Assembly: GCA_046045965.1 (NCBI GenBank)
Contig: JBJOKS010000028.1
Span: forward strand, 1 to 63,325
Reading direction: 5' to 3'
Length of the DNA stretch: 63,325 bases
Source of the DNA: Cyanobacteriota bacterium
Lineage (GTDB): Bacteria; Cyanobacteriota; Cyanobacteriia; Cyanobacteriales; Nostocaceae
Shown here: positions 1 through 63,325 of the stretch, one piece after another
Numbering within the stretch: the first letter of the stretch is position 1
Layout: every line of letters begins with the position of its first letter
The notes under the pieces: model-generated
Seen by the model: the letters and a program-made list of their open reading frames with translations, nothing else
What the model was told of the DNA's origin: nothing
Database searches by the model: none
Program-made: the position numbers and the translations under genes

Positions 1-250
1 GTCCTTGGGAACGAATTTTCTCAAAACCACCACGACCACGAGCATAACAAGCTTCTTCTACTCCATTTTTCAAGCAGTCGGCAAGAAAACCAAAAGTATC
101 GAAAATTGTACTTTTTCCCACACCATTCTTACCGATAACTGCGGTCATTGGTGCTAATGGCTTGGCGTTCTGCGTGTTCCACAGTTTACCCAAGGTGATA
201 TCTCGAAGAACTCTATAATTTCTGACCCTAAAGCCTTCTACTTTAGACAT
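1..250 (-). CDS. AAA/ABC-like ATPase (COG4637/AAA_21-like), 5' part only; runs off the window edge
   Basis: Hand translation from ATG at 250: MSKVEGFRVRNYRVLRDITLGKLW...TAVIGKNGVGKSTIFDTFGFL; Walker A GKNGVGKS preceded by the NYR motif typical of SMC/AAA_21-like ATPases. Confidence 0.8.
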   Translation of the reverse strand, partial: MSKVEGFRVRNYRVLRDITLGKLWNTQNAKPLAPMTAVIGKNGVGKSTIFDTFGFLADCLKNGVEEACYARGRGGFEKIRSQG

Positions 251-341
251 TTAAGACCCTCTACTCAACTAAAAATAATCCTATCATTTGCTTTAATAAT
301 ATAACAATTGGATAACTTAAATATTATATTATGCTTGATTT

Positions 342-2153
342 TTATAATTGTCTAATGGGAATTTGAATACAAAATGTTGTTCCCTCTCCTAATTGTGATT
401 CACACCAAATCGATCCTTTATGTTTTTCAACAACAATTTTATAACTAATTGATAATCCTAAACCCGTTCCTTTACCGATGGGTTTTGTAGTGAAGAAAGG
501 ATTGAATATTTGTGTTCTTACCTGTTCACTTATCCCCGCGCCATTATCGCAAATCTTTACCTTGATAGATGTAGAATTTGATATTTCGGTTTTAATCACA
601 ATCTGAGGGGTAAAATTTGCTTGTGTTCCATTCTTGATGATATTATTATCGCAGTAATCTACAAGAGCATCTATAGCATTACTAAGCAAATTCATAAATA
701 CTTGATTCAGTTGTCCTGGATAACATTCAACTAAGGGTAAATCAGCGTATTCTTTAATGACGATAATTTCTGGATAATCTGAATTTGCTTTTAAACGATG
801 TTGCAAAATTACTAAAGTGCTATCAATTCCCTCATGCAGGTTAACAGACTTCATTTCTGCTTGATCTAAACGGGAGAAGTTACGTAAATTTAGCACTATT
901 TGGTCAATGCGATCGCTCCCTATTTTCATTGATTTTAATAACTTTGGCAAATCTTCAGACACAAAATCTAAGTCAATTTTTTGCATATATTCTTGAATAT
1001 GCGAATCTGTCTGAGGATATGTTTGCCGAAAAATTTCTATTAATTTTAATAAATCTTGGCTATACATTTCTGCATGATTGATATTACCAGAAATAAAGCT
1101 GAGGGGATTATTAATTTCATGGGCAATCCCCGCTACAAGTTGTCCTAAGCTAGACATTTTTTCAGTTTGAATTAATTGAGATTGGGTGATTTTTAACTCT
1201 TGCAATGTCTTTTCTAGTTCTGCTGTTCTGGCTGCTACTTTATTTTCTAAATTGGCATAAGCATCGTCAAGAGAATCAGCCATGATATTAAATATTTTCG
1301 CCATTCTTCCTAGTTCATCTCTACCTTTATCATTAATTCTGACTGTAGCACCAGGATTTAAGGCAGATTGATTCATGGCTTGAGAAATTTGATAAATTCT
1401 CTTGCCTACTAATTTGTCAAATAATAAATATATCAGAATGATAAGTACGATTGTTAAGCCTATAAATGTAAATAAAACAGCCTGAAGCATCGAAGCTTGA
1501 TTAGCACGTAAATCTTTGGTAGGTACATAAATCATCACTGCACTGATAACTTCTCCAACTGGCCAATTAAAACCATTAACTGTACCATATTTATCTATAA
1601 TTTCTTGCGGTGCATCTTCAGGTCTACCATGACATTGCAAGCAGCTAGTTTCCATTTTAATTGGTTCTGCTACATAAAATAACTCTCTATCTCCATTATG
1701 TTTATATCCTTTTTTTTCGGTAATACTTTGATCTTTCTGAAAATAGGCGATAATCTCCTCCTCTAATTTATCTGCTTTATTAACGGGATTCATCGGGTTT
1801 AATGCAGGTTGTTTATAAATATAGTCAGGTAATTGTTTATTAAATAATTCAAAAATACTCCGGGTAGCAAAAGCATTAGATTGAGCTTCTAAAATCATTT
1901 CTTTTGTATGCTTTTTCACTGCTGGTTCTAGTTGTTTAATCACATAATTTCGGCTGGCTTGTCCAAAATTTAAGACTAATTGACTGCGGTGACTGGCTTC
2001 TTGTTCAAAGGCTTGGGATTGGATTCTACTTAAATTCCATACCCCAACCCCCATAATTATTATTAATGATATAATTACTGCTATTGTAAACTTAAATTTA
2101 ACAGAGATTTTCGGCTGAGATTTGACAAGGGGTGTAAATACCTGAGTAGGCAT
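342..2153 (-). CDS. Membrane sensor histidine kinase with periplasmic DUF3365 (Tll0287-like c-type heme) domain, HAMP, HisKA and HATPase
   Basis: Two TM helices flank a domain with CLQCH; HAMP DELGRMA; H-box AHEINNP; NQVFMNLLSNAIDA, DNGAG, GTGLGL. Start uncertain (2153 or 2177; ORF open to 2228). Confidence 0.85.
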   Translation of the reverse strand: MPTQVFTPLVKSQPKISVKFKFTIAVIISLIIIMGVGVWNLSRIQSQAFEQEASHRSQLVLNFGQASRNYVIKQLEPAVKKHTKEMILEAQSNAFATRSIFELFNKQLPDYIYKQPALNPMNPVNKADKLEEEIIAYFQKDQSITEKKGYKHNGDRELFYVAEPIKMETSCLQCHGRPEDAPQEIIDKYGTVNGFNWPVGEVISAVMIYVPTKDLRANQASMLQAVLFTFIGLTIVLIILIYLLFDKLVGKRIYQISQAMNQSALNPGATVRINDKGRDELGRMAKIFNIMADSLDDAYANLENKVAARTAELEKTLQELKITQSQLIQTEKMSSLGQLVAGIAHEINNPLSFISGNINHAEMYSQDLLKLIEIFRQTYPQTDSHIQEYMQKIDLDFVSEDLPKLLKSMKIGSDRIDQIVLNLRNFSRLDQAEMKSVNLHEGIDSTLVILQHRLKANSDYPEIIVIKEYADLPLVECYPGQLNQVFMNLLSNAIDALVDYCDNNIIKNGTQANFTPQIVIKTEISNSTSIKVKICDNGAGISEQVRTQIFNPFFTTKPIGKGTGLGLSISYKIVVEKHKGSIWCESQLGEGTTFCIQIPIRQL

Positions 2154-2234
2154 ATCTTCGGATTTTTTATAACGCATTTTTCTACATAAATGAATATATC
2201 TATGCACAATTTTCAGAAAGATCAACAATTTTTG

Positions 2235-2256
2235 AGGTGGGCAATGCCCACCCTAC
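2235..2256. repeat. REP-like hairpin GGTGGGCAATGCCCACC-CTAC
   Basis: Perfect stem followed by CTAC (GTAG foot on the other strand). Confidence 0.6.
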
Positions 2257-2345
2257 TAAAATGTTTGCCCATCAAATAGAAATGCTAAATGGTATTCTTA
2301 ATACAACGGTAACACATCAAACATCATGTTAATGCAAGTAGAAGA

Positions 2346-3122
2346 TTAAGATAAACTAACAATTCCTGACCATTGCACCTTTTTCTCCTTTTCCCGTCGA
2401 TAAGAAAAGAAGTGTTCTGAAGATTGATAGGTACAGTAGGGAGCGATCGCAATTTGTTCTCCACTAATTCCCAATTGCTGCAACTGCAAAACATTAACCC
2501 GACGCACATCTAAACGCACCTTTCCTGGTTCTGTATCCAGTAATAAAGGTGAATTAGGCAAATCCTGTAAAGCAGTAACTATTTTTTCTGGGTCATTATG
2601 TGGTAAAATTGTGTTTCCGATTTCCGCAGCCACTTCCACGGAAACTTGGTAAACTTCGCCAGCGATCGCCGGACCCATAGCAATTCGCAAATCCTGTAAT
2701 TTGCTACCTTGAGATTGCATTCTCTCAATGGCTTGGGGAACAATCTTCGCTGCTGTACCCCGCCAACCAGCGTGTAAAGCCGCCACCTGTCCGATTTTTA
2801 CATCCCCAATCAGCACCGGTGTACAATCAGCAGAAGCCACCCACACAGCCTGTAAAGGTCCTGCACTGATTAAACCATCTGCCAAAGCCAACTCATCATT
2901 GCTGTTATTTAAATGTTCATCAACCTCTTGGGGAGTCAAAACAGTATTACCATGAACCTGTTTTAAACGATAAGCAGCAGCGTCAGCTTGTAGCACTTTT
3001 GTTAACTCGTGTGGTGGACGCGGCCAAAACTGCTGGGTAAAAAAACCATGAGGCCAAGGAGTTAAAAGATTACAAGTCAGGTAAGGTAGACCTTCCCAAT
3101 TGTGCCAATGCCAAGTGTGCAT
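2346..3122 (-). CDS. pgeF: Peptidoglycan editing factor PgeF (YfiH/laccase-like)
   Basis: KQVHG, ADCTPVL, ALHAGWRG and FFSYRRE motifs. Confidence 0.9.
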   Translation of the reverse strand: MHTWHWHNWEGLPYLTCNLLTPWPHGFFTQQFWPRPPHELTKVLQADAAAYRLKQVHGNTVLTPQEVDEHLNNSNDELALADGLISAGPLQAVWVASADCTPVLIGDVKIGQVAALHAGWRGTAAKIVPQAIERMQSQGSKLQDLRIAMGPAIAGEVYQVSVEVAAEIGNTILPHNDPEKIVTALQDLPNSPLLLDTEPGKVRLDVRRVNVLQLQQLGISGEQIAIAPYCTYQSSEHFFSYRREKEKKVQWSGIVSLS

Positions 3123-3199
3123 TTTCAACCAAACCTAAACAAAAAATACAAAACCGCCAATCAATGCTAACTTGAACAACGGGATTTAGGGGAATAACT

Positions 3200-4012
3200 G
3201 TGGAATTTGATCAGCAACTTTTAGAAAATTCCTTACACTTAGGTCGTAAGCATCCCGCTATACCATTTTCTCTGCACATTTTTGACAGTCTCCCGTCCAC
3301 TAATAAAATGGTATGGGACTTAATTGCCCAAGGAGCAGAACCCGGATGTGTGGTTATTGCTACCCAACAAACCGCAGGTAGGGGACAATGGGGAAGACAA
3401 TGGTTATCTCCTACTGGTGGACTATACCTTTCGGTGGCGATCGCTCCTAAACTAGAAATTACCAGTAGTTATCAACTAACCTTAGCCAGTGCTTGGGGAA
3501 TTGCGTCACAATTACGAAAGTGTGGCGTACCAGTGGGAATAAAATGGCCTAATGATTTAGTATTAGATGGTCGCAAACTAGGCGGCATTTTAACGGAAAC
3601 CAAAGTCCATCAAGGACAAATTACCCAAGCAGTGATTGGTGTTGGTATTAACTGGTCTAACCCAGTTCCAGAAACTGGTATCAATCTAAAATCATGGACA
3701 GCTACCCAGAATTCTCCACAGATTTCTGGACTAGAAATGCTCACTGCTACCGTTTTACTAGGAATACAATCCGGTCTAGAGTGTCTGAACAACGAAGGAA
3801 TAAGCATACTATTGTCTCACTATCTTGATTTACTTACAAACATAGGTGATCAGGTGTATGTAAATAATCTTTTAGGCACTGTAGTTGGGGTGACACCCGA
3901 AGGAAACCTCCGCTTAAAAATGGCTGAATATGATCCAAACAAATTGATGACACCAGAAATTTCTGTTGAACCCGGTACAATCAGTTTGGGTTACTGCAAA
4001 TCATCTGTTTAA
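3200..4012 (+). CDS. birA: Biotin-[acetyl-CoA carboxylase] ligase
   Basis: STN, QTAGRGQWGRQW, IKWPNDL and KLGGILTE motifs. Confidence 0.92.
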   Translation: MEFDQQLLENSLHLGRKHPAIPFSLHIFDSLPSTNKMVWDLIAQGAEPGCVVIATQQTAGRGQWGRQWLSPTGGLYLSVAIAPKLEITSSYQLTLASAWGIASQLRKCGVPVGIKWPNDLVLDGRKLGGILTETKVHQGQITQAVIGVGINWSNPVPETGINLKSWTATQNSPQISGLEMLTATVLLGIQSGLECLNNEGISILLSHYLDLLTNIGDQVYVNNLLGTVVGVTPEGNLRLKMAEYDPNKLMTPEISVEPGTISLGYCKSSV

Positions 4013-4078
4013 CTTTTGTTTAACTTTTACGGACATCAATCATCTCTTTAAACTTATTACACACAACTGAGAGCCAAA

Positions 4079-5752
4079 ATGACGCAGCCCCATAAATCTG
4101 CCCATGATCGTTTAAATAAGCGGACTCAAGGTTTAACAAACAGACGCTTTGCGTCCACATTACCAGCCCAAAGCCTTGGTTGGTTGAGCAGTGTTAGCCT
4201 CCTCAGTGGTGGCTTCGTATTTGCTCAAACGGAATCAACAGTAGATAACATTGTTCCCACTATTGAAAGTTCCCAGCCGACAGCAGTTGCAGATACAGGA
4301 AAAAAAGAAAGTCCAGCCCCAGAAGCAGCGCCATCACAGCCAGATTTTGCTGAACGGAGAGCCAAACTAAGAAAAAAACTGAAGAGGGAAGAAGTTTCCC
4401 AAACAGCAGCACCAGTTAGGCAGTCTAAACCCAAAGTAGAAACTTCTCAACCTGCTGTCATCATTAGAACTTCTCCAACCAAAGTAGAAACTTCTCAACC
4501 TGCTGTCATCATCAGAACTTCTGCACCCAAAGTAGAAACTTCTCAACCGGAAGCAAGTGTGAGAACTTCTGCACCCAAAGTAGAAAGATCACAGGCTGAA
4601 AAACCAGAGACTCCTGCTAACTCAGCACCGGAAAAACCGGCAGAAGTGGCTAAACCAGCAAATAACTCTAACGGTGTTGGCAGTTCAACGGCTAGGAAAA
4701 CTAAAGATTACAATAACACCTACATTGATCCCACAGAATACAACGGGACTGCAACTGGCAACTATGAAGCACCCAGTTCTGTAGTTGTCACAGAACGCTC
4801 TAGCAGTTGTGAAGCAGTTTTCTCTAAAAAAGAAATTGCTGCCGGTGCTTGTGGTAAAAAAGCAACTGATACTCCCCGTGTAGCTGATTCTCCCAAAAAA
4901 TCAGCACCTAGTTGGATCAAAAAAAGTGAAACCGCTAGTTTAGAAAAAGCGCCAACAACACCGCAAGTAGCCACTAAGTCTAATCCAGAACGCCAAACTG
5001 TAGTTAAGACAGTGGCTGCTGCTGTCAATCATAATCAGAGTTGGCGTACTCCCGAAACTCGTACCAGCAGTCACACAAAAACAGCTTATCGTCCTAATCG
5101 GTTTATTCCTCAACCTAGCGAGTTTTCGTCAACTACAACAGTCAGTGCTACACCCATAGCCCCCAGTTTTGGGTCTTTACCTGCACCAATGGCTGAGGGT
5201 AATGTGGAACCTCGTCCTAGTAATGTCTCCTATGATTTCGCCCTGGCATCGGTTTTACCACAAGTTCCTTATAGTAATGCCTTTGCTTACCGTGGTGGTG
5301 CTTCTGGAGTAGCTTTTCCCCTGTCTTTTGCCGCACCTGTGACTTCTTTGTTTGGTTGGCGGATACATCCTATTACTGGCGATCGCCGTTTCCACGCAGG
5401 TACAGATATTGGCGCACCCACAGGCACACCAATTTTAGCAGCGGCTAAAGGTCAAGTGGAAACCGCTGACTGGATGGGTGGTTATGGTTTAACTGTCACT
5501 GTTAATCACAGTTCTGCCCAACAAACTCTTTACGCGCATATGTCAGAAGTCTTAGTTCGTCCCGGTCAGTGGGTAGAACCAGGAACTGTGATCGGCCGCG
5601 TTGGTAGCACTGGTAACTCTACTGGTCCTCACCTACATTTTGAAGTCCGCCACCTCACCGCAAACGGCTGGGTTGCTGTTGACCCTGGTGTGAAGTTACA
5701 AGCTGGACTCAATAACTTGTTGTACAGCAGACGCACAGCACAAGCAAGGTAG
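4079..5752 (+). CDS. M23 family metallopeptidase with long low-complexity N-terminal region
   Basis: C-terminal HAGTD, YAHM and STGPHLHFE motifs. Confidence 0.9.
   Translation: MTQPHKSAHDRLNKRTQGLTNRRFASTLPAQSLGWLSSVSLLSGGFVFAQTESTVDNIVPTIESSQPTAVADTGKKESPAPEAAPSQPDFAERRAKLRKKLKREEVSQTAAPVRQSKPKVETSQPAVIIRTSPTKVETSQPAVIIRTSAPKVETSQPEASVRTSAPKVERSQAEKPETPANSAPEKPAEVAKPANNSNGVGSSTARKTKDYNNTYIDPTEYNGTATGNYEAPSSVVVTERSSSCEAVFSKKEIAAGACGKKATDTPRVADSPKKSAPSWIKKSETASLEKAPTTPQVATKSNPERQTVVKTVAAAVNHNQSWRTPETRTSSHTKTAYRPNRFIPQPSEFSSTTTVSATPIAPSFGSLPAPMAEGNVEPRPSNVSYDFALASVLPQVPYSNAFAYRGGASGVAFPLSFAAPVTSLFGWRIHPITGDRRFHAGTDIGAPTGTPILAAAKGQVETADWMGGYGLTVTVNHSSAQQTLYAHMSEVLVRPGQWVEPGTVIGRVGSTGNSTGPHLHFEVRHLTANGWVAVDPGVKLQAGLNNLLYSRRTAQAR
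4431..4595 (+). repeat. 48-bp in-frame tandem repeat (~3.5 copies of KVETSQPAVIIRTSxx)
   Basis: CCAAAGTAGAAACTTCTCAACC recurs at 48-bp spacing. Confidence 0.85.
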
Positions 5753-5830
5753 GGAGCAGAGGAGCAGAGGAGCAGGGGAGAATAACTTTAATATCTATTC
5801 CCCAGTCAAGGGTCCCCAGTCCCCAATCAC

Positions 5831-6487
5831 CTATAAATACCCGTGTTCTACTAGGAATGCGGGTGAAATGTCTTCTTGATGATGGGTTGTTCCGGGAGAG
5901 AGGAATTTTTCCACGTATTTACCCAGGATATCTGCTTCTAGATTTACCCAGCTACCAGGGACTAAATGACTCAGGTTTGTTTCCGAGTATGTGAGGGGAA
6001 TAACGGCTGCTGTAAACTGACAGTGTTCGGGTTGATAGGTGGCTACTGTGAGGCTAATACCATTGATGGCGATGCTACCTTTGGGGACGATATAGCGAGT
6101 GATCGCCTCCGGTGCTGCAAAGGTCATTTCCCAAGAGGTCGCTGTTTGTTCTGCTGCTATTAATTCTCCCATGCCGTCTACATGACCCATGACAAAATGA
6201 CCTCCTACTTTACCACCCACTCGCAGCGATGTTTCTAGGTTGACATATCTGGCTTGGGTTTCTTCTCTAGCTAAAGTTGTACGTCGCAGGGTTTCTGGTG
6301 AAGCAGTGGCTATAAAGCCATCTTTTAAAATCTCTTCCACTGTTAGACATACGCCGTCTACTGCTACACTATCGCCATAGGTCAAATCGTGCATAATAAC
6401 ATCCGAGTGGCTGATAAAAGTAATCTGCCATGAATCGCTCGATAAGGGTTTGATTTTACCTAATCCTTGAATTAATCCTGTAAACAT
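5831..6487 (-). CDS. ribE: Riboflavin synthase alpha chain
   Basis: MFTGLI start; GDSVAVDGVCLTV; GGHFVMGHVDG; VNLEADILGKY. Confidence 0.95.
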   Translation of the reverse strand: MFTGLIQGLGKIKPLSSDSWQITFISHSDVIMHDLTYGDSVAVDGVCLTVEEILKDGFIATASPETLRRTTLAREETQARYVNLETSLRVGGKVGGHFVMGHVDGMGELIAAEQTATSWEMTFAAPEAITRYIVPKGSIAINGISLTVATYQPEHCQFTAAVIPLTYSETNLSHLVPGSWVNLEADILGKYVEKFLSPGTTHHQEDISPAFLVEHGYL

Positions 6488-6857
6488 GATTTTTCTGCCA
6501 AACTAACTCTATTTATTGCTTAATTTTGGCTGAAATCAACTGATAATTACGACCAAAAATGTAAAACCTTTTAAAAATAATTTCGGGAATTTTTTTGGTT
6601 GCTCAAATTTCACACATTCACATCAATCTCAAGGCATACTTGGTTAAGATGATGATTATTTTGGGAGAGCATAGCTTGGCGTAAGTCATTGCAGCAAAAA
6701 ATAAAGTCCAGATTACCTGGGTTTTATGTAGCAGTTTAATAGAAGCCATTATAAAGAAGAAAAGCTCTATGTTTACTTCTGTCCCACAACAACCCAACCA
6801 AGGGTATTATTTGCCACTTATCACTCAAGCAATTAAAGGATTTTTGAGGGTTAGCCA

Positions 6858-7355
6858 ATGATTGAAATGAGAGTCGCTGGTATAGCATTAGATGCCATAA
6901 CCCGCAGTCCGATTGTACTCTTGAAAGATAGTTCAGATCGTCGGGCTTTGCCAATTTATATCGGTCAGGATCAGGCTAGGGCAATTATGGGTGCTATGGA
7001 GCATCAAAAACCACCTAGACCTTTAACTCATGACCTGATGGTGAATGTTTTGGAAGTATGGAATATGACCTTGGAAAAGGTAATAATTCATTCTTTGCAA
7101 AAGGATACTTTCTACGCTGCTTTAATTGTACAGCAAGGCGAGGTAAAAAAAGAAATTGATGCCCGTCCTAGTGATGCGATCGCTATTGCCTTACGGACAA
7201 ATGCACCGATTTGGGTAATGGAAGAAGTAGTAGCAGATGCTTCTATTCCCGTTGACCGTGATGCTGATGAAGCTGAACAAGAAGCTTTCCGAGAGTTTGT
7301 TTCTAATCTTCGTCCTGAGGATTTGATTAAGCGATTTGGTAATGGTGATAGTTAA
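6858..7355 (+). CDS. Bifunctional nuclease family protein (DUF151)
   Basis: LPIYIG, RPLTHDL and IDARPSDAIAIA motifs. Confidence 0.9.
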   Translation: MIEMRVAGIALDAITRSPIVLLKDSSDRRALPIYIGQDQARAIMGAMEHQKPPRPLTHDLMVNVLEVWNMTLEKVIIHSLQKDTFYAALIVQQGEVKKEIDARPSDAIAIALRTNAPIWVMEEVVADASIPVDRDADEAEQEAFREFVSNLRPEDLIKRFGNGDS

Positions 7356-7357
7356 AT

Positions 7358-7490
7358 AGGGGAATGGGGAATGGGGAAGAAGCAGGGGAGCAGGGAGCAG
7401 GGAGCAGGGGGAAATTATTTGTATTTTCCCAATCACCAATTACCCATTACTAATTACCCATTACCCATTACCCATTACCAATCACCTATT
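7358..7490. repeat. STRR 7-bp tandem arrays (GGGGAAT, GGGAGCA, ATTACCC/ATTACCA)
   Basis: Heptamer arrays in the intergenic region. Confidence 0.85.
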
Positions 7491-8621
7491 ATGCAATATC
7501 GACGTTTTGGTAAAACAAATTTATTCCTTTCGGTTTTTTCTTTGGGGACAATGCGTTATTTAGCTAACGTAGAAATCGCCCAAAAAACCATTGAAAAAGC
7601 TTTATCTTTGGGAATTAATCACATAGAAACTGCTAGAGGTTATGGTCAAAGTGAGGAGTATTTAGGTACAGCAATAAAAAGCGGTTTGTCAGTACCACGA
7701 AATCAATTATATATCACTTCTAAAATTCCCCCTTGTGCTGATGCTGACACCATGCGTCGATACATTGATGAATCTTTAAAACGTTTAAATTTAGATTATT
7801 TAGATTGTTTGGGTATTCATGGTTTAAATACTCAACAACATCTGGAATGGGTAGAAGCTAAAAATGGTTGTATGCAAGCTGTACAAGAAGCAGTAAATGA
7901 TGGCAGAGTTAAACATATTGGGTTTTCTACTCATGGTGCTTTAGAGATTATTTTGGCAGCAATTAATACAGGTTTATTTGAATTTGTTAATCTCCATTAT
8001 TACTATTTTTTCCAACGTAATAATTCAGCTATTCAAGCAGCTACAGAAAAAGATATGGGTGTGTTTATTATTTCTCCTGCTGATAAAGGAGGAAGACTTT
8101 ATACACCACCAGATAAATTAAAGGAACTCTGTCAACCTTTTACACCTTTAGAATTAAATTATAGATTTTTATTGAGTGATTCAAGAATTACAACTTTAAG
8201 TGTAGGTGCTGCAACTCCAGAAGAATTAATTGCACCTTTAGCAGTTTCTCATAATATTAATGAGTTAACAATGGAAGAAATAAAAGTTTTTAAAAACTTA
8301 GAAAATCAACAAAATCAGGCTTTAGGAACTGATAAATGTAGTCAATGTTATGATTGTTTACCTTGTCCTGAAAATATCAATATTCCTGAAGTTTTAAGAT
8401 TAAGAAATTTGGCAGTAGCTTATGATATGAATGATTATGGAAAATATCGTTATGGAATGTTTGAAAATGCTGGTCATTGGTTTCCAGGAATGAAGGGAAA
8501 TCGTTGTACAGAATGCGGAGATTGTTTACCGAAATGTCCTGAAAATTTAGATATTCCGGTTTTGTTAAATGATACCCATGAAAGATTAAATGGGAAAGCT
8601 GGGAGGAGGTTGTGGAGTTAG
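7491..8621 (+). CDS. Aldo/keto reductase with C-terminal 4Fe-4S dicluster domain
   Basis: MQYRRFGKT start; ETARGYG; GFSTHG; CSQCYDCLPCP and CTECGDCLPKCP. Confidence 0.9.
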   Translation: MQYRRFGKTNLFLSVFSLGTMRYLANVEIAQKTIEKALSLGINHIETARGYGQSEEYLGTAIKSGLSVPRNQLYITSKIPPCADADTMRRYIDESLKRLNLDYLDCLGIHGLNTQQHLEWVEAKNGCMQAVQEAVNDGRVKHIGFSTHGALEIILAAINTGLFEFVNLHYYYFFQRNNSAIQAATEKDMGVFIISPADKGGRLYTPPDKLKELCQPFTPLELNYRFLLSDSRITTLSVGAATPEELIAPLAVSHNINELTMEEIKVFKNLENQQNQALGTDKCSQCYDCLPCPENINIPEVLRLRNLAVAYDMNDYGKYRYGMFENAGHWFPGMKGNRCTECGDCLPKCPENLDIPVLLNDTHERLNGKAGRRLWS

Positions 8622-8683
8622 ATCCCCGACTTCTAAGATTAATTTATAATTTATTGAGAAGATAAAAAAGAAGTCGGGGATCT
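8620..8683. repeat. Palindromic element AGATCCCCGACTTCT...AGAAGTCGGGGATCT, copy 1
   Basis: 15-bp perfect terminal inverted repeat; related copies at 14734, 14841 and 21684. Confidence 0.85.
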
Positions 8684-8692
8684 TTAAATATT

Positions 8693-8932
8693 TTGTCTGA
8701 ATCAGGATGTCCAGGATTTGAGGATTTTCAGGATGAAGAGATTCATGTATTTTAAATGGCATCCACATTTTGTTAATATAAATGAGCGTCAACATTATTA
8801 TATTTCTATTTCTTTCTATATAAAATATTTTTTTGTTAAATAATATATTCTGAAAATCTGCCAATTATCTGCACCATCATCCAAATAAAAATCCTGAAAA
8901 TCCTTTAATCCTGGATATCCTGATTCAGACAA
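8693..8932. mobile_element. MITE-like element with 42-bp terminal inverted repeats
   Basis: TTGTCTGAATCAGGATGTCCAGGATTTGAGGATTTTCAGGAT matches the reverse complement of 8891-8932 at 39/42; AT-rich non-coding core; same family at 46162-46506. Confidence 0.65.
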
Positions 8933-8950
8933 TAAAAATCTGAAAACAAT

Positions 8951-9346
8951 TTAATTTTCTAACCAATTCTCTAATAGCAAATTTTTGATATTGATAAAGT
9001 CTTTAATATTATTAGTTACAAGAATATCACCACGAGAACGAGCAACAGCAGCAATTAAAGCATCTAATTCACCTGTTGGTTTACCAAGTTTTCTGAGTTC
9101 ACTTTGAATTTTGCCAAATTCAATAGCTGCATCTAAATCAAATGCTTCTATAGGCAAAATAGCAATAAATTCTGCTAAATTTTCCAGGTTTTTGACTAAT
9201 TGTTGAGAACAATAAACGCCTTTGTAAAGTTCGGCAACTATAATTATAGATAAATAACACTGACTAAAGTAGCGATTAAATTTATTTACTGCTTGTCGGT
9301 TATTTTTGAGGAGCGCAATACAAATATTAGTATCTAATAGATACAT
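8951..9346 (-). CDS. vapC: VapC-family PIN-domain toxin
   Basis: YLLDTNI, AELYKG, DALIAA and LVTNNIKDF motifs. Confidence 0.92.
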   Translation of the reverse strand: MYLLDTNICIALLKNNRQAVNKFNRYFSQCYLSIIIVAELYKGVYCSQQLVKNLENLAEFIAILPIEAFDLDAAIEFGKIQSELRKLGKPTGELDALIAAVARSRGDILVTNNIKDFINIKNLLLENWLEN

Positions 9347-9633
9347 TATTCATACTCCTCTTGATCAATTGGGTCTATATTTATACCTTGATAAGCATGG
9401 CGTTGTTGGTCAATTTCTGTAAATATTTCGGTTAAATCAGGTTGATTTTCCCACACACCAAATAATTTATTTAGTTTAGCTAATTTTTCCTCTTCTGTTA
9501 AAGATAATTGTGGTGCGGAAATTTGCTTTTCAATAAAATTCAAATCTACTATTATTTCTGTTCCATCGGGAATATTATTAATTTGTTCTATGATTTCAAT
9601 GTTTTGACCGCGTTTTATACCTCTAACTTTCAT
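9346..9633 (-). CDS. Putative antitoxin partner of VapC
   Basis: Small acidic protein upstream of vapC with 1-bp overlap; beta-rich N-terminus MKVRGIKRGQNIEI...IPDGTEIIV. Confidence 0.7.
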   Translation of the reverse strand: MKVRGIKRGQNIEIIEQINNIPDGTEIIVDLNFIEKQISAPQLSLTEEEKLAKLNKLFGVWENQPDLTEIFTEIDQQRHAYQGINIDPIDQEEYE

Positions 9634-9865
9634 GTTTAGTTTTCCTCTATTTTGAGAAATCGGTTAAACAAATATTATAACACTTTTCCCTTCAGTATCT
9701 AGTAACTGCCAAATTTATAAGTTACGTAAATTCTCTATTGCTTTTTGTGTAGATATTTTGAGCTATTTATAAGCAATATCTCGAAAATAAACAATTTTTT
9801 GATTATGGTGACATAAAAATTACAATCATTATTATAATAATCTTAGTTATTTAACACACATCATC

Positions 9866-10537
9866 ATGAGTTCAAAAACAAAGGAATTACAGACGGGTTA
9901 CGCTCAAACTCGCTTGCTGCTTGCGTTGTGGGATTTGGGAGCAAATGAACAGGAAGTGAAAAAAGGTTTGCTGACAAAGCGGATAGTGGCTAAGGGTCAG
10001 AAGATGGCCGACTATAAGGAGATTTTAGAGGATTTGCAAATGCAGGGGGCGGTTAATGTTTCTCGGACTGGTTATACTCTCATGTCACCCATAGGTTTAG
10101 AAGTGTTGGGTGCGGGTTTGCGTAGTAGTGAGTTTAAGTTTGAGGGGACTATTGTTGGTACTTGGGCTGCTAATGCGTTGCTGCGGTGGATAGGTCAGAT
10201 TGATGTTGCGGTAAGTGCGCCGGTTGTTGCTAGTGATGCGGTTAAGGGTGGGGTTATTGGTTCCTATGAGGAGTTTAAAACTGTCGCGTTGGATGTTTAT
10301 GACAAGTTGAATAACGATTACAACCTAGATGATTTAGTACCTATCTATCGCATTAGAAGAGAAATAGGTGAACGAGTTAGCCGTGAAAAATTCAATACAT
10401 GGCTAGTAGAAATGCAAGCAGATGACATTTTACAGTTAATTGCCGGAGAAATACCAGACTTTACCGCTGATAAACGGGAAGATTCGATTTCTATACCAGG
10501 TACACAATTACGTTCTTATGCTAAACGCTTGATTTAA
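9866..10537 (+). CDS. Hypothetical protein, probably two winged-helix-like domains; first gene of three-gene operon
   Basis: N-terminal helix-turn-helix/wing pattern; C-terminal LVPIYRIRREIG...FNTWLVEMQ helical pattern; fold call is inference. Confidence 0.7.
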   Translation: MSSKTKELQTGYAQTRLLLALWDLGANEQEVKKGLLTKRIVAKGQKMADYKEILEDLQMQGAVNVSRTGYTLMSPIGLEVLGAGLRSSEFKFEGTIVGTWAANALLRWIGQIDVAVSAPVVASDAVKGGVIGSYEEFKTVALDVYDKLNNDYNLDDLVPIYRIRREIGERVSREKFNTWLVEMQADDILQLIAGEIPDFTADKREDSISIPGTQLRSYAKRLI

Positions 10538-10584
10538 TCACATTATCTACAAACTTTTTCGTTCCTTGCACCTGAGAAATTACC

Positions 10585-12507
10585 ATGACAAATACTCCTT
10601 TTTCTCCCATAGAAGCTGTTAACACCGCAATCAATAATCATAATCCATTTACTAATGCTGGAATTGTTAAAGAACAGGATGTTTGGGGAAAAGGAGTCCC
10701 CGATGTACCCACATTAAACGCCCATGCTTCTAATAAAGTTTTTCAAGCCATTGAATTTGTTAAAAAAAGTCAATCTAGTCAAGATAAAGTAACTTCAATT
10801 GCTATTACTGCACAACAGGGAGTTGGTAAAACCCATCTTTTGAGTCGCATTCGTCATGAACTGGAAAAACAGGGAGGTGCTTTATTTGTCTATGCCAGTG
10901 CTAATAACTATACAGACTTAAATTTAGTTAAGTACCAATTCCAGCAAACTTTAGCAGATAGTCTGAGTAAAACTGGTAGCCAACAAGTTATGCAATGGCA
11001 AGAAGTAGCCGCAGCTATGGCCAACGAAGGTAGAGAAAAAGCTCCTACTCCAGCAGAATTAGTCAAAAGATTTGACCAAGCTTATAAAAAGAATAAAAAC
11101 TTAATGAATAATCTGCAAAAACAGGTTATTAAAAATAAATCTGATGCAGATCCTTATATTCTTCGTGCTATTTTGTGGACACTTTCAGAAACCCAAGCTC
11201 CTTTTGCGATTAAATGGCTATCTGGAGAAGAATTAGCTCAATTAAATGCTGATGAATTGGGATTACCTAATCCTAGTAAAACTAATCAAGATAGAGAAAG
11301 TGAAGCTCTTAAAAATATTCAACAAATTTTAAATTTAGTTGGTTATTACAACTCAATTGTTATTTGTTTTGATGAAATAGAAGTTGAAAGCAACTGTAAT
11401 GAGGATGGATTTCCTACAGCAAGTGTAATTGCTAATTTCGTGAAAATTCTTCATGATACTTTGGAAAATTCAGACCTTAGCCAAGGTGTAGTTATTCTAA
11501 CAGTTATGATGCCTGAAGCATGGAGAGATAAAGTAAATTCTCTTCCAGGTGGTACACCTGATAGAATTTCCAAATTCACACAACGAAAACCAGTAGATTT
11601 GAAATTTGTTAGTGCTGATTCTATGGTACAGTTAGCGACTGTTTGGCTGCGAGAATATTACAGTTCAAAAAACTTAATTCCTCCACATCAACTTTACCCA
11701 TTTGAAGAAATTCATCTGAGAGAATACGGGAAAAACAAACCAACTGTGAGGGAAGCTTTACGATGGTGTGCAGATAACTTTAAGGTTGAAGAAGAAAAAC
11801 TTCCTGATGATCCATTTGAGAGGTTTGAACTAGCATTTACAAGGGAAAGTGAGGTAAAGATTGAAGAATATATAGAGGATGCTTCTCGAATATCTGAAGC
11901 TCTTTATTTTGGCTTTAATACTTTAAAAGGACAGACAATAGAATGCGTAATGATTGAAGACATTACCAACGATATCAAACCTAAAGCAAAAAATAACAAC
12001 TTTATCAATTTTAAAATTATTGGTAAAGAAAATGGAAAAGAAGTAAAAATTGGTGTATCGGTTATCCAGGATTCTCAATTTACATTAAATGCAGCTTTAA
12101 AACGTTTGAATGACTATCATACTTTTGATTTAACACGTGGTTGTTTAGTGCGTTCTCAATCAAAAATAAAACAAATGAAAAAAACAGCAGCTACATATAG
12201 TTTGCTGAATGAGTTGATTATACACAAAGGGGGAGAAAATGTAGATTTAATAGAAGATCAAATTCGTCCACTTATAGCCATCTTAGCTATTTATCAAAAG
12301 CGACAAACTTATAAACTAACAGAGGAACAGATTTTTGATTTTATATCTAAAAATAACATCACATTTGATAATCTGTTATTAAGAGAAATTTTAAGTGATC
12401 CATCTGGTAATATGCCTGATGTTGATGATATGGGAGGATTATTTGATGAAGATGATAATATTTCTGATGTTGATGATGAAGATAATTTGAGTGATTTATT
12501 TGGTTAA
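10585..12507 (+). CDS. P-loop ATPase, BrxD/DUF2791-like
   Basis: Walker A AQQGVGKTH; Walker B IVICFDEIE; AIKWLSGE...LGL motif resembling BrxD-like ATPases; acidic C-terminal tail. Confidence 0.8.
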   Translation: MTNTPFSPIEAVNTAINNHNPFTNAGIVKEQDVWGKGVPDVPTLNAHASNKVFQAIEFVKKSQSSQDKVTSIAITAQQGVGKTHLLSRIRHELEKQGGALFVYASANNYTDLNLVKYQFQQTLADSLSKTGSQQVMQWQEVAAAMANEGREKAPTPAELVKRFDQAYKKNKNLMNNLQKQVIKNKSDADPYILRAILWTLSETQAPFAIKWLSGEELAQLNADELGLPNPSKTNQDRESEALKNIQQILNLVGYYNSIVICFDEIEVESNCNEDGFPTASVIANFVKILHDTLENSDLSQGVVILTVMMPEAWRDKVNSLPGGTPDRISKFTQRKPVDLKFVSADSMVQLATVWLREYYSSKNLIPPHQLYPFEEIHLREYGKNKPTVREALRWCADNFKVEEEKLPDDPFERFELAFTRESEVKIEEYIEDASRISEALYFGFNTLKGQTIECVMIEDITNDIKPKAKNNNFINFKIIGKENGKEVKIGVSVIQDSQFTLNAALKRLNDYHTFDLTRGCLVRSQSKIKQMKKTAATYSLLNELIIHKGGENVDLIEDQIRPLIAILAIYQKRQTYKLTEEQIFDFISKNNITFDNLLLREILSDPSGNMPDVDDMGGLFDEDDNISDVDDEDNLSDLFG

Positions 12508-12513
12508 TTAATT

Positions 12514-13911
12514 ATGAATAAATCGGTTTCAATCTACAATGCTTTATGTTTACCAGTTCCTGATATTGAAGCTTTGATACAAGGACGAAGTATTGCTGCA
12601 ATTCCTCGTAAATTGGTGAATACTGGGCAAAAATTCGCTCTTTATCCTGTTGATACTTCAGCAAATGTGATTTCAATTAAAGCATGGGCTAAATGTGAAC
12701 TTTGTCAAATTCCAGATAAAACAACACCTTTAGATATTTTATCTCAATTAACCATCTGGAAACCAGAAAGATTTGAGGAAATATTACAAAAACATCCGCA
12801 TTTTTTTCTAGCTTATTTACGAGTTTATCATTTACCTGAACCTTTGGAAATTCCAGCTATTCCTAATATTCAAGATAAACTGGGTAAATTTGTCGGTTTA
12901 CCTACTATTTCCGCTTCTGAAGCTAAACCCGTATTAAGTGATTATGTATTTAACCAACGTAAACAACAATTAGAAAACCTCCAACCTCCTCTACATCCCG
13001 AACTAGAAGAATTACAAAGTTTATTATTACCAATAGCTAACAATAACCCAGCAGCACAACAATTAGAAAATGACATCAACGTATTTTTAGGTTGGAGTAA
13101 TGAACCAAATAAAAATACACTAAATTCTGATTTAACTTGGATCAAAACAATTACAACATTAGGAGATAGAAGCATAGAATTTGAAGAGAAAAAAAGTAAC
13201 TATCAAGCGGGTACAGACTTTGAAAACATCTCCCGTCAAAGCCTTGATTTTTTAGGTTTTAAAGTTGAAAATGCTTATAAAGGAGGTGCGGGAGGTTTAG
13301 ATTTATATTGTTCACAACCTTATCCTATTGTTTGCGAATGTAAAGCAGGTAAAAGTATTCCAGATCGTGCAGTAGAAGAATTAGATAGAATTGGTAAAAG
13401 ACATCTGCAAGAAAATTATCTGCAAGCAGTACGCTTAATTATTGGACCAGGAGAACCTACAAAACAACTCAAAAAATCTCTCGAAAAATCTGCGAAAATA
13501 TCTAAAACCAGTATTATTAAAGCTATGACATTACAAAAATTAGTAGAACTAAAAGCAAAATATCCAGGTGCAATAAATTTAATTGAATTAAAAGAATACT
13601 TAGAACCAGGACAAATAGACTATAAAATTAACGAATATATAGATAAAATAGAAAAAGAGATAAAATTGCGATCGCACATTATTCAACTCGTTAAAAACTA
13701 TCTCCAAAATGCAGGAATAGAATCTACAGGAGTTGACACTTTACATGGTGCATATTTTGGATCACATCCACCACAACCACTTAAAACAGAAGAAATGCAC
13801 GAAATATTAATAGAACTATCATCACCCCTAACAGGATACTTAGGAAGAGAAAAAGGAAACGACTGGAAAACAGATAAATTCTATTATTTACGCGACTTAC
13901 CAATAAATTAA
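12514..13911 (+). CDS. DUF1802-like N-terminal domain fused to a PD-(D/E)xK (Mrr-like) endonuclease domain
   Basis: N-term DIEALIQGR..FALYP..IKAWA..LRVYHLPEP; nuclease motif FE(x)n GGAGGLDL(x)n ECKAG. Confidence 0.75.
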   Translation: MNKSVSIYNALCLPVPDIEALIQGRSIAAIPRKLVNTGQKFALYPVDTSANVISIKAWAKCELCQIPDKTTPLDILSQLTIWKPERFEEILQKHPHFFLAYLRVYHLPEPLEIPAIPNIQDKLGKFVGLPTISASEAKPVLSDYVFNQRKQQLENLQPPLHPELEELQSLLLPIANNNPAAQQLENDINVFLGWSNEPNKNTLNSDLTWIKTITTLGDRSIEFEEKKSNYQAGTDFENISRQSLDFLGFKVENAYKGGAGGLDLYCSQPYPIVCECKAGKSIPDRAVEELDRIGKRHLQENYLQAVRLIIGPGEPTKQLKKSLEKSAKISKTSIIKAMTLQKLVELKAKYPGAINLIELKEYLEPGQIDYKINEYIDKIEKEIKLRSHIIQLVKNYLQNAGIESTGVDTLHGAYFGSHPPQPLKTEEMHEILIELSSPLTGYLGREKGNDWKTDKFYYLRDLPIN

Positions 13912-13979
13912 AAATAACCCTCTTCTCTCTTCTTTTCTTTCCTTCGTGTCCTTCGTTCCTTCGTGGTTCGTTTCTCAAA

Positions 13980-14342
13980 TCATCCCAAAGTTAAAACACC
14001 CGCTGGAAAATTCACCACCAAAGGCAAAAACTCCAACCACGCAGAACCCAACAAAATCTCCGTTAATTCATCTCCAGCATAAACAGGAATTTCATACTCT
14101 TGGTTATCCAAAATTACCTTACCTAAATAAATGTCAAATCTAGACTCTCCCTGTGCAGTGCGTAGCTTTTCCTTAGATATAAATGACCAATTTAGACCTT
14201 GTAAATCTTGTTTATTAATAGCCATAAAGCCTGTGAAACCAGTATCAAACAAAGCATCTACAGGTAGATTTAAGCCATCAGCAGTAATTAATTCAACCTC
14301 AAAAAATAACCGCCCCCCATCACCAAAATAACCCTGTATCAT
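13980..14342 (-). CDS. Clan AA (retropepsin-like) aspartyl protease
   Basis: ALFDTGF catalytic motif and EILLG C-terminal motif; 120 aa. Confidence 0.85.
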   Translation of the reverse strand: MIQGYFGDGGRLFFEVELITADGLNLPVDALFDTGFTGFMAINKQDLQGLNWSFISKEKLRTAQGESRFDIYLGKVILDNQEYEIPVYAGDELTEILLGSAWLEFLPLVVNFPAGVLTLG

Positions 14343-14656
14343 ATTCTGCCAGTTACTCCAGTTTCATTGATACCAAATAAAAAATGTATCACATTAGGAT
14401 GTTTCTCTCTAGCTTTCTTACTAGCAGTTTCCTTATCCTGATCAACAAAATAATCACCGCTATCTGGTTCTATAGCAATATACCAACCATAATGTTCTTT
14501 TATCAACTCAGGACGCAATTGTTCAAAAATTGCCCAGCAACGTTGATAAAATAGTTCATCTTCAGCTTTACGTTTAGCTAACTCTTCTGGTGATAAAGTC
14601 AATTCAGGAAAAATCCTGCCTCTTCTTCTTGGTTGTTGTGATGTTAATTGTGTCAT
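14339..14656 (-). CDS. Small hypothetical protein (DUF5678-like) translationally coupled to the protease
   Basis: ELIKEHYGWYIAIEPDSGDYFV...AREKHP pattern; ATGA overlap with the protease gene. Confidence 0.75.
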   Translation of the reverse strand: MTQLTSQQPRRRGRIFPELTLSPEELAKRKAEDELFYQRCWAIFEQLRPELIKEHYGWYIAIEPDSGDYFVDQDKETASKKAREKHPNVIHFLFGINETGVTGRI

Positions 14657-14733
14657 AGTTTTTAACTCAATTATGCAAACTAAAATAATGGTAACATATT
14701 ATATTTTGTTGTAAGAATTCAGGTGAGGCGATA

Positions 14734-14799
14734 AGATCCCCGACTTCTTTTGTTTATTATGTCCATAAATGATAAATTGATCTTAGAAGTCGGGGATCT
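14734..14799. repeat. Palindromic element copy 2, inverted relative to copy 1
   Basis: Reverse complement aligns with 8620-8683 including the loop; a short variant follows at 14841-14873. Confidence 0.85.
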
Positions 14800-14898
14800 G
14801 GGTATGAACGATTGCTATTTTGCGTGAGATTAAAAAAGTTAAATCCCCGACTTCTTCAAGAAATCGAGGATTTAAACAACAGGATAATTAATTGTTTT

Positions 14899-16482
14899 TT
14901 AACCGAGAGAAACAGTTAAACTACCTGGTTTAGCCAAATCACCGGTTAACACCACACCGCGATTATTAGCATGGAGATGACGGAGAATTTTGTAAATTGC
15001 TTCTACTTCTTCAGCAGCACCAGCTTTATCAGCAACTTCAGAAAGAGAAAGAGCTTTCTTTTCTGTTTGCAGAACTGTCATTACTTTTTGTTGTAAATCG
15101 AGAATTACAGCGGCGGCTTTTTTACCTGCTTCCACACCGGGTTGGTGATAAGCATTAATATTAACTAAACTGGCATAGAAACCTACAGCCCGTTCATACA
15201 ATGCAATTAACGCGCCAACTGTGCGAGCATTAACTTGAGGAATAGTCACCGTAATGGAATCGCGGTTATTTTCATACAGTGCTTGACGAGTTCCTAACAA
15301 AAAACCAGCCAAATAATCACCAGAAGTCACACCTGGATCAATTTCTGGAGATGCACCTTGACGGTCTTCTAAAACCTCAATTAAGGTTGCAAAGAAATTG
15401 GGTACACCTTCCCGCAATTGTTGAACATAGGCGTGTTGGTCAGTAGAACCTTTGTTACCATAAACGGCAATACCTTGATATACAGTTTTACCGTCTAAGT
15501 CTTTTTCCTTACCCAAAGATTCCATTACCAGTTGTTGCAAATAGCGGCTAAATAATAACAAGCTGTCTTTATAAGGTAAGACAACCATATCTTTTTCGCC
15601 TTTGCCATTTCCAGAGAAATACCAAGCCAAAGCTAACAAAGCCGCTGGGTTATTCTTGATATTAGCGACGCGAGTAGCGTCATCCATTTCTTTTGCCCCA
15701 TCCAGCATGGCACGGACATCAATACCCTGTAAAGCCGCAGGAACTAGCCCTACAGCAGACATTTCCGAGGTACGTCCACCCACCCAGTCATACATAGCAA
15801 ACCGGGCTAACCAGTTTTCAGATTTGGCGACTTTATCTAGGTTGCTATCTGGCCCGGTAATAGCCACTGCATATTTAGCAAAGTCTAAATTTTTGGCAGC
15901 ATAGGCTTTTTTCACCTCAATCATGCCATTACGGGGTTCGGGAGTTCCCCCAGACTTGGAAATGACTAATACTAAAGTGCTGGCGAGATTTTCGATTTGG
16001 GAAAGAACCCGATCAATACCTGTAGGATCAGTATTGTCAATAAAATGAATCTTCAGAGGTGGAAAATCAGGGGAGAGGGCTTCAGCCACAAATTCTGGAC
16101 CCAACGCAGAACCACCAATACCAATAGAAATGATATCTGTGAAGCGGCTTTCCTTGGGGGGATGTACAGCCCCAGTGTGTACCTGGTCAGCAAAAGCTTC
16201 GATTTGTTCTAAGGTTTGGACAATTTCTTGTGTCAGTTCTGGAGTCGGTGCTAAATCGGGATTTCGCAACCAGTAATGTCCTACCATCCGGTTTTCATCA
16301 GGATTGGCGATCGCTCCCTTTTCCAAAGCTGCCATATCCGCAAACGCCTTGTCAAACTTGGACTGCAACGACTCCACAAAGGCATCATCGAACCGCATCC
16401 GGCTAATATCTAGATACAGTCCTAATCCCTCGTGGAAATATAACCAATCTTGGTAACGTTGCCAAAGTGCCTTAGCATCCAT
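14899..16482 (-). CDS. pgi: Glucose-6-phosphate isomerase
   Basis: [31 protein letters not shown] and QPGVEAGK motifs. Confidence 0.97.
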
Positions 16483-16571
16483 CATGAGGGAATTCTCACA
16501 TATATTGGTCAAACTCCAGTTTAATGTATGGTTTTGGCGATCCCTGCTTTGTCTTATACAGTTTTTAATCA

Positions 16572-16780
16572 GGTGGCTGGAGGTAGAAGGCAGAAGGCAG
16601 GAGGCAGGTGGCAGGAGGCAGAAGGCAGGTGGCAGGTGGCAGGAGGCAGAAGGCAGGTGGCAGGAGGCAGAAGGCAGGTGGCAGGTGGCAGGAGGTAGAA
16701 GGCAGGTGGCAGAAGGCAGGAGGCAGAAAAAAGAATTAATTTTTCTTTCCCTATTCCCTATTTCCTATTCCCTATTCCCA
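16572..16780. repeat. Long STRR array GGCAG(G/A)(A/T), ~20 units, followed by a TTCCCTA array
   Basis: Direct inspection. Confidence 0.9.
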
Positions 16781-16805
16781 CTGATAACTTTTAACTGATC
16801 ACTGT

Positions 16806-17072
16806 TTAAACATCCGGCTGAGGAATAACACGTAAAAATTTGACTATTTCCCCTGTAATTTCTATACCTACAAGATAATTATCTATAGTGAAGCGATAAA
16901 AAATCCCTTCCTCATCAAGCTGTCGCAACTCTGGGAGTCCATGCAACTGCCACTTGTGAGCAGCCCACTCAACAAAGACAAAATTATACACCCGTTGATA
17001 TGCAGCGGGTTCTAAACTTTTGAGGTCTATCAAAAAAGACCTGGCATAGCGCACTTCTACTTCCAGATTCAC
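16806..17072 (-). CDS. RelE/ParE-like toxin-fold protein
   Basis: VRYARSFLIDLK...YRFTIDNYLVG...FLRV resembles RelE; 88 aa; GTG start. Confidence 0.7.
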   Translation of the reverse strand: MNLEVEVRYARSFLIDLKSLEPAAYQRVYNFVFVEWAAHKWQLHGLPELRQLDEEGIFYRFTIDNYLVGIEITGEIVKFLRVIPQPDV

Positions 17073-17112
17073 TCTTGCTCACCAATTCTATTTTATTAAC
17101 TTTCGTTTCTGA

Positions 17113-17310
17113 TTACAGGAACATTAACAGCCGTATCGCCTCTTCATGGGTTAATATGTCCCACGGATGCTGCGACGGCTTAACTTGTTCTATAGCTTTG
17201 AGCATATAAGAGTCAAAATGCAAGGCTTGAAGCACCTCCCAAACACTTTGCATATCCTCATCAGCTATTTGCTCAATCAGGTGGTGCATCCTAATCCGTA
17301 GTAAATTCAT
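17113..17310 (-). CDS. Small hypothetical protein, putative antitoxin
   Basis: 65-aa helical protein upstream of the RelE-like gene; ends LTHEEAI. Confidence 0.6.
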   Translation of the reverse strand: MNLLRIRMHHLIEQIADEDMQSVWEVLQALHFDSYMLKAIEQVKPSQHPWDILTHEEAIRLLMFL

Positions 17311-17430
17311 ACTTAACAAAAATAGCTATGGTAAATTCTTGACAATACCCAAGGTACACTACAATCTATTCCGTTGCATTCCTGGGGACTGGGTGGGGAG
17401 ATAGGGTATAGGAAAAAATGAATTCTTTCT

Positions 17431-17486
<56 letters not shown>

Positions 17487-17490
17487 AATT

Positions 17491-18600
17491 ATGATTGAAT
17501 ATCTTATTTTTCTGGCTATTTCTACCGCTACTTTTGCTCTGTTTGGACTGGGGCTGAATTTGCAGTGGGGTTTTACAGGTTTGATTAATTTTGGTCATAT
17601 TGCTTTTATGACCTTGGGCGCATACACCACAGTTCTGTTAAGTTTAAAGGGTGTACCTCTATTATTTTCAGCTATTGCTGGGGCAATTGTCGCCGCTTTG
17701 TTGGGTTTGGTGATTGGTTTTGCAACTTTGCGCTTACGAGAAGATTATTTGGGTATTGTTACCATCGGCACAGGAGAATTAATTCGTTTAGTGGTTAATA
17801 ACCAAGATTTACCAGTTGGTGATGCTTGGGTATCTGGGGCGTTTGGTGTGCAGAGTTATCTTATACCCTTGAATACAACGCCAAATTTATTTTTCCGATT
17901 GCTGATGATTGGTGTACTTACCCTGCTAACAATTATTACTGTATTTTCTTTATGGCGCTGGGTGAAAACTACCAAAAAATCTCCCAGCAATAACCCAGAA
18001 TTCTTTTCCCATTTGATAGTCGGGATCATTTTAGGTGTATTGTCAATAGCAATTTATGTCGCTGGTGTGATGGGACTTTATAACTACAACCCGAAAGCCG
18101 GTTTAATGTTGTTGTCTTTATTAGTATTAGCGTTTGTATTTTGGCGGTTAGAATTTTTAGTCAAATCTCCTTGGGGTCGAGTTCTCAAAGCAATTCGGGA
18201 AGATGAAGAAATACCCAAAGCATTAGGTAAAAACGTCTTTTGGTATAAACTACAATCTTTAATGTTAGGAGGTGCGATCGCTGGTATTGCTGGTGCTTTC
18301 TTCGCTTGGCAACTCAGCGCCATTTATCCTGATAATTTTCAACCCCAACTCACTTTTGACGCTTGGATTATGGTGATTTTAGGCGGTTCTGGTAATAATA
18401 TTGGTACAATTTTAGGAGCAGTAATTTATTTCGCTTATGATGCTCTAACACGAGAATTTTTACCAAGAATTGTCCCCTTAGATGTAGAACGCATCGGTGC
18501 TTTTAGAATTATGTTTATCGGTCTAATTCTTATGGTACTGATGATTTGGCGACCTCAAGGTATTTTAGGTAAAAAGGAGGAACTGACTCTTGGTAAGTAA
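17491..18600 (+). CDS. natC: Neutral amino acid ABC transporter permease (LivM-like)
   Basis: GLINFGHIAF, LRLREDYL, SPWGRVLKAIREDE and ILGGSGN motifs. Confidence 0.88.
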   Translation: MIEYLIFLAISTATFALFGLGLNLQWGFTGLINFGHIAFMTLGAYTTVLLSLKGVPLLFSAIAGAIVAALLGLVIGFATLRLREDYLGIVTIGTGELIRLVVNNQDLPVGDAWVSGAFGVQSYLIPLNTTPNLFFRLLMIGVLTLLTIITVFSLWRWVKTTKKSPSNNPEFFSHLIVGIILGVLSIAIYVAGVMGLYNYNPKAGLMLLSLLVLAFVFWRLEFLVKSPWGRVLKAIREDEEIPKALGKNVFWYKLQSLMLGGAIAGIAGAFFAWQLSAIYPDNFQPQLTFDAWIMVILGGSGNNIGTILGAVIYFAYDALTREFLPRIVPLDVERIGAFRIMFIGLILMVLMIWRPQGILGKKEELTLGK

Positions 18601-18701
18601 TACAGCAATAAACAGGTAATACCAAATATTCAGTAAGAGATGGAGAAATTAAAGGGTTTGTTAAAATAGTTAATACAAGCAGTTTATAGGGAGAAATAGC
18701 C

Positions 18702-19271
18702 ATGACAGTTGCTACGGCTAAAAAAATGACCTTTGCAGAATTTATTCAATTTGATGACGGTACAGATACTTTATATGAATTGGAGAACGGAGAATTAATT
18801 TCTATGCCTTTAGAAAGTGAGCTAAATCGGCGGATAGCAATGTTTTTATTAATCTATTTTTCTCAATTAGGTATTCCCTATTACCGCTTGAGTATGAAAA
18901 CAGAAATGGCTGTCTATAGTCGGCTGGTAGGGGTGCGTGTTCCTGATTTGATCGTGTTTTCTGAAGAATTAGCTCAGGTAATGCAGGGTGCTACACGCTC
19001 TCTCATTTTAATGGATATGCCACCACCTTTGTTAGTTGTCGAGATAGTAAGTCCAAATCAGGAAAATCGAGATTATCGTTACAAGCGTTCTGAGTATGCA
19101 GCACGAGGTATTGCTGAATATTGGATCGTTGATCCGATGCAGCAAAAGGTAACGGTTTTAGAGTGGGTGGAAGGTTTTTATGAAGAGCAAGTTTTTACAG
19201 TTGATCAGACAATTTGTTCTCCTTTATTTACGGATCTCAAGTTAAATGTAGCTGAGGTTTTACAAGGATAA
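18702..19271 (+). CDS. Uma2 family endonuclease
   Basis: YELENGEL, RVPDL, LVVEIVSP, KRSEYAARGIAEYWIVDP. Confidence 0.93.
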   Translation: MTVATAKKMTFAEFIQFDDGTDTLYELENGELISMPLESELNRRIAMFLLIYFSQLGIPYYRLSMKTEMAVYSRLVGVRVPDLIVFSEELAQVMQGATRSLILMDMPPPLLVVEIVSPNQENRDYRYKRSEYAARGIAEYWIVDPMQQKVTVLEWVEGFYEEQVFTVDQTICSPLFTDLKLNVAEVLQG

Positions 19272-19375
19272 AATATAATCTTAATTGGTAATGGGTAATT
19301 GGTAATGGGTAATTGTTAACTACTCAAAATCATTTATAATAATTAATTAAAAGTTAAGTTGAGAAGAAAAACGTC

Positions 19376-20161
19376 ATGGTAAATAATATTGAAACTCCCC
19401 AACTTTCCCTATTAGCAGCAACCGGACTTTGTAAAAGTTTTGGTGGTATCCAAGCTGTTAAAGATGCGAATATCGAAGTGATCAAAGGTAGTATTACTGG
19501 TTTAATTGGTCCCAACGGTGCTGGTAAAACTACTTTATTTAATTTACTGTCAAATTTCATCCACCCAGATAAGGGAAGAGTGATTTTTGATGGTGAACCT
19601 ATTCATAATTTACAACCATATCAAATTGCCCAACAAGGTTTAATTCGCACCTTTCAAGTAGCACGAACTCTGTCGCGGTTGTCGGTTTTAGAAAATATGC
19701 TGTTAGCAGCACAAAAACAAACCGGTGAGAATTTTTGGCAAGTTCAATTTCAACCTCATGTTGTTGCTAACGAAGAAAAACAAATCAAAGAAAGAGCAAT
19801 GTTTTTGTTAGAGTCTGTAGGGTTAGAAAAAAAAGCAAATGACTATGCTGGTGGTTTATCTGGTGGACAGCGTAAACTATTAGAAATGGGAAGAGCTTTA
19901 ATGACAAATCCTAAGTTAATATTATTAGATGAACCTGCTGCGGGGGTGAATCCTAAATTAATTGATGATATATGCGATCGCATTCTCAAATGGAATCGTG
20001 AAGACGGATTGACTTTTTTGATTATTGAACATAATATGGATGTGATTATGTCGTTGTGCGATCGCGTTTGGGTATTAGCAGAAGGACAAAATTTAGCCGA
20101 AGGTACTCCTACAGAAATTCAAAGAAATACCAAGGTTTTAGAGGCATATTTAGGACAATAA
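19376..20161 (+). CDS. natA: Neutral amino acid ABC transporter ATP-binding subunit (LivG-like)
   Basis: GPNGAGKTT, LSGGQ, LLDEPAAG and IEHNM motifs. Confidence 0.9.
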   Translation: MVNNIETPQLSLLAATGLCKSFGGIQAVKDANIEVIKGSITGLIGPNGAGKTTLFNLLSNFIHPDKGRVIFDGEPIHNLQPYQIAQQGLIRTFQVARTLSRLSVLENMLLAAQKQTGENFWQVQFQPHVVANEEKQIKERAMFLLESVGLEKKANDYAGGLSGGQRKLLEMGRALMTNPKLILLDEPAAGVNPKLIDDICDRILKWNREDGLTFLIIEHNMDVIMSLCDRVWVLAEGQNLAEGTPTEIQRNTKVLEAYLGQ

Positions 20162-20174
20162 AGCAATACTTAAT

Positions 20175-20405
20175 ATGCCTAAAAAAATTAGAGAACTGAA
20201 AAGTTTATTACTGCAATCAGGGTTTACATATAAACCAGCAAAAGGAAGTCATAGCAAATGGATACATCCAAAATTATCTAAAGCTATTATAATTGCTGGT
20301 AAAGATAGTAGTGATGCTAAACAATATTTAGAGAAGCAAGTTAATGAAGCAATAGCAGAATTAAAGAAAATAGAAATAGAAGAAAAGGAGGAATTAGAGG
20401 AATGA
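20175..20405 (+). CDS. hicA: HicA toxin
   Basis: AKGSH catalytic motif; 76 aa. Confidence 0.88.
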   Translation: MPKKIRELKSLLLQSGFTYKPAKGSHSKWIHPKLSKAIIIAGKDSSDAKQYLEKQVNEAIAELKKIEIEEKEELEE

Positions 20406-20626
20406 AATATACAATCATTATTCAATGGTCAAATGAAGATAAATGTTATGTAGTTTCATTACCAGATTTTACAGATGTCATGCAGCCTTGTACTCATGGA
20501 GACACTTATGAGGAGGCTTTAAAAAATGCTCAAGAAGTGTTAGAAATGCTGATTTCATCTTATTTAGAAGATGGACAACCTTTACCAGAACCACAAATTT
20601 TAGGAAAGTCATTAACAGCAGCTTAA
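20402..20626 (+). CDS. hicB: HicB antitoxin (short form)
   Basis: YVVSLPDF..THGDTYEEAL..PLPEP; ATGA overlap with hicA. Confidence 0.88.
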   Translation: MKYTIIIQWSNEDKCYVVSLPDFTDVMQPCTHGDTYEEALKNAQEVLEMLISSYLEDGQPLPEPQILGKSLTAA

Positions 20627-20681
20627 TTTTTCTATATCAGCGTAGGTTGGGTTGACAGCACAAACCCAACATTTTACTAAT

Positions 20682-20772
20682 TACAGCAGGAGTCAGGAGT
20701 CAGCAGTGAAACTGCTTTTGTGTATAGGGTTCAATTTTTATTCTGTACTTCATTGATCTGCAATCTGCTGTA
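20682..20772. mobile_element. Small MITE-like element with TACAGCAG...CTGCTGTA ends
   Basis: 8-bp terminal inverted repeat; a related copy lies at 51465-51549. Confidence 0.55.
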
Positions 20773-20782
20773 TTTTAATTTG

Positions 20783-21655
20783 CTATATGTTCAGATTTTT
20801 ATTTACTATTATTCCTACTTTATTACTTCCATATTGCCAATTTATTGCTGATTTCTTTCTCTGAAAAGCACTTTGATTTTGAAATAAAACAAAAGTCGCT
20901 ACAGCTATTAAAAAATAACCAAAATACTTTTGCAATTTTTTACCATCAATAAACTGAGATAAATAAGCACCTAAAAAACTGCCTAAACTAGCTGCAAAAA
21001 TAAATGTTATCATTAATTGCCAATCTAATACAACTTGTCCCAAATATCCTAAAAACCCCGCCATAGCATTAACAACCAGAATTAATAAAGAAGTTCCAAT
21101 TGCTTCTTTCATCGGCGTTTTACCCAAAATAACTAAAGCTGGAACAATTGCAAATCCTCCCCCAACTCCCACTAAACCTGTTAATATCCCAACTCCAAAT
21201 CCTTCAGTTAACAACCATAACCAACAATATTTACAAACTGGTGGTTGATAAATTTCTGCGGTTGGATTTTCTGGAGATGTTTGAGCAGTTTTTTTAAAAC
21301 TTCTTTTAATCATTAAACTCGCTGCTAACAACATCATAATTGCAAATAGCAGCATTTGTAAACTATCAGTAATAAATGGTAAACCTGCTATTTTTGCACC
21401 TAAAAAAGCACCTAACATGGTAGCAGAACCAAAAATAAATGCTTTTTGAAAATTGATATTTCCTTTTCTCCAATGGGGAATTACACCAATTAAACTCACA
21501 GTTCCCACAATTACTAAAGTCATTGCAATTGCAGATTTAGTGGGTACTCCCATCACATAAACTAAAATTGGTAATGCTAAAACAGAACCACCACCACCTA
21601 TTAAACCTAAACTAATACCTATACCAGTTGCTAAAATATGTCCTAATATCCACAC
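20783..21655 (-). CDS. Sulfite exporter TauE/SafE family
   Basis: Repeated GLIGGGGS / GLVGVGGGFAIVP motifs; multi-TM; GTG start at 21655 assumed (ORF open to 21676). Confidence 0.88.
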   Translation of the reverse strand: MWILGHILATGIGISLGLIGGGGSVLALPILVYVMGVPTKSAIAMTLVIVGTVSLIGVIPHWRKGNINFQKAFIFGSATMLGAFLGAKIAGLPFITDSLQMLLFAIMMLLAASLMIKRSFKKTAQTSPENPTAEIYQPPVCKYCWLWLLTEGFGVGILTGLVGVGGGFAIVPALVILGKTPMKEAIGTSLLILVVNAMAGFLGYLGQVVLDWQLMITFIFAASLGSFLGAYLSQFIDGKKLQKYFGYFLIAVATFVLFQNQSAFQRKKSAINWQYGSNKVGIIVNKNLNI

Positions 21656-21728
21656 GTCGCTTTGCTCCGAATTCAAAAGTCTTAGATCCCCAACCTGTTT
21701 AAAAAGTCGAGGATCTTAGTTTGAGATT

Positions 21729-22268
21729 TTAACCACGTTGGTTATAGGGTAATTTGGCTAATAACATTCCCATTGCACAGGTGTTACTTACTCCTGCAAA
21801 TACTAAACCTGCACCTACAAAACCACTTAAAATTAAAAACCAGGGAGAAACAAATGCACCTAAGATAGTTCCTGTAAATACTAAAAAACCTGCAACTATT
21901 TGTACTTGTCTCATTAAACTAATAGGAGCATTTTGATTAATTTGTGTTGAATATCCTGACTGTTTCCAAGCTGTAATTCCTCCTTGTAATTGGCTAAATT
22001 CTGAAAACCCAGATTGAATAAGTTTTTGTGCTGCTTGGTTGGATCGATTTCCTGATTGACAGTATATAACAAGCTGTTTACCAGGAATTAAAGATATTTG
22101 TTCTGGCTGAAATTTAGACAAAGGTAAAAGTTGAGATCCAGGAATATGTTCTGCTGCATATTCTGAAGCTTCTCTTACATCTATTAGTTGGATTTGTTCT
22201 GTTTCTCTCAATTCTTTAACTGTAGCTGCATTAAGTAATTGCAATTTTGTATTGATAGATGTGGTCAT
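21729..22268 (-). CDS. Rhodanese-like sulfurtransferase with C-terminal DUF2892 membrane anchor (YgaP-like)
   Basis: IDVRE, active-site loop CQSGNRS, GGITAW; C-terminal RQVQI..TCAMGMLLAKLPYN. Confidence 0.9.
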   Translation of the reverse strand: MTTSINTKLQLLNAATVKELRETEQIQLIDVREASEYAAEHIPGSQLLPLSKFQPEQISLIPGKQLVIYCQSGNRSNQAAQKLIQSGFSEFSQLQGGITAWKQSGYSTQINQNAPISLMRQVQIVAGFLVFTGTILGAFVSPWFLILSGFVGAGLVFAGVSNTCAMGMLLAKLPYNQRG

Positions 22269-22295
22269 TTTTTTACCTCTTATTTAATTCCTAGA

Positions 22296-22997
22296 TTAAT
22301 TGTTAACTAAAACTTCATCACCACACCGTAGATTTGCTGGAACTGCTGCCATCATTTTTTGCGGATTTTGTAAATTTAAACAGGACATAAATTGAATAAA
22401 ACTATTGCGACTATGTCCTCTAAATCTAGGATTGTATTGTTTTTCTTCTCCAATTGTTGAAACTGTAAAACCCTTGTAATCATGTCCTGGATAAACTAAA
22501 GTTTCATCTGCAAGGGTAAAAAGTTTTTGTGTGATGACATCAAATAAAGTTCCTGCATCACCACTTTGAAAATCAGTTCTTCCACAACCACGAATTAATA
22601 AGGAATCTCCTGTTAATAATCTTTCTTGGTTGACTAAATACGCTAGATGACTGTCTGTATGTCCTGGTGTGGCGATCGCTTGAATTATAATTGATCCCAG
22701 TTCTAGAATTTCCCCATCTTTCATCTGCTTATCTGCACAACTCGCTGGTGCATTTTCTGGTACAACTCCCAAACATCCAGTTAATTCACGTAATTTACCC
22801 GTACCTGTGATATGATCTGCATGAATGTGAGTTTCCATACAGTAGCGCAATGTCAAACCTAGTTCCTGAATTAGTTGTAAATCTCGTTCTACCTGTTCCA
22901 GTACCGGATCTACAAGAACTGCCGCTTTTATTGTCTCGTCAGCAATCAGGTAGGTATATGTACTAGACTCTTTGTCAAAAAGTTGGCGGAAAAACAT
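22296..22997 (-). CDS. Persulfide dioxygenase (ETHE1-like MBL-fold)
   Basis: RQLFD..SSTYTY, ETHIHADHITG, GCGRTDFQ, PGHDY and AVPANLRCG motifs. Confidence 0.9.
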   Translation of the reverse strand: MFFRQLFDKESSTYTYLIADETIKAAVLVDPVLEQVERDLQLIQELGLTLRYCMETHIHADHITGTGKLRELTGCLGVVPENAPASCADKQMKDGEILELGSIIIQAIATPGHTDSHLAYLVNQERLLTGDSLLIRGCGRTDFQSGDAGTLFDVITQKLFTLADETLVYPGHDYKGFTVSTIGEEKQYNPRFRGHSRNSFIQFMSCLNLQNPQKMMAAVPANLRCGDEVLVNN

Positions 22998-23024
22998 TTT
23001 TTTGTTTAAAACTCTTCATCCATT

Positions 23025-23045
23025 ATATAACTATATAGTAGGATA
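23025..23045. promoter_or_regulatory. Candidate ArsR-family operator in the divergent promoter
   Basis: Palindrome ACTATATAGT at 23030-23039 within an 82-bp divergent gap. Confidence 0.4.
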
Positions 23046-23079
23046 GTCAATACAAATCATCAAGTATTTTTAGTTTTTT

Positions 23080-23412
23080 ATGTCAGAGATATTTCCAGGC
23101 GCTCTTAATCAGGTTGCAGAATATTTTAAAGTGCTGTCTGAAGTCAGTAGACTACAAGTTTTGTGTTGTTTGAAACCGGGAGCAAAGAATGTAACCCAAA
23201 TCATTGCTGAGACTGGACTAGGACAAGCGAATGTATCGAAGCATCTGAAGATTTTGACTCAAGCGGGTATTGTCAAAAGGACACCAGATGGAGTCAGCGT
23301 CATTTATGAAATTACTGATCCTATCTTATTTCAGTTATGTGATTTGGTGTGCGATCGCTTATCCGTCAGACTCGAAGAACAAACCAAGCAGTTAGAACAA
23401 CTCAAATTGTAG
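23080..23412 (+). CDS. ArsR/SmtB regulator, probably persulfide-sensing (BigR/SqrR-like)
   Basis: SRLQVLCCL, QANVSKHLKIL, C-terminal LCDLVC. Confidence 0.85.
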   Translation: MSEIFPGALNQVAEYFKVLSEVSRLQVLCCLKPGAKNVTQIIAETGLGQANVSKHLKILTQAGIVKRTPDGVSVIYEITDPILFQLCDLVCDRLSVRLEEQTKQLEQLKL

Positions 23413-23503
23413 CGAACAGGAAGGATCAGGTAACAGGTAACAGGTAACAGTGAATAATTTATATTTTTCCTAAACTCCTGACTCCTGACTCCTGACTCCT
23501 TCC

Positions 23504-24790
23504 TTAACTAAACTGTTTCCCTGTGTCTAGGTTAAATAACATTTGCAGAGTTTGCATACAATTACGTCTGGCTTCAACATCTTGTTGCGCCCGTAATTGT
23601 ACCATTGGGTCATGTAATATTTTATTAACTATTCCTCTTGTTAAAGCTTCAATTACTTCTTGGTGTTTTTCGCCAAATTCTGAACCCAAGCGAGATAAAG
23701 CTTTTTCTAGTTCTTGTTCGCGGATGCTTTCAATTTTATTTCTGAGAGAGCTGATAGTAGAGACAGTTTCTAAACTCCGCCACCACACATCAAAAGCGTC
23801 TGCTTCTTCATCTAGAAGTTTTTCAGCTTCCTGTGCCATTTTGCGGCGACTTTCGTAATTTTGTGCTACAACTGCCTTTAAATCGTCCACATTAAAAGCT
23901 TGCACATTTGGCAAATCATTAACATCTGCATCCACGTTACGGGGTACAGAAATATCAAATAACATCAACGAGTGGTTGGGGTCTAAAACCATTTCTAATT
24001 TAGCGCGGTCAAGAATTGGCTCAGTTGCAGAAGTGCTGGTAAATACTATATCGCTCTGAGCCACTACAGACATCATTTCCGGTAGCAGATGGATCTCAAT
24101 AGGTACTTCTGAGAAATTTTTAGCTAATTCTTCCGCACGTTCACGGGAACGGTTAACAATACTAATTCTAGTTGCACCTTTAGAAATCAGGTGTTGTACA
24201 AGTAACCGGGACATTTTCCCAGCACCGAGAATAGCCACACGGTAGGGAGCTAAATTTTCTACTTTTATCTGCGCTAATTCCACAGCCGCAGAACTAATGG
24301 AGACAGCACCAGTACCAATGCTAGTTTCAGTACGAACTCGTTTACCAGCGGTCAAAGCTTGTTTAAATAAACGATTTAAAATTGTTTTTATACCATTAAA
24401 TTGCTGTCCCAGCTTGTGAGTATTTTTTACCTGAGCCAGAATTTGACCTTCACCAAGAACAAGACTATCCAACCCAGCGGACACCCGCATAATGTGCATA
24501 ACTGAATCAGTGTGCATCAACATAAACAAATGTTGTCGCAAAGATGCTACCGGTAACTTGCTATGTTCTGCCAGAAACTGGGTAACTTCCTGAAGACCTT
24601 GAGTAATTTCACTGCTAACAATGTAAATTTCCAGACGGTTACAAGTGCTGAGGATAGCGACTTCATCTATATGAGGATAGCTAAGAAGATGAGCGATCGC
24701 GCCTTCAGTTTGAGGTTCGGGAATACTTAATTTTTCTCTAACTTCTACAGGGGCTGTTTTATGGCTTAACCCCACCACTGCAATATTCAT
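23504..24790 (-). CDS. hemA: Glutamyl-tRNA reductase
   Basis: [22 protein letters not shown] and DISVPRNV motifs. Confidence 0.97.
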
Positions 24791-24799
24791 TTCTTAAAA

Positions 24800-24912
24800 T
24801 TGGTAATTGTTAATGGGTAATGGGTCATGGGTCATGAGTAATTGGTAATTGGTAATTGGTAATTGGTGGTAGTTTTTCCCCAATCACCAATCACCAGTCA
24901 CCAATCACCAGT
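24800..24912. repeat. Facing STRR arrays (TTGGTAA / AATCACC)
   Basis: Direct inspection; the arrays can form a hairpin between glpX and hemA. Confidence 0.8.
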
Positions 24913-24914
24913 TA

Positions 24915-25952
24915 TTACCGGAGTTGAATAACCTTGGGTTCATCAAACAAGTGAACTGTATCCACAAACCGAGCAGTTTTAGATTGGCTGGAAATAACCA
25001 AGCTTTGGGTTCTAGCACCACCGTGGAAGAAACGCACACCATCCATCAGAGTTCCAGGGGTGATACCGCAAGCTGCAAATAGGACTGTATTACCAGAAGC
25101 TAATTCGTTAGCATTGTAAACTCTGTCTCCATCAGTAATACCCATTTCTTGCAAACGGGCAAGATTACCTTCTCTGCTTTCGCCAATCAAACCTGTTTGT
25201 ACAACTTCTGGATCGTAGATCAGTTGACCTTGGAAGTGACCGCCTAAAGCCCGCATAGCCGCAGCAGAAATTACACCTTCCGGAGCAGCACCAATACCCA
25301 TCAAAGCATGAATGTTGCTACCAGCAAAAGCGCAAGAGATGGCAGCAGAAACGTCACCATCGCTGATCAATCTGACTCTTGCTCCAGCGGTACGAATTTC
25401 CTGAATCAGTTCTTTGTGACGGGGACGATCCATCACTACTACTACCAATTCCTCAACGGAACGGTTTAAGCAGTCAGAAAGAATTTTGAGGTTTTCTGTA
25501 GCTGATTTGTTGATATCAACATGACCTCTAGCGGCTGCTGGTGCTGCGAGTTTCTTCATGTAGAAGTCAGGAGCAGCAAATAAACCACCTTTTTCGGAAA
25601 TTGCCAAAACTGCCATAGAGCCATTTTGACCATAAGCAACTAAGTTAGTACCTTCGCAGGGGTCAACAGCAATGTCAATTTCTACCAATTCATCAGGGTT
25701 ACAGAAATTTTTCGCATCTGGTTGAGTACAGATACCTACTTCTTCACCAATGTAGAGCATAGGAGCTTCATCGCGTTCGCCTTCGCCGATAACGATGCGA
25801 CCACGCATATGGATTTTGTTCATCCGTTCCCGCATAGCTTCTACTGCTACTTGGTCAGCAGTGTTCTTTTCGCCTTTACCCATCCACTTCGAGGAGGCGA
25901 TCGCTGCTTGCTCTACTACCTCAATAATCTCTAACCCAAGTGTATTTTCCAC
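24915..25952 (-). CDS. glpX: Class II fructose-1,6-/sedoheptulose-1,7-bisphosphatase
   Basis: [21 protein letters not shown] and GAAPEGV motifs. Confidence 0.97.
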
Positions 25953-26169
25953 AGGACTGCCCTCTTAATTGCTGATCTTAGCGTCGTTTTATCTGGCCAT
26001 TTCAGTTTTCAAGTCTACCAAAGTACGGATACATATAGAAAAAAGTTAAGTTTTACTGCTGTGAAAATCTAATTGGCACAGAATGAAAGAAAATGGCAGT
26101 AATTTTGTATCAACGCGGCAAATGATCTAGGCTAGAGATAAATAACAAAAATCTCTCAGTCAGAATAAT

Positions 26170-26490
26170 ATGCTGGACTTTCTCAATTCTCTTTTAGGTC
26201 GCCACCCAGAGCGCATCAAAGCCAACGTAGAAATTTACACTTGGCAAACCTGCCCCTACTGTATCCGTGCCAAAATGCTGTTATCGTGGAAAGGTGTTAA
26301 ATTCACAGAATACAAAATAGACGGTGACGAAACAGCCAGAGCAAACATGACAGAACGCGCCCATGGTCGCCGCAGCGTCCCCCAGATTTTCATTAATAAC
26401 CAACACATCGGCGGTTGTGATGACCTGTATTCCCTAGATACAAAAGGTCAACTTGATCCGCTTTTATTTGAGGTGACAGGTGATAGGTGA
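26170..26490 (+). CDS. grxC: Glutaredoxin 3
   Basis: CPYC, SVPQIFI and GGCDDL motifs. Confidence 0.92.
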   Translation: MLDFLNSLLGRHPERIKANVEIYTWQTCPYCIRAKMLLSWKGVKFTEYKIDGDETARANMTERAHGRRSVPQIFINNQHIGGCDDLYSLDTKGQLDPLLFEVTGDR

Positions 26491-26515
26491 CTGGGGACTG
26501 GGGACTGGTGAAGAA

Positions 26516-27001
26516 ATGACCAATCACCAATCACCAATCACCAATCACCAAAAATGGATGAATCACGCCCTAGAATTGGCACAGGTGGCTGGTGATGCTG
26601 GTGAAGTTCCTGTAGGTGCAGTGATTATTGATCCAGCGGGTAACTTAATTGCTGAAGGGGAAAACAGAAAAGAACGAGACCAAGATCCTACCGCCCATGC
26701 GGAAGTTATTGCCATTCGGTCAGCTGCAAAAATCTTACAAAGTTGGCGTTTGGATCAATGCACCCTCTATGTAACACTAGAACCATGTCCAATGTGTGCT
26801 GGTGCTATAGTCCATGCACGTTTGGGGACACTTGTCTATGGAGTAGACGATACCAAAACTGGCGCAATTCGTACTGTTATCAACATACCCAGTAGCCCTG
26901 CTTCAAATCACCGTCCACAAGTGCTAGGAGGTATTCTAGAATCAGCTTGTCGTCAACAACTACAGACTTGGTTTGCAGCTAGAAGGCATCAGCAAAAATA
27001 A
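26516..27001 (+). CDS. tadA: tRNA adenosine(34) deaminase
   Basis: EVPVGAV, AHAE and TLEPCPMCAGA motifs; start uncertain. Confidence 0.92.
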   Translation: MTNHQSPITNHQKWMNHALELAQVAGDAGEVPVGAVIIDPAGNLIAEGENRKERDQDPTAHAEVIAIRSAAKILQSWRLDQCTLYVTLEPCPMCAGAIVHARLGTLVYGVDDTKTGAIRTVINIPSSPASNHRPQVLGGILESACRQQLQTWFAARRHQQK

Positions 27002-27115
27002 CAGACAGAGCTAAAACTGTCCAGATAGCAAAACACAAATTACTCAAGAAAATCTACGGTGGACATAATCAAGTTTGCGTCACATTTTACCAGCTAACTG
27101 TCAGCCACCGTCATC

Positions 27116-27883
27116 ATGGAATTTTACTCTGCTTCTACCCAATCTCAATCTCAATTAACAACTACCTCCGTAAATCCACAGGTGGCCTCTAGCACGTCGC
27201 GGGTTTCTCCTTGGTTAACTCCTTTGGCCTATTGTTTGGGACATAACATAGTTATACCGTCGTTTTTTGGTAAAATTGACATCAGCGGTCAAGAAAATAT
27301 CCCCAACAATGGCCCTGTGATTTTTGCACCTACCCACCGTTCTCGTTGGGATTCTTTGCTGTTACCCTATGCTACAGGTCGTTATGTCACCGGTCGAGAT
27401 ATGCGATTTATGGTAACAAGCAGTGAGTGTCAAGGAATACAAGGCTGGTTTGTCCTCCGCATGGGTGGTTTTCCGGTAGATACCCAACGTCCAGCGATCG
27501 CCACTCTGCGTCATACAGTAGAGTTAATGCTACAGGGAGAAATGTTAGTTATTTTTCCCGAAGGTGGTATTTTTCGGGATGGAAAAGTACACCCCTTAAA
27601 GTCGGGTGTTGCGCGTTTAGCTTTAACCGCTGAATCTATTCATCCAGGTTTAGAAATAAAAATTATACCTGTTGGCATCAATTACAGTCAACCTTATCCC
27701 AATTGGGGAACTGATGTGAACATTCATATTGGTGAACCTCTTCAAGTTGCAGATTATATCAATGGTTGTTTAAAACAAAATGCTAAATATCTGACCGCAG
27801 ATTTAGCAAAGAAATTACAACAATTAAGTCATCAAGAATCAGAAATAACGTCTCATTCCTTTGTAGAAATTCCCAATTCTTAA
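27116..27883 (+). CDS. Lysophospholipid acyltransferase (PlsC family)
   Basis: HRSRWD (HxxxxD) and IFPEG motifs. Confidence 0.88.
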   Translation: MEFYSASTQSQSQLTTTSVNPQVASSTSRVSPWLTPLAYCLGHNIVIPSFFGKIDISGQENIPNNGPVIFAPTHRSRWDSLLLPYATGRYVTGRDMRFMVTSSECQGIQGWFVLRMGGFPVDTQRPAIATLRHTVELMLQGEMLVIFPEGGIFRDGKVHPLKSGVARLALTAESIHPGLEIKIIPVGINYSQPYPNWGTDVNIHIGEPLQVADYINGCLKQNAKYLTADLAKKLQQLSHQESEITSHSFVEIPNS

Positions 27884-28094
27884 TGGAAAAATAGCACTTA
27901 GCAACTATTAGCAACAGTCAAACCCAACACAAGACTTGGTAATGTTGGGTTTAGTTCCATAAATAATGGTTTCTTGAGTATTCAGCCATGCAGCCTATCT
28001 TCTGCAAATTAAGTGATGTATAATTTAAAATGTGTTAGAATCTACAGGGAATGAAAATAGACCAACAATTTGTGGTGAGTAATATTGTGGGGTT

Positions 28095-31000
28095 ATGAAA
28101 AAAAGATTAAATTATATATTGAGACCTCAATGGCAGCAACAAGTTTATCAATTAGTAATAACAACTCTATTGACAACAGGTGGAATATTCACCTCTATAA
28201 ATCTCAAAGTATTAGCCCAACTAACACCCGATAATACATTAGGTACAGAAAAATCGGTTGTTAATCAAGTTAACGAATTCAAAGACCTGATCAAAGGTGG
28301 TGCTACCAGAGGTAAAAATTTATTTCACAGCTTTGAAAAATTCAATGTTGGTGAAAACAGAAGTGTGTATTTTGCTAATCCTACAGGAATTGAGAATATA
28401 TTAACTCGCGTTACAGGTAATCATCGTTCTGAGATATTCGGGACATTAGGAATAGATGGAACAGCAAATTTATTTTTAATAAATCCCAATGGGATAATTT
28501 TTGGCAACCATGCCAGTTTAGATATTAAAGGTTCTTTTACTGCCACAACTGTGGATGGAATAAAATTAGGAGAAAATGGTTTATTTAGTGCCACAGCACC
28601 AGCAACAAGTAATTTGTTGACTGTACAACCAGGAGCATTATTTATTAATGCTTTGAGAAATCAACAAGCAGAAATAAAGAATCAAGGTAATTTAACAGTT
28701 ACTCAGGGTAATAATATAAATCTTTTTGGTGCAAATGTTATTAACACAGGCACATTAACAGCACCAAGGGGAACAATTCAGTTAACAGGGGCAGAAAATT
28801 TAATAGTTAGAGGAAATATCCAGACAAATACATTATCACTAAATACTAAAAACTTGACTGTTGCTGAAAACAATAACGCGACAATTGATAAAACTACATT
28901 AGAAAGTTTATCTGGTAATACAAATCTAAAATTTCAGGCAACAAATGATCTTACTATTCATCCTTTAAGTAATCACAGTTTAAACCTAGCTGATGGTAAT
29001 GGTAAAATCACATTTACTGCTGATGCTGATGGGAATGGAATTGGTAATTTGCAGATGGATATTGCCGATACTATCCAAACTAATGGCAGAGATATTAGCA
29101 TTTCTGGAGCGAGTTTGACATTAGGTAATATTGATACGAGTTCTGCACTTGGAGGAGGAAATATAACTTTAACAGCCACTGATGGCGATATCAATACCCA
29201 AGACCTATACTCCTTCTCATCTTCAGAATTAGGAACAGCTGCAAATGGGGGAATTATTGCTCTAACAGCATCAGGTGACATCAGTACTGAAGACCTAGAC
29301 TCCTCCTCCTCTTCAATTTTCGCTACAGGAGGAAATGGTGGAAGAATTACACTCACTGCTGGGGACAATATTTCTACACAATCCTTAAACTCCTCCTCCG
29401 CTTCATTTAATGGTACAGAACTTAATGGGGGGGTAATTACTTTCACTGCTGGGGGTGATATCACTATTCAAGATTTCATCAACTCCTTCTCTTCTTCATT
29501 TAATGGCACAGGAGGAGATGGAGGAAGAATTACTTTTACTGCGGAAGGTAATATCTCTACTCAAAACCTAGACTCCTCCTCCTCTTCAATTTTCGCCACA
29601 GGAGGAAAAGGGGGAGAAATTACTTTTACTGCTGGTGGTGATATCTTTACTCAAGGTATAAACTCATCCTCCTCTTCAATTTTTGCCACAGGAGGAAAAG
29701 GGGGAGCAATCACTTTGACTGCTGGGGGTAATATTAGGGGAATGAGAAATGAATTGAGTCAGGCAATCCCAGTTCTTTCTTCGATGTCCATCAACCCAAA
29801 CGGAATGTCTGGAAATGGCGGTAACGTTACCTTATCAGCTAAAAATAATATTAGAGATTTAGAGATATTAACTTTATCTTCTAACTCAAAATCTGGAGAT
29901 GTTCAGGTTAACGGTTCTGGCGATTTATTGGTGACAAATACTAACATTATCACTACTCAACAGGTGATATTTCAAAATCGTTTTATAAATAATTCTAATA
30001 ATCCTATGCTCAGATTAGCAGAATTTTTTGTTAATGTCAGTGAAGTAGGTCAATCAGGAAATGTGACTTTCACCAGCACAGGTAATCTTACATTTAAAGA
30101 TAGTCGCATAAACAGTGACACCAGAGGCAATGACCCCGCAGGAACAATAACTTTTACCAGTGCTGGTGATCTCACCTTTAAAAATAGTCAAATTACCAGT
30201 AACACCATTAGCGGAGGAAAAGCTGGCAATATTCTAATTAATGCTGAAAAATTCACGCTGACAGATCAATCAATCATCTCCGCTTCCACTACTTCTACCA
30301 TAGGAAATGGACAAGCTGGAGACATCACCTTGAATACTCCCACTTTAATAGTAGCCAATGGCGCGGAAATATTCGCCACAACTACAGGTAGTGGTGATGG
30401 AGGTACAATCACCATCAATGCAGCTAATAGTGTTAATCTTGGTATTGGTGTTCAAGATTCTTCTCCTATTCTGTCTGTGGAAACCAGTGGTAGTGGAAAA
30501 GCTGGAAATATTATTATTAATACTCCTCATCTGACTATATCCGATACAGCCCAAATTACTGCTACTGCGAGGACAACAACTAATACTAATAGCGGAGGCG
30601 GTGGAAACATTATCTTAAATGCCTCTAAAATCAACCTTGCGGGTGTTGTTGGTGTTTTTGCTGAAACCCAAGGAGAAGCACCCGCAGGTACATTACAACT
30701 CAATCCTTACCAAAATCAGACCGATTTAGATATTACACTTTTCCCAGGTTCAATTATTTCTGCTTCCACTTCTGCTAGTGGTCAAGGTGGTAACTTAATG
30801 ATCACAGCACTGAAAAATATTAACATCTCTGGAGAAGGAAAATTAGCAGTTGAAACTAGAGGAAGTGGTGATGCTGGGAGTATTTCAATTACCACTGAAA
30901 ATTTAAATATTACTAATGGTGTGGAAATTTCTGCTGCGACTTCTGGCAGTGGTAAAGGTGGTAATATTCACATCTATGCTAATACATTTACTGCCAATAA

Positions 31001-32024
31001 TAGCGCACAAGTGATCACGAATACTTCTAGTCAGTTTAGTGCAGCCCAAGCAGGAAATATTATTGTCAAAGTCAGAGATAATATTACTTTAGATGGCAAA
31101 AGTGGACTATTTGCTAATACAGGAGCAGGAGCAAGAGGTGATAGTGGTAGTATTGATATCAACTCCCAAAGCTTAATTATTAAAAACGCTTCAGGTATAG
31201 GAGTAAATAATCAAGGAACTGGTAGAGGTGGCAATATTTCACTACAAGCTGGGTTACTTATTTTAGATGAAAAAGCTTTTATCAGTGCTGCAACTACTAG
31301 TAACCAAGGTGGAAATATAAATCTGAATATTCAAGATTTATTATTGTTGCAAAATAACAGCCGGATAACTGCTAGTGCTGGTACAGATGGTGCAGAAGGA
31401 GATGGAGGAAATATCAATATTAATACTCCCTTTATTGTTGCTTTTCCCCAAGAAAATAGTGATATTACTGCTAACGCTTCTCAAGGAAATGGCGGTAACA
31501 TAAACATTACAACTAATGCTATTTTTGGATTAGAAGAACAAGCTCAAGAAACTCAAAGAAGCGATATTACTGCATCTTCTGAATTTGGTTTAGCTGGACA
31601 AGTGCAAATTAATACTCCCGATGTAGATCCCACTTCTGGTTTAATAGAATTACCTGGTAATTTAGTCGATGCAGCATCATTAGTAGGGAAAGATATTTGT
31701 TCTGCAGAACAACGTGCTAAAAAGAGTTCTTTTACAATTATTGGTAGAGGTGGTTTACCTGCTGAAACTGATGATTTAATTAGTAATTCACCAGGTATAG
31801 TAGAATGGGTTACTCGTTCAGGTAAAGAAGCAAAAAACTCTGTTGTGATGAAAAACCGAGAAGAAAATAAGCAGGAAGAAAATATTAAAAATCGGGTAAT
31901 TCAGGAAGCACAAGGATGGATAATTACTGCTGATGGTAGAGTTATTCTCACAGCAGAGGTGCCAAATGTTACACCGCAAAATTCGGGTTTAAATCATCCT
32001 GGTTGTCATGCTACTAGGAATTAG
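28095..32024 (+). CDS. Filamentous hemagglutinin / TpsA-like exoprotein
   Basis: Signal peptide; NLFHSF, NILTRVTG and NPNGIIFG TPS motifs; Gly/Asn/Ser beta-helix repeats; C-terminal GRGGLP..EAQGW. Confidence 0.9.
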   Translation: MKKRLNYILRPQWQQQVYQLVITTLLTTGGIFTSINLKVLAQLTPDNTLGTEKSVVNQVNEFKDLIKGGATRGKNLFHSFEKFNVGENRSVYFANPTGIENILTRVTGNHRSEIFGTLGIDGTANLFLINPNGIIFGNHASLDIKGSFTATTVDGIKLGENGLFSATAPATSNLLTVQPGALFINALRNQQAEIKNQGNLTVTQGNNINLFGANVINTGTLTAPRGTIQLTGAENLIVRGNIQTNTLSLNTKNLTVAENNNATIDKTTLESLSGNTNLKFQATNDLTIHPLSNHSLNLADGNGKITFTADADGNGIGNLQMDIADTIQTNGRDISISGASLTLGNIDTSSALGGGNITLTATDGDINTQDLYSFSSSELGTAANGGIIALTASGDISTEDLDSSSSSIFATGGNGGRITLTAGDNISTQSLNSSSASFNGTELNGGVITFTAGGDITIQDFINSFSSSFNGTGGDGGRITFTAEGNISTQNLDSSSSSIFATGGKGGEITFTAGGDIFTQGINSSSSSIFATGGKGGAITLTAGGNIRGMRNELSQAIPVLSSMSINPNGMSGNGGNVTLSAKNNIRDLEILTLSSNSKSGDVQVNGSGDLLVTNTNIITTQQVIFQNRFINNSNNPMLRLAEFFVNVSEVGQSGNVTFTSTGNLTFKDSRINSDTRGNDPAGTITFTSAGDLTFKNSQITSNTISGGKAGNILINAEKFTLTDQSIISASTTSTIGNGQAGDITLNTPTLIVANGAEIFATTTGSGDGGTITINAANSVNLGIGVQDSSPILSVETSGSGKAGNIIINTPHLTISDTAQITATARTTTNTNSGGGGNIILNASKINLAGVVGVFAETQGEAPAGTLQLNPYQNQTDLDITLFPGSIISASTSASGQGGNLMITALKNINISGEGKLAVETRGSGDAGSISITTENLNITNGVEISAATSGSGKGGNIHIYANTFTANNSAQVITNTSSQFSAAQAGNIIVKVRDNITLDGKSGLFANTGAGARGDSGSIDINSQSLIIKNASGIGVNNQGTGRGGNISLQAGLLILDEKAFISAATTSNQGGNINLNIQDLLLLQNNSRITASAGTDGAEGDGGNININTPFIVAFPQENSDITANASQGNGGNINITTNAIFGLEEQAQETQRSDITASSEFGLAGQVQINTPDVDPTSGLIELPGNLVDAASLVGKDICSAEQRAKKSSFTIIGRGGLPAETDDLISNSPGIVEWVTRSGKEAKNSVVMKNREENKQEENIKNRVIQEAQGWIITADGRVILTAEVPNVTPQNSGLNHPGCHATRN
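29150..29735 (+). repeat. ~90-bp (30-aa) internal repeats, 6-7 copies
   Basis: GGxITxTAxGDISTQxLxSSSSSIFATGG recurs. Confidence 0.75.
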
Positions 32025-32084
32025 TCAGGGAATAATGGTTAATGGGTAATAAATTCATTCTTCCCAGTCCCCAGTCCCCAGTCC

Positions 32085-34214
32085 CTATCCATATCCTATT
32101 ACTAATTCCCAACTATTTAATTTACCCACATCTTCAGGTGAATTATCAATAACTTGTAATTGCCAATTTCCCCTAGCGACTAAAGAAAGTAATTGTTGCA
32201 GAACAGGATGCGATCGCACTGTATAAGTTTGTTCTAACTGAGTCTGTCTTCCCAAGGTTCTACTTTGTAATAACACTTGTTGATTATTAGGAGCAATTAA
32301 ATAAACTTCTAAATCTCCTAAAAAATCGTGCCAGATATTAACTGAGACTTGAATATCGGCAATAGTGACATTTTCATTCACAGCGATCGCACTTCTAATT
32401 CCCCTTTTTTCATTATCAGGAATTGCAATTTGGCTTTTATTCTCACCCCTTAGTTGTCTGTTAACACCTGATACCACCATCCGCAATTGTTGCGCTGCAC
32501 GGACAGCTTTAGCAGCATTCACCTTACCATAACCAAACCAAATACAATGACCATTACTATCATAAGTACCACCCCGCAAACCTAATTGCAGATCAGTTTC
32601 AGGATCAACAATTTTATCAGTCGTTTCTTGTAAAATGCGGTTAACTTGTTGAGCCGTTAAATTAGGATTAGCTGATAAAATCAAAGCTGCTACCCCAGCA
32701 ACTACCGGAGTTGCACTAGAAGTACCACCAAAGTTATTAGTAAAATTGCCAGGGTCATAACCAGCTGCTCCCATTTGATCTGTAGTAAACATTCCCAACC
32801 CAGAAAGAGCAGTAGTAATTGTTGGTTGTGTGTAAACAAAACCTGTTTCTTGAAACCACATTCCTGGAGGAGCATTATTACTAGGAGCGCAAACAGAAAT
32901 ATTCGTTCCCCAATTACTATAAGCAGCTTTTTTATTTAAACTCGTAGATGCAGAAACCGTAATTACATCTGGATGAATAGCAAAACCACTTAACCAATTT
33001 GTTTGACCTTGTAAAATATTCTTGGGCCAATTTTGCTCATTTATAGTCCCATTAATAGGGCGGTTAGCATTACCAGCCGCAAACACAATTACACATCCTT
33101 TTCCATTTCTACCCTGGGTAGCAGCACGAGTAATTGCTGCCTTTTGGCGCAAAGATAAAGGGAAATAAACAGCGGAAGCTCCCCAACTACAAGAAATGAC
33201 ACTTGCACTGTTTTCAATAGCCCAATTAAATATATCTTCAATAGATTCATCATCTAAATATCCTGTGGTGCGAATTGGCATTAAAGCACAACCAGGAGCA
33301 ACACCCACAATTCCTTGACCATTTTCTTCAGCAACAGCTATTCCCGCACAAGCAGTACCGTGACTAGTTTCTTTTTCCCCAGGTAAAGGTAAAAAATCAT
33401 TTTCTTTCAAATCTCTAGGAGCGACAATTTTACCCATACCTTGAAAATCTGGGTGATGCAAATCAAAAGAATCATCCACAACTGCAACAACCACAGAACG
33501 CACACCGCGAGTAATATCCCAAGCTTGCTCTACAGAAATATGTGAACCAATCCCCAATTGATTACCGCTATTATGGTGAAGATACCATTGCTGAGGATAG
33601 AGAGAATCGCTAGGTTTATAATGTGGTTCCTGTTGAATAAAAATATTGGGTTCAGCAACTAGAACTTCTGGGAGTCCTTGCAATTGGTTAGTAATTTTGA
33701 GAGGGTTTTCTGTGGCTTGTTTGCTAATGAGAAATATAAATGTATTAGGTAAACCTAGAACTGGTTGATTTTCAATTAAATTAAATGTGGCAGCTATAGT
33801 CTGAATTTTGGCAGCGTCTACCCAAGTCGCAAATTCAATTGTGATTTGATCACTTAAATAAACATAAGTGCCAGGATTATCTTTAAACTTGTAAACATGA
33901 CTAGCAAAGGCTACCTTTTCATCAGCCCTTGCTTGCAACATGGCCGCATCTAACTGGCTAGGTTCAACGGTGAATACTTCTAGTTTTGCTCTGGGAATAT
34001 TGCGCCGCCAAACTCCCCAAGCAATCTGAGATAATTGTTCAGAAGAAAAGTCTGTAGTCGGACGGATGGTAAAGCGGTTCAAAGCTTTTTCTAAAATCAA
34101 TTCTTCTCCACCACGTTGCAAAACCAATCCTTGGCTGCTTGCTGGTACACCTGTGGTTTGAGAATTAGAGGAACTAGGGCGTTGGGGTAGCCCACTGTAG
34201 GTATCGCTCATCAT
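32085..34214 (-). CDS. S8 subtilisin-like serine peptidase with C-terminal proprotein-convertase P domain
   Basis: VAVVDDS, HGTACAG, AAGN and GTSSATP motifs; C-terminal HDFLGDL..GNWQL. Confidence 0.92.
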   Translation of the reverse strand: MMSDTYSGLPQRPSSSNSQTTGVPASSQGLVLQRGGEELILEKALNRFTIRPTTDFSSEQLSQIAWGVWRRNIPRAKLEVFTVEPSQLDAAMLQARADEKVAFASHVYKFKDNPGTYVYLSDQITIEFATWVDAAKIQTIAATFNLIENQPVLGLPNTFIFLISKQATENPLKITNQLQGLPEVLVAEPNIFIQQEPHYKPSDSLYPQQWYLHHNSGNQLGIGSHISVEQAWDITRGVRSVVVAVVDDSFDLHHPDFQGMGKIVAPRDLKENDFLPLPGEKETSHGTACAGIAVAEENGQGIVGVAPGCALMPIRTTGYLDDESIEDIFNWAIENSASVISCSWGASAVYFPLSLRQKAAITRAATQGRNGKGCVIVFAAGNANRPINGTINEQNWPKNILQGQTNWLSGFAIHPDVITVSASTSLNKKAAYSNWGTNISVCAPSNNAPPGMWFQETGFVYTQPTITTALSGLGMFTTDQMGAAGYDPGNFTNNFGGTSSATPVVAGVAALILSANPNLTAQQVNRILQETTDKIVDPETDLQLGLRGGTYDSNGHCIWFGYGKVNAAKAVRAAQQLRMVVSGVNRQLRGENKSQIAIPDNEKRGIRSAIAVNENVTIADIQVSVNIWHDFLGDLEVYLIAPNNQQVLLQSRTLGRQTQLEQTYTVRSHPVLQQLLSLVARGNWQLQVIDNSPEDVGKLNSWELVIGYG

Positions 34215-34381
34215 GAAATATTTTACTGGATATGCAGGGGTATAGGAACTATATTCAACTCATGTCCAGTCTACATCAGAGAAAGTTGTGATTTAGTTTT
34301 GCTGTATCTGAGACACAAACCGAGTTAAGATACCCGAAGTTTCCATAATTTTTTTATAGACTTGTTACACTAATTGACCCC

Positions 34382-34945
34382 ATGAACCTTACTGCTACTT
34401 CTTTATCACTTATAGCAATTCTGAGTCTGCTATCACCTGTGCAGGCTCAGGTCATACAACTACCCGCCTCCAATAACCAAGCACAAGCTATTGATAGTAA
34501 AGAACCCAACATCCTCAGTCCTAACAGCCAAAGCAGCAGTGTGTTGAGCATGGCTGGTGGCGATCGCCTGATGAAAGAGGCAGAACAAGCTGTTTCCGGT
34601 CAAAACTACACCCTAGCTGCTAAAAAACTCCAAGAAGCACGCCAAGTTTACAACCAACTATCTAATTTTTATCAAGAGTTAAATGCTAGTTTTTCAGGCA
34701 TTGATATCAGAGTATCCGATTCTCAACGCAAAAAAGCTCTAGAAACTGCCCAAAAGCGAGACGAAGCAACCTATCAATTAGCCTTGGTACATCGGGCTTT
34801 AAATCAGCCAGAATTAGCAGTACCGTTATTGGTTCAAATTATTAAGAGTCAAAACCCGACACGGGAATTAGGCAAAAAAGCCTATCAACAACTTTTTGAA
34901 TTAGGCTTTGTTGATACAGCCTATCCCCGACAAGGCTCAAAATAG
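34382..34945 (+). CDS. Secreted TPR-like hypothetical protein
   Basis: Signal peptide ending VQA; helical repeat pattern. Confidence 0.75.
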   Translation: MNLTATSLSLIAILSLLSPVQAQVIQLPASNNQAQAIDSKEPNILSPNSQSSSVLSMAGGDRLMKEAEQAVSGQNYTLAAKKLQEARQVYNQLSNFYQELNASFSGIDIRVSDSQRKKALETAQKRDEATYQLALVHRALNQPELAVPLLVQIIKSQNPTRELGKKAYQQLFELGFVDTAYPRQGSK

Positions 34946-35069
34946 GGTATAGGGTGTAGGATGTAGGGCAGCAGGAGAGACAAAATAAAAATAACTATTC
35001 CCTGTTCCCTGTTAAGAGTTCCCTGTTCCCTGATAATAATAGAGAAGTAAGTTTTTTTCAGGAATTGCG

Positions 35070-35300
35070 ATGATAACTCCGCAACAGGTTGAGGAAATGA
35101 TCAAGGCGGAACTGCCAGACGCACAAGTTCAGGTGCAAGACTTGACTGGTGGTGGCGATCACTATCAGGTGACAGTAGTTTCATCGCAGTTTGCAGGTAA
35201 GGGACTGGTACAACAACATCAGTTGGTTTATGGTGCGTTGCAGCAAGCTATGTCAACTGAAGCGATTCATGCTTTGGCGCTCAAAACATCTACTCCCTAA
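35070..35300 (+). CDS. bolA: BolA family protein
   Basis: GGGDHY, FAGK..QQHQLVY, IHALAL. Confidence 0.92.
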
Positions 35301-35475
35301 GTTTCACAAGCAACAAATTAATTTTCCCAGAAGTCAGGAGGGGCGAACGGCCGTTTGTCCGTGCAGGAGTCAGGAGTCAGAATTGATTTTTCCCCTACAC
35401 CTCTACATCTGATCGAAATCTAAAATTGAATCAACCCTTGAATTTTGAATTTCAGCTATAAGGAAGTAAAAAAAC

Positions 35476-35799
35476 ATGACACCAGAACTTCAAGCAAAAA
35501 TTGATAACTTGGTACAACAGAACAAGATTATGGTTTTCATGAAAGGAAACAAGCTAATGCCTCAATGTGGTTTTTCTAACAACGTTGTGCAAATTCTCAA
35601 TACATTAGGCGTTCCTTTTGAAACCGTTAATGTTCTTGATGACTATGAAATTCGTCAAGGCATCAAAGAATATTCTAACTGGCCAACAATTCCCCAAGTT
35701 TACATTAATGGTGAATTTGTCGGCGGTTCTGATATTTTGATTGAAATGTATCAAAAAGGCGAATTGCAGCAAATGGTGGAAGTAGCACTGGCTTCTTAA
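35476..35799 (+). CDS. grxD: Monothiol glutaredoxin (Grx4)
   Basis: CGFS, WPTIPQ and GGSD motifs. Confidence 0.95.
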
Positions 35800-35825
35800 T
35801 ATCTAACATTTGTGATCTTTTTATG

Positions 35826-35867
35826 GCTTCTAAAAATGGGCAATTCCTTATTTTTAGAGGCTTTTTT
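35826..35867 (+). terminator. Probable intrinsic terminator after grxD
   Basis: GCTTCTAAAAAT...ATTTTTAGAGGC stem followed by a T-run. Confidence 0.5.
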
Positions 35868-36083
35868 AGGGCAAAACTCTGTAAGTAGGGTTTACATATT
35901 GCAGAAATTACAAACAAAAACTCAGCCAAAAGTCCCCTCAGTCGCTTAACACCGAGGGGATGCACTTTTTCAATAAACTATTTACAAATTTCATACCATT
36001 GGATACAGTTGACCAATGCAAAAATTATGCTATGATCATCTGCGGCGATACAGGGTAGTAACCAATTTGCCAGTTGACGATCT

Positions 36084-36338
36084 TTAGTAGTATCCGTGTT
36101 GTCTTTCTGGCTCTGGCTGTACTACAGCAAAGTTTGATCCATCGTACAAGTAGCGGCTTGCTTCTTCCTCCAAGCGATGAATTAGATAAGGCTCAATAGC
36201 GTTGCTTTGTCGCAGTGCGGCTAGATATCCATCCAAATACATCCGCATATCATCCATACGATAGCCGCGATTCCACAACTCGACGAAGGCGTCTGTGAGT
36301 CTTTGGTAAAAACGGATGGTTTGTGTGTCTTGGAGCAT
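36084..36338 (-). CDS. Conserved cyanobacterial small protein (DUF6761-like)
   Basis: MLQD..IRFYQRLTDA..YLDGYLAAL..HRLEEE; divergent from nrrA. Confidence 0.75.
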   Translation of the reverse strand: MLQDTQTIRFYQRLTDAFVELWNRGYRMDDMRMYLDGYLAALRQSNAIEPYLIHRLEEEASRYLYDGSNFAVVQPEPERQHGYY

Positions 36339-36844
36339 AACTGCTGTTTAATCTCTTTGGAATGAGAATTGTATATGATTCACGCTCGAAAGTGAAGTAT
36401 GACTTCCTTCTTAAGTATTAACCCAAAGTTAAGATATTGACGTTGGGTTAGACCCCTCAGCAGCTAAAAACCTAATTACTTAGTTAGATCGTATTCTAGA
36501 AACAGGAGACTAAGATTATTTGGTAATCTATTTTTATGATTTTACCTCTGAGTCTAAATAGGTTGATTTGATTATTCCTGGATAAAGCAAGTAAGTCATT
36601 TAGAAACAAATAACATCAGCTTGCAGCACAAGGATGATACAAGTAGAATGGGTAGCAGCCTATCTCTTTTAAAGATAGTTTACCTATTTTACCATACTCC
36701 ATTAGGAGGATGCTGGAATGAAAAAAAAATTGTTAATTCGCACAAACAAGTCTAACGAATCTGAGATAGCAGAGCCAAAATTAAATTTATTTAAATTTAT
36801 TGCCCGGGTTTCTGGGAGTAAATGTAAAGATAATATCAATTGAA

Positions 36845-36886
36845 GTAACAAAGACTACAAAACCTTGAGCTTGAGCTTGTTAATTT
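36845..36886 (+). promoter_or_regulatory. NtcA-activated promoter of nrrA
   Basis: GTA-ACAAAGAC-TAC at 36845-36858, then exactly 22 nt, then the TAN3T box TAATTT at 36881-36886. Confidence 0.85.
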
Positions 36887-36918
36887 GAAAGTCATCGACG
36901 CTAAGGGGTCTTGCCACT

Positions 36919-37689
36919 GTGGGATCGGTTTGTATTGAAATCGTTGAGGGGAATCCCCATCTGAGGTCGTTGCTGGGATGGCACTTGCAACAACTGGAAT
37001 ACCGAGTGCATCAAGCCGCCAGTATATATCAAGCAAGGGAAGTGTTTTTAAGCCATCAACCAACCCTAGTCATTTTAGATGCGGACTTATCAGATGGTGA
37101 CGGGATCGAGTTTTGCCATTGGTTGCATCGTCAGCAACAGCCTTTAATTCTCATGTTATCTGCTCGCAACAATGAAGCTGATATAGTTGCTGGCTTAAAA
37201 GCAGGAGCAGATGATTATTTAAGCAAGCCTTTTGGGATGCAAGAATTTTTGGCTAGGGCAGAAGCACTAATTCGTCGCAAGCGGACACCTACAGCACCAG
37301 CTTACTTGGATTATGGCACTTTACAGATTGATTTGGTACAGCGCCGAGTCCGGTTTCAAGGGGAGTTTATTGATTTAACACCTCAAGAATTTAGTTTGCT
37401 GTATGTTTTAGCCCAAGCTGGCGGATCACCTTTGAGTAGGTCAGAATTACTGCGTCGTGCTTGGCCGGACGCTATTGATAATCCGCGTACCATTGATACT
37501 CATGTTTTATCACTTCGGAAAAAAGTGGAACTTGATCCGCGTCAACCCAATTTAATCCAAACTATCCGCAATGTCGGATACCGATTTAACATGGAAATTT
37601 TGAACGCCAGTGTTCCACAATCACAAACAAAGTTAGCTAAAGAGAAATTCACCAACCCGCGTTCTACTCTTGCTACTCAAAGCACTTAA
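36919..37689 (+). CDS. nrrA: OmpR-family response regulator NrrA (Rre37-like)
   Basis: IEIVEGNPHLRSLLGWHLQQ N-terminus; wHTH RTIDTHV..IQTIRNVGYRF; canonical NtcA promoter. Confidence 0.82.
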   Translation: MGSVCIEIVEGNPHLRSLLGWHLQQLEYRVHQAASIYQAREVFLSHQPTLVILDADLSDGDGIEFCHWLHRQQQPLILMLSARNNEADIVAGLKAGADDYLSKPFGMQEFLARAEALIRRKRTPTAPAYLDYGTLQIDLVQRRVRFQGEFIDLTPQEFSLLYVLAQAGGSPLSRSELLRRAWPDAIDNPRTIDTHVLSLRKKVELDPRQPNLIQTIRNVGYRFNMEILNASVPQSQTKLAKEKFTNPRSTLATQST

Positions 37690-37776
37690 TGGGGACTGGG
37701 GACGCAGTATCCGCAGGGGAGGAAGAATAAGCTTTTGCCAATTACCAATTACCCATTACCCATTACCCATTACCCA

Positions 37777-38538
37777 TTACCAATCATCTTGATTTTGTGC
37801 TGCTATCAAATTGTTTTTTAAATCCTCCCATTTTATATCAGGGGCTGACAAGTTTGCCAGCACTTGACCTTGCTGGAGATGTAATAAGCGGGTGCTAAAT
37901 TCTTGGGCTAGGTCAAGTTGGTGATTTACCATCAAAATCGCGGTCTTAGGGGCTTGATGAGGGGGTTGAGTTAGTTGGGTGATGATATTCATCAAACGGG
38001 AAGCTTGGCCAGGGTCTAAGGCGGAAATAGGCTCGTCTAGAAGTAAAATTTTGGGTTGGATGACTAAAGCACGAGCGATCGCTACTAATTGTCTCTGTCC
38101 AGCTGAAAGTTGTACTTCAGTGCGTCCTAACCATTGATCAGGAATTTGCAGTTGTTCTCTCCAATAACTGACTTTTTCCTGAATTTGCTGCTGCGGCCAC
38201 TTTCGCAAAACTAAAGGATAAGCTATGGCTTCCCCAACTGTCATCCCCAAAAGTTTAGTTTCTTGGTGTACTAATGTTACTTGTTGACGTAGCTGGATGA
38301 CAGGAATTTGATGATACTCCTGATTTTCTAGATAGATTTTTCCGCTGGTAGGTTCCGTTAAACGGTTGATGAGACGCAACAAGGAAGTTTTACCAGCACC
38401 AGCACTACCGACAATAGTAATGCGATCGCCTGGAAATACCTGAAAAGAAATATCCTGTAATATCGGGTATCCAGGTAAATTACTCTTAGCTTGACTTTTG
38501 AGCTTTGTAAATAAATTAACTTGCTCTAATTTGAGCAT
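37777..38538 (-). CDS. ABC transporter ATP-binding protein
   Basis: GSAGAGKTS, LSAGQ and LLLDEP motifs. Confidence 0.88.
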   Translation of the reverse strand: MLKLEQVNLFTKLKSQAKSNLPGYPILQDISFQVFPGDRITIVGSAGAGKTSLLRLINRLTEPTSGKIYLENQEYHQIPVIQLRQQVTLVHQETKLLGMTVGEAIAYPLVLRKWPQQQIQEKVSYWREQLQIPDQWLGRTEVQLSAGQRQLVAIARALVIQPKILLLDEPISALDPGQASRLMNIITQLTQPPHQAPKTAILMVNHQLDLAQEFSTRLLHLQQGQVLANLSAPDIKWEDLKNNLIAAQNQDDW

Positions 38539-38576
38539 GGGTGAAAGTAAGAAGTTTACCAATTACCAATTACCAA

Positions 38577-39137
38577 TTACCAATTACCAAGAATTGCAGT
38601 ATTAATAGTCCAAGCATCTACCAATAACAATAAAAGAGTACAGCAAAATAAAATCACATACATCCAAGGTTGGGCTAAAGGACGGACATCTGTAGTATCA
38701 ATGCCGGTTTTTGCTTGGACGATATTGATCAAACGGTTAAAACCAGCTACACGCATGGGTAGTAAATAAGCTTTTCCGTCGTGACTGAGAAAATAATACA
38801 CCATACCGCCTTGACCTGTGGTGCGGGGTTTTAAGCTTTTGATGTCTGACCATGATAAAGACCAACCTTTACGAAAAAAGCGCGGAACCCAAACAGGGTA
38901 AGTAACTTTAATTTCTTGGTCATCTATCATTACTCTTTCTGTCAATACTGCGTATAGTCCCACAAAACCAATGCTAATTCCTACCCATAATAATGCGGGT
39001 GGTGTGGGTGCTTTGGTGACATCTGCTAAAAATGGTAAGGGGACTGTCAAGGCTATATATAAAGTTAACAGAGTAATTCTAATCAACGGAGAGAGACGAA
39101 AAATAGATGTTGAAGTATTGGTTAATTTTGCTGTCAC
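38577..39137 (-). CDS. Conserved membrane hypothetical protein
   Basis: Three hydrophobic segments; GTG start. Confidence 0.75.
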   Translation of the reverse strand: MTAKLTNTSTSIFRLSPLIRITLLTLYIALTVPLPFLADVTKAPTPPALLWVGISIGFVGLYAVLTERVMIDDQEIKVTYPVWVPRFFRKGWSLSWSDIKSLKPRTTGQGGMVYYFLSHDGKAYLLPMRVAGFNRLINIVQAKTGIDTTDVRPLAQPWMYVILFCCTLLLLLVDAWTINTAILGNW

Positions 39138-39222
39138 GGTTCAATTTTTATAGTTTTTCTTTCTTATTCTAAACGAAAATAATCAGAACCAAATTACCCA
39201 TTGCCAATTTGATTTTTGATAA

Positions 39223-39396
39223 CTGAATCCTGATCGGGGCGATCGCTATTTAGAAACAGTTTACAATGCCGATTGGTTAGCTGCACAAAATATTCACATT
39301 CTGCAAAATTCATATCTCGTTACAGCTATTTCTCAGCTTTCTCCTGTACCGTTAGATATTATTCATTCTCATATCTGTTTTAATACTATGGGATGA
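39223..39396 (+). pseudogene. 3' remnant of a PLP-dependent cysteine synthase/SbnA-family gene
   Basis: Hand translation LNPDRGDRYLETVYNADWLAAQ...; PDRGxRYLxTVY..W is the family C-terminal motif; no start codon, in-frame stop at 39220. Confidence 0.65.
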
Positions 39397-39501
39397 AACA
39401 ATGAACCGCAGAGGCGCAGGGGGCGCAGAGAGTAAAAATTTACAAGTTTGATTTGTTGCGCTTTTTGTAAAGATGTTTATATGTTTTTGGTTTGACAGAG
39501 A

Positions 39502-40797
39502 ATGAAATTACAAGAATCTCCATCTACAAAAGTGAGTTTAGGGACTTTATGGCGGGAATTTCTGCCTTTATCCCTCAGTGATGTGACTATGGCCTGTGGT
39601 GATCCGATGATGACCACTACTTTAGCTCACCTTCCTGATGCTCAAAATAACCTTGCATCTGTAGGTATTGCCAAATCTTTGGCGATATTTTTTGAAAGTC
39701 CGATTATTATGATTCTGCACGCTTCTAATGCTTTGGCAGGTTCTCAACCTTCACGTAAAGCTTTATGGCGGTTTAATTTATTTTTGGGTGGAGGACTGAC
39801 TTTTTTATTAGGTTTGTTAGGAATACCTGTTATATTTAATTCTGTTGGTGTAAGTTTGTTGGGTGTTCCTCCAGCAATGTTAGCTACAGTCAGTCAAGTA
39901 TTATTAATAGCTTGTGGTTGGCCGTTTGCGATCGCCTGGCGGCGTTATTTTCAAGGTTTATTAATTTACCACGGTCAACCTCGTGCGGTGGCTAAAGCTA
40001 GTATTCTTAGGCTTTTGACGTTGGCTGTAATTCTTGGAATTGGCTTTTTTTTACAAGTATCTGGTGGTATAATTGCGGGATTTGCTCTTATTAGTGGGGT
40101 GATAGTGGAAGCAATAGCTGTAACAATTTTTGCTCGTCAGACTGGAGCAACTATACCACCGGAAATAGAACAACCCAACCTACCTCGCAATTTAGCGCAG
40201 GTGTGGAAATTCTATTTACCTTTAGCTAATACGATGATGGTGGTTTGGGGTGGTAGAACGATTTTAATTAGTATTCTTGCTCGTGCCGAAGATGCTACAA
40301 TTGCCATTGCGGCTTGGTCCGCTGCATGGGGTTTGGTGTTAGTAATTGCCAATTCTACCCGCATGGTACAGCAAATTGTGATTAAATATCGTCATCAAGT
40401 GAGCGATCGCCAATTATTGACTTTTGCTATTAGTGTGGGTGCTGCTTGTTCTGCTTTATTATTGTTTATGAGTTTAACACCCATAGGCGATCGCATTGTG
40501 CAAAGTTTTATCGGTAATGATCTCACCCTTGCTAATAGCATCAAACCCGTAATTTTGATTTGTACCATAGTACCATTATTGGTAGCTTTGCAAAATGCAA
40601 CTCAGGGTTTTTTAGTGAGCGAAAGTCGCACAGGTCATGTTAATCTTTTTACTTGGTTAGGAACAGGAACTTTATTAATAATTGCCAGTTTTGCTATTAA
40701 TAAAGGTCTAAATGGTGCAACAGCAGCCGCAATTGCTATGATTACATCAATGATAGTTGAAGTTAGTTGTTTACTTTGGAAACGAGTGGCAAAATAA
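39502..40797 (+). CDS. MATE/MOP-flippase-like membrane transporter
   Basis: About 12 TM segments in two similar halves (FLPLSL / FYLPLAN). Confidence 0.7.
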   Translation: MKLQESPSTKVSLGTLWREFLPLSLSDVTMACGDPMMTTTLAHLPDAQNNLASVGIAKSLAIFFESPIIMILHASNALAGSQPSRKALWRFNLFLGGGLTFLLGLLGIPVIFNSVGVSLLGVPPAMLATVSQVLLIACGWPFAIAWRRYFQGLLIYHGQPRAVAKASILRLLTLAVILGIGFFLQVSGGIIAGFALISGVIVEAIAVTIFARQTGATIPPEIEQPNLPRNLAQVWKFYLPLANTMMVVWGGRTILISILARAEDATIAIAAWSAAWGLVLVIANSTRMVQQIVIKYRHQVSDRQLLTFAISVGAACSALLLFMSLTPIGDRIVQSFIGNDLTLANSIKPVILICTIVPLLVALQNATQGFLVSESRTGHVNLFTWLGTGTLLIIASFAINKGLNGATAAAIAMITSMIVEVSCLLWKRVAK

Positions 40798-41146
40798 CGG
40801 TAAACTTACTACCTTTATCAACCTGACTTTCTACTGCTATTTTACCTTTATGAGTTTGGACAATAGCTAAAGCAATAGCTAAACCTAAACCAGAACCACC
40901 AGTATTTCGAGAACTATCTGCATGGACTCGATAAAAGCGATCAAAAATCTGAGGAATATCAGCCGCAGGAATACCAATTCCTGTATCTTGGATAGTAATT
41001 ATCCCTTGATGAGTATTAGCTGAAAGATTAATTTTTACTTCCCCACCGACAGAAGTGTATTTAATAGCATTACTCACTAAATTTAGCAACATTCTATAAA
41101 TTTGACTTTCATTACCTTGAATATAAAAACGGTTCTTTGGTACTTG
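40763..41146 (-). pseudogene. C-terminal HATPase remnant of a sensor kinase (RppB/CopS-like)
   Basis: In frame QGNESQIYRMLLNLVSNAIKYT..DTGIGI..FDRFYRV..GSGLGL; stop at 41147-41149; no H-box or sensor domain. Confidence 0.8.
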
Positions 41147-41338
41147 TTATGCTAAATTACTAATTGGGTAAGAGGGAACAGGGAACAGGGAAAAAATTTT
41201 TAATTTTCTAGTTTTTTAATAAGACTAATAATCATTCTGCTTTCTTCTTTTAATAAGTTAAGAATCATTCCTAAATCATGTTCATCTTCAACTAATAACA
41301 ATCGCATAAGTAAAAATCACCAATTACCGATTACCCAA

Positions 41339-41800
41339 TTATGGTAAATACTTCTGCACTACAGTCCAACCGGTGAGAGATACCCAAACAAAACCCACAA
41401 ATAAAATCATATTCAAACTAATGTGTAAAGGTCTAGCCCAAATTTTTCCCAGACTAATTTGAGTCGCGCTGAAAGCAGATATTAAAACTAAAACTACGAC
41501 TATCAAACCAGCAAATAAATGTGAAGAATGACCTAAAGAACCAAAATGTCCTAAAGTACCAACAATGCCGATCGCTAAAAGTAGCAGCACTAAACTAACC
41601 ATAGTGATGCCAATAGTATAATGAGATGTTTTGACTATGTTATTGACCCTTGGTAATACGACACCGATGGGAGAACGTCCAGTATTTCTAACTTGCCATA
41701 ACCAAAAACCAGACATTGCTAAAATAGCATAAGCTAAGATTGACAAACCCATAGACCAAGCGGCTATTTTCCATAACCATAAAAAAGAAGGTAAATGCAT
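41339..41800 (-). CDS. Membrane protein (DUF4079-like)
   Basis: Four TM segments with conserved His (HYTIG, HLFAG, RPLH). Confidence 0.75.
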   Translation of the reverse strand: MHLPSFLWLWKIAAWSMGLSILAYAILAMSGFWLWQVRNTGRSPIGVVLPRVNNIVKTSHYTIGITMVSLVLLLLAIGIVGTLGHFGSLGHSSHLFAGLIVVVLVLISAFSATQISLGKIWARPLHISLNMILFVGFVWVSLTGWTVVQKYLP

Positions 41801-41804
41801 AATT

Positions 41805-44800
41805 TCAGTTATTAATGAAAGTTATAGACTGATTACGTCCCCGTTGTTTAGCACGGTAGAGCGCCTGATCTGCTTGTTCTATCAGCTCTGCTGCTGATAG
41901 TTCAGAAGCAGGTATGATGGTGGAGATACCAAGACTAATAGTAACAGTATTGCTGACTTCCGAGGCTTGATGAGGAATGGCTAATGTTTGAATAGCAGCG
42001 TGAATTTTGTGTGCAACAGCGATCGCTCCTTCAACATTAGTATTAGCTAAAATAACCACAAATTCTTCCCCACCATAGCGAGCTACCAAATCTGCTGGAC
42101 GACATACCACCTGCTGCACCGCTTGAGCAATTTTGATCAAGCAATCATCCCCTAATTGATGACCGTAATAATCGTTATAACGTTTAAAATAATCAACATC
42201 AAATAATAGCAGAGATAAAAATTGCTGTTCTCGATAGTGCCGCAGCCATTCTTGTTCTAAGCGATGATCAAAACAACGACGATTGGCAATTTGAGTTAAC
42301 CCATCAGTATTTACCAGTTGTTCCAGTTCTTGATTTGCTAGTCTGAGGTTATATTCTGCTTCCTGCAAAGCTAATGCTGCCTGTTTGCGTTCGCTCACAT
42401 CTAACACAACACCATAATATGCAATTTCTCCATTTTCCCGCAGTTCAGGTCTAGAATTGGCTTTTATCCACTTGAGTTTTCCTGAAGGGGTAATAATGCG
42501 CCATTCATAGTTAAAAGGAGACATAGTTTCCATGCTGTAAGCCACTGCTTCTAGATAACCAGCGACATCATCAGGATGAAACTGCTCAAAACAGAGATTG
42601 GGATTTTCTAGCACTTGTTCAACAGTAATTTCATGAATATCCTCAAACGCACGACTCATATATTCGTAGTACCAAGAGCCGTCTAACCGCCTGACCGTAA
42701 TATAAATTACTCCTGGCGAAGATGCAGAAATCTCTTTTAAACGTTTTTCGCTTTCCAGTAAGGCCAATTCTGCTTTTTTGCGTTTACTAATATCTGTCAC
42801 TCGCACTAAATCAATAATTTTACCAGCTATATTGATGCGCTTTACCGCCAAATTACCCCAGAAACTATGGCCTTTTTTAGTAATATATTCTACTTCTCGA
42901 CTCCAAAAGCCTAAATTAGCTACATCGTCAACAATCATCACCATTTCATCATCAGTAAATCTCTGTTTTTGGAAATTCTGTCCATTAGTACCAATCAGTT
43001 CTTCTTTACTGGCGACTTCAAATATTTCCACAGCGCGACGATTGCAATCAAGAATTAACGGATTGGGAACATCAACGAGAAAAATTGCATCGGTAGATTC
43101 GTTATAAATAGCTTCTCTAAAATCTCGACTTTTCCTTAATTCTAACTCTGCTTGTTTGCGATCAGTTATATCTTGAGATGTTCCTAAAGTTTGTTTGACA
43201 CGACCATCGGCAGTTCTGTAAAACACCTGATCTCGACTATAAAGCCAACGCCATTCTCCTTGAGCATCTTTAACACGATATTCTATTTCAATTAATTCAT
43301 GATCTTGCAAACTAGCACACTTTTGAATCGCTGCATAGACTCGATTTAGATCATCGGGATGACAGATAATAGGATACAAGTTAGCTCCCATTTCCTGAAT
43401 AGCTTCCGCCGAATAGCCTAATATTTCGGCAACAGAAGGATTTATGTAAACATTACGCTGTTCGATATGGTCGTAAATATAAAGTAGATTTGGCGTTAGT
43501 TCTGTAATTCGTTCAATAAAATGCTGACTCTCGCGCAATTGCTCTTCTGCTTGTTTGCGTAATCTCAGTTCCTCGTAAAGATCGCTAACATCTTTCATGA
43601 CGCCAATCACACAATCTTGACCATTCAAACATTCCACCCTAGCTGACATGAGAACTGTCTTGATTTGTTTTGAGTAAGTGCGAATTACAATTTTAAAATT
43701 TTGGATAATTCTTTTATTAATTAGCGAATGTCTGAAGTGGTGAAAATCCTCTATATTTTCCCACAATTGCAATTCTATACAAGTTTTTCCAATGATATTT
43801 TCTTGGATATCTTCCCAAAAATGGCAAAAACTTTCATTAACATTTAATAATCTTCCTTCCGAGAATGTGGCAATCCAAACAGGATCAGGAGTGGTATGGA
43901 AAATGGTCGAAAATTTGGTTTCCGATTCCTGAAAGGTTTTTTTGATTTGAGCAGACATCTGATTAAATGATGTTGCTAAAACTTTCAATTCAGCAATTTT
44001 GATATCTTCAGATAATGGTTCTTGCCATTGACCTTGTGCTAAATTTTGACTAGCTTGACTTAATCGCAAAATTGGTTTAGTTATCCAGTATGCAGTTAGG
44101 CTACCTGTACCAACAGTAATGATTAAAGCCAAAGCACAAAGTACAATAGTTTGGTTAGCATTAGCTTGAATTTCTGACATAAATTCCGATTCGGGAATCA
44201 CTGTCACCACTAGCCAATCTAAACCATATTTAGCCCGGTATGGTTTAACTTTCACAAAGGGTTTTTGCTTTAAATTAGAGTCTAAATTAGGGCGGAAACT
44301 TTCAGGAGTAGAAATAGCTTGTAAACTACCAAACTGTTGAATTAAATCTTTTGTAACTTCGCGGATCACAGGTTCACGACTATTTACAGCTTTCAGTCGT
44401 GTAGCTTGTCCATTAATTATTGGTGCTGGTGATTCATTTTTAGAACTAGCAACAATTAACCCAGAACGTTCGATAATAAAAATATGACCGGATCTACTGC
44501 TATGAAGTGTTTTCAGAAATTGACTGATTTGATTTAATTCTAAATCTATACCGAGTACACCTAGCAATTTTTTCTGTTGATCATAGACAGGAGTGCTGGC
44601 TGAAATACTGATGCGATCAGGTAAACCGCCCCATGTATAAATAGAACTCCAGACAGGCTTACCTGCCTTAACTGCATCTAAATACCAGGCAAAATCAGCA
44701 AATTGAGGATTTTTGAGGGTAGATACTAAAGATAGCCTATTAACCTGTTTATCTACTGAGTAAAAGCGGAATTTGCTTTGGTCAGATAAGGGAATTTCTC

Positions 44801-45212
44801 CAATTTCTAACTTATTACCCAGTCCATAACCCGCACCAATAAAGCCTCCCTTTTCACTACCAAAGTTAACATAAGCAAAATTGAAAGCTTGCACCTGACG
44901 ATAAAAATATTTTCCCAAGGTGTTAAAATCATTCAAGTCTAAAATTCCTGACTCAAAGGCATCTACATTGATGCGGTTGATTTCCTGGGCTTTGCCTAAA
45001 TAACTATCTAGATGTTGATCAATGCGATCGCCCACCTCTATGATTAATTGATCTGCCAGTTTCTCTACAGCTTCCTGTCCGCTATGGTAGGACAAATAAC
45101 CCACCAGTGTCACAACTCCCACTGTTTGCAAAACAAATGGCACAATTAACAGGATTCTTAGCTGTAAATTGGTGAATGTACGGGTGATCCAGTTGGCAGA
45201 GAGATATATCAT
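41805..45212 (-). CDS. Diguanylate cyclase with Cache, HAMP and multiple PAS domains
   Basis: TM-Cache-TM-HAMP, PAS repeats (HPDD), GGEEF with RPAD I-site. Confidence 0.92.
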   Translation of the reverse strand: MIYLSANWITRTFTNLQLRILLIVPFVLQTVGVVTLVGYLSYHSGQEAVEKLADQLIIEVGDRIDQHLDSYLGKAQEINRINVDAFESGILDLNDFNTLGKYFYRQVQAFNFAYVNFGSEKGGFIGAGYGLGNKLEIGEIPLSDQSKFRFYSVDKQVNRLSLVSTLKNPQFADFAWYLDAVKAGKPVWSSIYTWGGLPDRISISASTPVYDQQKKLLGVLGIDLELNQISQFLKTLHSSRSGHIFIIERSGLIVASSKNESPAPIINGQATRLKAVNSREPVIREVTKDLIQQFGSLQAISTPESFRPNLDSNLKQKPFVKVKPYRAKYGLDWLVVTVIPESEFMSEIQANANQTIVLCALALIITVGTGSLTAYWITKPILRLSQASQNLAQGQWQEPLSEDIKIAELKVLATSFNQMSAQIKKTFQESETKFSTIFHTTPDPVWIATFSEGRLLNVNESFCHFWEDIQENIIGKTCIELQLWENIEDFHHFRHSLINKRIIQNFKIVIRTYSKQIKTVLMSARVECLNGQDCVIGVMKDVSDLYEELRLRKQAEEQLRESQHFIERITELTPNLLYIYDHIEQRNVYINPSVAEILGYSAEAIQEMGANLYPIICHPDDLNRVYAAIQKCASLQDHELIEIEYRVKDAQGEWRWLYSRDQVFYRTADGRVKQTLGTSQDITDRKQAELELRKSRDFREAIYNESTDAIFLVDVPNPLILDCNRRAVEIFEVASKEELIGTNGQNFQKQRFTDDEMVMIVDDVANLGFWSREVEYITKKGHSFWGNLAVKRINIAGKIIDLVRVTDISKRKKAELALLESEKRLKEISASSPGVIYITVRRLDGSWYYEYMSRAFEDIHEITVEQVLENPNLCFEQFHPDDVAGYLEAVAYSMETMSPFNYEWRIITPSGKLKWIKANSRPELRENGEIAYYGVVLDVSERKQAALALQEAEYNLRLANQELEQLVNTDGLTQIANRRCFDHRLEQEWLRHYREQQFLSLLLFDVDYFKRYNDYYGHQLGDDCLIKIAQAVQQVVCRPADLVARYGGEEFVVILANTNVEGAIAVAHKIHAAIQTLAIPHQASEVSNTVTISLGISTIIPASELSAAELIEQADQALYRAKQRGRNQSITFINN

Positions 45213-45275
45213 ATTCCAAGTACCGAGATACTTGATTCTAATGTAAACTCTGACAGAAATGATTAACGACTAAAC

Positions 45276-45303
45276 AAAAAAGGCTGCTGAGTTCAGCAAC
45301 CCT
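45276..45303 (-). terminator. Probable intrinsic terminator of the DUF1830 gene
   Basis: Stem GGCTGCTGA/TCAGCAACC with an A-run on + (U-run on -). Confidence 0.5.
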
Positions 45304-45388
45304 CAAAGTAAATAAAAGTGTTTTTTTAATCACCGGATGCTAATCCAGAAATTTTTGCAAGTCTACGAATTTCCAACATTCCCAGAGT

Positions 45389-45823
45389 TTACACTCCCAG
45401 GTTCAACAAAAACTCATGCTGTGACTGGTAGGTTTTCATGGTAGCAGTGATATTTTTTAAAGGTTTTGTGGTATCTTCAATTTTTGTATGAATTTCGGAC
45501 ACCATCACATTGGTGTTTGTAGCTTTTATTGCTGCTGTTGAGTCTTGATCACCCTCATCACTGCTGGGTTCGCTGAGTGCAAGGCGATCGCATGGTATGG
45601 TATCTGATAAAATCGCACTGGCCATCATTCCTGTATGAATCTCCATCTGAGCTTCTTTCGAGGCTTCAAAAACCAGCCTTTGTCCAGGAAATACTACCCT
45701 TTCAAAGTACCAGTTAGGAATATTGGTAATACGAGCCACCTGTATTTTACTCGTGGCATTGACGTAGCAGCAGAGAATTTTCCCCGATTGCTCCGGTGGT
45801 AGAGAATCTAATATTTGAGCCAT
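45389..45823 (-). CDS. DUF1830 domain protein
   Basis: MAQILD..CCYVNATS..WYFERVVFPGQRLVFEA..DTIPC. Confidence 0.85.
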   Translation of the reverse strand: MAQILDSLPPEQSGKILCCYVNATSKIQVARITNIPNWYFERVVFPGQRLVFEASKEAQMEIHTGMMASAILSDTIPCDRLALSEPSSDEGDQDSTAAIKATNTNVMVSEIHTKIEDTTKPLKNITATMKTYQSQHEFLLNLGV

Positions 45824-45868
45824 AACTGCTGAGGAGCTTTTACGCCACAATTTTACATTACACAACCA

Positions 45869-45911
45869 AAGCTAACATCGGATGATCCCCATTTGCTGTA
45901 ACTCCGACTAC
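45869..45911 (-). promoter_or_regulatory. Candidate NtcA-activated promoter of the DUF1830 gene
   Basis: GTA-ACTCCGAC-TAC at 45898-45911; TAGCTT (TAN3T) on - strand 23 nt downstream. Confidence 0.55.
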
Positions 45912-46161
45912 CAACTGCAATTTTCTGCATTATTTCTATCTAAAGTTATGTTTCGTTTTGTATCAGGAGTCAGGAGGCAGGAGTCAGGAGGCAGGAGTCA
46001 GGAGTTAAAATCAAACAATAAGTAAGGGTTTAGCAGTGCTAAACCCCTACCAGTTTTTGATTATCATATTCATGATAAGATAGTTCTTCCTTATCCATTT
46101 CATCATAACAAATCTAAAATGTTTTGTCAACCCCTAAATACTATTTTTTTGGCGCTTTTAT

Positions 46162-46506
46162 CAGAATCAGGATTTTCAGGATTACAGGATTTTCATGATG
46201 GGAGAAGAATTAAAAATTAGAAGTTAAAAATTAAAAATCTGCGTTTATCTGCGTTTATCTGCGTTCAATTATCTAACTTTTCCAAATCAGTATATAAATA
46301 ACTATCAAGAAACAAAATAGGTAATGGGTAATGGGTAATTGGTAAATTACATCCTGTAAATCCTCAAATCCTGGACATCCTGATTCAGACAATTAATAAA
46401 GTGCGTTAAACTATTAAAAATTCAACGCACCCTAATAAACCATCCTGTACATCCTAAAATCCTGGACATCCTGATATGGCTAACGCCACGCTTCGCTATC
46501 AGACAA
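46162..46506. repeat. Cluster of ATCCTG-type repeat arms (same family as 8693-8932), an ATCTGCGTTT trimer and STRR
   Basis: Arms at 46162-46199, 46350-46393 and 46441-46506. Confidence 0.75.
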
Positions 46507-46509
46507 ATA

Positions 46510-47118
46510 TTAAACCACAGTCTCCACAGGATTAATAACAAGTTTCTTTGCCGCTAAACGCTTTTTAGCTTGTCTCATCAACCCTAGAACAAATAGAGAA
46601 CCGAATGTGGCCATAGCTTGACCTGCGGGAGTGTCGAAGGGAACTGCTGCTGCTGAAGCTGTACCACTGAAGCTGCCGAAATTAGAGGTAGTACCATACA
46701 GCGTTCCGAAATTAGGCTGGAAAGTAAGAAAATTCCCAGCATTGTTGAAATCAATTGATCCGCCCAATGGACCGCCGCCACCACCTCCGAATCTCACGAA
46801 GCGATCGCTACCAGCAGTGGTGATCGCTACCAGAACATTAGCTACTGGAGTGGCTATATTTGCGTTCGTAAAGGTGTTTGCACCGAAAGTAAAGGAAAAG
46901 TCAAAGTTAGTTAAAGATGTAAGGGCAAAAGTTCCATTACCGGGATCTCCATCAAAAACAAAAGTTCCCGTTCCCACAATAGGGGGGGTTACAGTGCCGT
47001 CGTCAGTATTATCAAATTGAAAATTAAATACCAAAGCTTGCGCTGGAGATGCACCACTAACCACCATACCAGCAACAGCACCACCAACCACTAAGGGCAA
47101 AATACGAGATAATTTCAT
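46510..47118 (-). CDS. Secreted protein with a PEP-CTERM-like (VPFD) sorting signal
   Basis: Signal peptide SPAQA; C-terminal VPFDTP + TM helix + basic RQAKKR. Confidence 0.75.
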   Translation of the reverse strand: MKLSRILPLVVGGAVAGMVVSGASPAQALVFNFQFDNTDDGTVTPPIVGTGTFVFDGDPGNGTFALTSLTNFDFSFTFGANTFTNANIATPVANVLVAITTAGSDRFVRFGGGGGGPLGGSIDFNNAGNFLTFQPNFGTLYGTTSNFGSFSGTASAAAVPFDTPAGQAMATFGSLFVLGLMRQAKKRLAAKKLVINPVETVV

Positions 47119-47477
47119 AACCTTGTCCTTTATTTTCTTGTTTGCAAATAACATCAGTCAGGTGTCCAGAAAACAACTTGAACACTCAAGCATTGGAACA
47201 TCAACTGCATTGTAAAAAAAAACAACAAGTTTGTCTAGTATATTTACGTAACCTTTCTATAAATATTTATGAATATTTATAAATATCTATGAATATTTAT
47301 GATGATTATTTCGTTGTGCTTCACATCACTTCACAGTAGTAGCAATAGAGCAAGCATTTTTTGGAGGTGAGTTAAATTACGGTTATAAGAAACCGCCTCA
47401 TTCAATAAGTCGAGCAAAATAAAATTAAATATTGGTAAAGTAATATTAAGCCCAAAAATCCCCTAAAAACTGGCAAG

Positions 47478-49070
47478 ATGGCAGTTGAAACAACTATGAT
47501 GGAAAATCGCATCCTCTATGTTCGCCTTCCTTGTAACCCCATCTTTCCTATTGGGGTTGTTTACCTGAGTGATCACGTCCACAAGCAGTTTCCTGATATT
47601 GAACAGCGAATTTTCGACTTAGGCACAGTTCCACCTTTAGATTATGCCACTGCTCTAGATCGTTGTATTGATGAATTTAAACCCACACTCCTAGTCTTTT
47701 CTTGGCGAGATATCCAAATCTATGCACCTGTAGGCGGACGGGGCGGAAACCCGCTACAAAACGCCTTTGAATTTTACTATGCCAAAAACCCATTCATCAA
47801 ATTACGTGGTGCATTAGGCGGTTTAAGAATCTTCATCGCTTACTATGTAGAGCTATGGCGTAACTTGGGATTAGTGAAACGCGGTTTAAAACGCGCCCAA
47901 AAATATCATACCCAAGCCCGTGCAGTTGTTGGTGGTGGTGCTGTCAGTGTATTTTATGAACAGTTAGGAAAAAGTCTACCCGCAGGAACAATTATTTCCG
48001 TGGGTGAAGGAGAAACCCTGCTGACAAAATTCCTGGGTGGTGTAGAATTTCGGGATGAACGCTGTTATGTGGTGGGAGAAAATACACCCCGTAAACGGCT
48101 GATCCATGAACAACCGACACCTTTAGAGAAAACTGCTTGTAACTACGACTATATCGAAACCATCTGGCCAGAAATTAATTATTACTTGCAAGATCAAGAT
48201 TTCTATGTCGGTGTACAAACCAAGCGCGGTTGTCCCCATAACTGCTGTTACTGTGTTTACACTGTAGTTGAAGGTAAGCAAGTCAGAATTAATCCCGCTG
48301 ATGAAGTTGTAGCCGAGATTCGCCAATTATATAATCGCGGTGTGCGTAACTTCTGGTTTACCGATGCTCAATTTATCCCCGCACGGAGATATATCAACGA
48401 TGCTATAGAACTATTACAAAAGATTGTCGATTCTGGCATGACAGATATCAACTGGGCAGCATATATTAGAGCAGACAACTTAACACCAGAGTTGTGTGAT
48501 TTGATGGCGAAAACCGGGATGAATTATTTTGAAATTGGTATTACCAGCGGTTCTCAGGAACTTGTACGCAAAATGCGGATGGGTTACAACCTGCGGACTG
48601 TCTTGCAAAACTGTCGTGATTTGAAAGCAGCTGGTTTTAATGATATGGTGTCTGTCAACTACTCATTTAATGTCATTGATGAGCGTCCTGAAACCATCCG
48701 CCAAACTATTGCTTATCACCGGGAACTGGAAAGAATTTTTGGCGCTGATAAAGTCGAACCTGCTATTTTCTTCATTGGACTACAACCCCATACCCATTTA
48801 GAAGAATATGCCTTTAAAGAAGGTATTCTCAAACCAGGGTATAATCCTATGAGTTTGATGCCCTGGACAGCTAAAAAACTCTTGTGGAACCCCGAACCAC
48901 TCGGTTCATTTTTCGGAGAAGTCTGTTTACAAGCTTGGCGACGTAACCCTAATGACTTCGGACGCGAAGTGATGAAAATTTTAGAAGAACGGTTGGGTTG
49001 TGCTGACTTGGAAGCAGCACTTTCAGCGCCAATAGAAAATACACAGAAACAATTAGCTGGTGTATCATAG
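47478..49070 (+). CDS. B12-binding radical SAM protein (PSII high-light acclimation family)
   Basis: RLPCNPIFPIG N-terminus; CPHNCCYC (CxxxCxxC). Confidence 0.85.
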   Translation: MAVETTMMENRILYVRLPCNPIFPIGVVYLSDHVHKQFPDIEQRIFDLGTVPPLDYATALDRCIDEFKPTLLVFSWRDIQIYAPVGGRGGNPLQNAFEFYYAKNPFIKLRGALGGLRIFIAYYVELWRNLGLVKRGLKRAQKYHTQARAVVGGGAVSVFYEQLGKSLPAGTIISVGEGETLLTKFLGGVEFRDERCYVVGENTPRKRLIHEQPTPLEKTACNYDYIETIWPEINYYLQDQDFYVGVQTKRGCPHNCCYCVYTVVEGKQVRINPADEVVAEIRQLYNRGVRNFWFTDAQFIPARRYINDAIELLQKIVDSGMTDINWAAYIRADNLTPELCDLMAKTGMNYFEIGITSGSQELVRKMRMGYNLRTVLQNCRDLKAAGFNDMVSVNYSFNVIDERPETIRQTIAYHRELERIFGADKVEPAIFFIGLQPHTHLEEYAFKEGILKPGYNPMSLMPWTAKKLLWNPEPLGSFFGEVCLQAWRRNPNDFGREVMKILEERLGCADLEAALSAPIENTQKQLAGVS

Positions 49071-49248
49071 AAAACAAAGGAAGATGGTACATTTTCAATA
49101 GACTTCTGGAACAATTATTTTTGGTGAAAGTTGGGAAAAGGTGTAAGAGTGAAGGAAAATTCTTCCGTTTTACCCTTTCCCAAACTTCTGTAAGAAGTCT
49201 AAACTTGAATTGTCCCCTTCCCATCTGCGGTTTTTTTTACCAAAACTC

Positions 49249-50631
49249 ATGTTACAAGGTTCAATTCTCCAAAAACTGGAAACAGCTTATCGCTATAGTA
49301 GTAGACCTATTCGCTTTGGAGTGTATTACAAAAATACTTTGGTTGCTCTGTGTCACGCTTTGGAAGACCATATTTTAAATAAAGAAGATCAACCGATAGT
49401 AATTACCTGCTTTCAAAGAGGTAAATGGTATCTGCAAGAAGCCGAAAGATATGCAGATATTGCCAAATGTAGCCGGGATATTGCGATTATGGCTACTGAT
49501 GATGCTGGTTTTGCAGAACATCCTACCAGTCAACTAGCGAATGTAGATTTAGTGGGACTGCAAACAGCTGATCCCTTAGCTCATGAATGGCATTTGATTA
49601 TTCTTTCTCCTAAATACACATCAATGGTAATTTGTCAAGAATTATCACATGAAGATTATGGAATTGGAGGACTACCAGAGTCAGATTTGGAACGTAAATT
49701 TTATGGAATGTGGACATTTGAGCCAGATTTAGTGGTAAAAGCCGCAGAGTTGGCGATCGCTCACATTGCCACATATAACCCAGAATTAGCTCAAAAACTC
49801 ACAGATCACAAACAAGCAATTCAAACAGAAATTGCTGCACCAGAAGAAATTGGTGCAGTTGTCTCCCGTGTCATTGACTACCTAAAAACAGGTGAAAATA
49901 CTTTATCTTCACCCACAAGCACAGGTAAAAATTCTCTGAGTCGCAACTTGGTTTCCAACGAAGTCCAGGCATTTTTGCGGATGGCACAACTGATGGACAT
50001 AGCAGATATCCATAATCCTATGGCCGCAGCAGAAGTAGCAGCGATCGCTGAAACAATGGGACAACTGCTAGACTTACCAGCATGGCAAATTAAAAGATTA
50101 CGTCTAGCTGGGTTACTACACCGTATCGATCCACTTCAACAAACCGAAAGCATCCTCCCAGCAGGAGCAGCCACCACTGATCACGAAGAAGCACCTAGCT
50201 GTCTTCTAGTTCCAGGGGCGCAGGTATTACGAACAATGCCCCAACTACGAGCCGTAGCCCAAATTATCACCCATCAAACCGAGTGGTGGAATGGTTCTGG
50301 AGAACCAGCAGGTTTAGCTGGGGAAGAAATTCCCTTAGAATCAAGAATTTTGGCATTAACGGCAGACTTCCAATGGCGAGTTAGTCAGCAAAAATACTCA
50401 GATCAAAGTGGACAAGATATATTTGCTCAGGCCCTTGAGCAATGCCGAAAGCAACAATCTACCCGCTTTGACCCTAAACTAATAGAAACCCTAACTTTGT
50501 TAGTCATGGGTTTACAACAGGGACTTGATTTATCGATTATGACACCCAAATTCAGTAGTAGCATGTGGTTACTTGATTCCCGTTGGCACAGCCACAGCAA
50601 AAGTAGTGAGACAATCAGTTATCCCAAATGA
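49249..50631 (+). CDS. DICT sensory domain + degenerate HD-GYP protein
   Basis: KNTLVALCHALED..FQ..RY DICT; LLHRID and HQTEWWNGSGEPAGL. Confidence 0.82.
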   Translation: MLQGSILQKLETAYRYSSRPIRFGVYYKNTLVALCHALEDHILNKEDQPIVITCFQRGKWYLQEAERYADIAKCSRDIAIMATDDAGFAEHPTSQLANVDLVGLQTADPLAHEWHLIILSPKYTSMVICQELSHEDYGIGGLPESDLERKFYGMWTFEPDLVVKAAELAIAHIATYNPELAQKLTDHKQAIQTEIAAPEEIGAVVSRVIDYLKTGENTLSSPTSTGKNSLSRNLVSNEVQAFLRMAQLMDIADIHNPMAAAEVAAIAETMGQLLDLPAWQIKRLRLAGLLHRIDPLQQTESILPAGAATTDHEEAPSCLLVPGAQVLRTMPQLRAVAQIITHQTEWWNGSGEPAGLAGEEIPLESRILALTADFQWRVSQQKYSDQSGQDIFAQALEQCRKQQSTRFDPKLIETLTLLVMGLQQGLDLSIMTPKFSSSMWLLDSRWHSHSKSSETISYPK

Positions 50632-51269
50632 ATATTGAAGCCATTAGATTAGGAAAAATTAAACAACTCCCTGGAGCAGACTTAGAAGACGAGGATCTAT
50701 CCCAAATAGATTTAAGCCGCATTAACTTAGCAGGTTCTAACTTGGTTGGTACTAATTTTACAGGTTCTAAACTCGAAGGCGCACATTTTGAAGGTGCAAA
50801 TTTAATGGGAGCTAACCTGCAAGAAACTGACTTGCGAGCTAACCTCATGGGAGCAAACTTGATGCAAGCAGATTTAACCAGTGCGGACTTGCGGGGTGCT
50901 AATTTGCGGGGTGCTAACTTAATGGGTGCTATACTCAACGATGCCTGTTTAGCAGGTGCTTTCTTGAATGGTGCTAATTTGATGAATGTGAACTTGCAAG
51001 GTGTTGACTTTCGAGGTGCTGACTTACGTGGTGCTAACCTGATAGGAGCAAATCTTAAAGGTGCAGATTTGAGTCGCGCTGATCTGCAAGGGGCATTATT
51101 AACTCAAACCAATCTTGAAGAAGCCGATTTACGAGGAGCTAACTTAGCAGGAGCGAATTTAACCGGGTCTAATTTACTTTGTTCAGAATTAGAAACTGCA
51201 AATTTAATCGGTGCAAATTTAGACCAGACTTGTCTGGTGGGTACAATTCTGGAAATTTCTCCTGAATAA
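50628..51269 (+). CDS. Pentapeptide repeat protein
   Basis: A(D/N)Lxx repeats throughout; ATGA overlap with the upstream gene. Confidence 0.92.
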   Translation: MNIEAIRLGKIKQLPGADLEDEDLSQIDLSRINLAGSNLVGTNFTGSKLEGAHFEGANLMGANLQETDLRANLMGANLMQADLTSADLRGANLRGANLMGAILNDACLAGAFLNGANLMNVNLQGVDFRGADLRGANLIGANLKGADLSRADLQGALLTQTNLEEADLRGANLAGANLTGSNLLCSELETANLIGANLDQTCLVGTILEISPE

Positions 51270-51464
51270 TTTTAGTTGAATATGAATTTAATTTCAGGTC
51301 AGCTTCTACTTTGACTCACCAATCACTAGCCAAAACAGATGTTTCTATATATATTATGAATGATTCATTTAGTCGCATCCAAGAATGGCTCACAGTATTT
51401 GCTTATTTAGCCTTTACTGGGTTGATTATTTGGCGAGTTTTTGCTGCTCAAACAAAATAAATAA

Positions 51465-51549
51465 TACAGCAGGAGTCAGGAGTAAAACAGGCGAATGTGT
51501 CTAGGTTTAAATTTTGATTCTGTACCTCATTGATCTGCAATTTGTTATA
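51465..51549. repeat. Second copy of the TACAGCAG element
   Basis: Shares TACAGCAGGAGTCAGGAGT and TTCTGTACxTCATTGATCTGCAAT with 20682-20772. Confidence 0.6.
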
Positions 51550-51628
51550 AATCAGTGTCTAGTTTCCTAATTGCTAGACAAACTACTTTGAATATAAACT
51601 CAACACATTGGTATTAAGGAAAATTAAA

Positions 51629-52066
51629 ATGGCGCTGATTGATGGTCTGGCAGATGATCATAAAAGACAAACACTGGTGGCTGATTTGACAAATTTATTA
51701 GAAACACAAGTTGCTACCATCAGTGGATTTACTGGGCTGGCTATCAAAGCTGGCTATGCTGCTATTAAAGGAATTAGTCCGGGATACTGTGCTGGTGCGA
51801 TCGAACGTCTTTTACCAGAATCTTTCGCCGCGCTACAACCTATGTGGGATGAAGGCTTACAAACAGGTAATGCTGTCGGATATTTGACTAACAATAGTTC
51901 TCGTACAGCAGATGCGGTTTTAAGTGTTACGGATATTCGGATTCAAAAAAGTAGCAACTCTACTATCAAAGGTGTTTATGGTAAACTCCGCAACTCAGTC
52001 AAGCAACACATCGAAGAAGCTGTACCTGGTTTAGCGGCAATTATTGATAAGTACACTAAAAACTAA
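51629..52066 (+). CDS. Hypothetical protein (DUF6918-like)
   Basis: GLAIKAGY..LLPE..ADAVLSVTD..HIEEAVP. Confidence 0.75.
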   Translation: MALIDGLADDHKRQTLVADLTNLLETQVATISGFTGLAIKAGYAAIKGISPGYCAGAIERLLPESFAALQPMWDEGLQTGNAVGYLTNNSSRTADAVLSVTDIRIQKSSNSTIKGVYGKLRNSVKQHIEEAVPGLAAIIDKYTKN

Positions 52067-52102
52067 GCTAAAACTCTTGTGGGGTGGGCATCTTGTCCGC
52101 CA

Positions 52103-52396
52103 TCATTTATTAAAAAAACTACAAATCATCTCACCAGGACTATTATCTTTAAAGTGAGTGACAGTCCCATCTTTATTTACCTTAAATTTAGCACGACAAT
52201 TGTAAATTTCAACAGGTGTTTTCACACCATTAATACTCACAGATACCCGATACTCCCAATATTTTTTAGCACTACGTTTGATACTCAAAATACAAATCTC
52301 CTGCCCTTCATAATTCCTACATACCTCAGCCAAAGCTGGAGATGCTAAGGAAAAAGAAAATATTAATAACAGGAAAATGACCAGATATTTAATCAT
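52103..52396 (-). CDS. Small secreted hypothetical protein
   Basis: Signal peptide PALA; C..ICI..KRSAK.YWEYR..YNC. Confidence 0.75.
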   Translation of the reverse strand: MIKYLVIFLLLIFSFSLASPALAEVCRNYEGQEICILSIKRSAKKYWEYRVSVSINGVKTPVEIYNCRAKFKVNKDGTVTHFKDNSPGEMICSFFNK

Positions 52397-53225
52397 AATT
52401 GATTTTTAATGCTTTACCCCTCATCCACCAAGCCATTCCACCCATAAATAACACCCCCATTATTCCCTGTAAAGGATTATTATTCACACCTGTTACCCAG
52501 TCAGGAACTACCCCCGAATGTTTTGTTAATTGTCCTACATTAATAATGTAATAACCCCAAACTAAACCACTATGTAAACCTATTGGTAAACCTAAACGCC
52601 CTCTTTTCCAATGCTTTCCCCATACTTGCGTTAACCCTAATAATACTAAAGCCGGAAATTGTGGTAAAGTATGAATAATTGCTTCTAATGGTTTAATAAA
52701 ATGTGCCACAGCAAATAAAATGGCATCTATCCAAGTTGCTAAACTTGAACCATAATCTCTTTTTAACTCATCCCATAACCAACCACGAAATAATAATTCT
52801 TCAGCAAAACCAACACCAAAACCGACTAGCAAACCTTCTAAAATTATTTTCAATATAACAACTTTCGGCTGTTGCCAAACTAACCAACCTAACAAACCTT
52901 GTAAAGCAAATACAATTAAAATATTAATTAATCCAATAGCCAAACCTTGAACAAAATTTACACCATTTTGGCGTGAAAACTCCAAACCATAATGAGTTAA
53001 TATCTGAGGTTGCTTATAAACTTGCTTACCCCATAACTTGAGCAGAAAGATAAACTCAACATAAAGTATCACCATTGTCAAGATACTTTCTAAATTAGTA
53101 TCTTCCACAAGTAAATATATAGGTACTGCAAAAGGCAACCATAGCACTAACAAAACCAAAATAAAGCAACCCACCCTAACAGGGGCGGGACTTTGAGCAA
53201 TTTGATCTAAATTAATTTTTATCAT
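52389..53225 (-). CDS. CPBP (Abi/CAAX) intramembrane glutamic endopeptidase
   Basis: EELLFRG, FAVAH and IGLH motifs. Confidence 0.9.
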   Translation of the reverse strand: MIKINLDQIAQSPAPVRVGCFILVLLVLWLPFAVPIYLLVEDTNLESILTMVILYVEFIFLLKLWGKQVYKQPQILTHYGLEFSRQNGVNFVQGLAIGLINILIVFALQGLLGWLVWQQPKVVILKIILEGLLVGFGVGFAEELLFRGWLWDELKRDYGSSLATWIDAILFAVAHFIKPLEAIIHTLPQFPALVLLGLTQVWGKHWKRGRLGLPIGLHSGLVWGYYIINVGQLTKHSGVVPDWVTGVNNNPLQGIMGVLFMGGMAWWMRGKALKINYD

Positions 53226-53281
53226 GAATCAGTCAACTGTCATCAGTCAACAAGATAATACTAACCACTAATGACCAATAA

Positions 53282-53563
53282 CTATTCATCCGGTTCAATG
53301 GTGCTGCTCAAACCATGACTTTTTAAAGTTTCACAATAGAACTCAGCGTGTTCCAAAGCGCAGGTAATAACTAAAGCTAACCCGTTTTGGTGAGCTTCCA
53401 TCATGATGCTAACAGCCTGGGGCTGAGTTAGACTCGGTACGGTGGTCAATAGAACCTGAACCACATACTCCATAGGATTATAGTCATCATTATGCAGCAA
53501 AACGCGATACCGAGGCGCGAGCTTGCGGGTTGTGGAAGGCTTTTCAATAGTTTCGACTGACAC
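53282..53563 (-). CDS. clpS: Clp protease adaptor ClpS
   Basis: YRVLLHNDDYNPMEYV..MMEAH. Confidence 0.95.
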   Translation of the reverse strand: MSVETIEKPSTTRKLAPRYRVLLHNDDYNPMEYVVQVLLTTVPSLTQPQAVSIMMEAHQNGLALVITCALEHAEFYCETLKSHGLSSTIEPDE

Positions 53564-53803
53564 TGCTCTTTGCTCTTTTATCGTTGACTTACTACAATAG
53601 AGTTTCTGTCTAGCATTTGCTTAACAGTTCTTGACTTAATCTTATAACATTTCCTTTATCATTCCAGCCAGAAAAAATCCAAATGTTTGGCTATTACTGT
53701 CTGTGAAGAGTAGAAATTTTTAAGTAAAATCATAATACTACACCAGTGTTACTTCTAAAATAAAGAAAACTGCAACACAATACCTGCTTCCTATTCTGCT
53801 GCT

Positions 53804-54160
53804 ATGGATATTAGCCCCAACTTTCAACCGGGACAAATTGTTTCTTTAGATGATGGCAACAGAAATCTTTATGCTGAAGTCATTCAAGTTGTGACTTCTC
53901 GTCATTTATGCTGGGTTCGTCCTTTGCTACTGGCTAACTTCACCCACGAACTACCCCTGATAACAGATATGCGAGATGCGTCCGACTTGTTATGGCCTGT
54001 AAATTTATTTCGGCCAGCTTTAGATACAGAAGTGATCAGTCTATTGAGTCAACTTTTACCAAAAGAACCAAAAGCCGACACAGACACCGTTGCCCAACAG
54101 CAACTCCATCAATTTATTCACCAACTTTGGCAAGCCTCTCAAGATGGTAAAGAAATGTGA
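53804..54160 (+). CDS. Conserved hypothetical protein
   Basis: LYAEVIQ..CWVRPL..DLLWP..RPALDTEV. Confidence 0.72.
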   Translation: MDISPNFQPGQIVSLDDGNRNLYAEVIQVVTSRHLCWVRPLLLANFTHELPLITDMRDASDLLWPVNLFRPALDTEVISLLSQLLPKEPKADTDTVAQQQLHQFIHQLWQASQDGKEM

Positions 54161-54175
54161 AATTATTGAGCATGA

Positions 54176-54373
54176 TCAACCCCAGCGAGGGACTAACTGG
54201 ACTCTACCCGCATCCATTTCTGCCATTAACAATTCTAGAGCTTCGTAGTCAACGTCAGAGATGTAGCCTAGTTGAGTCAGTTCTGAGTTGATCTCATTTT
54301 CTATTTCTGGCGTTAGTTTTTTTATGTGCAACGCTTTTTCTACTAGTTGACGAATGGCGTATTGTGTGTTCAT
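54176..54373 (-). CDS. Small hypothetical protein
   Basis: 65-aa helical ORF from ATG at 54373. Confidence 0.65.
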   Translation of the reverse strand: MNTQYAIRQLVEKALHIKKLTPEIENEINSELTQLGYISDVDYEALELLMAEMDAGRVQLVPRWG

Positions 54374-54899
54374 AAAGAATAAACCAACTTTAATTGTTAC
54401 CAATTATCCAAGATAAGCATCGGTATAAAAAGTGATCCAGGTATCTATAGTTTAGTGATTTAGATCACGGCACAATTTTAGACACAGAGTTCTGTTTAGA
54501 ACCAAATTTTGACCATCAATGAAGGTCGAAATAGGGTGAGCATCAGCAGCAATTTTGGCTTAAATCCTTGGATTTAGAGCTATACCAAGGTTTATGATCA
54601 TCATGGCAGAGGATTAATCTGCATTTTGGCTGTCTATGTAGATTGTTTTTTAACTCCCACAAAAAAAATGTATATATCAATACAGTTTACCTTGTAGTAA
54701 TAGCAATCTTTAAACAAAAGTAACAAAGCAATAAAGATTCAATAAAGAATTCAGGAGTCAGAAGTCAGAATTAATTTTGTCAGACTGTAAAGTTGTGTAA
54801 AACAGTTCTCAGTTACCATGAATAATGGGGTTGAAAAACCGAATCAATGCTAAGTTGAAGAAGATAATTTGTAATTTAAGTTAGCCAGAAGATATCAAA

Positions 54900-57641
54900 G
54901 TGGCTGTTTTAGTAGAGCAATTAATAACATCGGATATTTTAAAACCTGCCCGGTACTTGGGTAACGAGCGTTTAGCAGTACATAAGCCTTGGGATACGGC
55001 AACGGTTCGCTGGGTGTTAACCTACCCGGAAGTATATGAAGTCGGTGCATCTAATTTGGGACATATCATTCTCTATAACATTTTGAATGCCCAACCAAAT
55101 CAGTTATGCGATCGCGCTTATCTACCAGGTCCAGACTTAGGCACAAAACTGCGCTCCACGCAAACACCCTTGTTTGCAGTAGAGTCGAAACGGTATTTGA
55201 CCGAATTTGATATTTTAGGTTTTAGCCTCAGTTATGAATTAGGCGCAACCAACATCCTGGAAATGTTAGATTTAGCAGGAATACCCCTGACTTGGAAAGA
55301 AAGGCAGGAGGCAAGAGGCAGGAGGCAGGAGGCAGAAGGTTATTCTTCCCAGTCCCCAGTAAAGAGTCCCCAGTCACCATATCCCCTAATTTTCGCAGGT
55401 GGACAAACTGCCACATCTAACCCAGAACCTTACGCTGATTTTTTTGACTTTATTGTTTTGGGAGATGGTGAGGAACTATTGCCAGAAATTGGTTTAGTAG
55501 TAGACGAAGGGAAAACAACAGGTTTAAGTCGGGAAGAATTGTTACTAGACTTGGCACAAATTCCCGGTGTTTATGTACCTCAGTTTTATGAAATGGGAGA
55601 AAATGGTGCGGTACATCCTCTGCGAAAAGATATACCAAAACGCATTCTTAGACGAGTGGCTACACCCATTCCCGCTTATTCTATAGGCTTAGTTCCCTAC
55701 GTCGAAACAGTCCATGATCGTTTGACAATAGAAATTAGACGGGGTTGCACCCGTGGTTGTCGCTTTTGTCAACCAGGAATGTTGACTCGTCCTGCACGAG
55801 ATGTAGAACCAGAAAAAGTGGTAGAAGCGATTGAAGCGGGGATGAGAGCAACAGGTTACAATGAATTTTCCCTGTTATCACTGAGTTGTTCTGATTATTT
55901 ATCCTTACCCGCAGTGGGGATGGAAATCAAAAACCGCTTAAAAAATGAAAATATTTCCCTAACATTACCCAGTCAAAGAGTAGATAGGTTTGATGAGAAT
56001 ATTGCTAATATTCTGGGAGGTACGCGACAAGGTAGCTTGACTTTTGCGCCTGAAGCCGGTACCCAACGGATGCGGGATATTGTCAATAAAGGTTTGACCA
56101 ATGAAGAATTATTAAGGGGAGTAAAAACAGCTTGGGAGCAAGGTTGGGATAAAATCAAGTTGTATTTTATGATTGGTTTACCAGGGGAAACAGATGCGGA
56201 TGTTTTGGGAATAGCGGAAACTGTGAGGTGGTTACAGCAAGAATGTCGAGGTAGGGGAAGGAAACCAATTAGCTTTAATTTGACCATTTCTAATTTTACT
56301 CCCAAACCCCATACACCTTTTCAATGGCATTCGGTTTCGACCTCTGAGTTTAAACGCAAGCAAGATATACTGCGGCAAGAATTCCGACGTATTCGCAATG
56401 TAAAGGTGAATTTTACGGATATTCGCCTTTCAGCGATGGAAGACTTTATAGGCAGAGGCGATCGCTCTTTAGGTAAAGTCTTAAAACGTGCTTGGGAACT
56501 GGGTGCAGGAATGGACTCTTGGTATGACAGTGTAGAAACAGCTTTTAACGCTTGGGGAAAGGCAATATCAGAAGCTGGTCTAGACTGGAAATACCGTCAA
56601 CTGGAGACTGGTGAGGCAGTCCGGTCTAGGGGGTTTCCCCCAGGAGGAACTGCCGTTCGCGAAGCGTCTCCGCAGGAGATACCCCGAAGGGGGGACTCTT
56701 TACTGGGGACTGGGGACAAAAATGAACAGGTTTCACCTCTTGACATTCCCCTACCTTGGGATCATATTGATACCGGGATTGATAAAAAGTGGCTGCAAGA
56801 GGACTTAAAACGCGCTCTAGAAGCTGCTGTTGTTCCTGATTGCTCTTTTGAAGGTTGTTCCCATTGTGGTGTCTGTGGTACTGATTTCGGTCATAATATC
56901 GTCATTGAACCACCTGCAATTCCTCAGTTTGCCGGTGATTTTGTTCCCAATACCACCAAAGCACAACGCTTAAGAGTTTGGTTTGGTAAACAAGGTGATA
57001 TGGCTTTGGTAAGTCACTTGGATTTAATGCGTTTATTTGATAGAGTGATGCGAAGAGCAGGTTTACCTGTGGCTTTTACTGGTGGGTTTCATCCCCATCC
57101 CCGCATTGCTCTAGCTAGTGCTTTATCCTTGGGAAGTACCAGCAGCGGTGAAATTGTAGATTTTGAACTCACTCAACCAATGGATGTGGAAACTTTCCGC
57201 ACGCAACTGGTGAGTCAACTACCTTTAGATATCCCCATATACCAAGTAGAAGAGATAGATTTGAAAGCACCCGCAGCTAACCAAGCTATGGAAGCAGCGG
57301 AATATTTGCTCACAGTTTCTACACCAGGAAATGTGGAAATTGTAAAATGGCAAGATTGGATTGCGGCTATACTGGCTAAAGAGGAGATTTTGTCAGAGCA
57401 TACGACTAAATCAGGCAAACAGCAGATCATAAATCTGCGCGATCGCTTGTTTGAAATCGAGTTAGTACAAACCGAAAACTCCCCAACCGAGTCTCAAGCT
57501 ATCTTGCGTTATTTGGGTAGCTGTCGTCCTGACGGTGTGATCTTGCGTCCTGAGCAAATATTATCTATACTGGAAATAATGGCTTGTGCAAAATTTCACC
57601 TCTTGCATATCCACCGCAATCAGCTAGTTTTGGGAACATAG
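54900..57641 (+). CDS. B12-binding radical SAM protein (TIGR03960-like) fused to a TIGR03936-like domain
   Basis: KPARYLG, YPEVYEVGASN, CTRGCRFC; C-terminal SHLDL..GFHPHPR. Confidence 0.9.
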   Translation: MAVLVEQLITSDILKPARYLGNERLAVHKPWDTATVRWVLTYPEVYEVGASNLGHIILYNILNAQPNQLCDRAYLPGPDLGTKLRSTQTPLFAVESKRYLTEFDILGFSLSYELGATNILEMLDLAGIPLTWKERQEARGRRQEAEGYSSQSPVKSPQSPYPLIFAGGQTATSNPEPYADFFDFIVLGDGEELLPEIGLVVDEGKTTGLSREELLLDLAQIPGVYVPQFYEMGENGAVHPLRKDIPKRILRRVATPIPAYSIGLVPYVETVHDRLTIEIRRGCTRGCRFCQPGMLTRPARDVEPEKVVEAIEAGMRATGYNEFSLLSLSCSDYLSLPAVGMEIKNRLKNENISLTLPSQRVDRFDENIANILGGTRQGSLTFAPEAGTQRMRDIVNKGLTNEELLRGVKTAWEQGWDKIKLYFMIGLPGETDADVLGIAETVRWLQQECRGRGRKPISFNLTISNFTPKPHTPFQWHSVSTSEFKRKQDILRQEFRRIRNVKVNFTDIRLSAMEDFIGRGDRSLGKVLKRAWELGAGMDSWYDSVETAFNAWGKAISEAGLDWKYRQLETGEAVRSRGFPPGGTAVREASPQEIPRRGDSLLGTGDKNEQVSPLDIPLPWDHIDTGIDKKWLQEDLKRALEAAVVPDCSFEGCSHCGVCGTDFGHNIVIEPPAIPQFAGDFVPNTTKAQRLRVWFGKQGDMALVSHLDLMRLFDRVMRRAGLPVAFTGGFHPHPRIALASALSLGSTSSGEIVDFELTQPMDVETFRTQLVSQLPLDIPIYQVEEIDLKAPAANQAMEAAEYLLTVSTPGNVEIVKWQDWIAAILAKEEILSEHTTKSGKQQIINLRDRLFEIELVQTENSPTESQAILRYLGSCRPDGVILRPEQILSILEIMACAKFHLLHIHRNQLVLGT

Positions 57642-57649
57642 TTCCTCAA

Positions 57650-57673
57650 GGGTAACTTGCTAGTAGTTACCCC
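57650..57673 (+). terminator. Hairpin downstream of the radical SAM gene
   Basis: GGGTAACT...AGTTACCC stem. Confidence 0.4.
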
Positions 57674-58216
57674 TAATGACTATATTCACTATGAATTGAT
57701 TTTGAGCAAGGTTGCGCTAGAATAAAGTGAAGAGAAATTTTCTGGCGCTGCGTTGAATGATCTGATTCAGTACCCTGATCATCAGGGAGTGCAAGCAAAC
57801 ATATTAGAGTGTAGTTTCTAGGATTGAATCCCAGATCAACTGAGGCAGATTAAAGAACACTCTCTATAGCTACCTTGTGAATCAGTAAGTAACAATAGCT
57901 TTACGCCTAATCTCTAACTCTATGCTTTTTACAACACCTGCACCGATACTGATACCCTAGATGGTAAAGCTATTGGCTCAGAGATCAACCATAGACGGTT
58001 GATTTAATGACTGAAAACTTATGCAACCGTTCTGGAATAATCAGGCGTGTAAACGCAATTACAGTCTTGTTAACAGCTTCCGATTATGGGAAGCTAGGTC
58101 AGAGAAAGGAATTTTTATTACCAGTAGCGCCTTGTAGGGCTACCAGTAGGGGTCCAGAGGTATAAAAGAAGCTCCTTCTCATCCCCATTGGTGCTGCCAA
58201 TTTTTGAGGAACTTGA

Positions 58217-60343
58217 ATGCCAAAACAAATTATTATCGCAGAGCAGCATCAAATTGCTGCTGTATTTTCCGAAGATCAAATACAAGAACTCGTTGTTGCC
58301 ACTGGTCATCATCAAATTGGTGATATCTACTTAGGCGTAGTAGAAAATGTCTTACCTGGTATAGACGCAGCTTTTGTCAATATCGGCGATCCAGAACGGA
58401 ACGGTTTTATTCACGTCACTGACTTGGGACCGTTAAAACTCAAACGTAGTTCCGCAGCCATTACTGAACTGCTAACACCACAGCAAAAAGTCTTGGTACA
58501 GGTAATGAAAGAGCCAACGGGAACAAAAGGACCCAGGCTGACAGGTAACATTACCCTACCTGGACGTTATGTAGTTTTGATGCCCTATGGTAGAGGTGTA
58601 AATCTGTCCCGGCGAATTAAAAGTGAAAGTGAGCGTAACCGTCTCCGCGCCCTGGCAATTTTAATTAAACCGGCGGGTATGGGTGTGCTGGTGCGAACAG
58701 AAGCCGAAGGCAAACCAGAGGAAGCAATCATTGAAGACTTAGAATTGCTGCAAAGACAATGGGAAGTCATTCAGCAAGAAGCTCAGTCTACCCGCGCTCC
58801 ATCCCTACTCAACCGGGATGATGACTTTATCCAGCGGGTATTGCGGGATATGTACGGTGGTGATGTGAATCGGATTGTAGTTGATTCCAGCACTGGTTTA
58901 CGTCGAGTCAAGCAGTATTTACAGAATTGGAGTGGAGGTCAAACACCACAGGGTGTATTAATTGATCACCATCGCGATCGCTCGCCCATTTTAGAATACT
59001 TCCGCATCAATGCCGCCATTCGGGAAGCCCTACGACCACGAGTAGACTTACCTTCTGGTGGTTACATTATTATCGAGCCAACGGAAGCATTAACAGTAAT
59101 TGACGTTAACTCCGGTTCCTTCACCCGTTCGGCTACAGCCAGAGAAACCGTCCTGTGGACAAACTGTGAAGCGGCGACAGAAATTGCCCGTCAATTAAGA
59201 CTACGAAATATTGCTGGTGTGATTGTAGTTGATTTCATTGACATGGAATCACGACGTGACCAATTACAAGTTTTAGAACACTTTAACAAAGCCCTAAAAG
59301 CTGATAAAGCTCGTCCACAAATTGCCCAACTGACTGAGCTAGGTTTAGTAGAACTAACTCGGAAACGTCAAGGTCAAAACATTTATGAATTGTTTGGCGA
59401 AACTTGCCCCACCTGTGGCGGTTTAGGACATACCGTGCGTTTACCTGGGGAAATAGAAAACCGGATGCCTATCCCCGCAGCAGATATACCAGAGCGGTTC
59501 ACACCGATGCCGCAAAGAGAAACACGAATGCCATCTGCACGCATCCCAGAAATAAGAGACTCTAGGGAAACCTATGATGGCTTTGGGGAAGGATTTGAAA
59601 GCGATGCTGAGATCAATCCTGTCAATTTGATCAACCATCCCAGTTATCAAGAATTAGGTGATAACAAACGTCGTACCCGTACCCGTCGGAGTCGTATTGG
59701 CATCAACGGCGTTAACGGTAAAGATGAAGTCAGGTTAGGTAATTCATTGGGGTTTGGCAACGATTCAGATTTAGACTTGGATGTTGACAGTGAGCTAACT
59801 CCCACTCCAGAACTTCCCTCTCTTCTCTCCGATAACCTCCGGGAACGAGACCCTTCGCGCACACCTACTCTTGGTAAATCTGGCTGGACTGAAAGACCAG
59901 AGCGGACTAAAGTGAAGATAGATCCAGTCAAACCAGTAGTAGAACCGCCGCAGATTGTTTCTGTGGAAATGACAGTCCAGGAACAAGATATGTTTGCTTT
60001 GATGGGAATTTCTCCCGGTGTGAAGTTAGAAGCAGAGGTGAAAAATCCCAAATCTGTGATTTTTAACATTGTGCAACCTGGACAAGCATCAGATACCACC
60101 AGTGAATCGACTTCAGAACCAACATTTCCCGAAATAACTAGGTCTGAATTTGCCAGAGTCAAAATGCCAACACCAAAGGTTGAGATAGAAGAACCATCTT
60201 GCCCAAAATCAGTCATTGAGCCACCTGTGGAAGACTCTAGAAACATCGGCTTTGAGCCTTTGACAGAAGAAGAGGAAATAAATAACACTGCTGCTCCTAA
60301 TCGTCGTCGTCGTCGTCGTTCTTCCGCACTGGAGGACAGTTAA
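58217..60343 (+). CDS. rne: Ribonuclease E
   Basis: AAFVNIG, KEPTGTKGPRLT, IDVNSG, DFIDM, CPTCGG; C-terminal RRRRRRSSA. Confidence 0.96.
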   Translation: MPKQIIIAEQHQIAAVFSEDQIQELVVATGHHQIGDIYLGVVENVLPGIDAAFVNIGDPERNGFIHVTDLGPLKLKRSSAAITELLTPQQKVLVQVMKEPTGTKGPRLTGNITLPGRYVVLMPYGRGVNLSRRIKSESERNRLRALAILIKPAGMGVLVRTEAEGKPEEAIIEDLELLQRQWEVIQQEAQSTRAPSLLNRDDDFIQRVLRDMYGGDVNRIVVDSSTGLRRVKQYLQNWSGGQTPQGVLIDHHRDRSPILEYFRINAAIREALRPRVDLPSGGYIIIEPTEALTVIDVNSGSFTRSATARETVLWTNCEAATEIARQLRLRNIAGVIVVDFIDMESRRDQLQVLEHFNKALKADKARPQIAQLTELGLVELTRKRQGQNIYELFGETCPTCGGLGHTVRLPGEIENRMPIPAADIPERFTPMPQRETRMPSARIPEIRDSRETYDGFGEGFESDAEINPVNLINHPSYQELGDNKRRTRTRRSRIGINGVNGKDEVRLGNSLGFGNDSDLDLDVDSELTPTPELPSLLSDNLRERDPSRTPTLGKSGWTERPERTKVKIDPVKPVVEPPQIVSVEMTVQEQDMFALMGISPGVKLEAEVKNPKSVIFNIVQPGQASDTTSESTSEPTFPEITRSEFARVKMPTPKVEIEEPSCPKSVIEPPVEDSRNIGFEPLTEEEEINNTAAPNRRRRRRSSALEDS

Positions 60344-60351
60344 CGGCTGTT

Positions 60352-61017
60352 ATGGTAGAGATAGAGCCAACATCTGCATCCGTTTCGCCAACTGCACCCT
60401 GGGAAGAATCAAGCTGGTTGGAATTTTCTCACTGCTCAGATATTCATGGGTTGGTTGCAGGTGTAGATGAAGTGGGGCGTGGTGCTTTATTTGGTCCTGT
60501 GGTTGCTGCCGCCGTAATCTTACCGACAGAGGCTTTGCCAAAACTCATGGCAGCGAAAATTAACGACAGCAAAAAGTTGTCTAGTTCTCGCAGAATACTG
60601 TTAGCAGAGCAAATTTCTGAACTGGCTTTAGACTGGAGGGTTGGTTATGCTTCTACTGCGGAAATTGACAAGCTAAATATTTTACAAGCAACCCTGTTGG
60701 CAATGAAGCGGGCTGTACTGAAGCTCAAGGTACAGCCTACGCTTTGCTTAGTTGATGGCAATCAGATGGTAAAGGATTTACTGATACCGCAACAAACTGT
60801 TGTTAAGGGTGATGAGCGATCGCTTAACATTGCCGCTGCTAGTATCATTGCTAAAGTTTGGCGTGATGATCTGGTGCTGCGCTTGGCATCCAAGTATCCC
60901 ATGTATGAACTAGAGCGTAATAAGGGTTATGGGAGCCAGCGACATCTGCTGGCTTTACAAAAATATGGTCCATCACCCCTACATCGTCTATCTTTTCGTC
61001 CTTGCCAAATTGAATGA
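60352..61017 (+). CDS. rnhB: Ribonuclease HII
   Basis: GVDEVGRG, DSKKL, VKGD and AAASIIAKV motifs. Confidence 0.96.
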   Translation: MVEIEPTSASVSPTAPWEESSWLEFSHCSDIHGLVAGVDEVGRGALFGPVVAAAVILPTEALPKLMAAKINDSKKLSSSRRILLAEQISELALDWRVGYASTAEIDKLNILQATLLAMKRAVLKLKVQPTLCLVDGNQMVKDLLIPQQTVVKGDERSLNIAAASIIAKVWRDDLVLRLASKYPMYELERNKGYGSQRHLLALQKYGPSPLHRLSFRPCQIE

Positions 61018-61071
61018 TCAAGGACTGGTGACTGGGTAATAGTCTTTCTCAATTACCAAGTACCTAAAAAT

Positions 61072-61659
61072 TTACTCAAAATTCAGAATTGGTAATTCTG
61101 TAGTATCATCTAAAATCTCATTTGTTTGCGTTTGTGAAATTACCCAGGTGCGATAATCAGTTAGGAGGTGATGTAACAATCTTTGCTTAATTGTCAACAA
61201 CACGCTTTTGAGCAAACCATTACCTGTAGCTTCCAAAATCGACTTTGGAGTTAGGGAAAATGGTTGGGGTATGTCCACCAACACTTCTAAATCGGCTTTT
61301 CCTTGTAGCCGAGTTTCATTGCTGTTGTGGTAAGGTGATAAATACCCTTTTAAATTGAGAGCAAAACGTTGGTTGATATATTCAAAACCTCTGATTTCAC
61401 ACCCTACAGAACGTAAATAAATCGTTCCTTGGAAATCTGCCCAAACTCTCATGTCTACAGTAGGTTGAATACTCAGTGACATAAAAGTCAGAGGACGCAT
61501 TTTCAAGCGAAACACTTCATCGGACAACTGCTGAATCCTACTATTGTCAGCTAAAGTTTTCACCAGGCGTTGAGGCTGACGTAAGTAATGCTGAATGGGG
61601 ATGGGCTGTTTGGGAACAGCAATTTCAACCGATTGAGAGGCAGTAAACTTCGTAGCCAT
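61072..61659 (-). CDS. DUF1997 domain protein
   Basis: YLRQPQRLV..FRLKMRPL..LEATGNGLL. Confidence 0.82.
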   Translation of the reverse strand: MATKFTASQSVEIAVPKQPIPIQHYLRQPQRLVKTLADNSRIQQLSDEVFRLKMRPLTFMSLSIQPTVDMRVWADFQGTIYLRSVGCEIRGFEYINQRFALNLKGYLSPYHNSNETRLQGKADLEVLVDIPQPFSLTPKSILEATGNGLLKSVLLTIKQRLLHHLLTDYRTWVISQTQTNEILDDTTELPILNFE

Positions 61660-61846
61660 GAGTAGATTAAAGCAATATGTTTTATTGTAATATTTTTTAA
61701 TAAACTAGATTGATTTGCATAAAATCAACAAATTTATTCATAATCACTCAAAAGAAGACAGAATGTACGGGTTTAGCTTTTTTTTACCCGTACAGAAATC
61801 AAGAGGCACGGAATAAGTATCTTTCCTTGCTTCTTGTCATCTAAGT

Positions 61847-62086
61847 AGGGTTTGCTGAATAAAGATAGAACCTAGATAAATCAAGGGATTGAGGGTTGAA
61901 AAAGGGAAAAAAGGTGCAAGGAATAGACATGAAACCCATCAAAAACTGTTCACTTTTCTCCTAAAACAACTATTCAAAAGCTGTTTCTAATTCTGAGTCC
62001 TGACTCCAGAGGGCAACCACAGGGGGTTTGCCCCTACTGACTCCTGACTCCTAACCCCTAACGGAAAGACTTTTTCAGCAAACCCT
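61847..62086. mobile_element. MITE (240 bp) with AGGGTTTGCTGAA terminal inverted repeats and 4-bp AAGT target duplication
   Basis: AGGGTTTGCTGAATAAAG at left, CTTTTTCAGCAAACCCT at right; AAGT at 61843-61846 and 62087-62090. Confidence 0.75.
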
Positions 62087-62128
62087 AAGTACAAATCTAA
62101 AATCTGGGATCTCAAATTTAAAATAGTC

Positions 62129-62998
62129 ATGAATAAATGTGAACCTCTGGCAATCGCATATTTAGGACCTCCTGGAACTTACTCGGAACAAGCTGCTTCT
62201 TTTTATCTGAATTGGCTAAAAAGCAATCAAGAGATAGAAGCTACCTTATCGGCTTATCCTACCATTGCCAAATCATTACAAGCGGTAGCTACAGAACAAG
62301 CTGATATAGCTGTTGTGCCTGTGGAAAATTCTATTGAAGGCAGTGTCAGCATGACAATGGATAGCCTCTGGCAGTTAGACAGCTTGCGAATAAAACTGGC
62401 TTTGGTTCTACCAATCAATCACGCTTTAATTTCCTGTGCTAATAAATTAGAAAATATTAAAACAGTGTATTCTCATCCCCAAGCACTAGCACAATGTCAA
62501 GGATGGTTGGCCAAATTTCTTCCCAATGCCAATTTAATAGCCAGAAATTCTACCACTGAAGCACTACAAGGACTACCACAAGCACCGGAAACAGCAGCAA
62601 TTTCTTCTCAGAGAGCCGCGCAACTTTATAATTTACCTATTCTCGCTAGTGGAATTAACGACTATCCCGAAAACTGTACACGCTTTTGGGTGGTGGCTCC
62701 ACAAAGTACGGAAAATTATTTTTCCACCCCTACTCACACTTCCTTGGCTTTTAGTGTACCGGCAAATGTCCCTGGTGCATTAGTTAAAGCTTTAGAAGTA
62801 TTTGCTCATCTAGGTATTAATCTGAGTAGAATTGAATCTCGTCCTACTAAGCGTTCCTTGGGAGAATATTTATTTTTCCTGGATGTGGAAGCAGCAGTAA
62901 ATTCACCTTTAATGGCATCAGCTTTAGCAGAATTACACAGTTATACGGAAGTGCTAAAAATTTTCGGTAGTTATAGTGTCTTGACAGTGAGCGACTAA
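62129..62998 (+). CDS. pheA: Prephenate dehydratase
   Basis: YLGPPGTYSE, PVENSIEG, SHPQAL, NCTRF and IESRP motifs. Confidence 0.96.
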   Translation: MNKCEPLAIAYLGPPGTYSEQAASFYLNWLKSNQEIEATLSAYPTIAKSLQAVATEQADIAVVPVENSIEGSVSMTMDSLWQLDSLRIKLALVLPINHALISCANKLENIKTVYSHPQALAQCQGWLAKFLPNANLIARNSTTEALQGLPQAPETAAISSQRAAQLYNLPILASGINDYPENCTRFWVVAPQSTENYFSTPTHTSLAFSVPANVPGALVKALEVFAHLGINLSRIESRPTKRSLGEYLFFLDVEAAVNSPLMASALAELHSYTEVLKIFGSYSVLTVSD

Positions 62999-63325
62999 TA
63001 TCCTATCTAACTAATAACTTGATCATATGTTTTGGCTGCTAATTGATTTTTGCGAATTAAGGCTTGCTGAATCAACCCAAGAGCCTGATAAATCAAAGGT
63101 TTGAAGCTCATAAAAAAGAGGGGAGATGCTTTCGTTATAGCGTCTTGTGTCTGAAAAACTTTGCACTTTTGTGAGCAGCCAGAGATGAAAAAATGTTTTT
63201 TAGGAGTTACGCATTGACAAAAAAACTAATTCATGTAGATTAAGCACCATAAGCATTGGTAAGATTGTCCACAATGTAGTCGCGGACAACTAAAGTGAAT
63301 AAGTTTCTCTGCACTTCATACCAAT

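Follow-up and report, generated by a model that had tools for sequence, protein, structure and literature searches.

The window analysed here, a stretch of 63,325 nucleotides from a filamentous cyanobacterium of the Nostocaceae (contig JBJOKS010000028.1), carries a cassette of three plus-strand open reading frames at positions 9866-10537, 10585-12507 and 12514-13911. The spacers are 47 bp between genes 1 and 2 and 6 bp between genes 2 and 3, in agreement with the co-oriented layout given in a preliminary description of this DNA. When the neighbourhoods of homologues were analysed for co-occurrence of the genes, both partners were found in order at all 73 gene-3 loci whose upstream sequence extends over 3.3 kb or more, 67 of these loci being intact, and 34 of the 38 loci with a strong ATPase match carried all three genes in order; the two locus sets overlap. 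We concluded that the cassette is a conserved three-gene unit, with a linkage far beyond chance. No further gene recurred within the cassette in the 41 mapped loci except an extra ATPase copy in four of them, and HerA/FtsK was absent from the cassette, as judged by a Pfam search of the window genes and from the mapped loci. The cassette is common in filamentous cyanobacteria and is concentrated in families close to the filamentous host, gene 1 being present in 29 of the 35 genomes of the host's own family; Trichormus variabilis ATCC 29413 is among the strains with a gene-1 homologue. A promoter scan gave 15 hits against 19.8 expected, which is chance level. Contigs from two metatranscriptome runs extend over some stretches of the cassette and over its flanks too; as contigs, they are no evidence of transcription.

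Gene 1 (9866..10537, 223 aa) comprises an N domain at about aa 13-115 and a C domain at about aa 130-223. Matches of the N domain to winged-helix (wHTH) families of Pfam were weak (SelB-wing_2 in 4 of 28 members, best E 1.7e-4), as was the match to the N-terminus of RIO2 (E 0.64), and PADLOC gave no match to the DndG or SspB models. The protein is homologous to a 283-aa wHTH protein of a sister operon with FtsK (hhalign probability 91.9, E 7e-7), and since it aligns to aa 99-269 of that protein, two wHTH domains are suggested; gene 1 thus probably encodes two tandem winged-helix domains. Its C-terminal wing (aa 186-222; 10421..10531, plus strand) is co-inherited with the ATPase allele: the distance correlation with the ATPase blocks was 0.74-0.77, compared with only 0.16-0.30 for the adjacent aa 130-185. 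Modelling of gene 1 together with gene 2 gave a complex score of 0.57 against 0.00 for the best control, with a partner pLDDT of at least 74, while the runs agreed in at least 0% of contacts. Of 157 solved pairs, 116 reached the mark for this score, as did 2 of 215 mismatched pairs, and scores that reach it without exceeding 0.60 were given by 18 of the 157 solved pairs and by both passing mismatches. The modelling therefore lends weak support to a complex of the two proteins.

Gene 2 (10585..12507, plus strand, 640 aa) encodes an AAA+ ATPase of the Orc1/Cdc6 clade, with the AAA+ region at aa 11-402, an alpha/beta domain at aa 410-556 and a tail of three helices followed by an acidic stretch. 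Its AF2 model had a pLDDT of 88. In fold searches covering aa 9-402 the top matches were Cdc6/Orc1 (Z 14.7-15.0; the match at Z 14.7 has an rmsd of 4.3 over 242 aligned residues), TnsC (14.2), BrxC (13.3) and MuB (12.9); Avs3 (12.5) was also among the matches. The ATPase had previously been called BrxD-like, but no BrxC_BrxD Pfam match was obtained at E<=0.1, so the likeness goes no further than shared membership of the Orc/Cdc6 clade. The Walker A motif AQQGVGKT (aa 76-83; 10810..10833) and the Walker B motif ICFDE (aa 260-264), with its acidic pair D263-E264 at 11371..11376, are intact, as had been stated earlier; K82, D263, E264 and R389 are each present in all 70 intact triads, and residue 327 is arginine or lysine in all 70. 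Judging by position, residue 327 would be the arginine finger and R389 the sensor II residue. In the model, aa 433-554 run as helix, three strands, helix, strand, helix and strand, with no E-x-K; this order of secondary structure suggests that the alpha/beta domain is probably an inactive REase fold, and sequence searches gave no match for it. After this domain the model shows three helices (aa 557-603) and then an acidic tail, which is disordered; it has no strands that could form a wing. In some relatives of the ATPase the C-terminal domain is SeqA-like or NucS, a point in favour of the restriction reading given below. Matches of the ATPase profile to YTH (E 0.004) lie inside the AAA+ region, and we regarded them as due to chance.

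Gene 3 (12514..13911, plus strand, 465 aa) had been labelled a DUF1802-like nuclease. Both domains are indeed present, but the DUF1802 domain (12541..12969; Pfam PF08819, E 5.7e-26) forms the N-terminus, with the nuclease in a distinct domain of Mrr_cat-like type. The DUF1802 domain is predicted to be an ASCH/PUA-like reader of modified bases; here it lacks an insert of about 30 aa found in most homologues, a short form seen in 23 of 70. Comparison of the DUF1802 and ASCH profiles gave hhalign probabilities of 0.10-0.37, and an ASCH-versus-ASCH positive control also reached just 0.38, so that our in-house comparisons of this kind (DUF1802 with ASCH, the ATPase C-domain with nucleases, wHTH with wHTH) have no power. 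According to passages of PMC11037411, it is unproven that ASCH domains themselves read modified DNA. Stand-alone DUF1802 genes are nearly universal in the genomes surveyed (a DUF1802 match in 54 of 61) and occur also in Deinococcus radiodurans. The nuclease core (13210..13401), searched as an isolated domain, matched PF04471 with 23 bits against a cut-off of 21, and 25 of 28 homologues matched as well. The motif previously described as an intact-looking E...D...ExK was borne out, E237, D263, E275 and K277 all being conserved in 70 of 70 intact triads. The C-terminal domain gave no family match; from its sequence pattern it is probably a winged helix. For genes 1 and 3, and for the isolated domains, neither single proteins nor profiles had a significant match among PDB sequences, a viral fold library gave no match at E<=0.001, and a single-sequence fold model of gene 3 reached a pLDDT of 35. 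Clusters of Mrr_cat and EVE-Mrr_cat type turned up in the ESM Atlas at 0.81-0.84, as leads only.

The cassette lies at fixed chromosomal sites, adjoining pgi in 41 of 70 loci. The sites are often downstream of mutM-ndhO-mdh, and this placement, together with the high prevalence in the host's family and the wide occurrence of stand-alone DUF1802, would suit a housekeeping helper of DNA repair or replication that recognises damaged bases and incises DNA. We consider such a role improbable, because the linkage to mutM does not hold at the site in this genome or in the pil/acnB group of sites, and because repair genes do not typically go cleanly missing, occur in broken copies or swap deep alleles. 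At L158 a clean empty site was found, with no cassette between mdh and pgi; the ATPase is broken in 6 of the 73 gene-3 loci; and a second copy of the cassette, at another site in this genome, has its nuclease core deleted in frame. The cassette is therefore dispensable. The second copy, along with TnsC and MuB being among the top folds of the ATPase, could also speak for a selfish or domesticated Tn7-like module, made up of a TnsC-like ATPase, a TnsA-like winged-helix nuclease and a targeting protein, and spreading or persisting by addiction or homing; the domain order of TnsA is a nuclease with a winged helix. This origin seems very improbable to us, as no family of DDE transposases or integrases recurs in the 41 mapped loci, the sites are few and stable, and searches gave no plasmid or viral-contig copies.

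The preliminary description had further placed the genes in an island between toxin-antitoxin (TA)-like modules. The flanking gene order is common to same-genus relatives, so the site is not an island; with the fixed sites and the mostly housekeeping neighbours, the island was rejected. PADLOC at 1e-8 matched 13 of 114 representative neighbours, mostly by generic domains, as a raw count with no control set. To the left lies a vapBC-like pair (PIN, 1.6e-14; NF047863, 121 bits, under its cut-off of 140), which is missing at the same site in the same-genus relative L033. The right-hand pair, a 105-aa protein and a clan AA aspartic-protease-like protein, occurs in 3-4 copies in this genome and also at the cassette-less L158 site, and is thus not part of the system. 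The flanks were rejected as a part of the system, and like the island they make a weak argument, given that the cassette mostly stands among housekeeping genes at fixed sites.

Related strains carry differing combinations of alleles of the cassette parts at the same chromosomal site. Three blocks are exchanged independently as far as the pattern goes, namely the gene-1 wing with the ATPase, the nuclease, and the C-terminal helix region of gene 3. The last of these (aa 386-430; 13669..13803, plus strand), probably the region of the recognition helix, is only 31% identical to that of L033 while the neighbouring blocks are 91-96% identical, and its distance correlation with every other block is at most 0.30. 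ATPase distances showed no correlation with those of pgi (rho -0.07 to 0.06; 0.84 for the gene-1 N domain), and in 129 of 168 locus pairs with pgi at least 94% identical the ATPases are less than 60% identical; thus the ATPase block fails to follow the host marker. This block, the most variable part of the cassette, falls into 7 clusters at 55% identity, with deep trans-species alleles.

Such alleles, decoupled from the host marker, also bear on the main rival to a restriction system, which is abortive infection: the ATPase, through a variable helical insertion and the partner wing, would sense a phage protein or DNA structure and oligomerise, and the gene-3 nuclease would attack host and phage DNA and kill the infected cell of the filament. 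It would likewise accord with the related STAND sensor Avs3 among the fold matches, with the lack of a self-marking enzyme and with the concentration of the module in families near the filamentous host. We nevertheless regard it as rather unlikely, since there is no repeat-type sensor domain, the extra DUF1802 and winged-helix domains suggest DNA-directed recognition, and the diversity of the ATPase can equally be explained as escape from phage inhibitors.

The cassette had been said to lie in an island poor in HIP1, a repeat of cyanobacteria. The inter-HIP1 gap at 7184-13667 is indeed among the longest 4% in the genome (107 of 2604), but gaps of that class hold 18% of the DNA between HIP1 sites, and HIP1 stands at 13668, so the description holds only in part. 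The only HIP1 in this cassette copy, GCGATCGC (13668..13675), falls within gene 3, on the left-hand border of the C-terminal segment that is exchangeable, and HIP1 occupies this position in 58 of 70 loci. The ATPase is nearly devoid of HIP1 (3 sites in 133 kb), while most block borders have HIP1 close by; in our per-segment table the borders were drawn around HIP1 sites, which makes that table circular and no test. Exceptional enrichment of HIP1 in genes 1 and 3 was rejected, as their 2.1-2.5 sites per kb exceed the 0.6-1.9 of flanking housekeeping families by just a little. As a speculative reading, which we put forward with low confidence, this would be a polymorphic immunity locus of cyanobacteria whose blocks for sensor, nuclease and specificity are swapped between strains by homologous recombination anchored at HIP1 in conserved frames, HIP1 being selectively excluded within co-adapted blocks. 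If this is true, HIP1 would be a natural Chi-like crossover signal shaping gene architecture, which would give a direct handle on the question of its purpose. With three-block exchange at fixed sites and a HIP1-poor ATPase, the cassette offers a natural system for the recombination-promoting role proposed for HIP1.

Taken together, an anti-invader role is likely, given that the genes co-occur, keep their catalytic residues, are lost patchily and are diverse in their alleles. As to its form, we give about an even chance to a modification-dependent restriction system that is ATP-loaded, free of any methyltransferase and subject to balancing selection, in which an Orc/Cdc6-type ATPase on DNA would activate a nuclease against invading, probably base-modified, DNA. 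It is shown that the three genes belong together and that the catalytic residues of ATPase and nuclease are intact. The fold and the conserved arginines suggest that the ATPase, in the manner of Orc/Cdc6, TnsC and BrxC, would assemble into a ring or spiral around or along double-stranded DNA. Gene 1, from its co-inheritance and the weak modelling, may be a winged-helix loader or targeting subunit docking on the ATPase via its C-terminal wing. The alpha/beta domain of the ATPase, probably catalytically dead, would recruit gene 3, whose DUF1802 domain would read a modified base while the swappable C-terminal helix sets sequence preference, and the Mrr-like domain is predicted to cleave. Self DNA would be spared for want of the foreign mark, the unit having no methyltransferase. 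Phage-driven balancing selection would be expected to give the observed pattern, in which three blocks with deep alleles are exchanged between strains although the cassette keeps to fixed sites. Against restriction, a prevalence of 29 in 35 own-family genomes is high for a defence system, the neighbourhoods are mostly housekeeping with no plasmid or viral copies found, and variability is highest in the ATPase, as would suit the sensor of an abortive-infection system at least equally well. If a defence role holds, the cassette would be among the most prevalent immune systems, so far only predicted, of bloom-forming, nitrogen-fixing filamentous cyanobacteria; it may influence which hosts cyanophages can infect and how hard it is to bring DNA into such strains, and would give DUF1802 a function and test ASCH-like reading of modified DNA.

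The preliminary description put the system forward as a candidate undescribed one. However, one sentence of Rakesh, Aravind and Krishnan 2024 (PMC10853773, section 22) already predicts an unnamed operon of this type, with Orc/Cdc6, ASCH-REase and a DndG-like multi-wHTH protein, as acting against selfish elements. We found no experimental study of the cassette in the open-access literature, and no mention there of allele exchange or HIP1 in connection with it. The operon in that section shares the three components and the lack of HerA/FtsK and of a methyltransferase. It differs in having a triple wHTH protein, where gene 1 looks like two such domains, and a C-terminal wHTH on the ATPase, where our model has three final helices and no wing. 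Its active REase has a counterpart in the Mrr_cat-like domain of gene 3. It also has an inactive REase after the AAA+ region, to which the alpha/beta domain of gene 2 may correspond, and an ASCH domain fused to the active REase, in the place of which gene 3 carries DUF1802. Its neighbourhoods are called mobile, in contrast to the fixed sites with allele exchange seen here, and cyanobacteria, DUF1802, mosaicism and HIP1 go unmentioned in the relevant passages.

The earlier view that the cassette is neither a complete BREX nor a classical restriction-modification system was upheld. PADLOC found no PglZ, methyltransferase or PAPS reductase in the cassette, nor pglX, and a single weak methyltransferase-like match (at L034) among the 114 neighbours; phosphorothioation enzymes and DndF/DndH gave no matches in the window or in these neighbours. 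As had been expected, no full system was matched, only weak hits (E 0.004 and 0.007) being obtained, and PADLOC has no model for the cassette. BREX and SspABCD/DndFGH share with it an Orc/Cdc6-clade ATPase (BrxC, Z 13.3) and a winged-helix protein in the role of BrxA, SspB or DndG (passages of PMC12839542 and PMC10853773), but the cassette has no PglX, PglZ, SspD or other modification enzyme. The HerA/FtsK capture systems (passages of PMC10853773; sister operons L069, L070 and L243-L260) have a homologous wHTH protein (probability 91.9), a homologous ATPase (probability 99.5) and the same gene order; their third gene encodes a 3'-5' exonuclease with PD-(D/E)xK and FtsK in place of the DUF1802-nuclease. 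Finally, type IV fusions of a PUA-superfamily reader with a nuclease (EVE-HNH VcaM4I, EVE-Mrr) resemble the cassette in combining a predicted reader and a nuclease with no methyltransferase, whereas the cassette adds an obligate ATPase and winged-helix partners.

The cassette is a real, widespread, methyltransferase-free ATPase-nuclease unit, and in the window it lies on a contig of a 5.3-Mb genome. As had been claimed in the preliminary description, three ORFs lie 47 and 6 bp apart, namely gene 1 (9866-10537, 223 aa), gene 2 (10585-12507, 640 aa) and gene 3 (12514-13911, 465 aa), and the Walker A, Walker B and nuclease residues were found at the positions that it gave. Gene 2, whose closest named homologues are from Dolichospermum and Anabaena, matches the Pfam families KAP_NTPase and AAA_16/22; the N-terminus of gene 3 matches DUF1802 (E 5.7e-26), and no Pfam match was obtained for gene 1. 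No full-system hit had been expected from PADLOC, and the best matches reached only E 0.004-0.007. A vapBC-like pair at 8951-9633 is a recent gain or loss; at the same site the related locus L033 has no pair and L057 has the antitoxin alone. The pair at 13980-14656, a 105-aa protein and a clan AA aspartic-protease-like protein, has 3-4 copies in the genome and in relatives often stands in tandem beside pgi, one such site being cassette-free. Short dispersed inverted repeats occupy intergenic DNA on both flanks (8620-8930 and 14734-14800), and two of their cores, 11-13 bases long, have 70 and 111 copies genome-wide.

The AlphaFold model of gene 2, based on 39 alignment rows, had a pLDDT of 88 and a pTM of 0.64. 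Its residues 11-402 matched the fold of archaeal Cdc6/Orc1 (Z 14.7, rmsd 4.3, 242 residues aligned), and further matches were Drosophila Cdc6, TnsC (14.2) and BrxC (13.3). Residues 433-554, as read from the model, would have strands and helices in the order of a restriction-endonuclease core, with the E-x-K missing. All 70 intact triads have K82, D263, E264 and R389 in gene 2, with R or K at position 327, and E237, D263, E275 and K277 in gene 3. Taken alone, the middle domain of gene 3 matched Mrr_cat with 23 bits (cut-off 21), and 25 of 28 homologues match as well. Comparison of the DUF1802 and ASCH profiles gave no link, and the positive control failed likewise; reading of modified DNA by ASCH is itself predicted rather than established in the parts consulted of PMC11037411 and PMC7641849. 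A stand-alone conserved DUF1802 gene of about 190 aa is present in most related genomes, including cassette-less ones (C1:217955-218476 in the window's genome, and L123-L152). Gene 1 has weak wHTH matches and aligns (prob 91.9) to a sister operon's wHTH protein. Modelling of gene 1 with gene 2 scored 0.57 (best control 0.00), with a run agreement of at least 0% of contacts and a partner pLDDT of at least 74, and lends weak support to a possible complex; in the calibration, passing scores of no more than 0.60 were seen for 18 of 157 solved pairs and for the only 2 mismatches that passed among 215 tried.

Matches to gene 2, part of them weak, were found in 46 of 61 related genomes. Thirty-four of the 38 strong-match loci (window included) have all three genes in order, and the other four are one locus cut by a contig end, one broken locus without gene 3 and two lone ATPases. 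The proposed co-occurrence was confirmed from gene 3 also: among the best 80 of 303 loci from genome contigs, genes 1 and 2 are present at every one of the 73 that extend 3.3 kb or more upstream (67 intact; the ATPase split or truncated at 6), some genomes being common to this set and the 38-locus set. Within the phylum, 60 of 301 genomes had a match to the gene-1 profile, partial and sister hits among them, with 29/35 in the own family, 13/14 in another and 1/165 in the last eight families listed.

At 41 of 70 cassette loci pgi lies within the flank, and a second group of sites is located between what we take to be pil/folC-like genes and acnB. The mutM-ndhO-mdh ... pgi site of genome G014 (L158) is intact with the cassette absent, and four further cassette-less genomes have no cassette near pgi. 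Enrichment in defence islands, which had been suggested for checking, was not borne out, the neighbours being largely housekeeping genes. A PADLOC scan at 1e-8, run with no control set on 114 representatives of 206 neighbouring ORFs, matched 13, of which six are generic (ABC, TPR, cyclase and invertase domains), four PDC-S03-type and three more specific. A GmrSD-like/NsnA-like gene with a HEPN neighbour was seen near the cassette at L031:6016-7164, L032 and L051. Plasmid and viral searches returned no cassette copy, which argues against a selfish element, a reading that we regard as very improbable.

The own genome has a second cassette copy on contig C16 (L067:7791-11451). Its ATPase allele differs (about 40% identity), and its gene 3 has lost the linker and the nuclease core through an in-frame deletion. 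Contig C30 carries a distant, lone 811-aa sister-family ATPase (L068:7488-9923) fused to an N-terminal DEDD-type exonuclease (RNase_T) domain, with no wHTH or effector neighbour. The sister operons (L069, L070, L243-L260) mostly have the order wHTH, Orc/Cdc6 ATPase homologous to gene 2 (prob 99.5) and exonuclease-REase-FtsK; at L250 and L256 this is replaced by two ATPases in tandem, and L254 carries an additional one. Extra or lone ATPase copies, beside the cassette or apart, occur at L042, L043, L049, L050, L058 and L065, with Walker B altered at L049, L058 and L065 (FDD, FDN, FDR). Other ATPase homologues (L061:7895-10063, P0257, P0316, P0381) have C-terminal SeqA-like domains, possibly methyl-adenine readers, or NucS nuclease domains.

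Pairwise distances of 13 blocks were correlated across the 70 intact triads, a sample biased to the window's nuclease allele and made up of the window and 69 triads of the gene-3 set (two with shorter upstream DNA). The gene-1 wing (aa 186-222) correlated with the ATPase at 0.74-0.77, against 0.16-0.30 for the neighbouring aa 130-185, and the wing motif tracks the ATPase cluster, one motif being common to 19 of 20 members of the window's cluster; close linkage could explain part of this coupling. A second block consists of the nuclease and the helices after it (0.75 mutually, about 0 with the ATPase), while gene 3 aa 386-430 correlates at 0.30 or less with every other block. At the 41 pgi-linked loci the correlation with pgi was 0.84 for the gene-1 N domain and -0.07 to 0.06 for the ATPase, and this same site holds four ATPase clusters and a singleton. 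Where pgi is at least 94% identical, the ATPases are less than 60% identical in 129 of 168 pairs, which are not independent. The DNA of L057, from the same genus, matches the window at 94% identity as far as 10434, diverges from there and becomes similar again at 12505; in L033, gene 3 aa 386-430 is 31% identical within surroundings of 91-96%.

The cyanobacterial repeat HIP1 is distributed very unevenly. The claim of a HIP1-poor island stood in that 7184-13667 is HIP1-free and ranks in the top 107 of 2604 gaps by length, but gaps of that class contain 18% of inter-HIP1 DNA and one HIP1 lies inside gene 3. In the 70 loci together, gene 1 has 118 HIP1 sites in 46.9 kb (60/70 genes), gene 3 has 216 in 101.3 kb (68/70) and gene 2 has 3 in 133.5 kb (3/70). 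Protein-permitted sites are realised at 77%, 83% and 9% in genes 1, 3 and 2, respectively, and at 79% in flanking ORFs, GC3 being similar in genes 2 and 3 (0.26 and 0.28). After clustering at 70% identity, any HIP1 is found in 1/23 ATPase, 16/20 gene-1 and 28/29 gene-3 clusters. Sister-operon ATPases have 0.38 HIP1 per kb (10/24 genes), and the lone ATPase of L065 has five. HIP1 positions cluster at aa 62, 130 and 168 of gene 1 and aa 142, 170, 217, 385 and 453 of gene 3. Zones of 25 codons to either side of these positions make up 27% of the length and contain 862 of the 1196 points at which identity switches in 355 pairs (82% of the points in 52% of the length for genes 1 and 3 alone). A causal role of HIP1, as a Chi-like crossover signal for block exchange, is a rather unlikely reading. 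In favour of its plausibility, in the portions consulted, HIP1 in homology arms is reported to raise integration and is likened to Chi (10.1101/2024.09.10.611283), and HIP1 is linked to gene transfer (PMC13756078). Against this, the switch-point pairs are not independent, conserved frames retain both homology and HIP1, and HIP1 positions are conserved genome-wide, according to the part seen of PMC5861425. Moreover, one flanking family (19 copies) is likewise HIP1-free, no HIP1 accompanies a switch cluster at aa 320-340 of gene 3, and in the own genome's group, where most sites have been lost and the cassette retains one, a recent ATPase swap is seen whose left junction is HIP1-free.

A defence role of some kind is likely for the cassette; this estimate is the sum of modification-dependent restriction, the preferred reading, to which we give an even chance, and abortive infection, which is rather unlikely. 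A role in repair is improbable, if somewhat less so than a selfish element. Open-access literature searches returned no experiment on the cassette and no paper on its HIP1 or allele pattern, and a search for DUF1802 gave, in the text accessible, a sole mention in an unrelated paper. Relative to these searches, the swapping of alleles at fixed sites and the near-absence of HIP1 from the ATPase block would be new. The operon type, which the preliminary description had called undescribed, is already known as a prediction, made in one sentence in the accessible text of PMC10853773. In the consulted part of PMC12839542, BrxD and BrxC are assigned to the Orc/Cdc6 ATPases; no mention of DUF1802 was found in its main text as far as consulted. 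PMC10853773, in the part available, describes Orc/Cdc6 ATPases with an inactive REase, and the present cassette is provisionally taken to be the family predicted there.
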